DNA from: a virus
IMG/VR virus record: IMGVR_UViG_3300010356_000385
Length of the DNA stretch: 46,158 nucleotides
Reading direction: 5' to 3' (one strand)
Shown here: in pieces, positions 1 through 46,158 of the stretch
Numbering within the stretch: position 1 is the stretch's first letter
How the letters are laid out: every line of letters starts with the position of its first letter
The notes under the pieces: generated by a model
Told to the model about the DNA's origin: nothing
Databases searched by the model: none
The model's input: the letters and a program-made list of their open reading frames with translations, nothing else
Position numbers and translations under genes: made by a program

Positions 1-149
1 TCTAGTTCTTGTTCAAAATATTCTGTAATCTCCTGCATAACTGCAAATACTAATGGTCTGTCATCTCCTCTGACATAGTCAACTAAATTACACAACAACA
101 CATTTAGCTTTGTTCCTGTATTTTCTTTCTTCTCCATATTACTTATTGT
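1..149. repeat. Direct terminal repeat copy 1 (identical to 46010..46158)
   Basis: Base-by-base comparison shows 1-149 equals 46010-46158. This implies a circular or terminally redundant genome with a 46,009-bp unit. The copy duplicates the 5' end of gene 45559..46146. Confidence 0.9.
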
Positions 150-418
150 CTTAATTTAGATAAAACTCTGTTTAATGTCATACCTCCTATAAACCAGATA
201 TACTCCTCTACAGTTTTACAATCGTGGGTTATTTTTATATGTTTGAATTTCTCGGTATCACCCTTGTACTTCATACCCTCTATTATATTTACCGTTCTAT
301 CCCTTTCCTCTTCCCTTGCTTTGTCTAGTTCTTTCAAAACAAACTCTGTTAGCATATCTAAATCACTGTAATCTCCAATATAACTATTTAGCCTTTCCCT
401 TAGTTCTTCTTTCTTCAT
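143..418 (-). CDS. Hypothetical protein (91 aa)
   Basis: ATG-initiated ORF in the tightly packed leftward arm. It shares an ELDKAREE motif with the product of 45559..46146. Confidence 0.6.
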   Translation of the reverse strand: MKKEELRERLNSYIGDYSDLDMLTEFVLKELDKAREEERDRTVNIIEGMKYKGDTEKFKHIKITHDCKTVEEYIWFIGGMTLNRVLSKLRQ

Positions 419-431
419 AGTTGCTCTACTT

Positions 432-455
432 TCTCTATATAAATAAAATTAACTA
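432..455 (-). repeat. 24-bp exact repeat copy 1 (tctctatataaataaaattaacta)
   Basis: Identical 24-mer at 1078..1101. Both copies lie just upstream of a leftward gene start (in gene orientation) and contain TATATA. Confidence 0.8.
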
Positions 456-701
456 GTCTTCACTCATATCAGAATTCGCCGCCTCTTGTCTCCCAATTAC
501 GATACCAGCCTGTTTGCTTTCCTCAATCGTTCTCAGATATGCCCTCTTAGATAGGGTTATTGTTTCTATATCCGCTGTTTCAAAATCTTCAAATAACTCA
601 AGAACTCTGCGAACAGCCCTGTCTGGTATGTTTCCCGTTTCTTCGAGGAATATTTCTTTAATCATTGCTTCAACCTGTTTATTATGTGTTCTAATCTTCA
701 T
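453..701 (-). CDS. Hypothetical protein (82 aa from the internal ATG)
   Basis: The longest ORF extends to 797 but would overlap 691..1026 by 107 nt. The ATG at 701 gives an 11-nt overlap, typical of this arm. Confidence 0.55.
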   Translation of the reverse strand: MKIRTHNKQVEAMIKEIFLEETGNIPDRAVRRVLELFEDFETADIETITLSKRAYLRTIEESKQAGIVIGRQEAANSDMSED

Positions 702-1026
702 AGGTTTTACCAGACAAATTAGTTCTTCCTGTTTTCCAGTTCTTAACTCCATTTTTATACAGCTTATCAGAGTCTTTCGGAACATAAACAACGCCATCTT
801 TATATAGTCTACCCGATTTTCTTTCCACCATTATCCAGCCACAATTCACCATAAACTTTCTAAGAAGCCAATGTTTGATTTTTGTCAAAAACGGTTCGCT
901 TGTACTCTCGGAGAAAACTACAGTTCCCTTGTCCCAGTCTATGTCTACTCTCAAATATCCATAGTGCGTGACTCCTATGGACTCCTTTTTATAATCTTCA
1001 CGAATTATCTTTACAAATGGTTTCAT
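691..1026 (-). CDS. Hypothetical protein (111 aa)
   Basis: ATG ORF with a GGAG-like stretch (aggagcagggag) just upstream of the start. Confidence 0.6.
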   Translation of the reverse strand: MKPFVKIIREDYKKESIGVTHYGYLRVDIDWDKGTVVFSESTSEPFLTKIKHWLLRKFMVNCGWIMVERKSGRLYKDGVVYVPKDSDKLYKNGVKNWKTGRTNLSGKTYED

Positions 1027-1077
1027 CTCCCTGCTCCTTGCTTAAATTAAATTAACTTCATATCTCTTTTTTTCATA

Positions 1078-1101
1078 TCTCTATATAAATAAAATTAACT
1101 A
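1078..1101 (-). repeat. 24-bp exact repeat copy 2
   Basis: Identical to 432..455. It is preceded by the direct repeat ttcatatctct x2 (1056-1083). Confidence 0.8.
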
Positions 1102-1102
1102 A

Positions 1103-1398
1103 TCTTTAATAACTCGGTCTGGAGTGCCACGAGGACATTACCCTCTCCAATTCGTGTCCACCCGTCCCTAACAATGTATTAGTTATAGGTTTCGAAGTTC
1201 CACACTCCCCACCAAGCTATCAAAGAACATACTCAATGAGATACTCTATGTTTGAGACGAGATCGAAGACTCCATAGAGTACCTCACTCAATACCTTAAA
1301 GAACATACTCTGGCTGTTGATTTTACTTTCCATATATATCTGGTAGTAGGGACAACATTTGCCAACGTTTCACCCTCTTTACGTTGCACCATAAAGTC
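1103..1398 (-). ncRNA. Candidate structured RNA or 3' UTR downstream of rsr
   Basis: Part of a 372-nt ORF-free gap, far larger than the 10-60-nt spacers elsewhere. GAGTATGTTCTTT occurs twice on the minus strand. An 11-bp stem pairs GGTACTCTATG with CATAGAGTATC, and a GGAC..GTCC stem is also present. Confidence 0.3.
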
Positions 1399-2826
1399 TT
1401 ACTCTAGCACTATCGATTTAATATACTCAACCATAGAACCTCCTTTTTCATATATTCCAATAAAGTCTAATAGTCTATCCGACCAACCTGTTAAGTGTAT
1501 TACTCTTTGGCTTGAAATATCTTTAGTTCCGTATCCTTCAATATCTATTGCGTATACATAAGGATCTATTTTCATAATATTCTTATATTGGTTATACTGT
1601 GCTTGTGTACCACCTTCTCTTCCATACCAACCATAACTATCTGCCCAAGACTCGTTATCAGAAATTATGATTATTCTGTCGTATTCCTTTCTCTTGTCCT
1701 CTGCATATGCAAAAACTAAAGATGTATTTGTACCACCACCCCTAGCCTCCGATTGTATCTTCTTTGCTAAATCTATTACTGGCATTCTACTAGAAAATGC
1801 AAACTCGTAAACGCTTGTATCATAAAGAATTAGATCTGCATTTACGTTTGCCTTTGCCAACGTAGATCCAAAGATAGAAGCTATTTCCATTGGTCTTCCA
1901 CTCATTGATCCAGAACAGTCAATAGCTATCAATGTACTACCATTTAATTCTGGAGTATTGTCTACTGCATAATCCATAGCTACAGATATTGCGTCTGTTA
2001 ATTGTCTGTTTCCACTTACATTGTCGTATGCAGTAACAAACCTAAATGGTAATTGTTTAGACCTTTTAACCTCTTCTCTGTCTGTTAGCTTGGCTATAGC
2101 CTTATTTAGAACCTCTTGAGATACGTCGTTCTTAATGAGGTTGTTTAAATTTCTAAGTAATGCCATATATCCCATTTTGTTTTCTAGTATTAGCTTCTCC
2201 CAATTATCTTTCTTGTTCTCGGCGTTAGAAGATGAAATTACCGCCTCCCAAGTTTTACCTGTTGATTTCAAGTTTCCCTCAATCAAATCCTTCCAAGCCT
2301 TTTGTTGCTCTTCTGTCGCAAATTGAGGCTTTGGGTGAACCATATTAAATATGTCTACCAGTTTAACCTCCTTCTTTTCTCCTCTATATTTAGCTAGTTT
2401 GTATGGAGAGAATTTGTATAAAGCTCTTCTAATACCTCTTTTTACCTGCTTTGGTAGTTTACACTCTAAGTATGAAGCTAACTCTGTTAGATCATCAACC
2501 CTTGTAACGGTGTTTTTAATAGCCCTCATTACAAGATCATCTCCTTTGTGTATTTTGGCCAACTCTCCTAAGAGCACAGTTGATACACTTCTTAGATTGA
2601 ACTCTATCCTTGATACATACGCTAGGTTTGCGACAAAAACAGGATCGCACTTTGCGACCAAACCCTGTATTCTTGTGAGTCTGTTGTCTCCACTCTCGTA
2701 ATACTTGTCATCTAGAAATGTTGTTAGAACTGCGTGTAGCAATTCTTGCTCTGCGTTCATTTTAAACGCTTTTCCACCAGCTTTGTTGGTAGTGGTGTTG
2801 TCTACCTTTGTGTTAAATCTTGACAT
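1399..2826 (-). CDS. rsr: Ro60/Rsr orthologue (TROVE domain plus vWA domain), 475 aa
   Basis: Several strings align with Ro60 landmarks. MGYMALLRNLNNL matches MPLTALLRNLGKM and KQLPFRFVTAY matches ARIHPFHILIA. LIAIDCSGSM is a MIDAS DxSxS motif. GGGTNTSL, IIISDNESWA and LTGWSDRLLDFI also match. Confidence 0.9.
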   Translation of the reverse strand: MSRFNTKVDNTTTNKAGGKAFKMNAEQELLHAVLTTFLDDKYYESGDNRLTRIQGLVAKCDPVFVANLAYVSRIEFNLRSVSTVLLGELAKIHKGDDLVMRAIKNTVTRVDDLTELASYLECKLPKQVKRGIRRALYKFSPYKLAKYRGEKKEVKLVDIFNMVHPKPQFATEEQQKAWKDLIEGNLKSTGKTWEAVISSSNAENKKDNWEKLILENKMGYMALLRNLNNLIKNDVSQEVLNKAIAKLTDREEVKRSKQLPFRFVTAYDNVSGNRQLTDAISVAMDYAVDNTPELNGSTLIAIDCSGSMSGRPMEIASIFGSTLAKANVNADLILYDTSVYEFAFSSRMPVIDLAKKIQSEARGGGTNTSLVFAYAEDKRKEYDRIIIISDNESWADSYGWYGREGGTQAQYNQYKNIMKIDPYVYAIDIEGYGTKDISSQRVIHLTGWSDRLLDFIGIYEKGGSMVEYIKSIVLE

Positions 2827-3149
2827 AGATTTAATAATAAAAATTTAAGGGGAAAGTAAAGTACGGAAATAACGAGCATCACGTTGTGCTTCATGACCAG
2901 AAGTAACCGTACTTATTACCACCCATTAAGGAGGAAAAAGGTGGAACAGCACGTTTTGAATCCGCAGTTCGAAGTATCTGTTCCTTTACCCTCCTTAGCG
3001 AGAGGTAATAGGGGTAAACGAGGTCGGTAATATATGACTTGTATATATTAGACAAGGAATTAATGTCTCCCGACTTGGCACAGGCATTCACCTGTAGGAG
3101 TCGCCGAAGCGACAGTTTCAATGATTATTGAAGTAACCGACCTCTCACC

Positions 3150-3262
3150 ACCAGTTCAGTAGGGGCGAACAGTACAACAGCTTAAACCCTTTCGGGAGTA
3201 TAGGGATCGAACCTACTAATTTCTTGGAAAGAAATCTTAGCCAGAAGTATCTGTTGTTTCGC
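3150..3262 (-). ncRNA. Second, degenerate tRNA-like module
   Basis: On the minus strand there is a 7-bp hairpin ATTTCTT-TCC-AAGAAAT. A T-arm GTAGG-TTCGATC-CCTAT (3216-3200) follows, then a CCC-GAAA-GGG hairpin (3196-3187). The D-arm is not canonical. Confidence 0.4.
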
Positions 3263-3269
3263 ACCCCCT

Positions 3270-3398
3270 GATGTAGGGGTCAAGTGTTACAGTATATTTA
3301 GCGCTCTACCATCTGAGCTAACGCCCGAAGGCGTGTTGGATTTGAACCAACGACCTCTCCTTTATCATAGGAAGTAACTGTAACTTAACCCTACTAAA
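3270..3398 (-). ncRNA. yrlA: YrlA-type Y RNA candidate with a circularly permuted tRNA-like domain
   Basis: The minus strand reads AGGTC, then the T-arm GTTGG-TTCAAAT-CCAAC. Next is a closed acceptor hairpin ACGCC-TTCG-GGCGT, then TA, then the D-arm GCTC-AGATGGTA-GAGC (3356-3301). An imperfect long stem closes the module: GTAGGG/CCCTAC, AAG/CTT and TTACAG/CTGTAA (3394-3376 with 3296-3273). Confidence 0.7.
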
Positions 3399-3700
3399 CC
3401 AGTGGCGACCTTAATTTTAAAAGAACTGTTAGGTACTCTAAGACCCACACATTCACCACCTAGGCTGGTAATATGTGAGTTACCCGTTTGTACGAACAGG
3501 TAAAGGGCGACTTAGTAACGGTGTATAGCCTGAGTCCGTGTCCCTCCTTGTTCTGTATCCCTTTCACAGAGCACAGGTCGAGTTATATACCTCGCTATGT
3601 TGCGCTATACAGGTCTTACAATACCCAACTTTTAAAGAACTACTTTGTCCACTCTTGCCAAGTTTCTAGTAATATCTCGCCGATCATAGCAAGAAGACCA

Positions 3701-3741
3701 AAAACTATTGGGAGTACTACATACAAAAGGATTGGTACTCC
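3701..3741 (-). terminator. Intrinsic terminator candidate after gene 3768..4211
   Basis: 7-bp stem GGAGTAC..GTACTCC, followed on the minus strand by CAATAGTTTTT. Confidence 0.5.
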
Positions 3742-3767
3742 TACAATCACTAACAATATCGTCATAT

Positions 3768-4211
3768 TCAATATCTCTCATTAAATACAAAATAACCGCC
3801 TTTTAATTCTCTTTTTCGTCTAATTCTTTTAGTAGACTCGTCGGCGTCAAGATCTGGATTTAACTCTTGAACTTTTCTTCTAGCCCTAGTTATTGTCTCT
3901 GGCGTTGGACATATTAGAAAATTTTCATAATCAAGCATACCGTCTTTTAAGTGTCCCATACTCTGGTACACCGCCCATATTAGTCTCCTATCACTTGATC
4001 TTGCTTCTTTATCTTGTTCTAGTATCAACTTTACTAGATCATACATACTTCCTTTATTTGGCTTCCTGTATATGCTTTCTTTATTTTTCACTTCGGGTAT
4101 GTCTTCCCTAACATACTCTACTCCACAACCCTCCCCGCAGTCGCTACACCTACCTATAAACCCATTCGAGCCTATAACTTTAGCACCACAACAGTTACTT
4201 ACTTCGACCAT
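3768..4211 (-). CDS. Hypothetical protein with a Cys-rich zinc-ribbon-like N-terminus (147 aa)
   Basis: CCGAKV..CSDCGEGCG cysteine cluster and a basic C-terminal half. Confidence 0.65.
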   Translation of the reverse strand: MVEVSNCCGAKVIGSNGFIGRCSDCGEGCGVEYVREDIPEVKNKESIYRKPNKGSMYDLVKLILEQDKEARSSDRRLIWAVYQSMGHLKDGMLDYENFLICPTPETITRARRKVQELNPDLDADESTKRIRRKRELKGGYFVFNERY

Positions 4212-4215
4212 AGTA

Positions 4216-4398
4216 TTAACTTGTTATTTTAATTATGAACCTTTCCCTTTCCTCAGCGACCTTTTGAGTTCCAAGGAGGGGGAAAGATCCATCGGGTGGT
4301 ACTGCTAAACCACCTTGGGGTGATGGATCGTGTGTTAAAGAACTGTAGTTTTTAACTACGGGGATATTATACCACACTTGACCCTTGTAGTCAAACAT
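4216..4398 (-). CDS. Hypothetical protein (60 aa)
   Basis: ATG ORF that fills the gap between neighbouring genes, with an 8-nt overlap with the upstream gene. Confidence 0.4.
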   Translation of the reverse strand: MFDYKGQVWYNIPVVKNYSSLTHDPSPQGGLAVPPDGSFPLLGTQKVAEERERFIIKITS

Positions 4399-4579
4399 AT
4401 AGATTGTTAAGAACCAACCAGTCTTTCATAGCTCCGATAGCGGTATCTTTAGAGTATGCCCCTATTTTTACCACCCTCTCTCCCTCTTTGAGTAACTCCA
4501 TACTGAACCCTTCCTTTGCTTTGATCCATTGTATTTTGTAGTTACTCGGGATCTTCTTGTTGAGTTGTGTTATTGTCAT
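4391..4579 (-). CDS. Hypothetical protein (62 aa)
   Basis: ATG ORF in the operon. Confidence 0.5.
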   Translation of the reverse strand: MTITQLNKKIPSNYKIQWIKAKEGFSMELLKEGERVVKIGAYSKDTAIGAMKDWLVLNNLYV

Positions 4580-5186
4580 TTTGTTCTAATAATAATTTAA
4601 TTTCTTCCTCACACTCCCCGATCTTCTTAATCCAGTCTTCGGTGTATTTTAGTTTTTCTATCTCGTATGTACCGTCTGTTTTAAACACAACAAGGGCTAA
4701 TTTATCTGTCCCATTATCAGCGTATGAGTACATACTTGTTTGGTACGCAACCTTTTTGATCTTAGAAGAGTCTCTTTTATACTTCCCGTTCCAAGCTCCG
4801 TAGGTTTTACTATCACATAAATACTCTTCACCATCTATAATGACTTTCATATCATATGTACCTGCGTATCCGAACTCATCGCAATATACGGGTTGTTCAC
4901 ACGCAACTACTTTATATGCCCCTAGGAAGTCCTCTACGGCTGTTTTAAGCCCTGTTTCCTTGGCAATGGTACAAGGACTGTCCAATTCGCTAATTCCTAG
5001 CGTAGCGTTCTCTATCCACTCGCTAACCTTAGTCCCCATTCTCGCACTATCTCTTTTGATTTTCTCTGGATCGTGTCCATTGGCTTTGCACCATTTTTCA
5101 AATCCCTCATCGTTGAATGGAAAGAAAATATTAATAAGTTGTGTTACCGATATATAATCTTTCCCGTCTTTTGTATATCTTGCCAT
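4542..5186 (-). CDS. PD-(D/E)XK family nuclease (RecB/Cas4/YqaJ-like exonuclease)
   Basis: GTYDMKV..YLCDSKT fits the D..(D/E)xK core, and QTSMY fits the QxxxY motif. Confidence 0.6.
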   Translation of the reverse strand: MARYTKDGKDYISVTQLINIFFPFNDEGFEKWCKANGHDPEKIKRDSARMGTKVSEWIENATLGISELDSPCTIAKETGLKTAVEDFLGAYKVVACEQPVYCDEFGYAGTYDMKVIIDGEEYLCDSKTYGAWNGKYKRDSSKIKKVAYQTSMYSYADNGTDKLALVVFKTDGTYEIEKLKYTEDWIKKIGECEEEIKLLLEQNDNNTTQQEDPE

Positions 5187-5202
5187 CTGTGTTTCGTTAC
5201 AA

Positions 5203-5622
5203 TTAAAATGGTAAATCTATTTCCTCTTCTTCGTCTACTACTTCTTCTGGATAGTCTTCTTCTGCTACTTCCTCTAGTGTTTCTGGCTCTTTTCTGTTAG
5301 CTAATATGTTTTCTATTGCTTCTATTCTTTCTTCTAGATCATCAAGTCGGCTTGGAAATCTATAATTCCAAAAGATCTTGTCATCTACCTCCCTTTTACT
5401 TATTACTCCTGTTATTCTATCCCCAGTATTGAGTTGAAAATCGTTGGAGTAATCCATAAAAGAACACCACCCACTCCAATCTGTATCGTTTATTAGATCT
5501 TCACCCAGTTTGATACTTACTACAGTAAACGGCTTTTTATTCTTGTCTATATATGGCGTACCATCTTTTTTAGTAGACTTTTTGCTAATAGCTTCTATTG
5601 TTGTGTTAATTTTATGCTCCAT
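5203..5622 (-). CDS. SSB-like protein with an acidic C-terminal tail ending DLPF
   Basis: The N-terminal ~95 aa are basic and beta-rich. The tail EEDYPEEVVDEEEEIDLPF resembles the bacterial SSB tip DDDIPF. Confidence 0.5.
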   Translation of the reverse strand: MEHKINTTIEAISKKSTKKDGTPYIDKNKKPFTVVSIKLGEDLINDTDWSGWCSFMDYSNDFQLNTGDRITGVISKREVDDKIFWNYRFPSRLDDLEERIEAIENILANRKEPETLEEVAEEDYPEEVVDEEEEIDLPF

Positions 5623-5952
5623 TTATTTTTTATTATTTAATTTATATTTTTTTACTATCTCCCTAGCCTTGGCTAGTTTGTCTTCGTACTCTTGTCGTAC
5701 TGCTTCCACTTTAGAGTCCACCAATTTCTCTATCATCTTCTTTCCTTTGTTCACAAGTATCTTCTCAACCCTTTCTGCTAAATAATCGGCTTTCTTGTCG
5801 GCGATCTCTTGGTATCTATCCATATCCAACTCCTCTGATCCTATGGTAAAGCTAATGAACACACTAGCCTTGTCCTTGGCATAGGTATCATCAGAAAGTG
5901 GTATGTCGTACCCTATTGTTGTTTTTACTTCCTCATACTTCTTTTGCTCCAT
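5623..5952 (-). CDS. Hypothetical protein (109 aa)
   Basis: ATG ORF with a charged, coiled-coil-like C-terminal half. Confidence 0.6.
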   Translation of the reverse strand: MEQKKYEEVKTTIGYDIPLSDDTYAKDKASVFISFTIGSEELDMDRYQEIADKKADYLAERVEKILVNKGKKMIEKLVDSKVEAVRQEYEDKLAKAREIVKKYKLNNKK

Positions 5953-5974
5953 TAATCTATATTAACAATTTAAT

Positions 5975-6349
5975 CTATAATTCTGCTGTAAAATTACAAT
6001 AACCATTCTTCTTTATACAATCTCTGATCTTAATTCCCAGCTCCAACCTCGCATACCACTCCAAAAGATCAGGTATTTTTTCTATAGCAATTCCCGTTTG
6101 ATCGGCTATCATCTTTTCATTGTAAGTATTGTTTTTTGAAAAGTAATCATCTAGCTTCTTTTCATTTCTACCTAGAGCCTTTTTACACGCTTTAATCCCG
6201 TCTTCAACCCCGTCCAAATCACTTTCTCCATAGTAATAGCGTAACTCTTGAGTATCGTAACCATCAACTCCAAAAAAATCTGCGTCATCGCTAGACTGTA
6301 TGCCGAACCAAAACTTGCCCTCTATATCTCCACTATAATATCTACCCAT
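5975..6349 (-). CDS. Hypothetical protein (124 aa)
   Basis: ATG ORF in the operon. Confidence 0.6.
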   Translation of the reverse strand: MGRYYSGDIEGKFWFGIQSSDDADFFGVDGYDTQELRYYYGESDLDGVEDGIKACKKALGRNEKKLDDYFSKNNTYNEKMIADQTGIAIEKIPDLLEWYARLELGIKIRDCIKKNGYCNFTAEL

Positions 6350-6371
6350 AATAATAGTTTTAAAAATTTAA

Positions 6372-6677
6372 TTAGTAACCAATATAATCCCCGTCATTGT
6401 TAAACCCTACGGGTATACTGTCAGATCTTCCATAAACAATCGAACTTCTTACTCTCATTGGCTTGTCGCCAACTATCTCTACAAGGGTAAAACCCTGCTC
6501 TAACAACCTTTTAAGGACTGTAGATACAAGTGCATACCTCTTATCGGCCTCACTTGTTATTACCCGTCTTTCCTCTAGCGTATGGTCGTTATCAAACGAT
6601 ATTGTATATTCTGCCGAGGTATTGAGAATTTTGATAGTGGCTGTATAACCACGATCGTCTTTAAGATATATTAACAT
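6372..6677 (-). CDS. Hypothetical protein (101 aa)
   Basis: ATG ORF, the first gene downstream of the consensus promoter at 6710-6738. Confidence 0.6.
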   Translation of the reverse strand: MLIYLKDDRGYTATIKILNTSAEYTISFDNDHTLEERRVITSEADKRYALVSTVLKRLLEQGFTLVEIVGDKPMRVRSSIVYGRSDSIPVGFNNDGDYIGY

Positions 6678-6709
6678 AGTATTATTTATTTAATTTATTT
6701 TTACATTAC

Positions 6710-6738
6710 ATTATACCACGAACCATATGTAGTGTCAA
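6710..6738 (-). promoter_or_regulatory. Sigma70-type promoter with perfect consensus
   Basis: The minus strand reads TTGACA-CTACATATGGTTCGTGG-TATAAT, with a 17-nt spacer and an extended -10 TGn. Confidence 0.7.
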
Positions 6739-6739
6739 T

Positions 6740-6922
6740 CTACTTTGTAGGGTATATAATATAACCCTTAATCTCGTTTCCTTTGATGTCTTCTTCTACT
6801 CCAACCTTGAAAACGCCCTCGATCTCTTTAAACTCGCTTCCCTTGTTGTCTATAGAGATATGTATCTCGGCATTGGAGTAAGGTATAGACTTTAATATAT
6901 TAATCAATTCTATCACTTTCAT
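6740..6922 (-). CDS. Hypothetical protein (60 aa)
   Basis: ATG ORF. Confidence 0.5.
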   Translation of the reverse strand: MKVIELINILKSIPYSNAEIHISIDNKGSEFKEIEGVFKVGVEEDIKGNEIKGYIIYPTK

Positions 6923-6932
6923 TGTTTAGTTT

Positions 6933-7157
6933 TTACAATTTAACAAACCCGATTGACTGGTATGTCTTAATGGTAGAGGTGTACTCTTTCTCTATCCCCT
7001 TTGCCGTATAGCCCGTGGATATTCTCTTGATCACCCCGTCTTTAATTCTGACAACATAGTATTTATTATCGGCCTCCTCTATCGTGATCAGAAGTTTTTC
7101 GTTTGATTTTGGAAACTGTAATATATCACTACATCTGTCTTTTTGTTTTTTATTCAT
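6933..7157 (-). CDS. Hypothetical protein (74 aa)
   Basis: ATG ORF. Confidence 0.55.
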   Translation of the reverse strand: MNKKQKDRCSDILQFPKSNEKLLITIEEADNKYYVVRIKDGVIKRISTGYTAKGIEKEYTSTIKTYQSIGFVKL

Positions 7158-7180
7158 AGTGTTTAATTTAAAATTTAATT

Positions 7181-7411
7181 TTAATCTGAAAATGGTATAA
7201 CCCTATAATCTTTTGCTCCAAGTCTAAACCATTCTTTTACTGTAAAGGGTACACCCAAGAATTTGCTCGTTCCTTTGATCTTCACATACCCATCAGCTAC
7301 TGCTATCACCTCCCCCTCTATCTCTACCCAATAATTTGTACTGATTGTCTCTTTTAGATCGTCTACATTATCGTATTTTCTTTCAACAATAACTTTGTCG
7401 CCTACTTTCAT
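7181..7411 (-). CDS. Hypothetical protein (76 aa)
   Basis: ATG ORF. Confidence 0.55.
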   Translation of the reverse strand: MKVGDKVIVERKYDNVDDLKETISTNYWVEIEGEVIAVADGYVKIKGTSKFLGVPFTVKEWFRLGAKDYRVIPFSD

Positions 7412-7429
7412 AATAGTAATACTAATAAT

Positions 7430-7795
7430 TTAATTGTCATTCATAATATCGGCGTTGAAAAGGTGAACCTTAACCCCGTCGTACTCCCAATGAAAGTCCT
7501 CACCCTCTAATAGCTCTTGTAGGTCTATTTCTGTTAGATCTATTTCTATCTCGTGATCCTTTGTCTTTTCTTCTAGCCGTCTTAATAGATAGTCTAGTAC
7601 ATCAATTTTACCTAGTATATATGCCTGATCTTCACGCCTTGTAAACTCGCTATCATCTAACTCATTACGCATAAAGGACTCGTAGTACTCCTTGTTAAAC
7701 TTTTCACCCTCTTTACTCGCTATGTAGTACTCATACATATCGTTTTTACAAATTTGTAGAGTCTTCTCTATTTCCTTTTTAATTTTAGTATTCAT
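7430..7795 (-). CDS. Hypothetical protein (121 aa)
   Basis: ATG ORF with an acidic product. Confidence 0.6.
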   Translation of the reverse strand: MNTKIKKEIEKTLQICKNDMYEYYIASKEGEKFNKEYYESFMRNELDDSEFTRREDQAYILGKIDVLDYLLRRLEEKTKDHEIEIDLTEIDLQELLEGEDFHWEYDGVKVHLFNADIMNDN

Positions 7796-7796
7796 T

Positions 7797-8087
7797 TTAG
7801 TCTTCGTTTAATTTAATTACTATACTTGTTACAAGCCCATACTTGCCCCCTCTTGTAACATATACAGGGTAAACCCCGTCGCCCCCAAAATCCTCTATAA
7901 CAACCCCTAACCCTGTATGTCCTAGTTTGAAATTGAATTGTTTACCGTTGCCAACCCCCATACTGTTCCATTGATCCATAAAAGTCTTGTATTCTTCTTT
8001 ATCTGATAGGTAACAAGGATCTGTTATGTATAGCGTTCCACTATCTACACCACAATATCCTATTAATTCTAATTTCTTATTATCCAT
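7797..8087 (-). CDS. Hypothetical protein (96 aa)
   Basis: ATG ORF starting 1 nt after the upstream stop. Confidence 0.6.
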   Translation of the reverse strand: MDNKKLELIGYCGVDSGTLYITDPCYLSDKEEYKTFMDQWNSMGVGNGKQFNFKLGHTGLGVVIEDFGGDGVYPVYVTRGGKYGLVTSIVIKLNED

Positions 8088-8105
8088 TATAGTTTTATTA
8101 ATAAT

Positions 8106-8483
8106 TTAAAAATCGTTTTCTGCTGTAACTACCTCGCCGTTCTCGTCGTGTATTTCCTCTATCTGCACATCGGCGTCTGCACCCATTATCCTTTCGGGTA
8201 TTCCTAAATAGTCGTCGTCCCAAAATTTATCAATCGCCTCGCTTCTGTTTCTGGCTTCTACTTCCACGGCTTCCTGTACTGTATAGCTGTAATAGATTTT
8301 ATATTTCTTTTCTTTTGTATCCTCTTGTGCCGTGATAGTATCTTCCCAAGCGTTTTGTATCTCTACTAGAGTATCGTAAAACCTGTTAGCGTATGCCATA
8401 GCTGTAACCTGATCCTTTTTCTCATTTTCATACCCAGTCAATACATTACAGATCTTGTTATATATATCCTCTTTTGTTTTCAT
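8106..8483 (-). CDS. Hypothetical protein (125 aa)
   Basis: ATG ORF with an acidic product. Confidence 0.6.
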   Translation of the reverse strand: MKTKEDIYNKICNVLTGYENEKKDQVTAMAYANRFYDTLVEIQNAWEDTITAQEDTKEKKYKIYYSYTVQEAVEVEARNRSEAIDKFWDDDYLGIPERIMGADADVQIEEIHDENGEVVTAENDF

Positions 8484-8501
8484 TATAGTATTAATAATAA
8501 T

Positions 8502-8768
8502 TTATTTATCTAAAAGTGGCTCTACTCCACCATAAAAATCAGTTGCCCATTTATCCACATCAAGCCCTGATATTTTTCTTATATTGCCATTTGTTTCGTT
8601 TGTTATTTCAATGTAGTAAATGTATCCACTATCGCTAGAGTAAACATCAATAGTCCATTCTGTTTCGCCGTCCTTGTTATCCAGTTGATAGCTTGTGATC
8701 GTGTCATAGGTCTTACATATACCCCCGTGCTTTTTAGCTTCCTTTATTAATTCAATTATAGTTTTCAT
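8502..8768 (-). CDS. Hypothetical protein (88 aa)
   Basis: ATG ORF. Confidence 0.55.
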   Translation of the reverse strand: MKTIIELIKEAKKHGGICKTYDTITSYQLDNKDGETEWTIDVYSSDSGYIYYIEITNETNGNIRKISGLDVDKWATDFYGGVEPLLDK

Positions 8769-8785
8769 AATGATAGTTTTAAAAA

Positions 8786-8953
8786 TTATTTAACAACTTC
8801 CTTTTTAACCACCCTTGTTTTTACATTGGTCGGATAGCCTCCAAAACCTTTGTAATATACTAGGTAATCACCTTTAGAGGTTAAGCAATAATCTAAAAAA
8901 TGATAATTGCCTTTACTTTCTAGTATTTCCTTTAGCCTTTTCTTAATATCCAT
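8786..8953 (-). CDS. Hypothetical small protein (55 aa; below the ORF-track cutoff)
   Basis: Hand-translated as MDIKKRLKEILESKGNYHFLDYCLTSKGDYLVYYKGFGGYPTNVKTRVVKKEVVK. It fills an otherwise empty 210-nt gap. Confidence 0.45.
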   Translation of the reverse strand: MDIKKRLKEILESKGNYHFLDYCLTSKGDYLVYYKGFGGYPTNVKTRVVKKEVVK

Positions 8954-8977
8954 TTTAGTTATTTTAAAAATTATATA

Positions 8978-9469
8978 TTAAACATATTCGTACACGGCTT
9001 CACCATTGCTAAACTGCCCGATCTTCTTTAATTCTGTAGTATGTCTTGCAAGTACTTTAGATACATGTTGAAGTATCTTGTTTAGCTGTTGTTCTTGCTT
9101 CCTTGTCATTTCAAAACTCTTATTGTTTACATTTAAGAAATTACCCCAAGTATCATACTCAACTATATTCACATCAAAATTATATCCTGAATAATATCCC
9201 GATCTTACTACTACCTCTACTGTAAAGAAGTTGTTATATTTTTTACTTTCATCTACAAGATATTCCTGTATATGGCTCGACGGATAGCTTCTTAATTCGT
9301 CGCTATCTGTATTGCTTTGTATTCCTTTGCACCTACTTGCTAAATACTCATCGGCTTCTAGATCCTCTAAAATGGCTTCCTTTGTATACTGGTATTCTAT
9401 ACCGTCTATGTCGTCGGTATCGTCTACAGTATAAAGGAAGTTTTTAAAATAAAAATTGTTTGTACTCAT
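8978..9469 (-). CDS. Hypothetical protein (163 aa)
   Basis: ATG ORF. Confidence 0.65.
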   Translation of the reverse strand: MSTNNFYFKNFLYTVDDTDDIDGIEYQYTKEAILEDLEADEYLASRCKGIQSNTDSDELRSYPSSHIQEYLVDESKKYNNFFTVEVVVRSGYYSGYNFDVNIVEYDTWGNFLNVNNKSFEMTRKQEQQLNKILQHVSKVLARHTTELKKIGQFSNGEAVYEYV

Positions 9470-9491
9470 TGTAGTATTACATTAATTTAAC

Positions 9492-9800
9492 TTACTTTGT
9501 TTGATCATTTTTATATTCGATCTTCACCACTTCAAACGGTCTTCGCTCCCATAATATGCCGTTATCTGTTGGCGATTGATAAAAGATTGTTATTTCCTTT
9601 TTACCTCCTTTAAAATGGATAAAATTATATAACAGATTATCTACTTCACCCGTTGCCACGCCATAGCGTTCCAACTCATAGACAACCCCCCCAACTTTTA
9701 TTTGATCCCGTGGGAAGTTGTTACCACCCTTTAGGGAATACTTGCCGTTGTCCCGTTCGATCCTTTCTTTTAAGTTTGTAAAATCTTTGTATGTTTGCAT
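9492..9800 (-). CDS. Hypothetical protein (102 aa)
   Basis: ATG ORF. Confidence 0.6.
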   Translation of the reverse strand: MQTYKDFTNLKERIERDNGKYSLKGGNNFPRDQIKVGGVVYELERYGVATGEVDNLLYNFIHFKGGKKEITIFYQSPTDNGILWERRPFEVVKIEYKNDQTK

Positions 9801-9864
9801 TTCCTTTATAGCTTGTATTCAAGCCTTTAAAAATAAAATAAAAAAAACGGGCTTTAAACCTGTA

Positions 9865-10095
9865 TTAATATACAAGTTTGACCCGTTTTGCACTCCAGCC
9901 CCCTTTGATTATAGATATAATTTCACTTTCAAGCGTTGAAAGTGTTCCCTTTTTCAATGGTCTGGTAGGTTTGACCGTGATTATATCATTGTACCGTTTG
10001 ATCTGTTTAACTTTGAACTTCTCCATTGTCTTGGAGTCTAGTATCTCGACACTTGCCGTTGATGACAAGATATTTATATCTGATATTAAGTACAT
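9865..10095 (-). CDS. Hypothetical protein (76 aa)
   Basis: ATG ORF, followed on the minus strand by a short GC hairpin and a T8 run (9841-9862). Confidence 0.5.
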   Translation of the reverse strand: MYLISDINILSSTASVEILDSKTMEKFKVKQIKRYNDIITVKPTRPLKKGTLSTLESEIISIIKGGWSAKRVKLVY

Positions 10096-10157
10096 AATTA
10101 TATCCCCATTAATTTAGCTTTAACAATAATTGCGGTTAACATATGTATAGTAATACA

Positions 10158-10463
10158 CTAGCTAAAATATACCTTTAATGACTCTATAACCTTTGATCGT
10201 TCTTTGAGGTTGTCAATGTCTCTAAACTGATCGGCTTGTATATCTTCAATGTTTTTACATACATTAATGATCGCTTCAGCCCTTGCCTTTATACTTTCAG
10301 CCCGTATTTTAAGATATGAAGTACTTACGGGCTTTGACTTGTTAGAGTCTATTATATGGCTTTGTATCTCTTGCTTATCTGTATATATCTCTTTAGTAAG
10401 TGAATATATATAATTAACTAATAAGATATTATTATCTTTAATATTGATTATATTGTTGTTCAT
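10158..10463 (-). CDS. Hypothetical protein (101 aa)
   Basis: ATG ORF. Confidence 0.55.
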   Translation of the reverse strand: MNNNIINIKDNNILLVNYIYSLTKEIYTDKQEIQSHIIDSNKSKPVSTSYLKIRAESIKARAEAIINVCKNIEDIQADQFRDIDNLKERSKVIESLKVYFS

Positions 10464-10479
10464 TTTAGTATTGATAATA

Positions 10480-10788
10480 TTAATTTAGATCTTTAAAGGT
10501 ATATATACCCTCTTTGATCTTTTTTTCAGTTGTTTTTTTATCTTCACCTAGAAAAATATTTCTGTATTTACCAGTAGTTTTTGAGTAGTCCCAGTATACA
10601 GGATCTAAAACGGTTTTACCGTCATAATCTATATAAGCAATAATACTGTTATATGATTGGAAGTATACACGATCAAAAGCGACCTGATCGCTATCCCCTG
10701 AGGTTTTAACCCTGATCGTGAATTGATTGGCAACCTTATTGCCGTTGTTGCTTTCCATATTAGCAACTTTTATTGATTGGATATTCAT
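10480..10788 (-). CDS. Hypothetical protein (102 aa), first gene of the leftward arm
   Basis: ATG ORF about 50 nt downstream of the predicted start site of promoter 10845-10873. Confidence 0.6.
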   Translation of the reverse strand: MNIQSIKVANMESNNGNKVANQFTIRVKTSGDSDQVAFDRVYFQSYNSIIAYIDYDGKTVLDPVYWDYSKTTGKYRNIFLGEDKKTTEKKIKEGIYTFKDLN

Positions 10789-10844
10789 ATAAAATAATAT
10801 TAAAAATTTATTAATGGGATAATCTTTTTTGATTATCTTAACTC

Positions 10845-10873
10845 AATATACCACGAACACAAACAAGTGTCAA
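10845..10873 (-). promoter_or_regulatory. Leftward sigma70-type promoter
   Basis: The minus strand reads TTGACA-CTTGTTTGTGTTCGTGG-TATATT with a 17-nt spacer. It shares the TTCGTGGTAT block with the promoter at 6710-6738. Confidence 0.6.
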
Positions 10874-11135
10874 GTAGTATGTATATGAATATAATGGCTT
10901 GTAGTAATTCAACGGCTTTGATCTTGTCAATTTGGCGTAATAACAAGCACCCCGTTATATACCCATTAAGAGAATAATATATAAAATATCTAGTAATATT
11001 GGTATGTAATATCTATTAATCAGCGTAACTAACAAGAACCGTCCCATCTTCACCCCTATATACATATAAACAATACCTAGTATATAAGTTATATCTAGAT
11101 CATTAAGGGTATGAGGTATCTAAAGGTTGAGTATC

Positions 11136-11261
11136 TTATCCACTTATCCACAACGACGCCCGAGTTATCCACATAGTTATCCACAATTATATATATTGCA
11201 ATAATATGCACCTATAAAGGATAATTGACATATCTAGATCATAGTTATCCACATATCCACA
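11136..11261 (+). promoter_or_regulatory. Cluster of six same-orientation DnaA boxes (oriC-like or DnaA-titrating element)
   Basis: Perfect TTATCCACA at 11144, 11165, 11177 and 11245. 8/9 matches at 11136 (TTATCCACT) and 11253 (ATATCCACA). The flanking 13-mer ATATCTAGATCAT occurs twice (11091, 11231) and carries GATC. Confidence 0.7.
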
Positions 11262-11316
11262 TACCCTATTACTACTATCTCTAGTATTAATATATATCTA
11301 GAATTATATTATATTA

Positions 11317-11370
11317 TATGTATGTATGAGTATGTAATAGTATGTATATGTATGTATATGTATGTATATA
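11317..11370. repeat. Degenerate TATGTA/TATG tandem repeat tract (AT-rich unwinding-element candidate)
   Basis: The tract reads tatgtatgtatgagtatgtaatagtatgtatatgtatgtatatgtatgtatata. It is embedded in nearly pure A/T sequence next to the DnaA boxes. Confidence 0.75.
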
Positions 11371-11402
11371 TAACTAGATCCCGATACCGATATATATTTT
11401 TA

Positions 11403-11431
11403 TGGCAAGTATATATATAAATTTTTATAAT
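11403..11431 (+). promoter_or_regulatory. Candidate rightward promoter (-10 TATAAT)
   Basis: TATAAT at 11426-11431 with a weak -35 TGGCAA 17 nt upstream. Confidence 0.3.
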
Positions 11432-11442
11432 AATATTATTTT

Positions 11443-11610
11443 ATGCCGTCATATCAACACATCAAGAGAGGGCTACCACCCCGACTTGCTTTCGGTGATA
11501 AAATTTTGGAGGGTCCCACGTCCCCAGATAGAGACATTTTTAGGAATGTAGTACATACAAGTATTTACAAATACACACAAGTATGTAATAATACATACAA
11601 TAAATTATAA
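11443..11610 (+). CDS. Possible small ORF (55 aa) in the control region
   Basis: Hand-translated as MPSYQHIKRGLPPRLAFGDKILEGPTSPDRDIF.... It covers the only GC-richer patch of the AT-rich region, but it overlaps the predicted operators. Confidence 0.25.
   Translation: MPSYQHIKRGLPPRLAFGDKILEGPTSPDRDIFRNVVHTSIYKYTQVCNNTYNKL
11553..11604 (+). promoter_or_regulatory. Three 20-bp-phased near-palindromic repeats (operator candidates) overlapping a candidate promoter
   Basis: ACATACAAGTAT at 11553, ACACACAAGTAT at 11573 and ACATACAA at 11593. The idealised core is ACATAC-AA-GTATGT. TTTACA (11564), 16 nt, then TAATAA lie within the repeats. Confidence 0.45.
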
Positions 11611-11621
11611 AGGTTGTAGAT

Positions 11622-11924
11622 ATGAAGATAACGATAAGTATTCCGCAGAAGGTGTATGACGAGTTAGAGGGTTTGAGAGGTAGGGTTCCTAGGAGTACAT
11701 ACATACAGGGTTTGATCCAGGAGGTGGGTAATGCGAAGAAGAGGGAGATATTGGAGCGTGGTTTTGATTCTGATGTTAGTTATAGTGATAGTGAGCCGAT
11801 AAGTGGTACGAGTATGGAGGCGGTAGCGGGTCTTGGTAGTATGGGTAAGAAGAAAGCCGTTAAGGGTTCTAAGGAGTTGCCTAGTCAGGGAGAGGGTGAG
11901 TTTAAGACGTATTTTAAGAAGTAG
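11622..11924 (+). CDS. Ribbon-helix-helix (CopG/Arc/MetJ-like) DNA-binding protein
   Basis: The N-terminus KITISIPQKVYDELEGL..VPRSTYIQGLI fits a beta-strand/helix/helix pattern. It is the first gene of the rightward arm. Confidence 0.55.
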   Translation: MKITISIPQKVYDELEGLRGRVPRSTYIQGLIQEVGNAKKREILERGFDSDVSYSDSEPISGTSMEAVAGLGSMGKKKAVKGSKELPSQGEGEFKTYFKK

Positions 11925-11945
11925 TTAAATTAAGTTATAGATCTT

Positions 11946-12410
11946 ATGGATTTTTATACTATAAAGGTGGAGTGCATTAATTGTTCTCAGTACACGGGGG
12001 TTTTAAAGATAGACAAGGGTACGAGGATAGTGGACGCATTAAGGAGAGAGGGGTGTCCTGTGTGTGGTTGTAAGACGTTGAGTAGGGTTAAAGAATTAAG
12101 TTGGTATACTACTAATAGTTCAGACAATACAATTAGTGTTGGTAGTTGTAGGGAGCCAGAGTTTCCGACTGTTTATGCTGCGTCTTTTAAGGATTCTCCA
12201 GTATGGATTTGTGGAGATTGTGGTGGTAAGTATGGTCGTGGTGAGTGTGGTCTTGCCACTTGGCACGAGGACAGGTGTGATATTTGTGGGTTAACTACGT
12301 TTGTGACTGAGCCAAGGGATTTTGGTGGTTTAAGGAGTGATTTTGCTAAACTTCGGGCTACGGAGGTGGAAAATGGAACAGATGATTCCTTTTCAGATGA
12401 TAAGGCATAA
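11946..12410 (+). CDS. Cys-rich zinc-finger protein (154 aa)
   Basis: Several CxxC pairs: CINC, CPVCGC, CGDCGG, CDIC. Confidence 0.6.
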   Translation: MDFYTIKVECINCSQYTGVLKIDKGTRIVDALRREGCPVCGCKTLSRVKELSWYTTNSSDNTISVGSCREPEFPTVYAASFKDSPVWICGDCGGKYGRGECGLATWHEDRCDICGLTTFVTEPRDFGGLRSDFAKLRATEVENGTDDSFSDDKA

Positions 12411-12657
12411 TGATGATAATGGTATTAGTGGTACTGGGGTAGTGTTAGACGGGGTAATATTTCCAAATGGTAGGGTGGTGGTGTGTTGGAAAGCTGGTAA
12501 TGGTAAAAGTAAGTGTGGTAGTATTAATATATACGACAGTATAGAGGATTTTGAGGACATTCATGTGACTCATCATCCTGGGAATGGGACAGAATTAGTG
12601 GGTTATGATCTTGATGCGGAGGTAGAGCAGCGGCAGCTTGCTAGTCTCATAAACTAG
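12373..12657 (+). CDS. Hypothetical protein (94 aa from the ATG at 12373)
   Basis: GGAGGTGG lies 4 nt upstream of the ATG, whereas the track start at 12337 is GTG. The last 14 codons run into tRNA-Met. Confidence 0.5.
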   Translation: MEQMIPFQMIRHNDDNGISGTGVVLDGVIFPNGRVVVCWKAGNGKSKCGSINIYDSIEDFEDIHVTHHPGNGTELVGYDLDAEVEQRQLASLIN

Positions 12658-12690
12658 AGGTCAGGGGTTCGAGTCCCCTCCCCGCAACCA
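12614..12690 (+). tRNA. tRNA-Met: tRNA-Met (anticodon CAT; elongator or Ile2-type), CCA encoded
   Basis: Anticodon arm CTAGT-CTCATAA-ACTAG, T-arm AGGGG-TTCGAGT-CCCCT, acceptor TGCGGAG/CCCCGCA, then A and CCA. Confidence 0.85.
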
Positions 12691-12701
12691 GCTCTTTAAC
12701 A

Positions 12702-12775
12702 GGTGGCGTAGCCCAATTGGCAGAGGCTCCGATCTCAAAAATCGGCCAGTGTTGGTTCGAGTCCAGCCGTCACTA
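12702..12775 (+). tRNA. tRNA-Leu-like: Class-I-shaped tRNA with Leu anticodon CAA (74 nt, 5-nt variable loop, no encoded CCA)
   Basis: Reads GGTGGCG TA GCC-CAATTGGCAGA-GGC T CCGAT-CTCAAAA-ATCGG CCAGT GTTGG-TTCGAGT-CCAGC CGTCACT A. Confidence 0.8.
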
Positions 12776-12776
12776 A

Positions 12777-12850
12777 GCGCGTGTATCCCAATTGGCAGAG
12801 GAAGCTGTCTTAGAAACAGTTGAGTGCAAGTTCGAGTCTTGCCATGCGCA
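12777..12850 (+). tRNA. tRNA-Leu-like: Class-I-shaped tRNA with Leu anticodon TAG (74 nt, no encoded CCA)
   Basis: Reads GCGCGTG TA TCC-CAATTGGCAGA-GGA A GCTGT-CTTAGAA-ACAGT TGAGT GCAAG-TTCGAGT-CTTGC CATGCGC A. Confidence 0.8.
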
Positions 12851-12854
12851 CTTT

Positions 12855-12928
12855 GGATAGGTAGTCCAATTGGCAGAGACAGCGGACTTAAAATCCGTCC
12901 AGTGAGAGTTCGACTCTCTCCCTATCTA
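12855..12928 (+). tRNA. tRNA-Leu-like: Class-I-shaped tRNA with Leu anticodon TAA (74 nt, no encoded CCA)
   Basis: Reads GGATAGG TA GTC-CAATTGGCAGA-GAC A GCGGA-CTTAAAA-TCCGT CCAGT GAGAG-TTCGACT-CTCTC CCTATCT A. Confidence 0.8.
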
Positions 12929-12929
12929 C

Positions 12930-13013
12930 GGAAGATTGGCAGAGTGGTAATGCAGCAGTCTTGAAAACTGTAACGGTTAAATGCCGTCAGAGGTTCGAAT
13001 CCTTTATCTTCCG
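12930..13013 (+). tRNA. tRNA-Ser: tRNA-Ser (TGA), class II
   Basis: Anticodon arm GCAGT-CTTGAAA-ACTGT, long variable arm AACGGTTAAATGCCGTC, T-arm AGAGG-TTCGAAT-CCTTT, discriminator G. Confidence 0.85.
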
Positions 13014-13015
13014 CT

Positions 13016-13103
13016 GGAAAGTTGACAGAGCGGCTGATTGTGCTTCTTTGCTAAAGAAGTGGGTGTAAAAGCCTCGTGGGTTCGAATCCTACACTTTCCG
13101 CCA
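13016..13103 (+). tRNA. tRNA-Ser: tRNA-Ser (GCT), class II, CCA encoded
   Basis: Anticodon arm CTTCT-TTGCTAA-AGAAG, long variable arm, T-arm GTGGG-TTCGAAT-CCTAC, acceptor GGAAAGT/ACTTTCC, then G and CCA. Confidence 0.85.
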
Positions 13104-13104
13104 A

Positions 13105-13191
13105 GCAAGTACTGTAGAGACGGTGAGCTACGCTTGTCTGTAAAACAAGTCCTTTCGGGGTGTATAGGTTCGAATCCTATTACTTGCACCA
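13105..13191 (+). tRNA. tRNA-Tyr: tRNA-Tyr (GTA), class II, CCA encoded
   Basis: Anticodon arm CTTGT-CTGTAAA-ACAAG, variable arm TCCTTTCGGGGTGT, acceptor GCAAGTA/TACTTGC, then A and CCA. Confidence 0.85.
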
Positions 13192-13234
13192 GTGTTATTA
13201 GAATGGTATAAAATATTAAGATCTTTAAAAACAT

Positions 13235-13309
13235 GGTGGATATGGTTTATTGGTAAAATACCCTGCTGTGAACAAAGAGAAATTGGTTCGATTCCAATTA
13301 TCTACCCCA
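13235..13309 (+). tRNA. tRNA-His: tRNA-His (GTG) with genome-encoded G-1, CCA encoded
   Basis: An extra 5' G lies opposite discriminator C. Anticodon loop is CTGTGAA and the T-arm is ATTGG-TTCGATT-CCAAT. The anticodon stem CCCTG/CAAAG has two C-A mismatches. Confidence 0.7.
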
Positions 13310-13310
13310 T

Positions 13311-13386
13311 GCGAGATTCGTTTAATGGATCAGGATGACTGCCTTCCAAGCAGTGGGTATGGGTTCGATTCCCATATCTCGCACCA
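13311..13386 (+). tRNA. tRNA-Gly: tRNA-Gly (TCC), CCA encoded
   Basis: Anticodon arm ACTGC-CTTCCAA-GCAGT, T-arm ATGGG-TTCGATT-CCCAT, acceptor GCGAGAT/ATCTCGC. The D-stem is weak. Confidence 0.8.
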
Positions 13387-13387
13387 G

Positions 13388-13462
13388 GCTTCTGTAGCTT
13401 AACAGGTAAAGCTGCTGATTTGTAACCAGCCGTTTGAGGTTCGAGTCCTTGCAGAAGCTCCA
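13388..13462 (+). tRNA. tRNA-Thr: tRNA-Thr (TGT), CCA encoded
   Basis: Anticodon loop TTTGTAA, D-arm GCTT-AACAGGTA-AAGC, T-arm TGAGG-TTCGAGT-CCTTG, acceptor GCTTCTG/CAGAAGC. Confidence 0.8.
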
Positions 13463-13463
13463 T

Positions 13464-13538
13464 TAGGGAGTGGTCAAATGGTAAGACGACTGGCTTTGAA
13501 CCAGTAGACTCTAGGTTCGATTCCTAGTTCCCTAACCA
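13464..13538 (+). tRNA. tRNA-Gln: tRNA-Gln (TTG), CCA encoded
   Basis: Anticodon arm ACTGG-CTTTGAA-CCAGT, T-arm CTAGG-TTCGATT-CCTAG. Confidence 0.85.
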
Positions 13539-13539
13539 T

Positions 13540-13614
13540 GGGCTTATAGGCTAATTGGAAAACTATGTCACTTGCAATGACAAGTTCTGAGTTCGATTCT
13601 CAGTAGGTCCACCA
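13540..13614 (+). tRNA. tRNA-Ala: tRNA-Ala (TGC) with a G3-U70 pair, CCA encoded
   Basis: Anticodon arm TGTCA-CTTGCAA-TGACA. Acceptor GGGCTTA/TAGGTCC places a G-T pair at position 3-70. The D-arm is degenerate. Confidence 0.7.
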
Positions 13615-22960: not shown

Positions 22961-23326
22961 ATGAGAAAAGTAATTAAAGTCTTAGATGGTGTTACAGCTA
23001 CAACAACCTCTAGTCCAGTAGATATTAAGGACGCTAAGAGGGTTACTCTTTTTTGTAAGAGGGCTAATCACTCTTCTGGAAGTTCTGCTTTTACAGCTGA
23101 TATTGGTGTAGGAACAGACTATGCAGATTACAAGAAGTGGATTAGTAACGCAGCAAATACCAACTCTCAGACACAAGTGAGAACAGAAACATTAACACTT
23201 TCTGCTAATGGTGTAGATTTTATGACTATGAGCCCAGAGGACATGGCTGAGTTTATAAAAGTAACGGTAACAGAAACAACTGACGGTACGCATAGCGCGT
23301 GGTTAGTTGTAGATTATGAAGAATAG
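22961..23326 (+). CDS. Hypothetical protein (121 aa)
   Basis: ATG ORF. Confidence 0.6.
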   Translation: MRKVIKVLDGVTATTTSSPVDIKDAKRVTLFCKRANHSSGSSAFTADIGVGTDYADYKKWISNAANTNSQTQVRTETLTLSANGVDFMTMSPEDMAEFIKVTVTETTDGTHSAWLVVDYEE

Positions 23327-23360
23327 GTCGGTCTTTATATAAATTGTATACTTATTAGCC

Positions 23361-26817
<3,457 letters not shown>

Positions 26818-26818
<1 letters not shown>

Positions 26819-27525
26819 TGGCGATTGCTGTAAATAATGTAGTAAATGACGTAGCCGATAGTTCTCCAATAAGTTATAACGTTGGTGCTTCTGGTAGTAT
26901 TTTAGTTGTCGCTATTGGTATGGCTTGGGAAAGCGATAATGCAATAACCTCAATTACATATAATGGAACATCAATGACTCGATCTGGTATGTATGATGAC
27001 GCTTATAACTGGGGTAGAGCAGAGCTTTGGTATTTGGTAAACCCTTCGACTGGAGCGAATAATTTAGTAGTAACTAGCGGTGATAACTCGGTTGCACCAC
27101 TTACGATAGCTTATTTGACTGGTGCTGATACAAGCGATATAGGTGCTACTGCACAGGCTAGGGGCGATAGTACGAATCAAAGTGTTTCAATTACACCAGA
27201 AGCTAGTGGGTCTTTGTTACTGGGGGCGTTTGTTTTAGGTGATGACGGTAAAACGTTTTCTGCTGTATCAGGTACTACTTTACATGGGACTTCTGGATCT
27301 TGGGTGAGAATAGCTATGGCTTCTAAGTTGAGTACAAGTACGTCTGCACATTCGATACAATTAACCTCTTCTGCTGGTGATGGGTGGGCTGTGTTTGCTA
27401 CAGAATTCAAGGAGGCTTCTTCTGCTGGTCCAACTGGAGTAAAAACAGTTAATAATACTGCGATAGCTAGTGTAAAGACTATAAATGGTACTGCGATAGC
27501 TAGCGTAAAGACAATTAACGGTTAA
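26818..27525 (+). CDS. Hypothetical tail or fiber-associated protein (235 aa)
   Basis: ATG overlaps the upstream stop. The C-terminus carries a 33-nt tandem repeat (27439-27525) encoding VKT(I/V)N(N/G)TAIAS about 2.3 times. Confidence 0.65.
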
Positions 27526-27541
27526 TTTAATATAATAGACT

Positions 27542-27847
27542 ATGTCAACTATAGATATTGAAGAAATAAAATTAAAAGATAAAGAATATTCATCAGATAC
27601 TGATTTTACAGATGTGGTCTCAGGAGTTGACGCAGTTTCTTTATCAGACGTTGAGGGACCTACTGTAACGCCTTTTACTGATATAAGTGGCCCGACGGCA
27701 ATATCCTTGTCAGATATAGAGGGACCAGCAGCGATCTCTTTCTCTGATGTGGTCTATAACGTATTGGTTACTGATTATGTGACAAACGTTAATACTTTCC
27801 AGTTCGCAAGTATTCCGTTTAACGATGTATTAACTTTTGAAGAATAA
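27542..27847 (+). CDS. Hypothetical protein (101 aa) with internal S(L/F)SD(V/I)EGP repeats
   Basis: Contains SLSDVEGPTVTPFTDISGPTAISLSDIEGPAAISFSDV. Confidence 0.55.
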   Translation: MSTIDIEEIKLKDKEYSSDTDFTDVVSGVDAVSLSDVEGPTVTPFTDISGPTAISLSDIEGPAAISFSDVVYNVLVTDYVTNVNTFQFASIPFNDVLTFEE

Positions 27848-27851
27848 CAAT

Positions 27852-29384
27852 ATGGCAGTAGATGTAACACAGAAATATTTAATGAGAAGGTACTCCTTAA
27901 CTGGGGGTATGAATCAGTCTGTAAATCCATTTTTGATGAACGATTCGGACTTTTTATATCTCTGTAATGTTACCCATGATGAAATTGGTACTATAGGAAA
28001 AGATGGGGGTTATAGTGCGGTTGGTGCAACAAGAACCGCTCCTGGTGTAGGAGACCTATTGTTCGACTATATTCCTTTTACAGGATCTCACATACAACTT
28101 TTATTGGAGCATGGAATACTGCAAAAATACGTTTCTGGCTGGTCTGATATTGACATTTCAACCTTTACTGACGATGCAAGGGCTAGTGCTATTAATTTTA
28201 ACGGAAAAGCATATATAGCGACAGCAAATGATATTTTAGCTTACACGACTGGAACCTCTGTCACGACTGTTGCTTCTGATAATGGCAGTGCCTCTGTTAA
28301 AGGAAAATATTTAGCTGTTGTGGCAGACAAACTTTGTTTAGGAAATCTAACAGATGTTCATGCGGCAAACCAAGTGATTTTCTCACTTGAGGGTTCTCAT
28401 GTGTTTTATGATGAGACTGATGAAACTGGTCACGAAACTTATGCTACTACAGATAGAATTATTACTGTAGACGGGGCCGTAACTGGATTGGCTGCGTACC
28501 AAGGCCTTTTAATGATTTTTACTCAAGAAGCTATCTTTTACTGGAATCCATCAAACAACGAAGTTAAGAAACTTTGTTCATTTGGAACAGACTCCCACTG
28601 GAGTATAAAAGAACTTAATGGAATGCTATATTTTGCTAATAGAGACGGAGTTTATAGATTTAATGGAGAGTCTATTCCAGAATTAATATCTATACCGATA
28701 ACAAACTGGGCAATAAACTCTATTTGGAGATTGATAGACGGTAGTAATTGGTCTACGATGAGCGCAGAAGCATTTGAAGGTAAATATTATCTCGCCGTTG
28801 GTGACTTAACTGCCTCGTTACCAGGAGATTCTGCTGCCAAAGAGGGGGTTGTATTGGTTTATGACGCTTATAGAGACGCGTGGACATTCTTAGATGACCA
28901 TCCAGTTTCAATGTTTGCAAGAATAGTGAACGAAAATGGAAACCAAAGGTTATGGTTTGCAAGCTCTGCTGATAGAACTGTTTACCAAAAAGATTATTCT
29001 TACTCTCACAATGGAACTACATACGATATGGTTGCTAGAACAAAATACTTTGATTTTGACATACCAGAGAATGATAAGCAGTTATACCAATTATATGTAA
29101 CTTATAGATCTTATGGAGATACTGATACTTATTTAACAATTTCAACCTCAGCGGACGGAAGTAACGCTTATACAGAAAGGGTTGCTGATGACACTACATC
29201 AAAATTAGAGTTGGCTGGAGCAAGTGGTAGGGCATACGAAATGAAAAGAGTAGATATAGCAGGGGCAAGTGGTAGAACAATTAGTTATGAGTTCAAGAAT
29301 GGTGATGAAGGAGTTCCTTTTGAAATACTAGGATTTACACAAGAATTTTCGTACAGGAACAATAATTTGAATATATCAACATAA
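27852..29384 (+). CDS. Hypothetical tail protein (510 aa from the ATG; the track start at 27837 is TTG)
   Basis: Large ORF in the tail module. Confidence 0.7.
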   Translation: MAVDVTQKYLMRRYSLTGGMNQSVNPFLMNDSDFLYLCNVTHDEIGTIGKDGGYSAVGATRTAPGVGDLLFDYIPFTGSHIQLLLEHGILQKYVSGWSDIDISTFTDDARASAINFNGKAYIATANDILAYTTGTSVTTVASDNGSASVKGKYLAVVADKLCLGNLTDVHAANQVIFSLEGSHVFYDETDETGHETYATTDRIITVDGAVTGLAAYQGLLMIFTQEAIFYWNPSNNEVKKLCSFGTDSHWSIKELNGMLYFANRDGVYRFNGESIPELISIPITNWAINSIWRLIDGSNWSTMSAEAFEGKYYLAVGDLTASLPGDSAAKEGVVLVYDAYRDAWTFLDDHPVSMFARIVNENGNQRLWFASSADRTVYQKDYSYSHNGTTYDMVARTKYFDFDIPENDKQLYQLYVTYRSYGDTDTYLTISTSADGSNAYTERVADDTTSKLELAGASGRAYEMKRVDIAGASGRTISYEFKNGDEGVPFEILGFTQEFSYRNNNLNIST

Positions 29385-30424
29385 TGATAGTTGATGGAAT
29401 TTTTGACAAAAGAGGAAAAGAAATAACTTCTGGATATAAGGCTCCAGACCTTAGTTCTTACAGTAAGTTTGTAGGTTCTCTCGGAGGATCTGCAAAACAG
29501 GGTACTGTTGCTAGTGGAGGAAAAGGGGTTGTTAATAGCCCTTTAAGCAATGGTGTTTACCAGGGGACCATAATAGTAAAGGACTATGCTGGTATTGAAA
29601 AAGTTAAACTTGGGTTGTTAAACAATACCACATGGGGAATAAGTGTTACTGATGGAATAATAAAAGGTGGTTCTATTGAAATAGGAAGTGCAGACAATAT
29701 CTTCAAGGCCGATAGTAATGGTATTTATCTTGGAGATGCGGTGTTTGCCGACGCTCCTTTTAGGGTTGATATGCAAGGAAACTTGACGGCGAATAAAGGT
29801 GTGATCGGAGGATTTACAATAACCTCTAGTAAACTATATGGGGGTACTATTCAAACAGCGGAAGCTGTAGGAGAAGGTGTAGATGGTGTAGTTATGGATA
29901 CTTCTGGGATTAGGGGCTATAGTTCGGTATTAGGAAAAGTGTTCGACCTCCCTACCGATGGAAGTGCCCCAGAGTTTAGTAGTGGTGTGATTAAAAATAC
30001 AGAGTTTCAATTACAGACAAGTGCAGTAATTAGAACATCAGACACTGTTGGAGATGGAACTTCTTCTAGTGCTGGTGTTTTGGTTAATAATACTGGTCTG
30101 TATGCTTGCCAAGCGAACCAAACACTTGCCAACGCGAATGTAAAGATTTTGGCAACAGGTGCGGCTACTTTTAGTGGAAATGTTAAGGGTGGTATGACAG
30201 ATTTTATGACTGGAACGGGATATTTTATAGGTTTAAATAGTGGTGTCTACAAAATGAGTATTGGTAATCCAGCGGGAAACTATATTAGCTGGGACGGAAG
30301 CTACTTAAGAATTAAGGGTAACCTATCTTTGACTTCCCCACTGACCAATATTGGGTACGCAGCTGCAAGTCTGCCAGTACCACCAGTCGAGACTGGTTTA
30401 ACTTCAATGGGAGGATACGAATAA
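29384..30424 (+). CDS. Hypothetical tail fiber or spike protein (346 aa)
   Basis: G/S/T/V-rich and beta-rich. ATG overlaps the upstream stop. Confidence 0.65.
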   Translation: MIVDGIFDKRGKEITSGYKAPDLSSYSKFVGSLGGSAKQGTVASGGKGVVNSPLSNGVYQGTIIVKDYAGIEKVKLGLLNNTTWGISVTDGIIKGGSIEIGSADNIFKADSNGIYLGDAVFADAPFRVDMQGNLTANKGVIGGFTITSSKLYGGTIQTAEAVGEGVDGVVMDTSGIRGYSSVLGKVFDLPTDGSAPEFSSGVIKNTEFQLQTSAVIRTSDTVGDGTSSSAGVLVNNTGLYACQANQTLANANVKILATGAATFSGNVKGGMTDFMTGTGYFIGLNSGVYKMSIGNPAGNYISWDGSYLRIKGNLSLTSPLTNIGYAAASLPVPPVETGLTSMGGYE

Positions 30425-32649
30425 TGGCACGTTTAATAGTCGACGGATCAAGCACAGCGGGAACAGGATTGGCTTATTACTCAAGCTCTTCCAGGTCTGC
30501 GCAGTACTTTGTAGTACCTGCGGGGTACACGAGAATTGCATACGTAAACATAAATATTAGGAAAGTTGGTACACCAGGAACGCTTTACGCGGCAATCAGA
30601 AACGACTCGGGCGGAAACCCAGGAACAACAATTGTTGAGGGTTCAAAGTCGGAAGAAAGTATTAGCACTTCTTACTCATGGAACGTAGTTGACTTCTCAG
30701 ACGCAGCGGTTAGTGCTGGGGGTGGGTATTGGCTTGTAACAAGACAGCCAAGCTCAACAAGCACTTCTGACGCATATTTCTGGGACACAGCGGGAAGTGG
30801 AAGTGGTGGTAAATACACAACCAATAGTGAATCTACTTGGAATAACATCTCACAGGGACAGTGGAGTTACCAGATTTATGGATACGGACCTCCAGCTTCA
30901 ATGGGAGCAACAAGCACCTCTAGTGTGGGGGAAACCTCCTTTACAGCAGACTCAAGTGTTGGTGACGATATGGGGGAGGGCATTACAAACAGAGGTTTTT
31001 GTTACTCTTCAAGTACGAGTAATCCAACAACAGCAAACAGCACAAAGCAGGTGGGCTCTGGCACAGGGTCGTTTAGTACCTCTATTACTGGTCTTGCAGC
31101 AGGGGTAACCTACTACATAAGGTCTTACGCTATAAACGCAGCAGGAACTTCTTACGGAGCGGTTAAAACACAAACAACAACCACAGCAGCACCAACAGTA
31201 ACAACGGGTGCTGTAACCAACATTGCAATAACAACGGCAACAGTCGCGGGTAACGTTACAGACGACCACGGGGCAGCAGTGTCAACCAGGGGTATTTGTT
31301 ATGCAACAACAGCAAACCCAACAACAGCAAGCGATAAGGTAGCAAGTGGCAGTGGAGAAGGGTCTTTTAGCTCAAACTTAACAGGACTTTCCCCAAACAC
31401 GCTTTACTACGCAAGGGCGTACGCAACAAACAGCGTGGGAACTTCGTACGGTTCGCAGACTTCGTTTACAACGCTACAGGGCACACCAGAGGTAACAACG
31501 GGACTAGCAAGTAGTGTTACAAAAAACAGCGCAACGTGTGCGGGTGAGGTAGTGGACGACAATGGGTCGGCGGTAACGGAAGCGGGTATTGTTTACAGTA
31601 TTAATGCCAACCCAACAACAGCCAACAACAAAGTAACGACTAGCTCTGGGGTTGGGGTTTTTTCTGAATCGCTAACTGGGCTGGCCGTAGCAACAACATA
31701 CCACTTTAGAGCATACGCCACCAACGCAGAGGGAACAGAGTATGGAGATGACGCAACCTTTACAACCTTACCAGCAGGACCAAGTGGTTTGAGTGCAACG
31801 TCAACTGGAAAAACAACGGTAAGTCTTGCTTGGACCATGGGTAGTGGCGCAGACACAACAGTGGTAATTAGAAAGGCGGGCTCCTACCCAGCAAATATAG
31901 GTGACGGAACAGAAGTTTATAGCGGTGCGGGTAGTTCTACTACCGACACAGGACTAAGTGCAGGCACAGCATACTACTATAGAGCCTGGTCTTTGGACGG
32001 CGTTGATAATTACAGTAATGAGTACAGCAGTGCAAATGTAATGACAGACTATTCCTTCACCAATCCAACGAATGTAACAGCAATAGACGGTGCATATGCA
32101 AGTGGTCCAGCAAATGACAATCAGTTATACGTAAGGTTGTCTAAAGATTCTGGTAGCACATGGACAGATCCTATAGCTGTTACACTAACGGGTACAAACA
32201 CAGAACATACATTTGGTAACGGTGAAACAGAATTATGGGGAGATTCTTGGACTGGAGATGATGTTGACGATACTAGCTTTAGATTATTAATAATATGTGG
32301 TAGTAATCAGACGACATATCAAATATATAAGAACTTTGGTTTCACGATTACCTCTACACAAATCTTAACTGGTATAGAAATTGTTACAAAAGCATATTTT
32401 GACACAGATACAACATATATTGATTATATAGGGGTTAATTGTCTTTATGGAGATAGTATTTTGCCAATAACAGAGGGTACCCAGGTTTATGTAACAGATG
32501 AGGACTGTATGGCATATTTTGATGGATCTAACTGGATATTACTAAGAGGTGGAATATCTGACACTGTAGAAATTTTAGATGGAGATGGATTAACAACTCA
32601 TACTATGGTTTTTGAAGATGGGGTGTTAACAAGCTATTCTACGAGTTAA
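30424..32649 (+). CDS. Tail fiber or adhesin with tandem Ig/FN3-like domains (741 aa)
   Basis: Three ~90-aa repeats each carry (R/A)G(F/I)(C/V)Y..NPTTA..G.G.FS..LTGL...T.Y..R.YA.N..GT.YG. An FN3-like unit follows (LSATSTGKTTVSLAW..YYYRAWS). Confidence 0.7.
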   Translation: MARLIVDGSSTAGTGLAYYSSSSRSAQYFVVPAGYTRIAYVNINIRKVGTPGTLYAAIRNDSGGNPGTTIVEGSKSEESISTSYSWNVVDFSDAAVSAGGGYWLVTRQPSSTSTSDAYFWDTAGSGSGGKYTTNSESTWNNISQGQWSYQIYGYGPPASMGATSTSSVGETSFTADSSVGDDMGEGITNRGFCYSSSTSNPTTANSTKQVGSGTGSFSTSITGLAAGVTYYIRSYAINAAGTSYGAVKTQTTTTAAPTVTTGAVTNIAITTATVAGNVTDDHGAAVSTRGICYATTANPTTASDKVASGSGEGSFSSNLTGLSPNTLYYARAYATNSVGTSYGSQTSFTTLQGTPEVTTGLASSVTKNSATCAGEVVDDNGSAVTEAGIVYSINANPTTANNKVTTSSGVGVFSESLTGLAVATTYHFRAYATNAEGTEYGDDATFTTLPAGPSGLSATSTGKTTVSLAWTMGSGADTTVVIRKAGSYPANIGDGTEVYSGAGSSTTDTGLSAGTAYYYRAWSLDGVDNYSNEYSSANVMTDYSFTNPTNVTAIDGAYASGPANDNQLYVRLSKDSGSTWTDPIAVTLTGTNTEHTFGNGETELWGDSWTGDDVDDTSFRLLIICGSNQTTYQIYKNFGFTITSTQILTGIEIVTKAYFDTDTTYIDYIGVNCLYGDSILPITEGTQVYVTDEDCMAYFDGSNWILLRGGISDTVEILDGDGLTTHTMVFEDGVLTSYSTS

Positions 32650-32666
32650 ATTTAGTTAAATTAAAA

Positions 32667-32798
32667 ATGAGTGGCGCTATAAAAGGATTGTTATTGGTTA
32701 TCGTTACAATGATTATTGTATATGTAATCATTAACATAGAATACTTTTTGTGTTTGGGTATAGCTTGGAGGTTTTTTGTGTTGTTTAGGCTTTTATAA
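32667..32798 (+). CDS. Possible small membrane protein (43 aa)
   Basis: Hand-translated as MSGAIKGLLLVIVTMIIVYVIINIEYFLCLGIAWRFFVLFRLL, which is hydrophobic. It lies in a 206-nt gap. Confidence 0.35.
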   Translation: MSGAIKGLLLVIVTMIIVYVIINIEYFLCLGIAWRFFVLFRLL

Positions 32799-32855
32799 TA
32801 CTTGACTAATTAGAAAAAATATGAAAATATATAACATAAATAAAGGATTGAAAAT

Positions 32856-33599
32856 ATGACTCTATCAGAATTAAGAAACGATTTGGGGTCGATAATCAAT
32901 CAGACGGACACGAGTGGTGATTTCGCTTCTACAATCATAACAACAACTGAAGCTAACAGATTAATAAACGAGGCAACTCTTAGACTTTATAGAGAATACG
33001 CCTTGAGGTATCCAGAGGGTTTGACAACAACAGCAGAAGGAGACATAGTTGAAGATCAGGCGGTATATCCGTTTGGTGGGGACGCCAACAATTTACTTGC
33101 AGTTTCTGCTGTTTACGTATTAATTAATAGTACTGACGACAAGTTGACAAGGGCATATCCTCTTGATGAGACAGAATTTTACCAAACAGGAAACGAGGAA
33201 GTTCCAGAGGATGCTCCAAGATACATAAGGAGAAATGTTTTAGTGGATGGTGTTTATACAAACGCAATAGAGTTTCCAGAGGACTGTATTCCCACACACA
33301 CGACAACAGGAGATTCAGGATTAAAGATTATATATCTTAAAAGACCAGCTTCTTTAACAGAGGATACAGATTATCCACAAAGACTTCCTAGTGAATATCA
33401 CTATATAATTCCTTATGGGGCTTCTGTTAAGGCCCTTCTAAAACTAGGAGAGGACGAGAGGGCTATGAGAAATAGGACCATTTTTGAACAAGAAATTGTA
33501 AATATGAAACACTCCGAAAGACAGGATAATGCTGACCAGCCATTCCGCCTTAAAATATCTAGGAGTGACGTTTTAAGATTTAAACATAGGAGGTGGTAA
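32856..33599 (+). CDS. Hypothetical virion protein (247 aa)
   Basis: ATG ORF. Confidence 0.65.
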   Translation: MTLSELRNDLGSIINQTDTSGDFASTIITTTEANRLINEATLRLYREYALRYPEGLTTTAEGDIVEDQAVYPFGGDANNLLAVSAVYVLINSTDDKLTRAYPLDETEFYQTGNEEVPEDAPRYIRRNVLVDGVYTNAIEFPEDCIPTHTTTGDSGLKIIYLKRPASLTEDTDYPQRLPSEYHYIIPYGASVKALLKLGEDERAMRNRTIFEQEIVNMKHSERQDNADQPFRLKISRSDVLRFKHRRW

Positions 33600-34387
33600 T
33601 GGCAAGTACATATACAGTAAAGAGCGGTGACTCTTTAAGTAAAATTTACAAAAGCCTCGGTTACGGATCTTGGCAAGAACTTTGGAATAGTTGGAAATCT
33701 AGTAGTAGAAGTGGAAATCCAAACCTTATATATTCTGGTGAAAAGATTCCATATAAGACAGCTTCGACCACAACAAGCGAGACGACTACTCCAGCCCCAA
33801 CAAACAATCCACCATCAAAAGATTTGGTAGATCCAGTTGTAGCTGAAATCCCAACAAGAGATCAATTCGCTAAGAGATTTGGAACACTTGATGAAATTAC
33901 TCCAACCGCTGCATTTACACAGTTTGGTGAGCAACAGGTAAGTCCTACTTATTACAGAAGAGCAAATGAGGCTCTAAGAGAGATTATGAGAAGCGCAAGC
34001 GCAAGCGGTGCTTATAGGGTAGGGCAAACCAATACAGACATGGTTAAGACCTTAGATCAGGTGGAATCAGAGAGAAAGGCCGCAGTGGATGCCTACGTAC
34101 AGGCTCAAAAGGCTAATTATACTGACTGGTACAATGCAGAAATGGATAGTTATATGAACTCTCCAACACCTGCAGATTGGGCTTTAGACGAATTTGATTT
34201 AACTGGATATGGAGTAGACAATTCGGCTTATGATAATCAATATAAATACATATATAATCCTATTAACTTAAAGGGATTCTTTGGAGGATATGGGACACCA
34301 TTTAGAAAACCTGGGCAACTTTATGGTGATTTGGTACAAACAGATGAGAAGTTATTAAACCCAGATAGAACTAATATTAGATATTAA
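33599..34387 (+). CDS. LysM-domain protein (262 aa from the ATG; the track start at 33593 is GTG)
   Basis: The N-terminus YTVKSGDSLSKIYKSLGY..NPNLIYSGEKIPY fits the LysM pattern. AGGAGGTGG lies upstream, and the ATG overlaps the stop (TAATG). Confidence 0.7.
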   Translation: MASTYTVKSGDSLSKIYKSLGYGSWQELWNSWKSSSRSGNPNLIYSGEKIPYKTASTTTSETTTPAPTNNPPSKDLVDPVVAEIPTRDQFAKRFGTLDEITPTAAFTQFGEQQVSPTYYRRANEALREIMRSASASGAYRVGQTNTDMVKTLDQVESERKAAVDAYVQAQKANYTDWYNAEMDSYMNSPTPADWALDEFDLTGYGVDNSAYDNQYKYIYNPINLKGFFGGYGTPFRKPGQLYGDLVQTDEKLLNPDRTNIRY

Positions 34388-34391
34388 AAAT

Positions 34392-35225
34392 ATGGACCCA
34401 GAGCAAACATTAAAAGCATATGAAAACGATGCAAACGCAAAAGAAACTATAAGAAAGGCTATTTCTGGAGCTTATGAAGACTTGAGGCCAGAATTAGAGC
34501 TTGTTCATGGTTATGAAACCGCTGGTATGCCAACGTTTTATAACTCCTTTAATACGGGTTATGGAATGGGTACTGGCGCAGACCAAATGGACCCACTAGC
34601 TAGATTAAATTCTGCTAGCCAAAATGTGGCGCTAAAAAGTGCCGCTGCTAGAACTGCAAGGGGTGTGTTAGATACTAGAAGGGCTGGCATGGAGAATTTG
34701 ATTGGTGATACATGGGAACAGTGGAATGTAAATAGGCAGAATGCTAAAGACGCTTATGATAGATGGTTTGCAAAGAAACAATATGAGGAGAGCATAAGAC
34801 AATTTGAAGAGCAGATGAAGTTGCAAAGATATATAGCTTCAAGAAGCGGTGGTGGTGGTGGCGGAACAACCATAGTATATAATGGGGAAAACGGGGGTGG
34901 AACTGGTGAAGATCCTAATACCGTGTTAAAAAATGCCATAGCAACAGCAAAGGCAACCAGATTCTCACCTAACAAACCAGCGAACTTCAATATAGATGCC
35001 ATTCACTCGCAACTTATGGATTACGCAAAAGCTAATGGTATTAAATTAGATTCGGAATCTTTGTGGGTACAACTTGGAAACACACCAAAGGGTGGGCAAT
35101 CAACAGAATTGTTGTTTGACCCAAACAACCCACTAAGTAAATACACCAATAAGACAAGTGGCTCAGGAACGTTTAATCTAACTGGCACTGGTTATGGAGG
35201 ATTGTCAACGCTGTCTAAAAAATAA
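34392..35225 (+). CDS. Hypothetical virion protein (277 aa)
   Basis: ATG ORF with a poly-Gly tract. Confidence 0.65.
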   Translation: MDPEQTLKAYENDANAKETIRKAISGAYEDLRPELELVHGYETAGMPTFYNSFNTGYGMGTGADQMDPLARLNSASQNVALKSAAARTARGVLDTRRAGMENLIGDTWEQWNVNRQNAKDAYDRWFAKKQYEESIRQFEEQMKLQRYIASRSGGGGGGTTIVYNGENGGGTGEDPNTVLKNAIATAKATRFSPNKPANFNIDAIHSQLMDYAKANGIKLDSESLWVQLGNTPKGGQSTELLFDPNNPLSKYTNKTSGSGTFNLTGTGYGGLSTLSKK

Positions 35226-35242
35226 ATTAAATTATTGAAAAC

Positions 35243-37324
35243 ATGGGATTCTTAAAAAATACATACAATTTTGTTACTAGACCAGTAAGAGATCTTATTG
35301 AGCTTGGTAATATAGCCCAGAAGGGTTTTAGTGTAAATAGGGTTGAGGCCCCAATTTTTACGCAACAAGAACTATTAGATTTCGCAAATAATGGTGGGTC
35401 TGCTGCGTTTAGAAATGATCCAAGAAATATACAGTTTCAAAAAGATATTGCAAAATCCCAGGCTGCTTATGATAAGGTTAGAAACTACAAACCAATAGCT
35501 CTTGAAGACGCAGAAATGGCTGGCTTGTTAGATTACGATAGGGCCCTAAAAGATGCTGCAATTGTAGGCTCTATGATGATGCCTGGAGTTGGTTCTGGGC
35601 TTAGCGGGGCGATAGGAACTGGAGCACTTTCTGGTGCGATGGGTGGATACGGTGGTAGTGCAAGGGGAGAGGAATTGGGATCAACACTTGGTGGTGCCGC
35701 TTTTGGTGGAATCGCTGGTGGTGTTGGATATGGTATTGCAAATTCTAAGATAGGACAGAAACTATTTAATAACAAAGGAAAACAACTTTCTGTTAAGGAT
35801 TTGTTTGGGCAAGAGCCTGGAACAATAGACAAGCTTGGTGGTATAAGAAAGGCCGAAGAAGCGGCTGAGTTAATTCAAGGGTTGTTTGATGAGTATAAAC
35901 TCCCTTATGCAACAAGAACGCAACAGGCGCAAAGCTTGGCAACGTTACAGGAGGCGGTTGGTAAGAATATAGGTGAAATAATAGAGGCTTCTTCTGGAAA
36001 GGTAAGTGGGAAGGTTGTTAAGGACGCTGTCAAAGAAAGCTTGAAAACACTTAGTGGTAAAAATAAATCAGAGGTTGTTCAAAGGGTTACAAAGGAAATA
36101 GCTAAAATGTCAGATGACGCTGGAAACCTTTCAGCAAGGGGCTTAGACGATGTTATTGGGGCAATTGAAAGTATGAGTGGTGGGTTTGAGAAACTTGCTG
36201 GACAGGGTGGACAAAAAGAAGCTGCCGACATAGCAAGGGAAACAATGAGAAAGATACTTGTTGAGGGGTTGGAAACAAAGGCTGGGCAAGTCAATGCACT
36301 TGCACCACAACTTGCTAAACCAAAGGCTTTGTATAGTGTTATGAAGACAGCCGAAAGTCCAATGAACAGATTGGCCTCTTCTGCAAAAAGAGGGATGAGG
36401 GTTGTTGGTGTTGAGCTACCACTTACTGGTGAATTGTTTGGTCCTGTAGCAGATGTTTCTGCTAGAGGAGGAAAAGGGATTGTATCTAAAATTGGAAAGG
36501 GGCTTGGATCACCAACTGGATTATTAAGCAAGATGGCAGAGAACTCTTCTGCCGCGCAACAAGCCGCAAAAGGTGCACCATTCAGTGGAAATATATTGAG
36601 CAAGTTCAATCAAAGCTTATTTACAGGGCCAGTCTCTGGCGTACAGGCTAATACAATGCCAGAGGAAGATTTGACTGGTAGTGAAAGTTTGAAACAGGGT
36701 GTTCAAGATAATACAGATTATTCACAATTTTATGATCCAAATACAGGGCTTATGAATTTGAACGCGTTTTCTGGACAAGCACAGGGTGAGTACACTATTC
36801 AAGACGGACTAAGAGATGCTCTAAGAATGATGCCAGGAGCTAGTGAAAGTGAAGCATTAAGTCTTGCAAAGGCACTGGTAGATCAAAATGCTCCAGCGGA
36901 AATGAGTAAAGAACAAATTGCAATGCAGGGCGCCATAAATATTGTTGATGAAATAGAAAATATGGTAAGTGGATTAAACTTATCAGATTCAGAAGTTGGA
37001 GCGGCTATTGGTGGAACCTTAAACAAGGGTTATGGAGCTGTTGTACCAGCGTCAGACGCTGGTGTTTATTCAACGGCAAGGAAGGGTTTTGTTTCTAGAA
37101 TATCAAGAGCGCTTGGTGAGGTGGGAGTTTTGACGGATAAGGACATAGAAAGGGCTGTTAATTTGATTCCTGATTTGACTGACACCCCAGAGAGTGCACA
37201 AGAGAAACTTTCAAGATTAAGAAGTCTTATTTCTCAAATGCAGAGCTTGTATGGAGGAGAAATGCCTAGTGGAAGCGGATACGGTTCTTTGGATGATATT
37301 GGAAATTTAGGATACGGTTATTAA
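35243..37324 (+). CDS. Putative internal virion / ejection or tape-measure-like protein (693 aa)
   Basis: Has a Gly-zipper hydrophobic segment (GSGLSGAIGTGALSGAMGGYGG..GGIAGGVGYGIA) and a long helical remainder. Confidence 0.5.
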   Translation: MGFLKNTYNFVTRPVRDLIELGNIAQKGFSVNRVEAPIFTQQELLDFANNGGSAAFRNDPRNIQFQKDIAKSQAAYDKVRNYKPIALEDAEMAGLLDYDRALKDAAIVGSMMMPGVGSGLSGAIGTGALSGAMGGYGGSARGEELGSTLGGAAFGGIAGGVGYGIANSKIGQKLFNNKGKQLSVKDLFGQEPGTIDKLGGIRKAEEAAELIQGLFDEYKLPYATRTQQAQSLATLQEAVGKNIGEIIEASSGKVSGKVVKDAVKESLKTLSGKNKSEVVQRVTKEIAKMSDDAGNLSARGLDDVIGAIESMSGGFEKLAGQGGQKEAADIARETMRKILVEGLETKAGQVNALAPQLAKPKALYSVMKTAESPMNRLASSAKRGMRVVGVELPLTGELFGPVADVSARGGKGIVSKIGKGLGSPTGLLSKMAENSSAAQQAAKGAPFSGNILSKFNQSLFTGPVSGVQANTMPEEDLTGSESLKQGVQDNTDYSQFYDPNTGLMNLNAFSGQAQGEYTIQDGLRDALRMMPGASESEALSLAKALVDQNAPAEMSKEQIAMQGAINIVDEIENMVSGLNLSDSEVGAAIGGTLNKGYGAVVPASDAGVYSTARKGFVSRISRALGEVGVLTDKDIERAVNLIPDLTDTPESAQEKLSRLRSLISQMQSLYGGEMPSGSGYGSLDDIGNLGYGY

Positions 37325-37359
37325 ATAAATTTAATTTTAAATAATGAAAGGAGATAACT

Positions 37360-37821
37360 ATGGCGAGTGCTACAAAACCATTAACAGAGACGATGGTAAG
37401 AGCCATAGCTAGAGAGGAGAGCATGAAGATACTTAAAGATCTAGTGGCAGAAATCTCGGCGATAAGGCAAGTATCAACACAAAACAAAGATATTTTGGGA
37501 AGACTAGAAAGAATATTGTTAGGTGAGGACGGTGTAAGCGAGGATGAAACTTTAAAATGGAAGGCTAGTTTTGCTTATTTATATGCTAAGAGGAACACAG
37601 ACCTCAAGATTGTGGAAAGAGCAGAGCCAGCCATAAAATGGTTTGAAGATATGTCGGAGTGCGATCCAGGAGAAAAAGAGAGTAAACTGGTTGCATTGGG
37701 GAAAATGATAACTTTTTATTCTAATATGAAGTTCTTTTTTGGGATAATCGGTATAACAACACTTGTTAATGCAATTCCAATAATAGAAACAATTTTAACT
37801 TGGGTAAAAAGTCATTTATAG
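37360..37821 (+). CDS. Hypothetical protein with a C-terminal transmembrane segment (153 aa)
   Basis: AAAGGAG SD upstream. The C-terminus is FFFGIIGITTLVNAIPIIETILTWV. Confidence 0.6.
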   Translation: MASATKPLTETMVRAIAREESMKILKDLVAEISAIRQVSTQNKDILGRLERILLGEDGVSEDETLKWKASFAYLYAKRNTDLKIVERAEPAIKWFEDMSECDPGEKESKLVALGKMITFYSNMKFFFGIIGITTLVNAIPIIETILTWVKSHL

Positions 37822-37822
37822 T

Positions 37823-38644
37823 ATGTCAATAGGAAATTTTATATCACAACTAAGGGAGAACCCATATCTTGGAGAATATATAAAGGAGGGGTTGCTAAAC
37901 AAAATTCCGTTTATTAATAGGGACGCCCAAGAAGAGAGGGCATATGTAGGCGCGCGTGGTTATGGCATTGGTGACATGATGGGTAGACCAGAGTATCCAG
38001 ATATTATGCAATCAATGTATGATGAAGGTATGGTACCACAGGAAATTATAGACAACGCACTTGGCGGGGCAAATTTTAGAATGTATCCAGAAACTGGGTA
38101 TCCAACCGAACCAACCAGCAGCGGTTATGGAGAGGTTGCTGGGGCTGTGCAACCAGAAGCTAGTGTTCCTGACTTTGGAGCTTTTGCTTCTGATTGGTAT
38201 ACATCAGTAGGACACCCAGAACAGGCTGACAAAGCGGCTCTGATCGCCTCTAAGGCATACGAATATGGTTTAGACCCATATATGGCCTTGGCCTTATCTG
38301 CACAAGAAGGTGGTTGGGCAAGATATTACCCTAAAGACTCTCCTAACAATTATTTTGGGTGGGGAGTAACAGATAGTGGGGATATGGGTTTTGCTGGCGA
38401 CACATTAGAAGGTTGGTTAGATACATACCTTCCACAAATAGCTAAGCAGTATGGGGGTAGAAATAAGATAACCGACTGGGGAGGTTCTCTAAGTGGGTAC
38501 GGATCTGGTAGTCCATACACAGCAAGGTATAATTATAATGATAGCTGGGTTGAAGCGTTGTCTTCATTAATAAATCAAGCGAATAGGTTTCGAGAGCAAA
38601 ATTATCCCGATTTACCAGCAACCAGCATTGACACTAGATATTAA
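37823..38644 (+). CDS. Peptidoglycan hydrolase, glucosaminidase (FlgJ/LytD-like) domain
   Basis: LALSAQEGGWARYY and NNYFGWGV resemble the E-S-G-W and NN-FG motifs of mannosyl-glycoprotein endo-beta-N-acetylglucosaminidases. Confidence 0.6.
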   Translation: MSIGNFISQLRENPYLGEYIKEGLLNKIPFINRDAQEERAYVGARGYGIGDMMGRPEYPDIMQSMYDEGMVPQEIIDNALGGANFRMYPETGYPTEPTSSGYGEVAGAVQPEASVPDFGAFASDWYTSVGHPEQADKAALIASKAYEYGLDPYMALALSAQEGGWARYYPKDSPNNYFGWGVTDSGDMGFAGDTLEGWLDTYLPQIAKQYGGRNKITDWGGSLSGYGSGSPYTARYNYNDSWVEALSSLINQANRFREQNYPDLPATSIDTRY

Positions 38645-38680
38645 GTGTGGTAATTTATATAAATTAATCTACTAATAACG

Positions 38681-39433
38681 ATGATTGTAAGAAAAGGAAA
38701 TCCTGCAAATATAGCAGTGCACCACAGCGCAGTAAAGCCAGGTGCAAAGAATTTATCAGAGTTAAAGGCGAGAGCAAAGTCTTATGACGCATATCATAAG
38801 ACAAAATCTATTGGTTGGGGTTGCGACACTCCAGGGGAGAAAGGTTATAAATATATAAGATACCATTGGCTGATTGCACAGGACGGATCTACACTACAAG
38901 TTCAAGATGAAAAATATGTGGTTTACCATGCTTCGGATGGTTCTAATGGCCAATTTAATTACTACGGAATTGGCGTTTGTTTGGATGGAAATTATGAAGA
39001 AGAGGTTCCTACTGATAAACAAAAAGAAGCGTTAGCACAGTTAATTGCCAGATTTGAAAAACAATATAAGGTAAATGTTAATGTCCGTGGACACAAAGAG
39101 GTTTCTCAAACAGCCACAGCCTGTCCTGGAAAGAACGTAGGAACACACTCTAGTGGTTGGTTAAAAGGTGTTATAGCAAGGGCTAACGAGATACTAAGTG
39201 GAGTTAATCCAGTCCCACAACCGCCACAAGAATCTGAGTTAGATAAACTCAAGAAAGAAATAGAATCTCTAAAAAAAGAATTAAGTATTTCCAATGAAAA
39301 AGTTATAGAGTTGCAAAAACTTTTAGAAAGTGCAAATAATGAAATTGTAAAACTAAAGGATAGTAGTATTCAGGTTTCAAGTACTGATAATCTACTTGCC
39401 GAAATACAAAGGCGTATAAACGCCGTAAAGTAG
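38681..39433 (+). CDS. N-acetylmuramoyl-L-alanine amidase (Amidase_2/PGRP, T7-lysozyme-like) endolysin with a coiled-coil tail
   Basis: IAVHHSA (His ligand) and GHKEVSQTATACPG (His and Cys ligands). The C-terminal region is heptad-rich. Confidence 0.8.
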   Translation: MIVRKGNPANIAVHHSAVKPGAKNLSELKARAKSYDAYHKTKSIGWGCDTPGEKGYKYIRYHWLIAQDGSTLQVQDEKYVVYHASDGSNGQFNYYGIGVCLDGNYEEEVPTDKQKEALAQLIARFEKQYKVNVNVRGHKEVSQTATACPGKNVGTHSSGWLKGVIARANEILSGVNPVPQPPQESELDKLKKEIESLKKELSISNEKVIELQKLLESANNEIVKLKDSSIQVSSTDNLLAEIQRRINAVK

Positions 39434-39510
39434 GCTTAATTTGTAAGACCACGATAGTGAGTCAAATCAATTTTGATTGTTTTTATAAAAAACGAAAGAG
39501 GAAGGAAAGA

Positions 39511-39627
39511 ATGATAGAGACATTAATGATAAATATATTCTGGTTAGCACTTGCTACTGGAATGATATTGGTTGGTATTTTAGCCATATCTATGGGAGTA
39601 GCTATCATTTACAATTTATTTAACTAA
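39511..39627 (+). CDS. Small single-TM protein (38 aa), holin or spanin candidate
   Basis: Hand-translated as MIETLMINIFWLALATGMILVGILAISMGVAIIYNLFN. An A/G-rich SD-like stretch (agaggaaggaaaga) abuts the ATG. Confidence 0.45.
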   Translation: MIETLMINIFWLALATGMILVGILAISMGVAIIYNLFN

Positions 39628-39644
39628 ATTATTAATATAATATA

Positions 39645-39968
39645 ATGGATAAACCATTAATCATAATCCTAATAGAGGAGTATGTTAAAAATCAAAACGT
39701 AGCTGCTGCGTTAATTAGGATCTATAACAACTTAAATGCGCAGATAGTGTCTGCAATGGTTGTATTAGTTCCTATTGTTTTGTACGCACTATATGAGGTT
39801 TTTGTAAACCTAAGAGATGTTTCGGAATTGCTAGATGTTGCAAATTGGAAAGTCGTTGCAGTAATAATTGTTCAACAGCTTCTTGCTCTATGGAAAGCTG
39901 GTGCTGATAAGCTAAACAGAGAAGTAGCCAGAGAGGCAATAACATTTGCCGATACCGAGGGTAAGTAA
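39645..39968 (+). CDS. Membrane protein (107 aa), holin candidate
   Basis: Two or three hydrophobic segments. It sits next to the endolysin and is followed by a strong terminator. Confidence 0.55.
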   Translation: MDKPLIIILIEEYVKNQNVAAALIRIYNNLNAQIVSAMVVLVPIVLYALYEVFVNLRDVSELLDVANWKVVAVIIVQQLLALWKAGADKLNREVAREAITFADTEGK

Positions 39969-39971
39969 GAA

Positions 39972-39993
39972 GAGGGCCGCTGGCCCTTTTTTA
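39972..39993 (+). terminator. Rho-independent terminator
   Basis: AGGGCC-GCT-GGCCCT followed by TTTTT. Confidence 0.8.
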
Positions 39994-40026
39994 TTAGTTC
40001 TTTAAAATTTAACTGGGCCATTCCTT

Positions 40027-41067
40027 ATGGGAGCGACCACCTATGTAGGGTGGCCTGGTTTAGTAGTTAATATAAGTAGGCGCACAATGAGAGAAGGTAT
40101 ATTCACGGGTCCAGACGAGAGCAGCTTTAAGAGTAGATCACAAATATTCTATGAACAGCAGGCTGTAGGGGAACCCATTTACAGTAAAGATTTTACTACA
40201 TTTTATAGAGACTTTTCATTTTGGCAACAGGAAATGGAAAGGAGACAAGAATTGGATCAGGAACTTGACCCAATTCAAGAGTATATTGAAATAGATATAC
40301 CAACTGACCGACCAATAGCAATCGGACTTTTAGGTGATTTGCACCTCGGAAGCCCAAAGGTTGACTTTAAAAAATTAGGTAAAGATGTTCAGGTGATAAA
40401 GGAGCACCCTTTATGTAGAGTGTTTACCCTTGGAGATCTTACCGATTCGTTCTTCTGGAACCCAGCACAGGACGAAGATTATTTTAATTCCACAGAACAA
40501 TATTCGTATATGCGATCTATCCTTGAAGAAATTAAGGGTAAAATGCTCGGCTCTTGGATGGGAAATCACGATTTCGACTGGGAGAGAAAAGCTGGAATAA
40601 CAACAAAGTATCACGAGTTTAGTGAGAAATTTGGATGCCCTGTATTTCACGGTGTTGGTTTTATTAAGCTAGGTTTAGTAGCACCTGATGGGTCTAAGGT
40701 TACTTATAATCTAGCTGGTGCTCATGAAGCACCTGGTTCAAGTATTTATACAAATGCACACCCAGGCGTAAGAATGCACAGAGAATACCAAAATATTGAC
40801 GTAGCAATGGTGGCTCATACCCACAGAAAAGGGCTTGCAGAACAACCAATAAAGGAGTTTGGTGGTGGTGGAAGAGACGGCGTTGCAATGGTAACGGGAA
40901 CATATAAGAGGGTTGATGGCTATGGAAGAAGGAAAGGTTATGGATCAATACCAGAGGAGCAACGTGGAATGAGTTGGGTAATATTAAATCATGATAGAAA
41001 GATGATAAGACCTATGAGTGATACTGATAAAATGCTAGAGACAATGGCTGGATACTTGAGAGAGTAA
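40027..41067 (+). CDS. Calcineurin-like metallophosphoesterase (346 aa)
   Basis: Ordered motifs GDLHLG, GDLTD, GNHD, then GAHE and HTH. Confidence 0.75.
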   Translation: MGATTYVGWPGLVVNISRRTMREGIFTGPDESSFKSRSQIFYEQQAVGEPIYSKDFTTFYRDFSFWQQEMERRQELDQELDPIQEYIEIDIPTDRPIAIGLLGDLHLGSPKVDFKKLGKDVQVIKEHPLCRVFTLGDLTDSFFWNPAQDEDYFNSTEQYSYMRSILEEIKGKMLGSWMGNHDFDWERKAGITTKYHEFSEKFGCPVFHGVGFIKLGLVAPDGSKVTYNLAGAHEAPGSSIYTNAHPGVRMHREYQNIDVAMVAHTHRKGLAEQPIKEFGGGGRDGVAMVTGTYKRVDGYGRRKGYGSIPEEQRGMSWVILNHDRKMIRPMSDTDKMLETMAGYLRE

Positions 41068-41153
41068 TAAAGACTGACTGGTTGGTATGGCGCTGTACTA
41101 ACCAGATGAGTCCTTATTGGAAGGCTCTTTAACAACCTGTCGGAGGTGTCATA

Positions 41154-41339
41154 ATGAAAACTGTGTTTTATTCTTGTATTGATTGCGGATCAAAAGAATC
41201 ATATGACTGCGCGCTATACCTCTGCTCTGATAAGTATGGGTTCTTAATTATCTGCTGTATTGTTTATGCTGTTAACAATAATCTCACCATTTTAAGAAAG
41301 ATGGAGGGGTTGTTGGACGACAAAAATATGGGAGGATGA
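41154..41339 (+). CDS. Hypothetical Cys-rich small protein (61 aa)
   Basis: GGAGGTG SD 6 nt upstream of the ATG. The composition is odd. Confidence 0.35.
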   Translation: MKTVFYSCIDCGSKESYDCALYLCSDKYGFLIICCIVYAVNNNLTILRKMEGLLDDKNMGG

Positions 41340-41340
41340 A

Positions 41341-41589
41341 ATGAAAAACTATAAGGTTATCGTCCATGAAAGAGATGTTGTGTGTAAGTTTTGCGGTTGC
41401 GAAGGATCAAAGGGCAATCCTCTTACAGTTCATCACGTTATACCAAGGTGTCAGCACGGCCCTAATACCCCAGAAAATTGTATTTTATTGTGTGCTAATT
41501 GTCACAGAGAATGCCATGAAGAGAGTGGGTACCCAAACGGTAAAGCCCGTAGTAAGAGGAGAAAAGAAAAAAGACATCGACGAAGATAG
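41341..41589 (+). CDS. HNH endonuclease (82 aa)
   Basis: CKFCG..LTVHHVIPR..N..LLCANCHRECH, with a basic tail. Confidence 0.8.
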   Translation: MKNYKVIVHERDVVCKFCGCEGSKGNPLTVHHVIPRCQHGPNTPENCILLCANCHRECHEESGYPNGKARSKRRKEKRHRRR

Positions 41590-41664
41590 GGTTGCAAGGG
41601 GGTTTGTTACACATATCTCGTTAGAGTATAAACATCCCCCTTGAAAACCTGTAGTTAAAAAGTA

Positions 41665-41691
41665 TTGAAAAGTTGTTTTGTTTGATATATA
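41665..41691 (+). promoter_or_regulatory. Candidate extended -10 promoter
   Basis: TTGAAA, 15 nt, then TGaTATATA. Confidence 0.3.
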
Positions 41692-41773
41692 ACTTATTAT
41701 GGAAAATACGAAGTTAAAAACAATCAACGTAAATTTCGTTAACTGGAATTTAACGTCGTGTTTTCATCGCTAA

Positions 41774-41794
41774 GCCACCCTCGGGTGGTTTTTG
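41774..41794 (+). terminator. Rho-independent terminator
   Basis: CCACCC-TCG-GGTGG followed by TTTTT. Confidence 0.7.
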
Positions 41795-42240
41795 CGTTTC
41801 GCTCTTTAGGATTGGCTGAGACCCGATCCGTAGTCCAGAAGTTAGTCTAGGAAATTTACATTCGGGGGCTGAAAGGTATGACTAAGCCACACAGCCCAAT
41901 GACTATTCACTAAGAATTTAGAGCAGTTGGTGAACAGTAGCGCCTTCTCCAACTGCACCGAGTTCTTAATGAACCGAGGGATTAGCAATTTGTAGAGCCC
42001 AACGTCAAGCTCTAGCCAACAGGTTTTGCTAAGCAGGGGAATACCCTGGGTAGGGACGTACAGGGGTGATAGGCACGGGGTGTGTATCACTAATCGTATA
42101 CGAATTAAGCTCTTTATACTATAGAAACCAGAAATGGTTGTTTGAATGCGCTCCATTTTTCTCTATTAGGGGGATTATAGGGGGTAGGGCCAGGGGTTCC
42201 TGGCTAGGGTGTGTTTTATATAACTTGAACCTTTTTAGAA
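41795..42240. ncRNA. Candidate large structured RNA of unknown class (strand undetermined)
   Basis: GC-richer than its flanks and packed with 5-8-bp hairpins. Examples are GGGCTG..CAGCCC, GCAGTTGG..CCAACTGC, TAGAGC..GCTCTA, CAGGG-GAATA-CCCTG, GTGAT..ATCAC and GCCAGG-GGTT-CCTGGC. The only ORFs have an implausible composition. Confidence 0.4.
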
Positions 42241-42522
42241 ATGTTAGAGTATATAGATTCGAATCAATTAGGAAAAATAGTAAAGACACGGGCAGATTGG
42301 GCGGTAAACAGTGGACTCTTGGCTCAGGTAGACGGAGATTATTGTTTAACATCAAAGGCAATGCGTGAATACGACAATTTTTTTAGATGGATAACTGGCA
42401 ACAGCTCTAAACTCTTTAAGAGCAATAGATACGGCGACGAGAACAAAGAACCTGTTTTACAGGCTAAAACGAGAAGATCTCTACAGATGGACGAGATCGA
42501 GAACCTATTTTCTGGAATTTAG
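42241..42522 (+). CDS. Hypothetical protein (93 aa), last gene of the rightward arm
   Basis: ATG ORF whose 3' end overlaps the convergent gene 42505..42993 by 18 nt. Confidence 0.5.
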   Translation: MLEYIDSNQLGKIVKTRADWAVNSGLLAQVDGDYCLTSKAMREYDNFFRWITGNSSKLFKSNRYGDENKEPVLQAKTRRSLQMDEIENLFSGI

Positions 42523-42993
42523 TTTGCGATTCTTCTTTGCTTCCTTCCACTTGTTTCCATAGTATAAGTGTAATCTCCTTTGAATGTTTGATATGAACAT
42601 ATCATACTTTTTAGATATTTCAACATAAGTCATACCAGCCTCCCAGTCCTTGGCTATCTTTTCTGTAATCTTATAACTCTGTTTTCTTTTATAGGAAGAC
42701 ATTTCTGGATGATACCTGTAAAGCGTTGTGGCTGAAATGTTGTATTCGTCTAGAACATCGCTAACGTTCCTTCCTTTCTTTATTTGATTGGCAGCCTCGT
42801 AGGCTACCTCTTTGTTTCCTGTTACTCTTTCTTCTTGTTTTGATTCTTTTATTTGATCCCAATTCTCAAGTCTTCTTAGTGTCTGGTATACAGCCTCCCT
42901 ACTTATACCTCTCTTCTCTGCCATTTTGATAACTGGCTCTCCCTCGAGGTATTCCTTTATTATTCGGATTCTATCTTCTGATAATTCTTTCAT
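42505..42993 (-). CDS. Helix-turn-helix DNA-binding protein (162 aa)
   Basis: Two HTH-like segments (VIKMAEKRGISREAVYQTLRRL and VSDVLDEYNISATTLYRY), resembling sigma region 4 or a resolvase HTH. Confidence 0.55.
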   Translation of the reverse strand: MKELSEDRIRIIKEYLEGEPVIKMAEKRGISREAVYQTLRRLENWDQIKESKQEERVTGNKEVAYEAANQIKKGRNVSDVLDEYNISATTLYRYHPEMSSYKRKQSYKITEKIAKDWEAGMTYVEISKKYDMFISNIQRRLHLYYGNKWKEAKKNRKLNSRK

Positions 42994-43457
42994 TATAAAT
43001 TGCTCCTCACCATGTCGGAGGATCCTACTCTCATTTTACTCTGGGCGGTGCTAATAATCCTTTCAATGTCTTTGTAGTACCTCATTACAAAATTATACTT
43101 ATCCCTACTAGCCTTGCTCTTTTCTTTTAATTCGCTACAGTTTTTAGAGGCAATACTTTCGGCATTTTTATCGCTCAATTTCTCGTCGTTCTTAATAGCC
43201 TCTTCTTTCAATCTCAAGTACTCTTCGTTTAACTTCGACTTATATTCCTCTTCGTCATCGTCCGCTATGCTACCAAGATCCACAAACAACTGTCCAATGT
43301 TTACCATATACATAGAAAGCGTTAAAACAGCGTCTGCTAATTGATGCTCTGGAATGTTTGTAGTACCACGGCTCAATATATCTTGCCTAATCTTTTCGAC
43401 CTCCTTTAACGACTCGTTTGTATTAAATTGTTCCTTTCTTATTTCTGATAATTCCAT
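42993..43457 (-). CDS. Hypothetical coiled-coil protein (154 aa)
   Basis: ATG ORF. Its stop overlaps the next start. Confidence 0.6.
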   Translation of the reverse strand: MELSEIRKEQFNTNESLKEVEKIRQDILSRGTTNIPEHQLADAVLTLSMYMVNIGQLFVDLGSIADDDEEEYKSKLNEEYLRLKEEAIKNDEKLSDKNAESIASKNCSELKEKSKASRDKYNFVMRYYKDIERIISTAQSKMRVGSSDMVRSNL

Positions 43458-43462
43458 ATTAT

Positions 43463-43491
43463 ATTTTACTACTTTTGTTTTTTAGTGTCAA
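43463..43491 (-). promoter_or_regulatory. Candidate sigma70 promoter with leaderless geometry
   Basis: The minus strand reads TTGACA-CTAAAAAACAAAAGTAG-TAAAAT. The A of the ATG at 43457 lies 6 nt after the -10. Confidence 0.4.
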
Positions 43492-43681
43492 TTGTGGATA
43501 ACTTTTCATAATACCCCTCTTTTTGGGCTTTTGCTGGGTTCATGTGTACCCAGTGGTGGCATTTGTAGCACAAGTCTACTACCACCTCCTTATTGTTAAC
43601 TCTTCGATAGATGTGGTGCTTGTGTAATGGTTCGTACGCATTCCCACAGCGTTCACATCTCCTTTGCCAGTATGGGTTCAT
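43469..43681 (-). CDS. HNH-like zinc-binding protein (70 aa from the ATG; the track start at 43690 is TTG)
   Basis: CERCG..LHKHHIY..LCYKCHHWVH. There is an ATGA overlap with the upstream gene. Confidence 0.55.
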   Translation of the reverse strand: MNPYWQRRCERCGNAYEPLHKHHIYRRVNNKEVVVDLCYKCHHWVHMNPAKAQKEGYYEKLSTIDTKKQK

Positions 43682-44061
43682 GATATACAATAAAAAGCTA
43701 TCTCCATATAAAGATCTTCACTATCTATCTTACAATGACTACCTTCTAATATTCTACAATCGTCTATTTCGTTACCGTCTGTATCTCTGACCCTTGATAG
43801 TACAGTGTCTACTGCGTATTTAATCATATTGTGCCCGTCCTTCTTTTTTATGTTTCCGTTTTTATAATACAGGGGAAAATGAAAAATGGCCTCGTAGCCA
43901 TACCACTCACACTTATCAATTATTTTTTCTTTTTGTAAACTAACTAGTTTTTCCCACTCCTTGAACTTTTTTGTCTTATAACCTCCTCTAGAAGTCATTC
44001 TAACCGCTTCGTTCTCTGATACTGGTAAACCATTAATTTTGAATACTACTACCTCTTTCAT
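43678..44061 (-). CDS. rusA: RusA-like Holliday-junction resolvase (127 aa)
   Basis: LPVSENE near the N-terminus, and DGHNMIKYAVDTV...IDDCRI fits the RusA D-x-x-N-x-x-K...D / DD pattern. Confidence 0.55.
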   Translation of the reverse strand: MKEVVVFKINGLPVSENEAVRMTSRGGYKTKKFKEWEKLVSLQKEKIIDKCEWYGYEAIFHFPLYYKNGNIKKKDGHNMIKYAVDTVLSRVRDTDGNEIDDCRILEGSHCKIDSEDLYMEIAFYCIS

Positions 44062-44066
44062 ACTTC

Positions 44067-44095
44067 AAAATACCACGGTATTAATATTCTGTCAA
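44067..44095 (-). promoter_or_regulatory. Sigma70-type promoter with leaderless geometry
   Basis: The minus strand reads TTGACA-GAATATTAATACCGTGG-TATTTT. The A of the ATG at 44061 lies 6 nt after the -10. Confidence 0.55.
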
Positions 44096-44099
44096 TAGA

Positions 44100-44122
44100 G
44101 AAGGGGCTCATTGCCCCCTCTT
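44100..44122 (-). terminator. GC hairpin (terminator candidate)
   Basis: GGGGC-AATGA-GCCCC on the minus strand, followed by TTCTCTATT. Confidence 0.35.
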
Positions 44123-44123
44123 A

Positions 44124-44207
44124 TTATTTCTTTACGGCTTGGCGAATTAACAGTCCTATGATAATTGCACACAGTCCTCCAGAAATGAGACTACAGATTA
44201 CTTCCAT
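44124..44207 (-). CDS. Small hydrophobic peptide (27 aa)
   Basis: Hand-translated as MEVICSLISGGLCAIIIGLLIRQAVKK. It starts 7 nt after the stop of the SPFH gene. Confidence 0.35.
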   Translation of the reverse strand: MEVICSLISGGLCAIIIGLLIRQAVKK

Positions 44208-44213
44208 TTTTAA

Positions 44214-45053
44214 TTATTTGTTTAGGTTATATATTAAAGATGATCCGTCACCACCCATTACTTGTGGAAGTTTACCGTCCCATTTTTCTAACCACATTTT
44301 CTGTAGTATTTGTTGGGAAAGTTCCTTGGTTTGTAGTCTGTTTTGTTCTGCTATCGCCTTTGCTTTTTCGACGTCTAATTTAGCCTTTTCTACCTCGGCC
44401 TCTTTGTCTGTAATGGCCTTCTGCTTTTCATACTGAGCCTTTTGAGCCTCCTGTTCTGCAACCTGTTTTGCCTCGATAGCCTTATCAAACTCTTCACTAA
44501 AGGTGATATCTGTTACAGAGATGTCATCGATATATACCCAGTATGTTAATAGCCTTTCGGATAGTTTTACATCTATAACGGTTTTAACCTCTTCTCTTTT
44601 TGTTAATAGCTCCTCAGCCTTATATTGTGAGAAAGAAGCTTTTACGACCTCTTGTATTGCTGGGTATATGACTTTATCAAAAAGCTTGTCATCATCACCA
44701 AGGTTACTAAATATATCAGAGGTATCTGCTCCTTGAATGTGGTAGTTTAGTACGATAGAAGTGTTAACAGTTTGAAGATCCTTTGTTCCAGCACCAGCGT
44801 TAGCGTCTGCTCTTTTTATTTTTGTATCAAACCTTGTTACACCCTCGATGATTGGTGCTTTGAAGTTTAATCCTGGATTCATTTCTCTGCCTGTTGCACG
44901 TCCAAATCTTGTTACGACGCCGACCTCCCCTTGTCGAATTATAGTAAAACTGCTTAGGATAATTATCAGCGCTAAGAACCCCACAATGGAATAAGAGATC
45001 CTTTTTATCCAGAGTTTAGTCTGTTTCTCTTCGTAAGTTAATTCTGTGTCCAT
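44214..45053 (-). CDS. SPFH/band-7 (prohibitin/HflC-like) membrane protein (279 aa)
   Basis: An N-terminal TM segment, then IIRQGEVGVVTRFGR..GLNFKAPIIEGV..DLQTVNTSIVLNYHI and a coiled-coil AEQEAQKAQ tail. Confidence 0.75.
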   Translation of the reverse strand: MDTELTYEEKQTKLWIKRISYSIVGFLALIIILSSFTIIRQGEVGVVTRFGRATGREMNPGLNFKAPIIEGVTRFDTKIKRADANAGAGTKDLQTVNTSIVLNYHIQGADTSDIFSNLGDDDKLFDKVIYPAIQEVVKASFSQYKAEELLTKREEVKTVIDVKLSERLLTYWVYIDDISVTDITFSEEFDKAIEAKQVAEQEAQKAQYEKQKAITDKEAEVEKAKLDVEKAKAIAEQNRLQTKELSQQILQKMWLEKWDGKLPQVMGGDGSSLIYNLNK

Positions 45054-45073
45054 TTGTATTTATATAAATTTAT

Positions 45074-45217
45074 TTATGCTGTTAAAACCCCTAATAGAAA
45101 CCCGATAAAGAATGCGTACGCACATAGCGCAAAGAACAACACCTTTACCATTTCTATCAACTCGGTTTTAGACTTACTTGCAAGACTCCATCTTGCCTTC
45201 TTTTTGGGTCTTCCCAT
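45074..45217 (-). CDS. Small tail-anchored membrane protein (47 aa)
   Basis: Hand-translated as MGRPKKKARWSLASKSKTELIEMVKVLFFALCAYAFFIGFLLGVLTA. Confidence 0.4.
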   Translation of the reverse strand: MGRPKKKARWSLASKSKTELIEMVKVLFFALCAYAFFIGFLLGVLTA

Positions 45218-45241
45218 AGTTTAGAAATAATAATTTAAATA

Positions 45242-46158: not shown

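Follow-up and report, generated by a model that had tools for sequence, protein, structure and literature searches.

Introduction

What the Ro60-Y RNA particle does is little understood in bacteria, and next to nothing is known of its role in phages. YrlA RNAs have been described beside the Ro60 genes of 254 bacteria and of 22 phages; in Mycobacterium smegmatis, a single precursor located upstream of rsr gives rise to two Y RNAs, YrlA and YrlB (PMC4201824). The Ro60 protein of phage phiLo binds two upstream Y-like RNAs together with the host PNPase, and PNPase is attenuated (PMC12135203), while gp130 of phage Bas63, a Ro60-like protein, counters the ppl defence system (PMC11482910, preprint). 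Phage Ro60/Y-RNA modules were thus already published, in 2014 and 2025, and the locus that we describe here is a richer variant of them.

We analyzed a 46,158-nt stretch of viral DNA (IMG/VR record IMGVR_UViG_3300010356_000385; hereafter, the window), in which an earlier note had read the region 1027-3767 as a phage-encoded Ro ribonucleoprotein. Our results show that this reading was largely right and that the locus is richer than proposed. With a probability of roughly 0.78, we consider it a phage-borne Ro60/Y-RNA ribonucleoprotein module with a putative effector or decoy role.

Results

A minus-strand gene encodes a Ro60-type ring protein

The 475-aa ORF at 1399-2826 had been proposed to encode a Ro60/Rsr protein from the presence of ALLRNLNNL, LPFRF, DCSGS, GGGTNTSL and ISDNES. 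All of these segments are found in the translation, and to the earlier description we add the strand, since the gene lies on the minus strand. Profile-HMM searches gave above-cutoff matches to both Pfam TROVE (PF05731; 80.4 bits, 2e-22, cutoff 23 bits) and vWA_Ro60 (PF25045; 37.6 bits, 2.7e-9, cutoff 27.7 bits), supporting the identification as a phage Ro60 ortholog built from a TROVE HEAT-repeat ring and a Ro60-type vWA domain with a MIDAS. The MIDAS (DxSxS ... T ... D) is intact, and D303, S305, S307, T366 and D390 are invariant in the 33 homologues compared. When the PDB was searched with phmmer, the protein aligned end to end with the Ro60 of Thermus phage phiLo (9L5Y/9KOP; E 4e-25). Structure prediction, suggested in the earlier note as a check, pointed the same way: the AlphaFold (AF2) model (pLDDT 82.8) predicts a closed ring (doughnut) fold, for which Foldseek returned a TM of 0.74-0.76 to phiLo Ro60 (9KOP/9L5Y) and of 0.61-0.67 to human, Xenopus and Deinococcus Ro60/Rsr.

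By the NCBIfam Rsr equivalog model (NF041674), on the other hand, the protein is no Rsr ortholog, as it scored only 26.7 bits against a cutoff of 900 bits. The protein belongs to a separate phage clade together with phiLo Ro60, apart from the bacterial Rsr equivalogs. These results show that the product of the minus-strand gene (1399-2826) is a Ro60-type ring protein and a member of the phiLo Ro60 clade. Such loci had been noted in a few phages; we found relatives of the protein encoded by 404 of 50,697 phage records, and more than 1000 homologues have E <1e-20, many of them on ~40-kb contigs. The AUG of the gene has no obvious Shine-Dalgarno sequence.

The gene is flanked by long ORF-free DNA

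The upstream gap measures 941 nt (2827-3767) and the downstream gap 372 nt (1027-1398), as previously reported; these lengths hold for the ORFs accepted by gene callers, and in a public contig (L107) of identical but circularly permuted sequence, both gaps are free of called genes. That no other gene in the genome has such gaps is nearly true: apart from them, long stretches free of ORFs are found only at a strand switch (10789-11442, 654 nt) and in the array of 15 tRNAs elsewhere in the genome, whose presence we confirmed. G+C content is 0.43-0.455 in 2900-3700 and 0.40-0.425 in 1100-1400, compared with ~0.35 in coding DNA. A hydrophobic 43-aa ORF at 3640..3771 (minus strand) could be genuine, in which case the upstream gap would be ~813 nt.

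An AT-rich spacer makes up the final ~75 nt of the downstream gap (1027..1100, minus strand); in it lie two copies of the promoter-like motif AGTTAATTTWATTTA as well as the next gene's ribosome-binding site. The motif lies at 1100-1086, 1057-1043 and 454-440, each time upstream of a minus-strand gene, and motifs of this type gave 9 matches vs. 1.3 expected. This spacer probably belongs to gene 691-1026, as its promoter region, and lies outside the ribonucleoprotein module.

Five Y-RNA-like modules lie upstream of the gene

The earlier note had anticipated possibly several Y RNAs, and the upstream gap contains five tightly packed, contiguous Y-RNA-like modules (M1-M5; ~3408-2845, minus strand), located 18-582 nt upstream of the Ro60 gene and on its strand. 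In all five, the module's own 5' and 3' ends form a lower stem, which an asymmetric internal loop separates from a helix of 7-8 bp. Each thus has the end-closed, interrupted stem of Y RNAs, and like them lies close to a Ro60 gene and on its strand. The helix ends in C-R-G and continues into W-U-A-C-U-U-C, of which CUUC opens a short second hairpin. This 10-nt signature (CRGWTACTTC) occurs 5 times vs. 0.31 expected, always in 2900-3380 on the minus strand, and is invariant across the related phage clade, while the distal domains differ among modules. The predicted modules M1 to M5 span 122, 108, 140, 71 and 85 nt, respectively; individual Y RNAs are by definition of 80-130 nt. With R1, a custom covariance model built from 32 related modules, M1 to M5 scored 99.3, 22.4, 24.7, 29.5 and 20.2 bits; the 20-30 bits of M2-M5 overlap the 21-29 bits of partial false matches at tandem tRNA junctions, though these matches are confined to the tRNA-like portion of the model.

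M1 (3273..3394, minus strand) is a YrlA-type Y RNA, as supported by Rfam YrlA, R1 (E 3e-23) and covariation. Its lower stem pairs 3394-3389 with 3279-3273 and its helix 3384-3378 with 3292-3286, followed by UUACUUC at 3377-3371; the inner domain comprises a V hairpin, a T arm, a 4-bp UUCG-capped acceptor-like stem and a D arm. A covariance search with Y RNA/YrlA models, also proposed earlier, gave one match: 3273-3392 (minus strand) is YrlA-like (37.7 bits, E 5e-6), under the Rfam gathering score, and the downstream gap gave no match. These results show that M1 is a full circularly permuted YrlA-type tRNA mimic, with T arm, acceptor-like stem and D arm.

M2 (3161..3268, minus strand) was recognized by the exact motif, the helix and R1 (22.4 bits when searched alone). 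It consists of a lower stem (3268-3262/3167-3161), a CGAA bulge, a helix (3257-3251/3180-3174), AUACUUC at 3250-3244, and an inner domain with a T-arm-like hairpin (GUAGGUUCGAUCCCUAUAC) and a GAAA-capped stem. The Rfam tRNA model picks up this T arm and the D arm is absent, showing M2 to be a partial tRNA mimic with a T arm only.

The tRNA-like domain is missing from M3-M5, which carry three unrelated hairpin domains. M3 (3013..3152, minus strand; exact motif, 8-bp helix, R1 E 1e-5 with filters off) starts with GGUGGUGA (3152-3145), followed by the helix (3144-3137/3027-3020), UUACUUC (3136-3130) and a 109-nt inner domain of several hairpins without tRNA-like arms. The short M4 (2927..2997, minus strand; exact motif, R1 E 1e-5 for the whole window) has its lower stem at 2997-2990/2934-2927, its helix at 2984-2978/2949-2943 and AUACUUC at 2977-2971. 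In M5, also short (2845..2929, minus strand; exact motif, R1 E 0.003), these elements lie at 2929-2922/2852-2845, 2914-2907/2866-2859 and, as UUACUUC, 2906-2900. The 3' end of M5 is 18 nt ahead of the start codon of the Ro60 gene, and the last modules of five related loci are orthologous to it.

An outer helix of ~20 bp (3408-3389 with 3164-3145, within 3145..3408, minus strand), identified as inverted repeat I4 and in the MFE fold, surrounds M1 and M2, which then form a single multi-helix junction, or "double-headed" unit, of possibly ~265 nt. Duplex energies of -31 to -36 kcal/mol are kept, with compensatory changes, in five relatives, and the helix competes with the lower stems of M1 and M2. 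Because it ties the two modules together, this helix argues that at least M1 and M2 work as a single unit.

Directly 5' of the array lies the conserved motif AGUUCUUUUAAAA (3413..3427, minus strand), with a second copy at 3641-3629. It is found 6-15 nt upstream of the first module in seven related loci and is not enriched elsewhere in the phage genome. This motif may serve the array as a promoter or in its processing.

The modules are conserved by pairing in related phages

Of 99 related loci, 58 contained the signature CRGWTACTTC; in most cases, 1-6 copies followed one another upstream of the TROVE gene, on that gene's strand. R1 gave 160 matches in 92 loci, all 160 on the strand of the TROVE gene. 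A helix of at least 8 bp was found in 64% of 100 unique modules, compared with 10% at random positions. Because modules were selected for helices of 6 bp or more, pairing at helix positions 1-6 is overstated; positions 7 and 8, outside this selection, pair in 84% and 75% of the modules, respectively, vs. 50% and 44% with shuffled partners. In the alignment of 32 YrlA-type modules, 94.9% of the cells are paired, compared with 68% after shuffling and 38-47% with slid partners. Compensatory changes affect 20 of the 24 pairs (T arm 4/5, acceptor-like stem 7/7, D arm 3/4), and the covariation score of 0.73 was reached by none of 500 shuffles (0.21).

The same arrays occur in two cultured phages, Xanthomonas phage Fontebon (4 modules) and Caulobacter phage CcrColossus (7 modules). 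Their TROVE genes are annotated as a hypothetical protein and a "putative TROVE-like domain protein", respectively, and one CcrColossus module is mis-annotated as tRNA-Gln. Modules are located downstream of the TROVE gene in five related loci and in the crAss-like PhiCrAssBcn17, and close relatives differ by whole units in module number and inner domains. Together, these results show that a large, environmentally widespread phage Ro60 clade travels with arrays of 3-7 Y-RNA modules.

This clade is missed by the curated Rfam and NCBIfam models. The Rfam YrlA model (RF02553; gathering score 69 bits) reached 37.7 bits in the window and 53.5 bits in one relative (L001), and the published Ro-recognition motif GNCGAAN0-1G was not recovered, as GNCGAA occurs in 0 of 100 unique modules in the 25 nt upstream of the helix. 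M2 comes close with UGCGAA, and the clade consensus in its place is GCAUUGCA / GCAGUGCA / GGUGGUGA. Since the published motif is absent, we infer Ro binding to the CRG-WUACUUC stem from conservation and position, which make it a candidate site rather than a homolog of a mapped one.

Two further structured elements flank the module

The first 230 nt of the upstream gap contain S0 (3411..3639, minus strand), an orphan element closed by an 18-bp stem (3629-3612/3445-3428), with folding z-scores of -4.3 (gene strand) and -3.4 (opposite strand). Rfam, R1, blastn and nhmmer found no homologues; at the same position, the related locus L100 has a non-homologous structured element (z -7.4) with the same repeat on both sides. 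Downstream of the gene, D (1101..1398, minus strand) folds in a strand-specific manner (z -6.1 on the gene strand vs. -1.3 on the other). It is formed by a hairpin (1297-1228) of 16 contiguous and ~22 total pairs with a pyrimidine-rich loop, and by a stem-closed domain of 125 nt (1227-1103) whose 5' end starts with GGUGG...ACUUCGAA. We found no homologues of D and no Rfam or R1 match, and the relatives have no gap at its position. S0 and D share a weak, non-significant GGUGG...CUUMGA likeness with the 5' strands of the modules.

The flanks are therefore structured beyond chance, as previously claimed, in view of the G+C rise, the z-scores of S0 and D and the motif count. The Y-RNA reading stood for M1-M5; for the rest of the structured DNA, in the downstream gap and in the 230 nt that open the upstream gap, it could not be demonstrated.

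Discussion

If the locus is a Ro60/Y-RNA module, transcription of the array would start near AGUUCUUUUAAAA, probably together with the Ro60 gene, and the conserved stem and UACUUC of each module would dock one Ro ring. As a member of the Ro60/Rsr family, the ring would be expected to bind Y RNA on its outer surface and the ends of misfolded RNA in its cavity. The variable distal domains would act as effector or decoy ends that tether or sequester host RNA enzymes. PNPase could be among their targets, by analogy with phiLo Ro60 and Yrl1/Yrl2, through a RYPER-like contact with its KH/S1 domains as the phiLo, Deinococcus and Salmonella data suggest (PMC12135203, PMC4201824), and tRNA-binding enzymes could be targets of M1 and M2. 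In this way, the phage may reprogramme or blunt host RNA decay, surveillance or RNA-directed defence during infection.

The position of the array could instead mean that the modules are mainly a cis-acting leader of the Ro60 mRNA, in which Ro binds its own 5' UTR and autoregulates translation or stability, rather than free trans-acting Y RNAs. M5 indeed ends 18 nt before an AUG without obvious Shine-Dalgarno, the modules are contiguous with the gene on its strand with no terminator-like site in between, relatives keep the last module and an AU-rich stretch ahead of the start codon in the same positions, and the M. smegmatis Y RNAs come from the same precursor as rsr (PMC4201824). However, a leader role is impossible in the six loci with modules downstream of the TROVE gene, and the covarying T, acceptor and D arms have no obvious autoregulatory role. 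We consider this explanation quite unlikely, and the leader and trans-acting roles are compatible with each other. It is very improbable that the gaps are unannotated small protein genes with incidental RNA structure: candidate ORFs exist (76 aa at 2891-3121, 43 aa at 3640-3771, 34-37 aa in 1220-1392), and the hydrophobic 43-aa one starts 3 nt past the stop codon of the preceding gene, but none is called by public gene callers and the 43-aa peptide has no matches in related loci. Moreover, substitutions in the array keep base pairs and not codons, module number and inner domains change by whole units among close relatives, and the downstream element folds strand-specifically. Hardly tenable is the idea that the tRNA-like pieces are unrelated to Ro and represent decayed tRNA genes or what is left of another tRNA array. 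While the Rfam tRNA model gives 30 bits across 3192-3327 and the phage does carry 15 tRNAs elsewhere, ARAGORN finds no tRNAs in the region, the permuted T arm, acceptor-like stem and D arm sit inside a covarying closing helix exactly as in YrlA, and in 92 loci the arrangement accompanies the TROVE gene, without exception on the same strand.

For S0 and D, we give even odds that they have nothing to do with Ro and are terminators, RNase III sites, insertion relics or other small RNAs in a permissive non-coding hotspot. The lack of homologues and of Rfam and R1 matches, the complete absence of D from close relatives, the replacement of S0 in L100 by a different element bracketed by the same repeat, and the long near-perfect hairpin of D (~22 pairs), of a type cut by RNase III, all favor this. 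Against it, both elements lie on the Ro strand, abut the module, are GC-enriched and show the slight likeness to module 5' strands; in addition, bacterial Ro is known to bind further Y RNAs that bioinformatic searches miss, some of them long hairpins with a pyrimidine-rich loop (PMC4201824). Since S0 and D are unexplained, the label "self-contained module" may not cover all the content of the gaps.

Returning to the Ro60/Y-RNA module, we tentatively raise a bolder possibility, which we hold to be rather doubtful: that the ~560-nt array is, instead of several separate Y RNAs, one polyvalent scaffold RNA with an M1+M2 core, up to five Ro rings and five effector/decoy domains, in which phages gain, lose and exchange modules as cassettes and S0 and D are clade-variable cargo. 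If true, one full and one partial tRNA mimic would be presented together, and a "poly-Ro" particle would tie up the PNPase and the tRNA-directed defence or repair enzymes of the infected host. The CRG-WUACUUC signature with its 8-bp helix provides a defined RNA element for work on Ro binding, and a shared recognition signature with interchangeable distal domains provides a natural effector series for host-partner screens. CcrColossus and Fontebon offer the same arrays in cultured phages with tractable hosts.

Comparison with known systems

As in the bacterial Rsr systems with YrlA/YrlB (Salmonella Typhimurium, Mycobacterium smegmatis; RF02553; Chen et al. 2014, PMC4201824), same-strand Y RNAs lie beside a Ro60-type gene, each closed by a stem of its own 5' and 3' ends. 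In both, one RNA (YrlA, M1) carries a circularly permuted tRNA mimic and additional, shorter Y RNAs lack it, with M. smegmatis YrlB keeping a T arm like M2. The M. smegmatis Y RNAs, which derive from a single precursor, are also upstream of rsr, as is the phage array. The phage locus differs in having five contiguous modules instead of two, in showing G-Y-R-K-U-G-Y-A and the invariant CRG-WUACUUC where the bacterial RNAs have GNCGAAN0-1G, and in the extra 20-bp outer helix that ties M1 to M2. Its Rfam YrlA score is below gathering, its protein is far below the NCBIfam Rsr cutoff, and rtcB/rtcA repair genes are absent near the phage gene.

Among phages, Bas63 gp130 (PhageMaP preprint, PMC11482910) is a Ro60-fold protein beside tRNA-like genes with a measured infection phenotype; the likeness is a structural similarity reported by its authors, and Y RNAs were not mapped there. 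Cluster C mycobacteriophages and other actinophages (Pedulla 2003; Chen et al. 2014) likewise combine a TROVE/vWA protein with a YrlA-type RNA. Their genomes are large (115-190 kb), their Ro-like proteins match 40-55% of the present protein at ~25% identity, and arrays of at least five modules are not described for them in the available literature.

The closest solved relative is the Ro60 of Thermus phage phiLo (phiRo60, 9L5Y/9KOP; Hu et al. 2025, PMC12135203). Both proteins are phage-encoded with Y-like RNAs in the non-coding DNA upstream, and phiLo Yrl1, with its two binding hairpins, resembles the M1+M2 unit. The identity between the proteins is only ~23%, and the two phiLo RNAs were defined by CGAA motifs and RNAfold alone, with no tRNA-like domain described. 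Compared with phiLo, the locus that we describe has five modules, covariation across ~100 loci and one full YrlA-type tRNA mimic.

A Ro60-fold protein of a phage clade

The rsr gene at 1399-2826 encodes 475 aa on the minus strand, and every peptide landmark that the earlier note had quoted for it was present in the translation. Pfam recognized both TROVE (80.4 bits) and vWA_Ro60 (37.6 bits) in this protein over their cutoffs, whereas the NCBIfam Rsr equivalog model gave a below-threshold 26.7 bits against the 900 required. The best solved relatives, matched over the full length (E 4e-25) and named 'TROVE domain-containing protein', were 9L5Y and 9KOP, which are the Ro60 of Thermus phage phiLo (PMC12135203); human Ro60 (2e-5) and Deinococcus Rsr (7e-4) ranked behind them. 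An AlphaFold model built on 33 homologues (pLDDT 82.8) reached TM scores of 0.74-0.76 to phiLo Ro60 and 0.61-0.67 to other Ro60/Rsr structures, and the MIDAS residues do not vary within the family alignment. The protein belongs to a phage clade of Ro60-fold ring proteins and is not a bacterial Rsr equivalog. Among 8000 candidates scored, 1097 belonged to this clade at E <=1e-20, many of them on ~40-kb contigs, and a relative was encoded by 404 of 50,697 deposited phage genomes, always at less than 40% identity.

Genome setting of the rsr gene

PHROG matches to a large terminase, a head-tail adaptor, a major head protein and a tail fibre identified the window as a phage genome, and a public contig is identical to it apart from a circular permutation. 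Since rsr lies on the minus strand, its upstream gap is 2827-3767 (941 nt) and its downstream gap 1027-1398 (372 nt). Public gene callers placed zero genes in either stretch, and the G+C content of both gaps is 0.40-0.455 compared with ~0.35 in coding DNA. In a greedy ORF map, the only other long ORF-free stretches of the window were 10789-11442 and the 15-tRNA array, which both ARAGORN and Rfam located at 12615-14193 on the plus strand. The former, with 654 nt devoid of any ORF of at least 45 aa, lies where genes switch from the minus to the plus strand; it gave zero Rfam matches at the gathering threshold and is a possible origin or divergent promoter region. We also observed a strongly hydrophobic 43-aa ORF (41 aa from its ATG) at 3640-3771 on the minus strand, starting 3 nt past the stop of the gene at 3768-4211. 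It had no match in the related loci and was not called by the public gene callers, and it may be a real gene for a small membrane protein.

The final 75 nt of this downstream gap contain a repeated AT-rich motif that also precedes another minus-strand gene, so the copies in the gap are probably part of the promoter of the next gene. Three exact minus-strand copies of this motif, AGTTAATTTWATTTA, are found at 1086-1100, 1043-1057 and 440-454, each upstream of a minus-strand gene. When up to 2 mismatches were allowed, 9 matches were obtained against 1.3 expected, and AGTTAATTTWATTTA probably serves the phage as a promoter or a regulatory element.

Five Y-RNA-like modules upstream of rsr

When the upstream gap was searched with Rfam at a relaxed threshold, YrlA matched 3273-3392 on the minus strand with 37.7 bits (E 5e-6), below its gathering score of 69, and the tRNA model spanned from the D arm of this YrlA-like element to a second T arm at ~3200. 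Over 900-3900, and at E values up to 10, the only other Rfam matches were mir-154, on the hairpin of the downstream element D described below, and ppoRNA, both of which we dismissed as hairpin-shape artefacts.

The 10-mer CRGWTACTTC occurs five times in the window, against 0.31 copies expected, and all copies lie on the minus strand within 2900-3380. Each of them tops a helix of 7-8 bp whose partner strand is located 42-125 nt downstream, with an asymmetric internal loop and a lower stem bordering the helix. These copies define five contiguous minus-strand modules, in agreement with the suggestion in the earlier note of possibly several Y RNAs. With R1, a covariance model built from 32 aligned YrlA-type modules, M1 (3394-3273) scored 99.3 bits, M3 (3152-3013) 24.7, M4 (2997-2927) 29.5 and M5 (2929-2845) 20.2, while M2 (3268-3161), otherwise masked by overlap, scored 22.4 bits when searched alone. 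M1 has the full YrlA layout, with a V hairpin, a T arm (GUUGGUUCAAAUCCAAC), a UUCG-capped acceptor-like stem and a D arm (UAGCUCAGAUGGUAGAGC). M2 lacks the D arm but retains a T arm together with a GAAA-capped stem, and the hairpins of M3-M5 are different ones. A small hairpin also arises in the short modules, where the motif's CUUC pairs with a GAAR downstream of it.

Elsewhere in the window, R1 matched at E <0.01 only the tandem-tRNA junctions of the 12615-14193 array (plus strand), where false partial matches of 21-29 bits covered just the tRNA-like part of the model. Chen et al. had cautioned about this same artefact (PMC4201824). Because adjacent tRNAs produce such matches, tRNA arrays should be masked in wider YrlA-type screens.

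Covariation of the modules across related loci

The comparison drew on 99 related loci, taken from metagenomes and from viral contigs, plus closer relatives collected by exact protein look-up. CRGWTACTTC was present in 58 of the 99, in most of them as runs of 1-6 copies that precede the TROVE gene on its own strand. Of 100 unique modules, 64% formed a helix of 8 bp or more, compared with 10% of random positions. Helix positions 7 and 8, which played no part in module selection, were paired in 84% and 75% of modules, against 50% and 44% with shuffled partners, and a conserved A mismatch at position 9 limits the helix to exactly 8 bp. The lengths of the inner domain fell into two clusters, of 20-32 nt and 84-92 nt.

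Alignment of the 32 YrlA-type modules, with M1 of the window as the first, yielded an RNAalifold consensus of four helices; the closing helix was in part a selection criterion, the three inner helices were not. Cells were paired in 94.9% of cases compared with 68% in column shuffles and 38-47% with slid partners, compensatory changes were seen in 20 of the 24 pairs, and the covariation score of 0.73 (0.21 in shuffles) was reached by none of 500 shuffles. R1 gave 160 matches at E <1e-3 in 92 related loci, all 160 on the strand of the TROVE gene.

The same feature was found in three cultured phages, in large unannotated gaps adjoining the TROVE gene. Caulobacter phage CcrColossus (JX100810) carries seven modules upstream of gp139 (1259-2457 of locus L153), one of which overlaps an annotated tRNA-Gln; Xanthomonas phage Fontebon (MW822538) carries four (1844-2461 of locus L151) beside a TROVE gene annotated as a hypothetical protein; and the crAss-like PhiCrAssBcn17 has three weak R1 matches downstream of the gene.

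Architecture of the array

The modules are separated by 0-5 nt and their lower stems partly share bases, as in the M4/M5 overlap at 2929-2927. A helix of ~20 bp, formed by 3408-3389 with 3164-3145, encloses M1 and M2; its counterparts in the related loci L100, L001, L082, L103 and L108 have energies of -31 to -36 kcal/mol, and it shows compensatory changes across relatives, for instance GUAGGG/CCCUAC versus GUGGGG/CCCUCAC. Since covariation links all four strands of this junction, the data do not distinguish two independent lower stems from an outer helix plus inner hairpin, and under either topology M1 and M2 resemble a single double-headed unit. In close relatives, which have 3 to 5 modules, the slots are kept and their contents exchanged: the first slot holds a tRNA mimic in the window versus a 24-nt hairpin in L001, and the second holds a tRNA mimic in L001 and L100.

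The motif (A)GUUCUUU(U)A..A closely precedes the first module in the window and in L100, L001, L082, L103, L108, L003 and L092, and is a candidate start or processing signal. As a genome-wide promoter this motif (AGTTCTTTWAAAA) was rejected, with 10 matches in the window against 8.9 expected and hence no enrichment; it is specific to the 5' edge of the array. Scans for sigma-70 promoters and intrinsic terminators gave counts equal to the shuffle expectation and were uninformative. At the other end, the rsr start codon follows an AU-rich stretch, CCCCUUAAAUUUUUAUUAUUAAAUCU-AUG (2827-2852, minus strand), with no obvious Shine-Dalgarno sequence. The stretch lies directly 3' of the 3' strand of M5, and a similar sequence is kept in L001, L082, L100 and L103. 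This hints that rsr translation is coupled to M5 folding or Ro binding.

Structured elements outside the array

Each gap also contains one orphan structured element. S0 (3639-3411, upstream) has an 18-bp closing stem and a z of -4.3, with -3.4 on the opposite strand. D (1398-1101, downstream) has a z of -6.1 versus -1.3, which makes its structure specific to the gene strand; it includes a 125-nt domain closed by a stem, and a long hairpin of 16 contiguous pairs (~22 in total) whose loop is rich in pyrimidines. Searches of the phage collection with the whole region, S0 and D gave no DNA match, whether near-identical or distant, no homologues of S0 and D were found in 108 related loci with blastn (word size 7) and nhmmer, R1 gave zero matches to them and no Rfam match was accepted. 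Exact 15-16-mers of S0/D matched viral contigs 40 times with no extended similarity, and are therefore chance. The downstream gap is wholly missing in close relatives.

Local alignments of S0/D to the array and to each other were equalled in 68, 295 and 48 of 300 shuffles, so their resemblance to the 5' strands of the modules is not significant and we do not claim them as decayed modules. In L100, the closest long relative (81% protein identity), a very stable 214-nt element at 3342-3555 (z = -7.4) occupies the position of S0. It lies between two copies of GTTCTTTWAAAA, the same repeat that brackets S0, and has zero sequence similarity to it. It seems that this slot ahead of the array can take in structured RNAs of varying kinds, and S0 and D may represent additional partners of Ro, hairpins for processing or unrelated cargo.

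A phage Ro60 with a Y-RNA-like array of its own

Together, a Ro60-fold gene and five same-strand modules of Y-RNA architecture, sharing a closing helix that covaries across the clade and, in M1, a tRNA-like domain that covaries as well, support the inference of the earlier note that this phage carries its own Ro RNP. The gaps might instead hide small genes, yet substitutions in the array keep base pairs and not codons. Nor do the tRNA-like pieces behave as decayed tRNAs, given that the order of their arms is permuted, that the closing helix covaries and that the modules occur in strict linkage with the TROVE gene. A third reading, in which the array is a purely cis-acting autoregulatory leader, is weakened by the loci where modules lie downstream of the gene, although M5 could still act as a leader in a second role.

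Under the Ro60/Y-RNA reading, and by the precedent of the published systems, the array would be co-transcribed with rsr and each conserved stem would bind one Ro ring. The distal domains could then tether or sequester host PNPase and tRNA-binding enzymes, and this capture might blunt host RNA decay, surveillance or defence. A phage Ro RNP as such will not surprise the specialist, but the role of phage Ro becomes directly testable through the multi-module arrays, their new recognition signature and their occurrence in cultured phages. Prophage relatives in the genome collection amounted to two MAG matches, uninformative on the host.

Comparison with known Ro60/Y-RNA systems

Chen et al. 2014 counted 254 bacteria and 22 phages in which YrlA RNAs adjoin Ro60 genes, and showed that a single precursor gives rise to YrlA and YrlB of M. 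smegmatis, both located upstream of rsr (PMC4201824). The solved phiLo Ro60 binds two upstream Y-like RNAs and host PNPase, which it attenuates (Hu et al. 2025; PMC12135203), and gp130 of phage Bas63, which is Ro60-like, is reported in a 2024 preprint to counter the ppl defence system (PMC11482910). Systems of this kind are thus already known, and the locus is best described as a variant of it with new features. The array has five modules in the window and up to seven in CcrColossus, and no description of such arrays was found in the main-text literature searched. The signature of the clade is an invariant CRG-WUACUUC, with G-Y-R-K-U-G-Y-A replacing GNCGAA, which was present in none of 100 modules. 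As further differences, the window locus falls under the threshold of both curated models (Rfam YrlA and NCBIfam Rsr), M1 and M2 share a double-headed junction, and the distal domains behave as swappable cassettes.

What the first reader, a model, noticed from the sequence alone, without database searches (positions are those of the whole stretch)
3270..3398. Circularly permuted tRNA-like domain (T-arm, closed acceptor hairpin, D-arm): the YrlA signature
Seen in sequence on the minus strand from 3356 to 3301. AGGTC is followed by GTTGG-TTCAAAT-CCAAC, a canonical T-arm. ACGCC-TTCG-GGCGT follows, an acceptor-like stem capped by a UUCG loop instead of free ends. Then come TA and GCTC-AGATGGTA-GAGC, a canonical D-arm with GG. 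The order T-arm, acceptor, D-arm is a permuted tRNA. The module is closed by an imperfect long helix with an internal loop and a bulge: GTAGGG/CCCTAC, AAG/CTT and TTACAG/CTGTAA. Established knowledge: YrlA RNAs have exactly this architecture, a Ro-binding stem formed by the ends plus a tRNA-like effector domain. Inference: this is the cognate Y RNA of the adjacent rsr, about 120-130 nt long.
Basis: partly seen in the sequence, partly recalled or inferred. Interest (0 to 1): 0.8.

Follow-up and report, generated by a model that had tools for sequence, protein, structure and literature searches.

The report
Phage tRNA-like Y RNA beside rsr
Just upstream of its Ro60-like gene (rsr), a tailed phage encodes a ~120-nt non-coding RNA whose core is a rearranged tRNA look-alike. 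It is a divergent new example of the already described YrlA-type Y RNAs, and it is one of about five such RNA modules in a row.

Summary
On the minus strand, 3394-3273 reads: 5' stem strand, UUAC, a hairpin, AGGUC, T-arm, UUCG-capped acceptor-like hairpin, UA, D-arm, linker, 3' stem strand. The pattern occurs once in the window and never in shuffles. The fold has z = -4.2, and Rfam's YrlA model matches it end to end (37.7 bits, local E 1e-6), though below the curated cut-off of 69.

It lies 447 nt upstream of an intact rsr on the same strand. A covariance model built here finds the same module next to rsr in about 200 phage, metagenome and bacterial loci. Covariation is strong in the T stem, the acceptor hairpin, the closing helix and the tertiary 15-48 pair.

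So the YrlA reading is supported. Phage YrlA-like RNAs have been published since 2014, so this is a new member of a known kind.

- The hairpin before AGGUC has exact anticodon-arm geometry, so all four tRNA arms are present.
- The RNA is the first of about five Y-like modules in an 813-940 nt gene-free gap.
- Modules 1 and 2 are bracketed by a conserved, covarying 20-bp helix.

Expression and Rsr binding are untested.

The parts
3273..3394 (-). Module 1: the complete tRNA-like (YrlA-type) Y RNA, about 122 nt. This is the finding.
   Evidence: Rfam YrlA 37.7 bits, E 1.2e-6; MFE z -4.2; model R1 116 bits, though it is a seed member.
3378..3394 (-). 5' strand of the closing (presumed Rsr-binding) stem: GUAGGG-UUAAG-UUACAG.
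   Evidence: Orthologous 'stem A' modules in six relatives keep it, with 6 pairs changed on both sides. Family-wide, the upper helix is 92% paired.
3273..3292 (-). 3' strand of the closing stem: CUGUAA-(CA)-CUUGA-(C)-CCCUAC.
3374..3377 (-). UUAC, the YUAY motif conserved in YrlA RNAs.
   Evidence: Nearly invariant in alignment A2. YUAY is described in PMC4201824.
3357..3373 (-). Hairpin UUCCU-AUGAUAA-AGGAG (the published 'V' stem-loop): 5 bp plus a 7-nt loop, i.e. anticodon-arm geometry with U at position 33 and A at 37 and 38.
   Evidence: (the Rfam tRNA model aligns it to the anticodon arm).
3352..3356 (-). AGGUC, a 5-nt variable loop. Its C (position 48) is the partner of G15 at 3313.
   Evidence: The 15-48 pair is G-C or A-U in 192 of 206 modules, against 123 expected if independent.
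3335..3351 (-). T-arm GUUGG-UUCAAAU-CCAAC.
   Evidence: 99% paired, 4 of 5 pairs covary.
3321..3334 (-). Acceptor-like hairpin ACGCC-UUCG-GGCGU, closed, with no free ends and no CCA.
   Evidence: In the family 7 of 7 pairs covary, 93-95% paired.
3303..3320 (-). UA linker (tRNA positions 8-9) plus D-arm GCUC-AGAUGGUA-GAGC, with A14, G15, G18 and G19.
   Evidence: 98-100% paired, nearly invariant.
3162..3268 (-). Module 2: a Y-like RNA with stem GGGGGUGCGAA.../...UUCGCCCC (CGAA at 3261-3258), a T-arm at 3216-3200 and a short CCC-GAAA-GGG hairpin, but no D-arm. It looks like a degenerate tRNA-like module.
   Evidence: Fold z -3.1. R1 matches its V hairpin and T-arm at 9.8 bits. In relatives this stem carries the complete tRNA-like domain.
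3011..3152 (-). Module 3: a long closing stem followed by UUAC, with five internal hairpins.
   Evidence: Fold z -5.2. R1 with filters off gives 13.3 bits, E 0.003.
2935..2995 (-). Module 4: a short hairpin-type Y-like RNA (stem plus AUAC plus a small loop), like YrlB.
   Evidence: R1 with filters off gives 21.3 bits, E 1.8e-5 from the stem and YUAC alone. The fold is weak, z -1.4.
2850..2924 (-). Module 5: the rsr-proximal Y-like RNA (GGGUGGUAAUAAGUACGG-UUAC...).
   Evidence: Conserved as the last module in relatives. 7 pairs are changed on both sides, 5 of them in the closing stem. Fold z -2.3.
3389..3408 (-). 5' strand of the 20-bp helix that brackets modules 1 and 2. It overlaps the base of module 1.
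   Evidence: 19-21 contiguous pairs in 11 arrays, with changes on both sides at 6 positions. It forms in the MFE fold of the whole gap.
3145..3164 (-). 3' strand of the bracketing helix. It overlaps the 3' end of module 2 and the 5' strand of module 3.
1399..2826 (-). rsr: a 475-aa Ro60 orthologue (TROVE plus Ro60-type vWA with a DxSGS metal site).
   Evidence: Pfam TROVE 2e-22, vWA_Ro60 2.7e-9. The best solved relative is Thermus phage phiLo Ro60, 9KOP/9L5Y, E 4e-25. 1106 homologues at E <= 1e-10.

Best explanation
Window 3394-3273 (minus strand) encodes a YrlA-type Y RNA of a tailed phage.

What the sequence shows:
- The 5' and 3' ends pair into a long bulged stem.
- The middle is a circularly permuted tRNA: anticodon-arm-like hairpin, 5-nt variable loop, T-arm, acceptor stem closed by UUCG, U8-A9, D-arm.
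- All nucleotides needed for the tRNA L-shape are present: G18/G19 with U55/C56, U54-A58, G15-C48, G53-C61, and U8/A14.

Inferred from the characterised systems (D. radiodurans, S. Typhimurium, M. smegmatis, Thermus phage phiLo):
- It is transcribed from the minus strand with four more Y-like modules and probably rsr, as one precursor that is then cut into separate RNAs.
- The terminal stem docks on the phage Rsr ring.
- The tRNA-like domain is read by host tRNA enzymes and acts as the effector end. It would tether Rsr to a host partner such as PNPase or another tRNA-elbow-binding protein, so that structured RNAs are fed to a nuclease during infection.
- The other modules, with the same kind of stem but different inner domains, would give the one Rsr protein several alternative partners.
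For: Anatomy and non-randomness.

Homology to YrlA: (full-length alignment, E 1.2e-6).

Linkage to an intact rsr: it lies 447 nt upstream on the same strand.

Recurrence next to rsr:
- 33 of the viral loci by regular expression, every acceptor hairpin different but paired.
- Model R1 finds full-length copies in 45 viral, 67 metagenomic and about 91 bacterial-genome modules.

Covariation:
- 81.7% and 81.8% of cells paired, against 59% when shuffled and 38-50% when slid. 34 of 38 pairs change on both sides; 0 of 500 shuffles reach this. One search is an independent set with no seed members.
- The tertiary 15-48 pair is compatible in 192 of 206 modules, against 123 expected.
- Orthologous stem A covaries.

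Array context: the whole gap folds with z = -7.6; modules individually.

Published behaviour of the kind:
- PMC4201824: YrlA RNAs in 254 bacteria and 22 phages, TruB/DusA substrates, and two Y RNAs upstream of rsr from one precursor in M. smegmatis.
- PMC12135203: phage phiLo Ro60 binds two upstream Y-like RNAs and host PNPase.
Against: - There are no expression data, so strand, ends and stability are inferred.
- The Rfam score is 37.7 against a cut-off of 69.
- The presumed Rsr-contact motif GNCGAAN0-1G reads GGUUAAG in this module, so Rsr binding of this particular module is not assured. Module 2 has CGAA.
- The basal 6 bp of the stem compete with a conserved 20-bp long-range helix.
- In most close relatives the tRNA-like domain sits on the neighbouring stem, and stem A carries only a short loop. 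The arrangement in the window is therefore a recent rearrangement.
- No effector partner of any YrlA tRNA-like domain is established.
- No sigma-70 promoter or terminator was detected.
Confidence: 0.85

Rival explanations
1. The structured array is only a cis-acting leader (5' UTR) of the rsr mRNA, controlling its stability or translation. No stable trans-acting ~120-nt RNA is made.
For: The modules lie directly upstream of rsr on the same strand, with no recognisable terminator between them. Module 5 ends 23 nt before the ATG.
Against: A leader needs no tRNA tertiary nucleotides, yet the 15-48 pair covaries. In Bacteroidota the same module lies downstream of rsr. In M. smegmatis upstream Y RNAs are excised from a precursor and bound by Rsr.
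Confidence: 0.07
2. It is a decayed remnant of two adjacent tRNA genes (the 3' two-thirds of one plus the 5' third of the next) with no function of its own.
For: Tandem tRNA genes in the window and in relatives match R1 positions 31-108. The phage has a 15-tRNA array. In L062 a real tRNA-Pro is fused to the D-arm half of a module.
Against: The acceptor-like stem is a closed hairpin whose two strands covary across about 200 loci. The module is always enclosed by a covarying terminal stem and linked to rsr. A pseudogene would not keep this. This route may explain the family's origin, not its present state.
Confidence: 0.03
3. It is a circularly permuted tRNA gene that is processed, by cleavage in the UUCG hairpin and joining of the outer ends, into a working tRNA with anticodon GAU.
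For: All four arms are present in permuted order. M. smegmatis YrlA is cut by RNase P and receives CCA.
Against: - The acceptor stem is only 5 bp plus a tetraloop, with no discriminator or CCA.
- The outer ends form a 17-bp bulged stem, not a splice motif.
- ARAGORN calls nothing here.
- Loop triplets vary freely among relatives.
- NCCA follows a 7-bp stem in only 4 of 204 modules, about the chance level.
- From memory: bacteria are not known to have the machinery that matures permuted tRNAs.
Confidence: 0.02

Closest known systems
Salmonella Typhimurium YrlA (Rfam RF02553; tRNA-like domain solved, PDB 6CU1)
   Same: Terminal stem formed by the two ends. Order T-arm, closed acceptor-like hairpin, UA, D-arm. 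Conserved D and T sequences, YUAY, and the Levitt pair. Encoded beside rsr on the same strand.
   Different: - In Salmonella the Rsr-binding stem continues the anticodon-stem equivalent directly under the D-arm.
- Here those positions are closed into a 5-bp/7-nt hairpin, and the terminal stem is attached through 4-nt and 10-nt (3302-3293) single-stranded linkers. The Rfam alignment marks the AC-stem pairs as non-canonical.
- The motif reads GGUUAAG instead of GNCGAAG.
- It lies upstream of rsr with no rtcBA genes.
- The score is below the Rfam cut-off.
Mycobacterium smegmatis YrlA/YrlB
   Same: Both RNAs lie upstream of rsr and come from a single precursor. The second RNA keeps only a T-arm, like window module 2.
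   Different: M. smegmatis YrlA has a 7-bp acceptor stem, is cut by RNase P and gains CCA. The window's stem is 5 bp capped by UUCG. The window has about five modules, not two.
Thermus phage phiLo Yrl1/Yrl2 with phiRo60 (PMC12135203; PDB 9KOP, 9L5Y)
   Same: A phage-encoded Ro60 with Y-like RNAs immediately upstream. phiRo60 is the closest solved relative of the window's Rsr (E 4e-25). It binds host PNPase.
   Different: The phiLo RNAs were described as stem-bulge-stem RNAs with CGAA. The term 'tRNA-like' does not occur in that paper. Protein similarity is only remote, seen at the HMMER E-value level; identity was not measured.
Deinococcus radiodurans Yrn1/Yrn2 and the Rsr-Y RNA-PNPase (RYPER) complex
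   Same: Several small RNAs upstream of rsr, made as a polycistronic precursor. Yrn1 has a T-arm and a possible anticodon arm. It serves as the functional model for tethering.
   Different: Yrn1 lacks a full D-arm, and its 'anticodon' loop has 6 nt. No sequence similarity was detected by Rfam here.
Circularly permuted tRNA genes of the red alga Cyanidioschyzon merolae (from memory, not checked here)
   Same: The 3' part of the tRNA precedes the 5' part in the gene.
   Different: Those are matured into ordinary tRNAs through a circular intermediate. Here the acceptor end is sealed and the outer ends form a protein-binding stem.

Membership tests
Rfam RF02553 (YrlA) as curated | Bit score at or above the gathering cut-off (69 bits) | tested here: not met
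   37.7 bits, full-length, E 1.2e-6 locally; not reported at the gathering threshold. None of 20 related phage loci reaches it either. I therefore do not file it under RF02553 as curated, only as a significant remote match.
YrlA consensus of Chen et al. 2014 | Literal 5' motif GNCGAAN0-1G (the presumed Rsr contact) | tested here: not met
   The corresponding stretch is GGUUAAG (3390-3384), matching 5 of 7 positions. Module 2 has UGCGAAA with CGAA (3261-3258). The clade consensus in R1 is GGUAAGG.
tRNA-like Y RNA (YrlA type, broad kind) | Encoded close to rsr on the same strand | tested here: met
   The 3' end is at 3273 and the rsr start at 2826, same strand. The same linkage holds in about 200 loci.
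tRNA-like Y RNA (YrlA type, broad kind) | [quoted passage not shown] | tested here: met
   17 bp with two bulges. It covaries in orthologues and family-wide.
tRNA-like Y RNA (YrlA type, broad kind) | Near-invariant T and D stem-loops separated by a variable closed 'acceptor' hairpin and a UA linker | tested here: met
tRNA-like Y RNA (YrlA type, broad kind) | Nucleotides for tRNA tertiary contacts, including a covarying Levitt (15-48) pair; YUAY | tested here: met
   G15 (3313) with C48 (3352); G18G19 with U55C56; U54 with A58; UUAC at 3377-3374. The 15-48 pair is compatible in 192 of 206 modules, against 123 expected.
tRNA-like Y RNA (YrlA type, broad kind) | Bound by Rsr; modified by tRNA enzymes (TruB, DusA) | not testable with these tools
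   Needs RNA-protein binding and modification mapping.
Genuine tRNA gene | Cloverleaf in canonical order with free acceptor ends | tested here: not met
   ARAGORN tRNAs elsewhere and none here. The only Rfam tRNA hit at threshold (3327-3192) is a chimera of two modules with a 77-nt insert.

The most novel reading that the evidence does not exclude
In this phage lineage the tRNA-like Y RNA may be a complete four-armed tRNA opened at the 26/27 junction. Its closed anticodon arm (Y32, U33, mostly U36, A37, A38) would be a functional anticodon-loop mimic rather than a 'variable arm'. It would act as a decoy, sensor or substrate for host anticodon nucleases or anticodon-loop modification enzymes.

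Such modules would sit on interchangeable Rsr-binding stems in a multi-module array. A double-strand-specific nuclease would release them from one precursor by cutting a conserved 20-bp helix. Phage Rsr would then be part of the phage-host conflict over tRNAs, alongside the phage's own 15-tRNA array.
Probability: 0.2. Interest if true: 0.65.

Novelty: new member of a known kind. Interest (0 to 1): 0.35.

Why it matters
The finding adds a large, uncultured phage clade to the known range of tRNA-like Y RNAs. More than 120 Rsr clusters share at least 58% identity, and none has a close cultured or cellular relative. The curated Rfam model does not annotate any of these RNAs.

- In a third to more than half of modules the so-called V arm has exact anticodon-arm geometry and a conserved U33/A37/A38 loop.
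- Inner domains hop between conserved Rsr-binding stems.
- A covarying 20-bp helix brackets two modules.

None of this changes the basic picture published in 2014-2025, so the overall significance is modest.

Tried and rejected
- **DNA similarity to known phages.** blastn of 1300-4300 against 50,697 records found nothing, so comparative data had to come from protein-anchored loci.
- **Rfam at gathering threshold.** It gave no YrlA and one misleading 'tRNA' at 3327-3192. I considered a split tRNA with a 77-nt insert and rejected it. The two halves belong to different modules, the pairing is explained by the two hairpins being paralogous (ACGCC vs ACUCC), and relatives carry the tRNA-like domain on the other stem.
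- **MAFFT plus RNAalifold alone.** It recovered only the T, acceptor and D helices. The closing stem needed a covariance model.
- **An extra 'module 0' hairpin at 3462-3398.** z = -1.0, not supported.
- **Encoded NCCA after a 7-bp acceptor-like stem.** This would hint at RNase P/CCA-type maturation. It occurs in 4 of 204 modules, about the chance level, and was dropped.
- **Sigma-70 promoter and intrinsic terminator scan.** Nothing useful, and fewer hits than in shuffles.
- **Host assignment from cellular genomes.** The best match is 59% on a 2.3-kb contig binned as Saccharibacteria, and all others are 39% or less. This is too weak to name a host.

Full report
**1. The observation**

- 5' GUAGGG-UUAAG-UUACAG (3394-3378)
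- UUAC (3377-3374)
- UUCCU-AUGAUAA-AGGAG (3373-3357)
- AGGUC (3356-3352)
- GUUGG-UUCAAAU-CCAAC (3351-3335)
- ACGCC-UUCG-GGCGU (3334-3321)
- UA (3320-3319)
- GCUC-AGAUGGUA-GAGC (3318-3303)
- G plus a 9-nt linker
- CUGUAA-(CA)-CUUGA-(C)-CCCUAC (3292-3273)

An unconstrained fold of 3398-3270 returns this architecture at -43.4 kcal/mol. Shuffles give -27.8 +/- 3.7 (z -4.2, 0/200). A degenerate pattern for T-loop, 10-40 nt, then D-arm matches once in the window and in none of 100 shuffles. No ORF of 40 aa or more overlaps 3122-3487.

**2. What it is**

*Rfam and the neighbouring gene.*
- Rfam's YrlA model aligns to 3392-3273(-) over all 114 positions (37.7 bits, E 1.2e-6 in a 701-nt search). This is below the curated cut-off of 69, so the default scan is silent.
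- The ORF at 2826-1399(-), 447 nt downstream on the same strand, is a complete Ro60 orthologue: TROVE 2e-22 and Ro60-type vWA 2.7e-9.
- Its closest solved relative is the Ro60 of Thermus phage phiLo (E 4e-25).

*The phage.*
- The window is a tailed phage with terminase, head, adaptor and tail-fibre genes. It has a 15-tRNA array at 12.6-14.2 kb and about 39% G+C.
- It was assembled four times at about 46 kb.
- It has no DNA relative among 50,697 phage records.

*Distribution of Rsr.*
- Rsr homologues occur in 404 phage records, all below 40% identity.
- More than 120 metagenomic clusters share at least 58% identity.
- The best cellular genomes reach 39% or less, apart from one 2.3-kb binned contig.

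**3. Comparative test**

I fetched rsr loci from viral contigs, metagenomes, GTDB genomes and exact-protein look-ups.

A regular expression found T-arm, self-complementary hairpin, TA and D-arm upstream of rsr in 33 viral loci. The hairpin sequence differs in every locus but stays paired.

I aligned 24 modules (A2) and built the covariance model R1 with the window's structure. R1 finds full-length copies in three sets:
- 45 viral modules.
- 67 metagenomic modules, none used to build it.
- About 91 bacterial-genome modules. In Bacteroidota these lie downstream of rsr, often two to four in tandem.

Pair counts on the viral set and on the independent metagenomic set agree:

| Measure | Value |
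|---|---|
| Cells paired | 81.7% / 81.8% |
| Shuffled partners | 59% |
| Slid partners | 38-50% |
| Pairs changed on both sides | 34 of 38 |
| Shuffles reaching the observed score | 0 of 500 |
| T stem paired | 99% |
| Acceptor-like hairpin paired | 93-95%, all 7 pairs covary |
| D stem paired | 98-100% |
| Upper closing helix paired | 92% |

These alignments are fitted to the model, which favours it. However, the RNAalifold result on the plain MAFFT alignment already showed the T and acceptor covariation.

The tertiary Levitt pair covaries too: G15-C48 in 144 modules, A15-U48 in 48, anything else in 14 (192 of 206 compatible, against 123 expected). Orthologues of the window's own closing stem ('stem A'; L230 has the identical stem) show six pairs changed on both sides.

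The YrlA-type reading is therefore well supported.

**4.

*(a) The hairpin before AGGUC.* It is published as the 'V' stem-loop and interpreted as a variable arm, and YUAY begins it. Measured back from the T stem, it has exact anticodon-arm geometry: a 5-nt variable loop, a 5-bp stem and a 7-nt loop.
- This frame fits 26 of 44 viral, 26 of 55 metagenomic and 28 of 88 bacterial distinct modules.
- Every other loop size or frame fits 12 or fewer.
- The loop consensus is Y32-U33-N-N-(U/G)36-A37-A38.
- Rfam's tRNA model aligns it to the anticodon arm (16.9 bits, not significant alone).
- Real tRNAs match R1 from the start of this hairpin through the T-arm.
- In the window the positions that form the anticodon-stem equivalent in the Rfam consensus do not pair. 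The terminal stem is attached through single-stranded linkers.

So this module is a complete permuted tRNA opened at the 26/27 junction. In the solved Salmonella YrlA, by contrast, the Rsr-binding stem continues the anticodon stem. Which helix stacks on the D-stem is an inference that needs probing.

*(b) The RNA is not alone.* The gap between rsr and the next ORF of at least 130 aa (2827-3767) folds with z = -7.6. It contains five modules, each with a G-rich 5' strand, YUAC, an inner domain and a C-rich 3' strand:
- Module 1: 3394-3273.
- Module 2: 3268-3162. It has CGAA and a T-arm but no D-arm; z -3.1.
- Module 3: 3152-3011; z -5.2.
- Module 4: 2995-2935.
- Module 5: 2924-2850.

With filters off, R1 scores module 4 at 21.3 bits (E 1.8e-5) and module 3 at 13.3 bits (E 0.003) on stem plus YUAC alone. 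Module 5 is conserved in relatives, with seven pairs changed on both sides.

Relatives have three or four modules. In most of them the tRNA-like domain sits on the second stem (GGGGUGCGA...), while stem A carries a short loop. The inner domains therefore move between stems, and the window's module 2 looks like a decayed copy.

*(c) A 20-bp helix brackets modules 1 and 2.* Its strands are 3408-3389 and 3164-3145. It is kept in 11 arrays with 19-21 contiguous pairs, and both sides change at six positions. It excludes the basal pairs of modules 1 and 2, and it uses the 5' strand of module 3. A processing stem for a double-strand-specific nuclease is my inference.

**5. Mechanism**

Shown here: the sequence, the fold, the linkage to rsr and the covariation.

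Taken from the literature on relatives:
- Y RNA stems bind Ro60/Rsr.
- The other end binds effectors.
- D. radiodurans Y RNA tethers Rsr to PNPase.
- Salmonella YrlA is modified by TruB and DusA.
- M. smegmatis makes two upstream Y RNAs from one precursor.
- phiLo Ro60 binds two upstream Y-like RNAs and host PNPase.
- Hughes et al. suggested that the YrlA tRNA-like domain might competitively inhibit an anticodon nuclease.

Inferred for this window: co-transcription with rsr, excision, Rsr docking on the terminal stem, and recruitment of a host tRNA-binding partner by the tRNA-like domain.

Caveats:
- The presumed Rsr-contact motif is GGUUAAG rather than GNCGAAG.
- There are no expression data.
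- No partner is known for any YrlA.

**6. Comparison and novelty**

The structural definition of tRNA-like Y RNAs is met. The curated Rfam threshold and the literal 5' motif are not. I therefore file it as a new, divergent member of the published kind, not under RF02553 as curated.

Phage YrlA-like RNAs were reported in 22 phages in 2014, and a phage Ro60-Y RNA complex was solved in 2025. A specialist would not be surprised by the core finding. The anticodon-arm geometry, the domain shuffling and the bracketing helix are modest additions.

**7. Verdict**

The feature is real. Novelty is 'new member of a known kind' and interest is 0.35.

Noticed in passing
window 3327-3192 (-): Rfam's tRNA model passes its own gathering score here (30 vs 29 bits). 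It joins the D-arm half of module 1 to the T-arm half of module 2 across a 77-nt 'insert'. ARAGORN calls nothing. This is an annotation artefact of two paralogous tRNA-like halves.
   Followed up: yes
window 3408-3389 with 3164-3145 (-): A conserved 20-bp long-range helix brackets modules 1 and 2. It has 19-21 contiguous pairs in 11 related arrays and compensatory changes at 6 positions. It is mutually exclusive with the basal pairs of the modules. It may be a processing stem.
   Followed up: partly
window 3268-3162, 3152-3011, 2995-2935, 2924-2850 (-): Four further Y-RNA-like modules (long bulged stem plus YUAC plus a different inner domain) lie between the finding and rsr. Relatives have three or four, and the tRNA-like domain sits on different stems in different phages.
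   Followed up: partly
window 3629-3428 (-): A separate ~200-nt structured element closed by a long helix (z -3.6), with no Rfam match. Relatives L060 and L229 have an element of different sequence in the same slot. Its function is unknown.
   Followed up: partly
window 3427-3415(-), 3641-3629(-), 13219-13231(+), 39996-40008(+), 327-339(+), 8957-8969(+): The motif AGTTCTTTWAAAA occurs 6 times against 0.65 expected. In the window and its relatives a TAAAAT-like hexamer within it lies 5-7 nt before the first base of the bracketing helix. It may be a phage promoter element.
   Followed up: partly
L062 255-415 compared with L063 1-123: Two contigs encode the identical Rsr. In one, a genuine tRNA-Pro(UGG) replaces the 5' two-thirds of a tRNA-like Y module, joined 18 nt before the D-arm. 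This is either recombination between a tRNA gene and a Y RNA or an assembly chimera.
   Followed up: partly
L005 254-6055: In this relative (61% Rsr identity) the Y modules and rsr are embedded between two phage tRNA clusters (11 tRNAs). This suggests shared transcription or processing with tRNAs.
   Followed up: no
L163-L226 (Hymenobacter, Pontibacter and other Bacteroidota genomes), about 3000-4400: Bacterial loci carry two to four tandem tRNA-like Y modules downstream of rsr. Tandem arrays are therefore common outside phages too. None of 20 phage loci tested reaches the Rfam YrlA cut-off.
   Followed up: partly
window 12615-14193 (+): An array of 15 tRNA genes (Met, 3 Leu, 2 Ser, Tyr, His, Gly, Thr, Gln, Ala, Trp, Asp, Pro) lies on the opposite strand from rsr. 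There is no tRNA-Ile(GAU) to match the loop triplet of the Y RNA hairpin.
   Followed up: no
whole window; L235: The same ~46-kb genome was assembled in four data sets with different start points. The window is therefore probably a complete phage genome. The Rsr clade has no close cellular relative, and the host is unknown.
   Followed up: partly

Follow-up and report, generated by a model that had tools for sequence, protein, structure and literature searches.

Laboratory plasmids known as oriC minichromosomes have a cloned oriC as their sole origin of replication and obtain all proteins from the host. The origins of P1 (oriR), F, pSC101 and R6K carry accessory DnaA boxes by an AT-rich region and need a Rep protein of their own together with iterons, and the datA locus of E. 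coli, with about five high-affinity boxes outside oriC, inactivates DnaA with IHF through hydrolysis of DnaA-ATP. To our knowledge, the DnaA boxes of phages (lambda, P1, T5) have been described only as accessory sites or as sites of enigmatic role, and the general view is that a tailed phage brings at least an initiator or a function that loads the helicase. The core of the bacterial chromosomal origin, the basal unwinding system (BUS), follows a small set of rules: a DnaA box with at most 2 mismatches is oriented toward the trios, often within a tandem pair whose better box lies upstream; a spacer of 0-16 bp, most commonly 13, separates the located box from the first trio; a gap of ~4 bp after the proximal box is named the GC-rich region; and at least three consecutive NAN trios (consensus 3'-GAT-5') follow, with GAT nearest the box (PMC8287927). 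In B. subtilis incC, a distal and a proximal subregion of boxes have been shown genetically (PMC6669920). The iss region of T5-like phages contains 8 DnaA boxes with pairs 3 bp apart, and the pairs belong to inverted repeats (IRC/IRD and IRD'/IRC') of the long terminal repeat (bioRxiv 10.1101/866236).

The window analysed here, a stretch of 46,158 nucleotides, is a complete circular assembly of an uncultivated tailed phage. An identical 149-bp direct repeat at its two ends (1-149 and 46010-46158) represents an assembly overlap, and the assembly is therefore circular or circularly permuted, with a length of 46,009 bp; contigs identical to the window are found in the independent assemblies SRR4236648 and ERZ27257465. 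Terminase, portal, capsid, tail fibre and endolysin genes mark it as a phage, and dnaA and dnaN are absent. The genes form two divergent arms separated by 833 bp of non-coding DNA, the first gene of the leftward arm ending at 10788 and that of the rightward arm starting at 11622. The leftward arm consists of small early-type genes, with ORFs of at most 279 aa apart from a Ro60 homologue, and the rightward arm carries tRNAs followed by the terminase, portal, capsid, tail and lysis genes. Inside this gap, positions 11136-11442 probably constitute a DnaA-dependent phage replication origin that mimics the chromosomal oriC core. What was observed directly is the sequence anatomy of the locus, its identity with oriC cores and its selective conservation, together with the fact that no replication genes were detectable.

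The gap contains six DnaA boxes on one strand within 126 bp (11136-11261, +), at the divergence point of the arms, as the initial annotation had reported. Boxes were scored against the consensus TTATCCACA, from which the preference of the host DnaA may differ. Perfect copies of TTATCCACA start at 11144, 11165, 11177 and 11245, and boxes matching at 8/9 positions at 11136 (TTATCCACT) and 11253 (ATATCCACA), so that every site was located where that annotation had put it. The distal group of four (11136-11185) begins with the overlapping tandem boxes TTATCCACT / TTATCCACA, offset by 8 bp (11136-11152, +), and continues with a perfect box at 11165-11173 (+) and another, 3 bp past it, at 11177-11185 (+). 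About 60 bp downstream of this group, the proximal tandem boxes TTATCCACA / ATATCCACA (11245-11261, +) read TTATCCACATATCCACA, with the better match upstream and both members pointing toward the trios. The two boxes of each pair (11136/11144 and 11245/11253) overlap by one base.

Over the whole window, perfect boxes are enriched (8 observed against 0.57 expected, with 0/100 dinucleotide shuffles reaching 8), whereas boxes with 1 mismatch are not (18 against 14.9 expected). The genome-wide enrichment that had been suggested as a check thus holds for perfect boxes and fails for degenerate ones, and the signal therefore resides in the local cluster and the perfect boxes. None of 200 Markov-1 genomes produced six same-strand boxes in 126 bp, the largest cluster among them holding 3, and a Poisson estimate for such a cluster is ~1e-8 genome-wide. 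The four other perfect TTATCCACA boxes lie in coding regions, at 8551 (+), 16649 (-), 33371 (+) and 43493 (-); of these, the box at 16649 has no conserved counterpart in L018, the close relative described below.

Downstream of the proximal pair, a 4-bp spacer, TACC (11262-11265), leads into a DnaA-trio array on the bottom strand, 3'-GAT AAT GAT GAT AGA GAT CAT AAT-5' (11266-11289, -), its strand and register being those to be expected beyond a box that points rightward. As high a score is reached at only 25 of ~92,000 genome positions and in 0/5000 local shuffles. Measured against the BUS rules, the box at 11245 has 0 mismatches and that at 11253 has 1, both on the + strand; 12 bp separate the end of the upstream box from the first trio, with the 4-bp gap TACC directly before it; and where at least three NAN trios are called for, GAT AAT GAT GAT stand in succession before trio 5 (AGA) departs from the pattern, and GAT CAT AAT follow. 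Beyond the trios, an AT-rich tract of low stability (11290-11442) is a candidate DNA unwinding element. The stretch 11262-11442 is 81% A+T, by nearest-neighbour energy no 200 bp of the genome are less stable than 11244-11443, and 11276-11375 is the second least stable 100 bp, essentially tied for least; the extreme AT tract already remarked upon after the boxes is thereby confirmed, and easily melted DNA lies where the BUS rules place it. The four boxes at 11136-11185 correspond to the distal subregion.

With the oriC BUS (B. subtilis incC; Richardson 2016/2019, Pelliciari 2021), the locus thus shares consensus boxes in tandem, of which the upstream one is the better match, a spacer of 4 bp, 3'-GAT-5' trios in strand and register, a low-stability tract downstream and separate distal boxes. 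It differs in that it lies in a phage genome without DnaA, between divergent early and late operons rather than at a chromosomal site beside dnaA/dnaN, in that its spacer TACC is less GC-rich than the usual GCCC, and in its single off-pattern trio. Judged by its sequence, 11136-11442 carries the full anatomy of the chromosomal oriC unwinding module without being a chromosomal oriC.

This anatomy also bears on the second reading offered in the initial annotation, in which the array acts as a DnaA sponge that titrates or inactivates host DnaA in the manner of datA and blocks host initiation, the phage itself replicating by other means. The two loci have in common a DnaA-box cluster outside oriC, and 6-7 high-affinity boxes per genome together with the 4 scattered perfect boxes, multiplied by the copy number, would sequester much DnaA. 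The datA locus, however, has neither trios nor an unwinding element and plays no role in starting replication, whereas the phage boxes come with both. A pure sponge would have no use for a GC spacer, in-register trios or an unwinding element, all of which the window has and L018 retains, and no alternative replication machinery or origin is visible. A sponge is therefore the less likely of the two readings and, taken by itself, very unlikely; titration of DnaA may still occur as a side effect of the array.

The proposed origin can be compared directly with bacterial chromosomes. A scan with TTATCCACWTATCCACA, covering one genome per bacterial species, returned at least 120 loci from many phyla. 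Among the matches listed (at least 120), ~35 have a 4-nt GC-rich spacer followed by (CTA)n, the top-strand spelling of 3'-GAT-5' trios, at the same offset as in the phage; spacers at this place in the bacterial oriC copies are GCCC, ACCC, GGCC and similar. Six bacterial loci were tested by Pfam: dnaA and dnaN flank the site in four (Eubacteriales, Pseudogracilibacillus, Poribacteria and Peribacillus), and in the other two (Clostridia and Binatia) dnaN is confirmed beside it. The 17-mer of the proximal pair also occurs between dnaA and dnaN in bacteria of several phyla. Because the arrangement of box pair, four nucleotides and (CTA)n is shared with sites at dnaA-dnaN, the phage element corresponds to the canonical chromosomal unwinding core. 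Its identity to chromosomal oriC cores from many phyla amounts to 92-95% over 32-38 nt, with no flanking homology. Since the similarity ends at this 32-38-nt core, it gives no sign of a recent, larger oriC capture and no clue to the host. The comparison with oriC minichromosomes follows the same line: a DnaA-dependent oriC-type sequence would be the sole replication determinant in both, but minichromosomes are laboratory constructs with host DNA, whereas the phage is natural and shares only a 30-40-nt core with the sampled chromosomes.

Conservation was assessed in relatives reached through the portal protein. In L018, whose portal is 95% identical and which has the same gap, 52/52 box positions are identical to the window, against 41/74 (55%) of the inter-box positions (Fisher P = 7e-10). 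The distal tandem boxes at 11136-11152 are unchanged, the boxes at 11165-11173 and 11177-11185 are kept, and L018 has gained one extra box, inserted just before the former. In L018, GCCC forms the spacer, and the frame of the trios, GAT AAT AAT GAT AAT, is unchanged. Only one close relative with this gap was found, so conservation amounts to one comparison; on that single comparison, the pattern indicates that the box cluster is under selection in L018.

The same data weigh on the idea that the locus is a non-functional relic, a piece of host oriC gained by illegitimate recombination and left unused. An identity of 92-95% over 32-38 nt to chromosomal oriC is what such a piece would display, but the similarity is confined to the functional core with flanks that lack homology, the boxes are perfectly kept amid diverged spacers, one box has been gained in L018, and the layout recurs in eight unrelated viral contigs (see below). 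We regard a relic as highly improbable.

Two further elements of the gap were compared in the same way. The 13-mer ATATCTAGATCAT is present twice, as the initial annotation had noted. Copy 1 (11091-11103) contains the palindrome ATCTAGAT and is conserved in L018, whereas copy 2 (11230-11242) is not conserved there and is therefore probably not a required part. The GATC it carries occurs 4 times in the 833-bp gap against ~3 expected from base composition by simple arithmetic, which is no enrichment. The duplication stands, but neither the 13-mer nor its GATC is supported as part of the element, and this item of the initial annotation is incidental. On the other side of the boxes, a non-coding block at 11466-11530 is 100% identical in L018 with diverged flanks, and might serve in packaging or regulation or encode a small RNA. 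A 55-aa ORF over this block (11443-11610) is not conserved in L018, and the divergent gap of L006 contains a motif, AGAGAGGG..TA..CCCC, that resembles the block in part. An exact 21-mer of the block matched nothing in IMG/VR or the JGI metagenomes, and Rfam searches of the gap gave nothing meaningful; a match to mir-297 was discarded as a low-complexity artefact.

An origin that depends on host DnaA fits the gene content of the phage. In PHROGs and Pfam searches of the ~60 ORFs of the window, structural and lysis genes, a Ro60 homologue, an SPFH protein, two nuclease-like proteins and HTH proteins were recognised, and no DNA polymerase, primase, helicase, helicase loader or initiator was detected. 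The exonuclease-like genes are located at 4542-5186 and 40027-41067. With the initiator and the DnaB-like helicase of the more distant relative L023 as tblastn queries, no match was found in the window. These searches bear out the earlier statement that no polymerase, primase, helicase or initiator gene is recognisable in the 46 kb. Some 35 small early proteins have no detectable function, and a novel initiator or helicase loader could be hidden among them.

More distant relatives are arranged differently. L021, L022 and L023, with portals 48-54% identical, share the structural module, and the 19-21 kb fetched from each contain no box cluster. In L023 (portal 52%), a replication initiation protein and a DnaB-like helicase (3140-5184) lie directly beside the divergent gap, the former with matches to several PHROG families of initiator and DnaD-like type, and there is no DnaA-box cluster. 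Within one phage family, the initiator-helicase module and the DnaA-box/BUS module thus appear to be alternatives at the same genomic position. With a full oriC opening module and no recognisable replication genes, the phage probably initiates by borrowing host DnaA; this was the first reading in the initial annotation, and the anatomy, the conservation in L018 and the contrast with the initiator and helicase of L023 all lend it support.

In two other relatives, with 78-81% identity, the large terminase is 810-813 aa long (L019, 392-2824; L020, 1787-4228) and contains a LAGLIDADG domain, likely an intein or a homing endonuclease; the terminase of the window has 465 aa.

The most serious rival to host-DnaA initiation arises from the repeats that adjoin the boxes. 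A 10-bp-phased repeat of alternating pyrimidines and purines, (TATGTATGTA)n (family D1, 11315-11376, inside the candidate unwinding element), contains GTATGTA units, its inverted counterpart with TACATAC lies at 11549-11611, and together they flank the conserved block. The motif ATATCTAG occurs 4 times in the gap against 7 genome-wide. An unrecognised phage initiator might bind ATATCTAG and (TATGTATGTA)n, with the DnaA boxes helping only in opening or helicase loading, as at P1 oriR, and the many early ORFs without an assigned function leave room for such a protein. The origins of P1, F, pSC101 and R6K do resemble the phage locus in that DnaA boxes adjoin an AT-rich region in a mobile replicon; they differ in having a Rep protein and iterons, whereas no Rep and no convincing iterons were detected here, and in lacking trios in BUS register. 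PHROGs and Pfam showed no ORF with a Rep, initiator or helicase-loader domain, and tblastn with the L023 initiator was negative. Where an iteron array would consist of several 17-22-bp units, the gap offers only a contiguous 10-bp repeat, which is 20 bp shorter in L018 and resembles a variable microsatellite, and the short ATATCTAG motifs. Complete trios in canonical register are not a feature of iteron origins.

The repeats also have another candidate role. Homologues of gene 11622-11924 were found only in L018 and in one 47% relative, L025; in the latter, GTATGGTAAA repeats (GTATGG-like) precede the gene and DnaA boxes are absent. Similar repeats beside the regulator homologue in a boxless phage suggest an operator of that regulator. 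The 100-aa product of gene 11622-11924 looks by eye like a ribbon-helix-helix regulator, with no Pfam match, and the GTATGTA / TACATAC repeats may be its operators. With these points set against it, initiation by an unrecognised phage protein is, in our estimate, unlikely. Homologues of the DUF8033 flanking gene, more than 1000 in number, are so widespread in unrelated phages without box clusters that they were useless as a tracer of the element.

The position of the cluster between the arms raises the possibility of a transcriptional switch, in which cluster-bound DnaA controls the early and late promoters on either side. Transcriptional regulation by DnaA is known, for example at lambda pR and at dnaA and other host promoters, and the cluster does lie in a divergent control region. 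The best sigma-70-like promoter candidate of the leftward arm, TTGACA-17-TG-TATATT (10845-10873, -), lies ~260 bp from the boxes; it is a consensus match only, the number of such sites in the region being no higher than in shuffles. A promoter-like site just 5' of the first rightward gene (11564-11592, +) falls within the TACATAC repeats. No box is overlapped by the best promoter-like sites, which lie ~260 bp away on the left and 140-300 bp away on the right; moreover, 6-7 boxes with trios far exceed known regulatory sites, and relatives with the same divergent layout are boxless. A switch of this kind is decidedly unlikely. The change of transcription direction also limits the use of GC skew, whose inflections at ~11 kb and ~42.5 kb coincide with coding-strand changes. 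The inflection proposed as a check at about 11 kb is indeed present, but falls exactly at the switch of transcription direction, with which it is confounded; it is not independent evidence and was dropped as a line of origin evidence.

Among isolates, megablast of 10-13 kb against INPHARED gave no close match and portal tblastn matched none; a terminase search of IMG/VR found no relatives. The large terminase reaches only ~33% identity to its nearest isolates and is a distant relation (~30-34% identical) of those of several phages of ~105-120 kb infecting Stenotrophomonas, Pseudomonas, Rhizobium, Xanthomonas and Vibrio, which we take to be T5-like. This affinity, and the 3-bp distance between the boxes at 11165 and 11177, as in the T5 pairs, would suit an injection-stop or membrane-anchoring signal of the kind proposed for the T5 iss region. 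In both cases, a lytic phage carries a conserved array of boxes, some of them spaced by 3 bp, in a long stretch of non-coding DNA. In T5, however, the boxes sit in inverted repeats within the terminal repeat, without trios, in a phage with its own replication machinery and with origins elsewhere; here, the six boxes all run in direct orientation, none of them lies in an arm of an inverted repeat, and a BUS core follows. The role in T5 is itself no more than a hypothesis, and we consider such a signal extremely unlikely here.

If the locus is a DnaA-dependent origin, initiation could proceed as follows. Host DnaA-ATP would bind the distal group of four boxes (11136-11185) as well as the proximal pair (11245-11261), and a DnaA oligomer would grow from the proximal pair over the 4-bp spacer and engage the bottom-strand 3'-GAT-5' trios (11266-11289) as single-stranded DNA. 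The unstable AT-rich tract beyond the trios would then open, to ~11440, and the host helicase and its loader would be deposited there, after which the host replisome would copy the genome. DnaA binding, unwinding, helicase loading and actual use of the origin are steps that we infer. With DnaA, helicase and replisome supplied by the host, the phage would need no initiator, helicase, primase or polymerase of its own. The exonuclease-like genes at 4542-5186 and 40027-41067 might later support recombination-driven amplification. An origin that depends on DnaA-ATP would fall under host control of initiation, which seems slow for a lytic burst unless replication passes to other mechanisms.

A phage with a copy of the oriC core as its sole replication determinant would represent a new strategy of host takeover, and its origin a natural, minimal and portable BUS for the study of DnaA-driven unwinding. 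Competition with oriC for DnaA-ATP would be predicted, amounting to a built-in host shut-off. Origins, and dependence on host initiation factors, would become predictable in uncultivated phages.

The layout is found beyond this phage. A pattern search of IMG/VR for a box pair, four free bases and three trios matched eight unrelated contigs (L148-L155; GC 31-69%), where ~2e-4 are expected by chance (an estimate). They show distal boxes, then TTATCCACATATCCACA, 4 nt and (CTA)3-6, and each has 2-7 further boxes 40-110 bp upstream. No dnaA or dnaN was found nearby and no protein is shared with the window; terminase, portal, major head or RecT genes are present on three of five contigs scanned. In the literature searched, the coverage of which is incomplete, no phage origin with DnaA-trios was described; the nearest case is a Pseudomonas phage with its own polymerase, for which Ori-Finder predicted DnaA boxes. 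Recurrence in eight unrelated viral contigs suggests a general phenomenon, open to direct survey, and the element of the window probably belongs to a larger class of phage origins that has gone unrecognised. The stronger proposition is that mimics of the oriC module form a widespread and undescribed class, acquired independently in hosts of 31-69% GC, that lets tailed phages lose all their replication genes and rely entirely on the DnaA and the replisome of the host; we advance it tentatively, as a real possibility that falls short of an even chance. Were it true, phage DNA synthesis would be coupled to the initiation potential of the host, or carriage would be plasmid-like and coupled to the cell cycle.

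Viral contigs with similar box pairs or clusters and no trios (L009-L015) may reflect a different use of DnaA boxes. One of them, L013 (IMG/VR, GC 64%), carries 5 perfect boxes and 1 near-perfect box in the same orientation in a divergent gap (6484-6587), beside an HTH-like gene.

Several features outside the gap deserve mention. The Ro60 homologue (1399-2826, -) is 475 aa long, with TROVE and vWA domains. Just upstream of it, a sub-threshold match to YrlA, a Y RNA-like family, lies at 3273-3392 (-; 37.7 bits, E 1.8e-6) and is overlapped by a tRNA-like hit at 3192-3327. Gene and match together (1399-3392) look like a phage-borne Ro60 / Y-RNA module. A Shine-Dalgarno-like sequence precedes only 7/56 genes, and TTAAATT / TTAATTT is found 10-20 nt before the start codons of most genes; as a weak hint, this combination suggests a host that does not initiate through Shine-Dalgarno sequences, possibly one of the Bacteroidota, or a phage-specific signal.

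In the rightward arm, a 91-aa product at ~12382-12657 (+) is assigned to PF26761 (Acb5) in the precomputed Pfam annotation of the identical contig and only to a family of unknown function by PHROGs; a role in anti-defence is possible. An array of 15 tRNA genes (12615-14193, +) separates the first rightward genes from the terminase. In L018, this position measures only ~380 bp, and the array was therefore recently gained or lost. Within the structural arm, a region at 23361-26818 (+) encodes a glycosyltransferase-methyltransferase fusion of 481 aa, after which comes a collagen-like tail-fibre gene that lies in DNA of locally high GC content (52.7%, against 39% overall).

Follow-up and report, generated by a model that had tools for sequence, protein, structure and literature searches.

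The tRNA-Leu best suited for comparison with the genes described here is known from Streptomyces. The type I tRNA-Leu(CAA) of S. coelicolor, with the variable loop A44-C45-A46-G47-C48 (ACAGC), is leucylated by the organism's own LeuRS with a kcat/Km of 6.25 s-1 uM-1, and five nucleotides proved to be the minimum variable-loop length for good charging (PMC6614811). Neither E. coli LeuRS nor S. purpurogeneiscleroticus LeuRS charged the S. coelicolor type I tRNA-Leu, the human mitochondrial tRNA was not charged by ScoLeuRS, and among prokaryotic LeuRS, ScoLeuRS alone was stated to be known to accept both types as substrates, type I tRNA-Leu being called rare and Streptomyces-LeuRS-specific (PMC6614811). 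The elements recognized by E. coli LeuRS are A73, A14, A15-U48, G18/G19-U55/C56 and U54-A58 (PMC6614811). Only tRNA-Leu-2, -3 and -5 are named as long-armed in M. tuberculosis (PMC11541572), and a tRNA cluster described in a mycobacterial genome paper includes a tRNA-Leu(TAG) with a short loop (PMC6582537). As regards a phage-wide class-I tRNA-Leu, the full-text literature that we searched held just passing or indirect mentions (PMC6582537, PMC11541572) besides the Streptomyces study. The short tRNA-Leu is already known, if little publicised, and is far less exceptional than first assumed.

The window analysed here, a whole stretch of 46,158 nt of viral DNA (IMG/VR record IMGVR_UViG_3300010356_000385), contains three such genes side by side on the + strand: tRNA-Leu(CAA) at 12702..12775, tRNA-Leu(UAG) at 12777..12850 and tRNA-Leu(UAA) at 12855..12928. 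Each measures 74 nt to the discriminator and has a class-I shape according to ARAGORN (whose calls for the latter two are 12777-12851 and 12855-12929), Rfam and our HMMs. The structure parse of tRNA-Leu(CAA) gives G1.U72, U8-A9, the D arm GCC-CAAUUGGCAGA-GGC, the anticodon loop CUCAAAA, by which UUG is decoded, the variable loop CCAGU and A73. The corresponding features of tRNA-Leu(UAG) are G1-C72, the D arm UCC-CAAUUGGCAGA-GGA, the anticodon loop CUUAGAA, the variable loop UGAGU and A73, followed by CUUU; it decodes CUA and, via U34 wobble, other CUN codons. tRNA-Leu(UAA) again starts with G1.U72 and continues with the D arm GUC-CAAUUGGCAGA-GAC, the anticodon loop CUUAAAA, decoding UUA (and UUG), the variable loop CCAGU and A73, after which a single C precedes a tRNA-Ser. 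In DNA letters the D regions are GCC-CAATTGGCAGA-GGC, TCC-CAATTGGCAGA-GGA and GTC-CAATTGGCAGA-GAC in both the ARAGORN parse and the raw sequence, and the variable loops, in CAA/UAG/UAA order, are CCAGT, TGAGT and CCAGT, 5 nt each; ARAGORN draws a sixth anticodon-stem pair in tRNA-Leu(UAG) and therefore prints its loop as GAGT. The 3′ tails read A then G, CTTT, and C then G, and CCA is encoded in none of the three.

Against Rfam RF00005, which has a gathering score of 29, the CAA, UAG and UAA genes score 49.7, 57.4 and 56.7 bits over model positions 1-71, with E-values of at most 1e-7 for the whole window as search space, which makes chance matches untenable. The Rfam alignment places all three anticodon loops in register, with a 7-nt loop, U33 and a canonical T loop. 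It flags 13:22 as non-standard, hence the 3-bp D stem, and accommodates the variable region with one inserted base only, which leaves no room for a cryptic long arm. A mis-registered anticodon and a hidden arm, two errors named at the outset as refuting, were both looked for in this alignment and are ruled out. None of the tRNAs has a class II variable arm (at least 10 nt with its own stem), their loops being 5 nt long. They have the make-up of type I tRNA-Leu, namely a Leu anticodon, a 73-76-nt body and a ~5-nt variable loop ending in pyrimidine 48, together with the shared type I core of U8-A9, 3-bp D stem, D loop CAAYYGGCAGA and A73.

The first-pass annotation had described three adjacent 74-nt tRNAs with a common D loop, 3-bp D stems, A73, the variable loops given above, no encoded CCA, and the anticodons CAA, TAG and TAA reading UUG, CUA and UUA. 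All of this is reproduced by ARAGORN, which calls each gene tRNA-Leu with these anticodons, by the Rfam alignment and structure parse, and by the raw sequence. It had also called the genes paralogous, which holds in so far as they belong to the same family and fails if recent duplicates are meant. Identity within the trio is 63-68% (stems 45-48%, loops 87-94%), and stems that differ to this extent rule out a recent triplication and mark the genes as long-separated members of one family. The best matches to Leu tRNAs of unrelated phages, at 70-75% identity, are at least as close as the trio members are mutually.

The trio is part of a 15-tRNA array on the + strand (12615..14193; ARAGORN, Rfam, spacings and ORF context) that comprises Met, three Leu, two Ser, Tyr, His, Gly, Thr, Gln, Ala, Trp, Asp and Pro. 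Small + strand ORFs (11622-12657) flank it on one side and the terminase genes on the other, and its direction is that of the terminase and structural genes downstream. The spacers between the tRNAs are mostly 0-3 nt, and this tight packing suggests that the whole array may be made as one precursor transcript. Long variable regions are retained by Ser(tga), Ser(gct) and Tyr of the array (17, 15 and 13 nt, respectively), as the initial reading had stated. An encoded CCA is also missing from Ser(tga) and is present in the remaining 11 tRNAs.

Alignment by blastn with L252, one of the two closest relatives of this phage, stops at 12333 and restarts at 13388. The indel block so defined (12334..13387, + strand) carries a small ORF (PHROG 7499 / Pfam Acb5) and the tRNAs for Met, Leu (three), Ser (two), Tyr, His and Gly. 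L252 and L253, whose TerL is 95% identical at the amino acid level, have just a tRNA-Thr and a tRNA-Pro at the array locus; a relative with an 80%-identical TerL has no tRNAs there, and one with a 57%-identical TerL has Gln, Trp and Cys tRNAs on the opposite strand. These phage relatives were obtained solely through a large protein search. Since the trio is missing from the relatives with 95% TerL identity, it is accessory cargo, dispensable for this type of phage. A sequence of 149 nt opens the window and recurs unchanged at its end, which implies a circular or terminally redundant assembly of 46,009 bp, and two public assemblies contain this same contig, opened at different points. The phage has a GC content of ~39%. 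Its TerL (14754-16151) shares no more than 34% identity with that of any GenBank phage, the matches being T5-like phages of Stenotrophomonas, Pseudomonas and Rhizobium. The portal protein contains the SU10_portal Pfam domain and had no tblastn match among GenBank phages, near-identical DNA was likewise absent among GenBank phages, and no relative was confirmed in IMG/VR or the JGI metagenomes by TerL peptide patterns. As a separate observation, Ro60-like proteins are scattered across many phage groups.

How common the arm-less form is in phages was assessed in IMG/VR, where a pattern describing a class-I-length tRNA with the D loop of the trio matched at least 120 contigs. ARAGORN reported 981 tRNAs at 120 of these loci among the matches listed. 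In this sample, which is biased towards short Leu by its selection through the D-loop pattern, 63 of the 102 tRNA-Leu among the matches listed have a variable region of at most 6 nt, 6 one of 7-9 nt and 33 one of at least 10 nt. The variable region measures at least 10 nt in every one of the 63 tRNA-Ser and 38 tRNA-Tyr among the same matches, with none in either of the shorter classes. A less biased subset consists of the 90 loci, again among the matches listed, at which the pattern hit a tRNA other than Leu; here 21 of 52 tRNA-Leu are short and 2 intermediate, and a short one is present at 16 of the 28 loci with any tRNA-Leu. The short form thus makes up roughly 40% of the tRNA-Leu in the sampled IMG/VR phage arrays. 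A large share of phage tRNA-Leu in the sample has therefore lost the arm, and a tRNA-Ser or tRNA-Tyr never has. SerRS and bacterial TyrRS use the long arm and bacterial LeuRS does not depend on it, and the restriction of arm loss to Leu fits these different needs.

The short Leu tRNAs among the matches listed have A73 in 62/69 cases and a 3-bp D stem in 62/69, and their anticodons are mostly caa (21), tag (20) and taa (19). About a third of the family members are without an encoded CCA, and 13 phage loci among the matches listed hold short and long Leu tRNAs together. Two subtypes can be told apart. The first, to which the trio belongs, has U8-A9, C13 and a variable loop NNAGU; the second keeps the G9/G13 core of the long-armed Leu and has variable loops such as GUUCU. 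In the phage sample, among the matches listed, A9 with C13 occurs in 38/60 short Leu tRNAs and G9 with G13 or A13 in 27/33 long ones. The D loop AATTGGCAGA was considered as a Leu-specific signature and rejected, as it is also present in Asn, Lys, Thr, Trp and Gln tRNAs of IMG/VR.

Cultured phages with the short form have E. coli K-12, Citrobacter, Enterococcus, Lactobacillus, Acinetobacter, Mycobacterium, Prochlorococcus and Rhizobium as hosts. Existing annotations include Leu(TAG) and Leu(TAA) of 73 nt in Acinetobacter phage vB_AciJM_313, tRNA-Leu of 74 and 75 nt plus one of 86 nt in Mycobacterium phage Lukilu, Leu(TAG) of 74 nt beside Leu(TAA) of 84 nt in Enterococcus phage EFDG1, tRNA-Leu of 74 and 75 nt in Lactobacillus phage Bacchae, and tRNA-Leu of 73 nt in Prochlorococcus phage P-SSM7 and of 76 nt in Rhizobium phage P106B. 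ARAGORN finds a tag, caa, taa trio of 77, 78 and 79 nt including CCA in Escherichia phage mistaenkt (host K-12 MG1655), that is 74-76 nt to the discriminator, with neighbouring Ser tRNAs of 90 and 93 nt, and a trio with the same anticodons and lengths in Citrobacter phage Moogle. Phage T5 has a Leu(UAG) of 85 nt, the ordinary long-armed form. In the Moogle-like phage Sf14, whose trio is likened to ours by anticodon set and not by length, the tRNAscan-SE isotype models put Leu first for Leu_TAG (67.4), Leu_CAA (49.1) and Leu_TAA (60.2) (PMC12482277). Among 5,426 complete E. coli genomes we found no sequence resembling the trio at blastn sensitivity.

The same architecture was sought in bacterial chromosomes by scanning one genome per GTDB species with the pattern CCAAYYGGCAGAG-N21-23-AGY-N4-GTTCGA, which returned at least 120 loci. 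Among the matches listed, 118/121 fall within 74-nt tRNA-Leu calls, with the anticodons taa (68), caa (35), tag (11), gag (3) and cag (1), and 109 loci are the sole tRNA in 8 kb; many lie on megabase-scale contigs or complete chromosomes. About 109/120 of the loci among the matches listed are from Actinomycetota, judged by record title, including Nocardia, Mycobacterium, Corynebacterium, Gordonia, Rhodococcus, Amycolatopsis and Nocardioides among other genera, and the other 11 are mostly from Planctomycetota. All the matches listed have A73, and their commonest variable loops are CCAGT (46), TCAGT (20) and ACAGT (19), the first being the loop of two of the three window tRNAs. At least 118 chromosomal genes share U8-A9, NCC-CAAYYGGCAGA-GGN, a variable loop NNAGU and A73, and identity between the window tRNAs and the best genome matches listed is 73-79%, which is about as near as their best phage relatives come. 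The class-I shape is the normal chromosomal form of UAA, CAA and UAG tRNA-Leu across Actinomycetota, where it represents the standard form of the rare-codon Leu isoacceptors. The premise of the first-pass annotation that bacterial tRNA-Leu is class II was consequently too broad, given these genes, the annotations of short tRNA-Leu in many phages and the literature cited above. The trio's resemblance to actinobacterial tRNAs is no host signal, since the short form is also carried by phages that infect E. coli, Enterococcus and other bacteria.

Conservation within the family points to leucine identity. We aligned 35 short-Leu family members including the window trio in 74 gapless columns and found U8, A14, A15, G18, G19, U48, G53, U54, U55, C56, A58, C61 and A73 to be invariant in 35/35. 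All the E. coli LeuRS elements listed above lie within this invariant set and are present in all three window tRNAs. Base pairing in the cloverleaf reaches 98.9% over this alignment, both partners vary in 19/20 stem pairs, and covariation scores 1.016 compared with 0.237 for shuffles and at most 0.19 for slid structures. Covariation of this strength indicates that the family is under selection as a folded tRNA. Isotype HMMs were built from phage tRNAs after masking of the anticodon and excision of the variable region. The short-Leu model was best for all three tRNAs (UAA 51.0, UAG 47.1 and CAA 40.7 bits), the runner-up being long-arm Leu for UAA (37.9) and UAG (28.4) and Asn for CAA. Long-arm Leu was the best other model for 26 of 61 short Leu tRNAs and came first or second for 38; it was outside the four commonest best-other models in all five control isotypes. 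The 3:70 pairs of the trio are U-A, G-C and A-U, and the AlaRS determinant G3:U70 is thus found in none. The SerRS features, a long arm and G73, are missing too, the discriminator being A and the loop short, and the anticodons CAA, UAG and UAA suit no anticodon-reading synthetase. Stop-codon suppression was also considered and discarded: read 5′ to 3′, these anticodons pair with UUG, CUA and UUA, not with stops.

The three tRNAs are real and very probably ordinary leucine tRNAs, and no sign of recoding. Among the 877 Leu codons in 56 long ORFs of the phage, TTA accounts for 35%, CTT for 21%, CTA and TTG for 18% each, and CTG and CTC for 4% each. TTA, TTG and CTA, which pair directly with the anticodons of the trio, make up 71% of these codons, in keeping with the earlier remark that AT-rich Leu codons abound in this phage, and the UAG tRNA could cover the remaining Leu codons by U34 wobble. 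We consider it probable, on the strength of the sequence comparisons, that the trio consists of functional type I tRNA-Leu elongators carried as accessory cargo for ordinary leucine decoding. Of the three options originally offered, minimalist LeuRS substrates is accordingly the one that the recognition elements, the HMMs, the leucylated precedent from Streptomyces and the codon match favour. Following this reading, the trio would be transcribed within the array as one precursor, the 5′ ends would be cut by RNase P and the 3′ ends trimmed to A73. With no CCA encoded, the 3′ ends would be left for the host CCA-adding enzyme to finish. Bacterial LeuRS reads no anticodon and not necessarily the long arm. 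The host LeuRS would then charge the tRNAs with leucine. It would recognise them by A73 and by the tertiary contacts of the core (U8:A14, A15:U48, G18G19 to the T loop, U54:A58), none of which is missing from the trio. Decoding of UUG, UUA and CUA, along with CUN by wobble, would finally provide the phage with a Leu set of its own that fits its AT-rich codons and from which it may benefit.

Charging is the step at which published data call for some caution. The inactivity of E. coli LeuRS on the S. coelicolor type I tRNA-Leu means that whether such a tRNA is charged varies with the LeuRS of the host. Phages of E. coli K-12 have the trio even though E. coli genomes hold nothing alike, and either LeuRS enzymes other than that of Streptomyces accept the U48 form, or the trio serves another purpose. 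This observation bears on LeuRS acceptance generally, and the breadth of the family in phages, together with the question of which LeuRS charge type I, gives the wider pattern a moderate interest.

One such purpose, which we hold to be unlikely and on which the sequence itself has no say either way, would be defence. In this scenario the tRNAs are charged with leucine and serve as defence-proof replacements, the short form having been chosen for its missing arm and altered anticodon-loop flanks. Anti-phage nucleases or tRNA-modifying toxins of the host would know host tRNA-Leu by these features, and their change would allow phage translation to go on after the host tRNA-Leu has been destroyed or blocked. 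Host systems that exploit the class II variable arm do exist for Tyr (Septu, retron-Eco7) and Ser (MenT3), and the tRNA-Tyr of T5 and T6 bypass the tRNA-targeting defences retron-Eco7 and Septu (PMC13096335). The short form occurs in phages whose hosts hold nothing alike (0/5,426 E. coli genomes), the trio is in principle able to read all six Leu codons, and the block has been gained or lost between near-identical phages, as is often seen with counter-defence cargo. On the other hand, a system targeting the tRNA-Leu arm was not found in the literature searched, and we know of no tRNA-Leu-directed defence system at all. The very same array keeps long arms on both Ser tRNAs and on Tyr, and short and long Leu occur together at 13 loci among the matches listed. 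Since the same architecture is ordinary in Actinomycetota chromosomes, a defence rationale is not needed to account for it. A more general and similarly doubtful proposal is that arm loss is itself a phage strategy and more than an economy that is tolerated, by which the class-I tRNA-Leu would have spread among phages of many phyla through escape from an arm-recognising host factor such as a nuclease or a MenT- or PtuAB-like toxin. If true, LeuRS enzymes far outside Actinobacteria, for example that of E. coli, would have to charge the U48 form, in conflict with the published view that only the Streptomyces LeuRS accepts both types.

It is improbable that the three genes are uncharged decoys, acting as sponges for a nuclease or for LeuRS, or decaying pseudogenes left over from an acquired block. 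The missing CCA, the lack of the trio in the nearest relatives and the reported failure of E. coli LeuRS to charge one type I tRNA-Leu could all be read in this way. However, none of the four stems is broken, both the T loop and the D loop are canonical, as is U33, the Rfam scores reach 50-57 bits, and purifying selection with compensatory changes is evident across unrelated phages. The neighbouring Ser(tga) and about a third of the family are likewise CCA-less, and tRNA genes without CCA are nothing unusual when the host possesses a CCA-adding enzyme. An identity switch, with a synthetase other than LeuRS placing another amino acid at UUG, UUA and CUA, had been among the original options and is highly improbable: the class-I shape does drop one feature that separates Leu from other isotypes and Asn is the runner-up HMM for the CAA tRNA, but there is no G3:U70 for AlaRS, no long arm for SerRS and no match to an anticodon-reading synthetase, A73 and the LeuRS core are invariant across 35 family members, which include essential chromosomal actinobacterial genes and a biochemically leucylated member, and recoding 71% of the Leu codons would damage every phage protein.

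Ordinary leucine decoding remains our preferred reading, and the locus can on this basis be placed among the known systems. It differs from animal mitochondrial tRNA-Leu(UUR), whose D and T loops are degenerate and which has a dedicated LeuRS, whereas the loops of the trio are fully canonical. With the tRNA-Tyr of T5 and T6 it has in common that a phage copy of a class II isotype differs from that of the host in the variable region; the nuclease and the cleavage site are known in that case. The class II tRNA-Leu, as in E. coli and in the tRNA-Leu(UAG) of T5, resembles the trio in A73, the 3-bp D stem, U48 and an anticodon that lies outside identity, and its 11-nt D loop has A14, A15, G18 and G19 in the same register (GAAUUGGUAGA in E. 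coli tRNA-Leu, CAAUUGGCAGA in the window trio). The trio departs from it by having no long arm and by A9 and C13 in place of the typical G9 and G13 or A13. Phages of the mistaenkt and Moogle type share the architecture, often the same CAA/UAG/UAA trio, and arrays with long-armed Ser and Tyr, and the tRNA-Leu(UAG) of mistaenkt is among the nearest relatives of the UAG and UAA tRNAs of the window (72-75%). Their copies encode CCA, in contrast to the window trio, and the deposited short-Leu phages have an unrelated backbone, the window TerL being at most 34% identical and the portal unmatched. The actinobacterial type I tRNA-Leu are solitary chromosomal genes and not members of a tight array in a phage of 39% GC; the S. 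coelicolor tRNA has C48 where the window trio has U48, and G1.U72 sets two of the three window tRNAs apart. In other respects they are alike, with 74 nt, a 5-nt variable loop, A73, U8-A9, a D arm of the form NCC-CAAYYGGCAGA-GGN, and the same anticodon set of UAA, CAA and UAG.

Comparison of the sequences indicates that the tRNA locus of the window is an indel hot spot. The relative contig L252, whose terminase large subunit (TerL) is 95% identical to that of the window, has only tRNA-Thr and tRNA-Pro at this locus, so that the window carries three extra blocks (12334-13387, 13460-13621 and 13734-14116) that hold 13 further tRNAs. A small ORF on the plus strand (12337-12657), which is part of an indel block absent from the closest relatives, overlaps with its 3′ end the start of the tRNA-Met gene at 12615. 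This ORF matches PHROG 7499 and has a precomputed Pfam match to PF26761 'Acb5'; a Pfam scan of its 106-aa version gave no match.

The array is not uniform with respect to the encoded CCA. Four consecutive tRNAs, the three tRNA-Leu and Ser-tga (12702-13014), are devoid of it while the other 11 carry it, which suggests that these four differ from the rest of the array in their origin or processing route. Over 56 long ORFs from the whole window, AGA and AGG make up 89% of the Arg codons and ATA 48% of the Ile codons; despite this usage the window's array contains neither tRNA-Arg(UCU) nor tRNA-Ile(UAU), and tRNAs for Lys, Asn, Glu, Val, Phe and Cys are likewise absent from it. In arrays of other phages used for comparison (IMG/VR loci L013, L025, L014 and L073) we observed tRNAs with the anticodon CTA, labelled 'Pyl' by ARAGORN, which are amber-suppressor-like; tmRNA genes are present as well in two of these loci, L014 and L073.

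Nucleotides 1-149 of the window are identical to 46010-46158, giving a unit length of 46,009 bp. This makes it probable that the window represents a complete, circularly assembled genome. The start points differ among public copies of the contig. Elsewhere, the minus strand encodes an SPFH/Band 7 family protein (44214-45053; 2.8e-35) and an exonuclease-like protein (4542-5186; PHROG 298). In relatives with a TerL ~80% identical to that of the window, the terminase gene contains a LAGLIDADG_3 (PF14528) insertion, probably an intein or a homing endonuclease; the TerL homologues concerned (P0004 and P0005) measure 810-813 aa, with the gene at 1787-4228 of locus L254.

The window also encodes a Ro60/Rsr orthologue on the minus strand (1399-2826), with matches to Pfam TROVE (2e-22), the Ro60 vWA domain (2.7e-9) and PHROG 850 'RNA-binding protein'. 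The same strand carries a YrlA-like Y RNA candidate (3273-3392) some 450 nt upstream of this gene; the candidate matches the full Rfam model RF02553 with 37.7 bits (E=1.8e-6), a value below the gathering score of 69. It is overlapped by a weak tRNA-model match of 136 nt (3192-3327). Matches to the Ro60/Rsr protein were found by tblastn in 404 GenBank phage records, and Citrobacter phage Moogle likewise has a gene for an 'RNA-binding protein', which in that phage adjoins the tRNA array.

Finally, a G1.U72 wobble pair is present in 15 of the 35 phage class-I tRNA-Leu that we aligned without gaps, including two of the three from the window. It is rarer in the chromosomal class-I tRNA-Leu of bacteria (9/122 among the matches listed). 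A contact of E. coli LeuRS with the G1-U72 pair of tRNA-Leu(UAA) is noted in PMC6614811.
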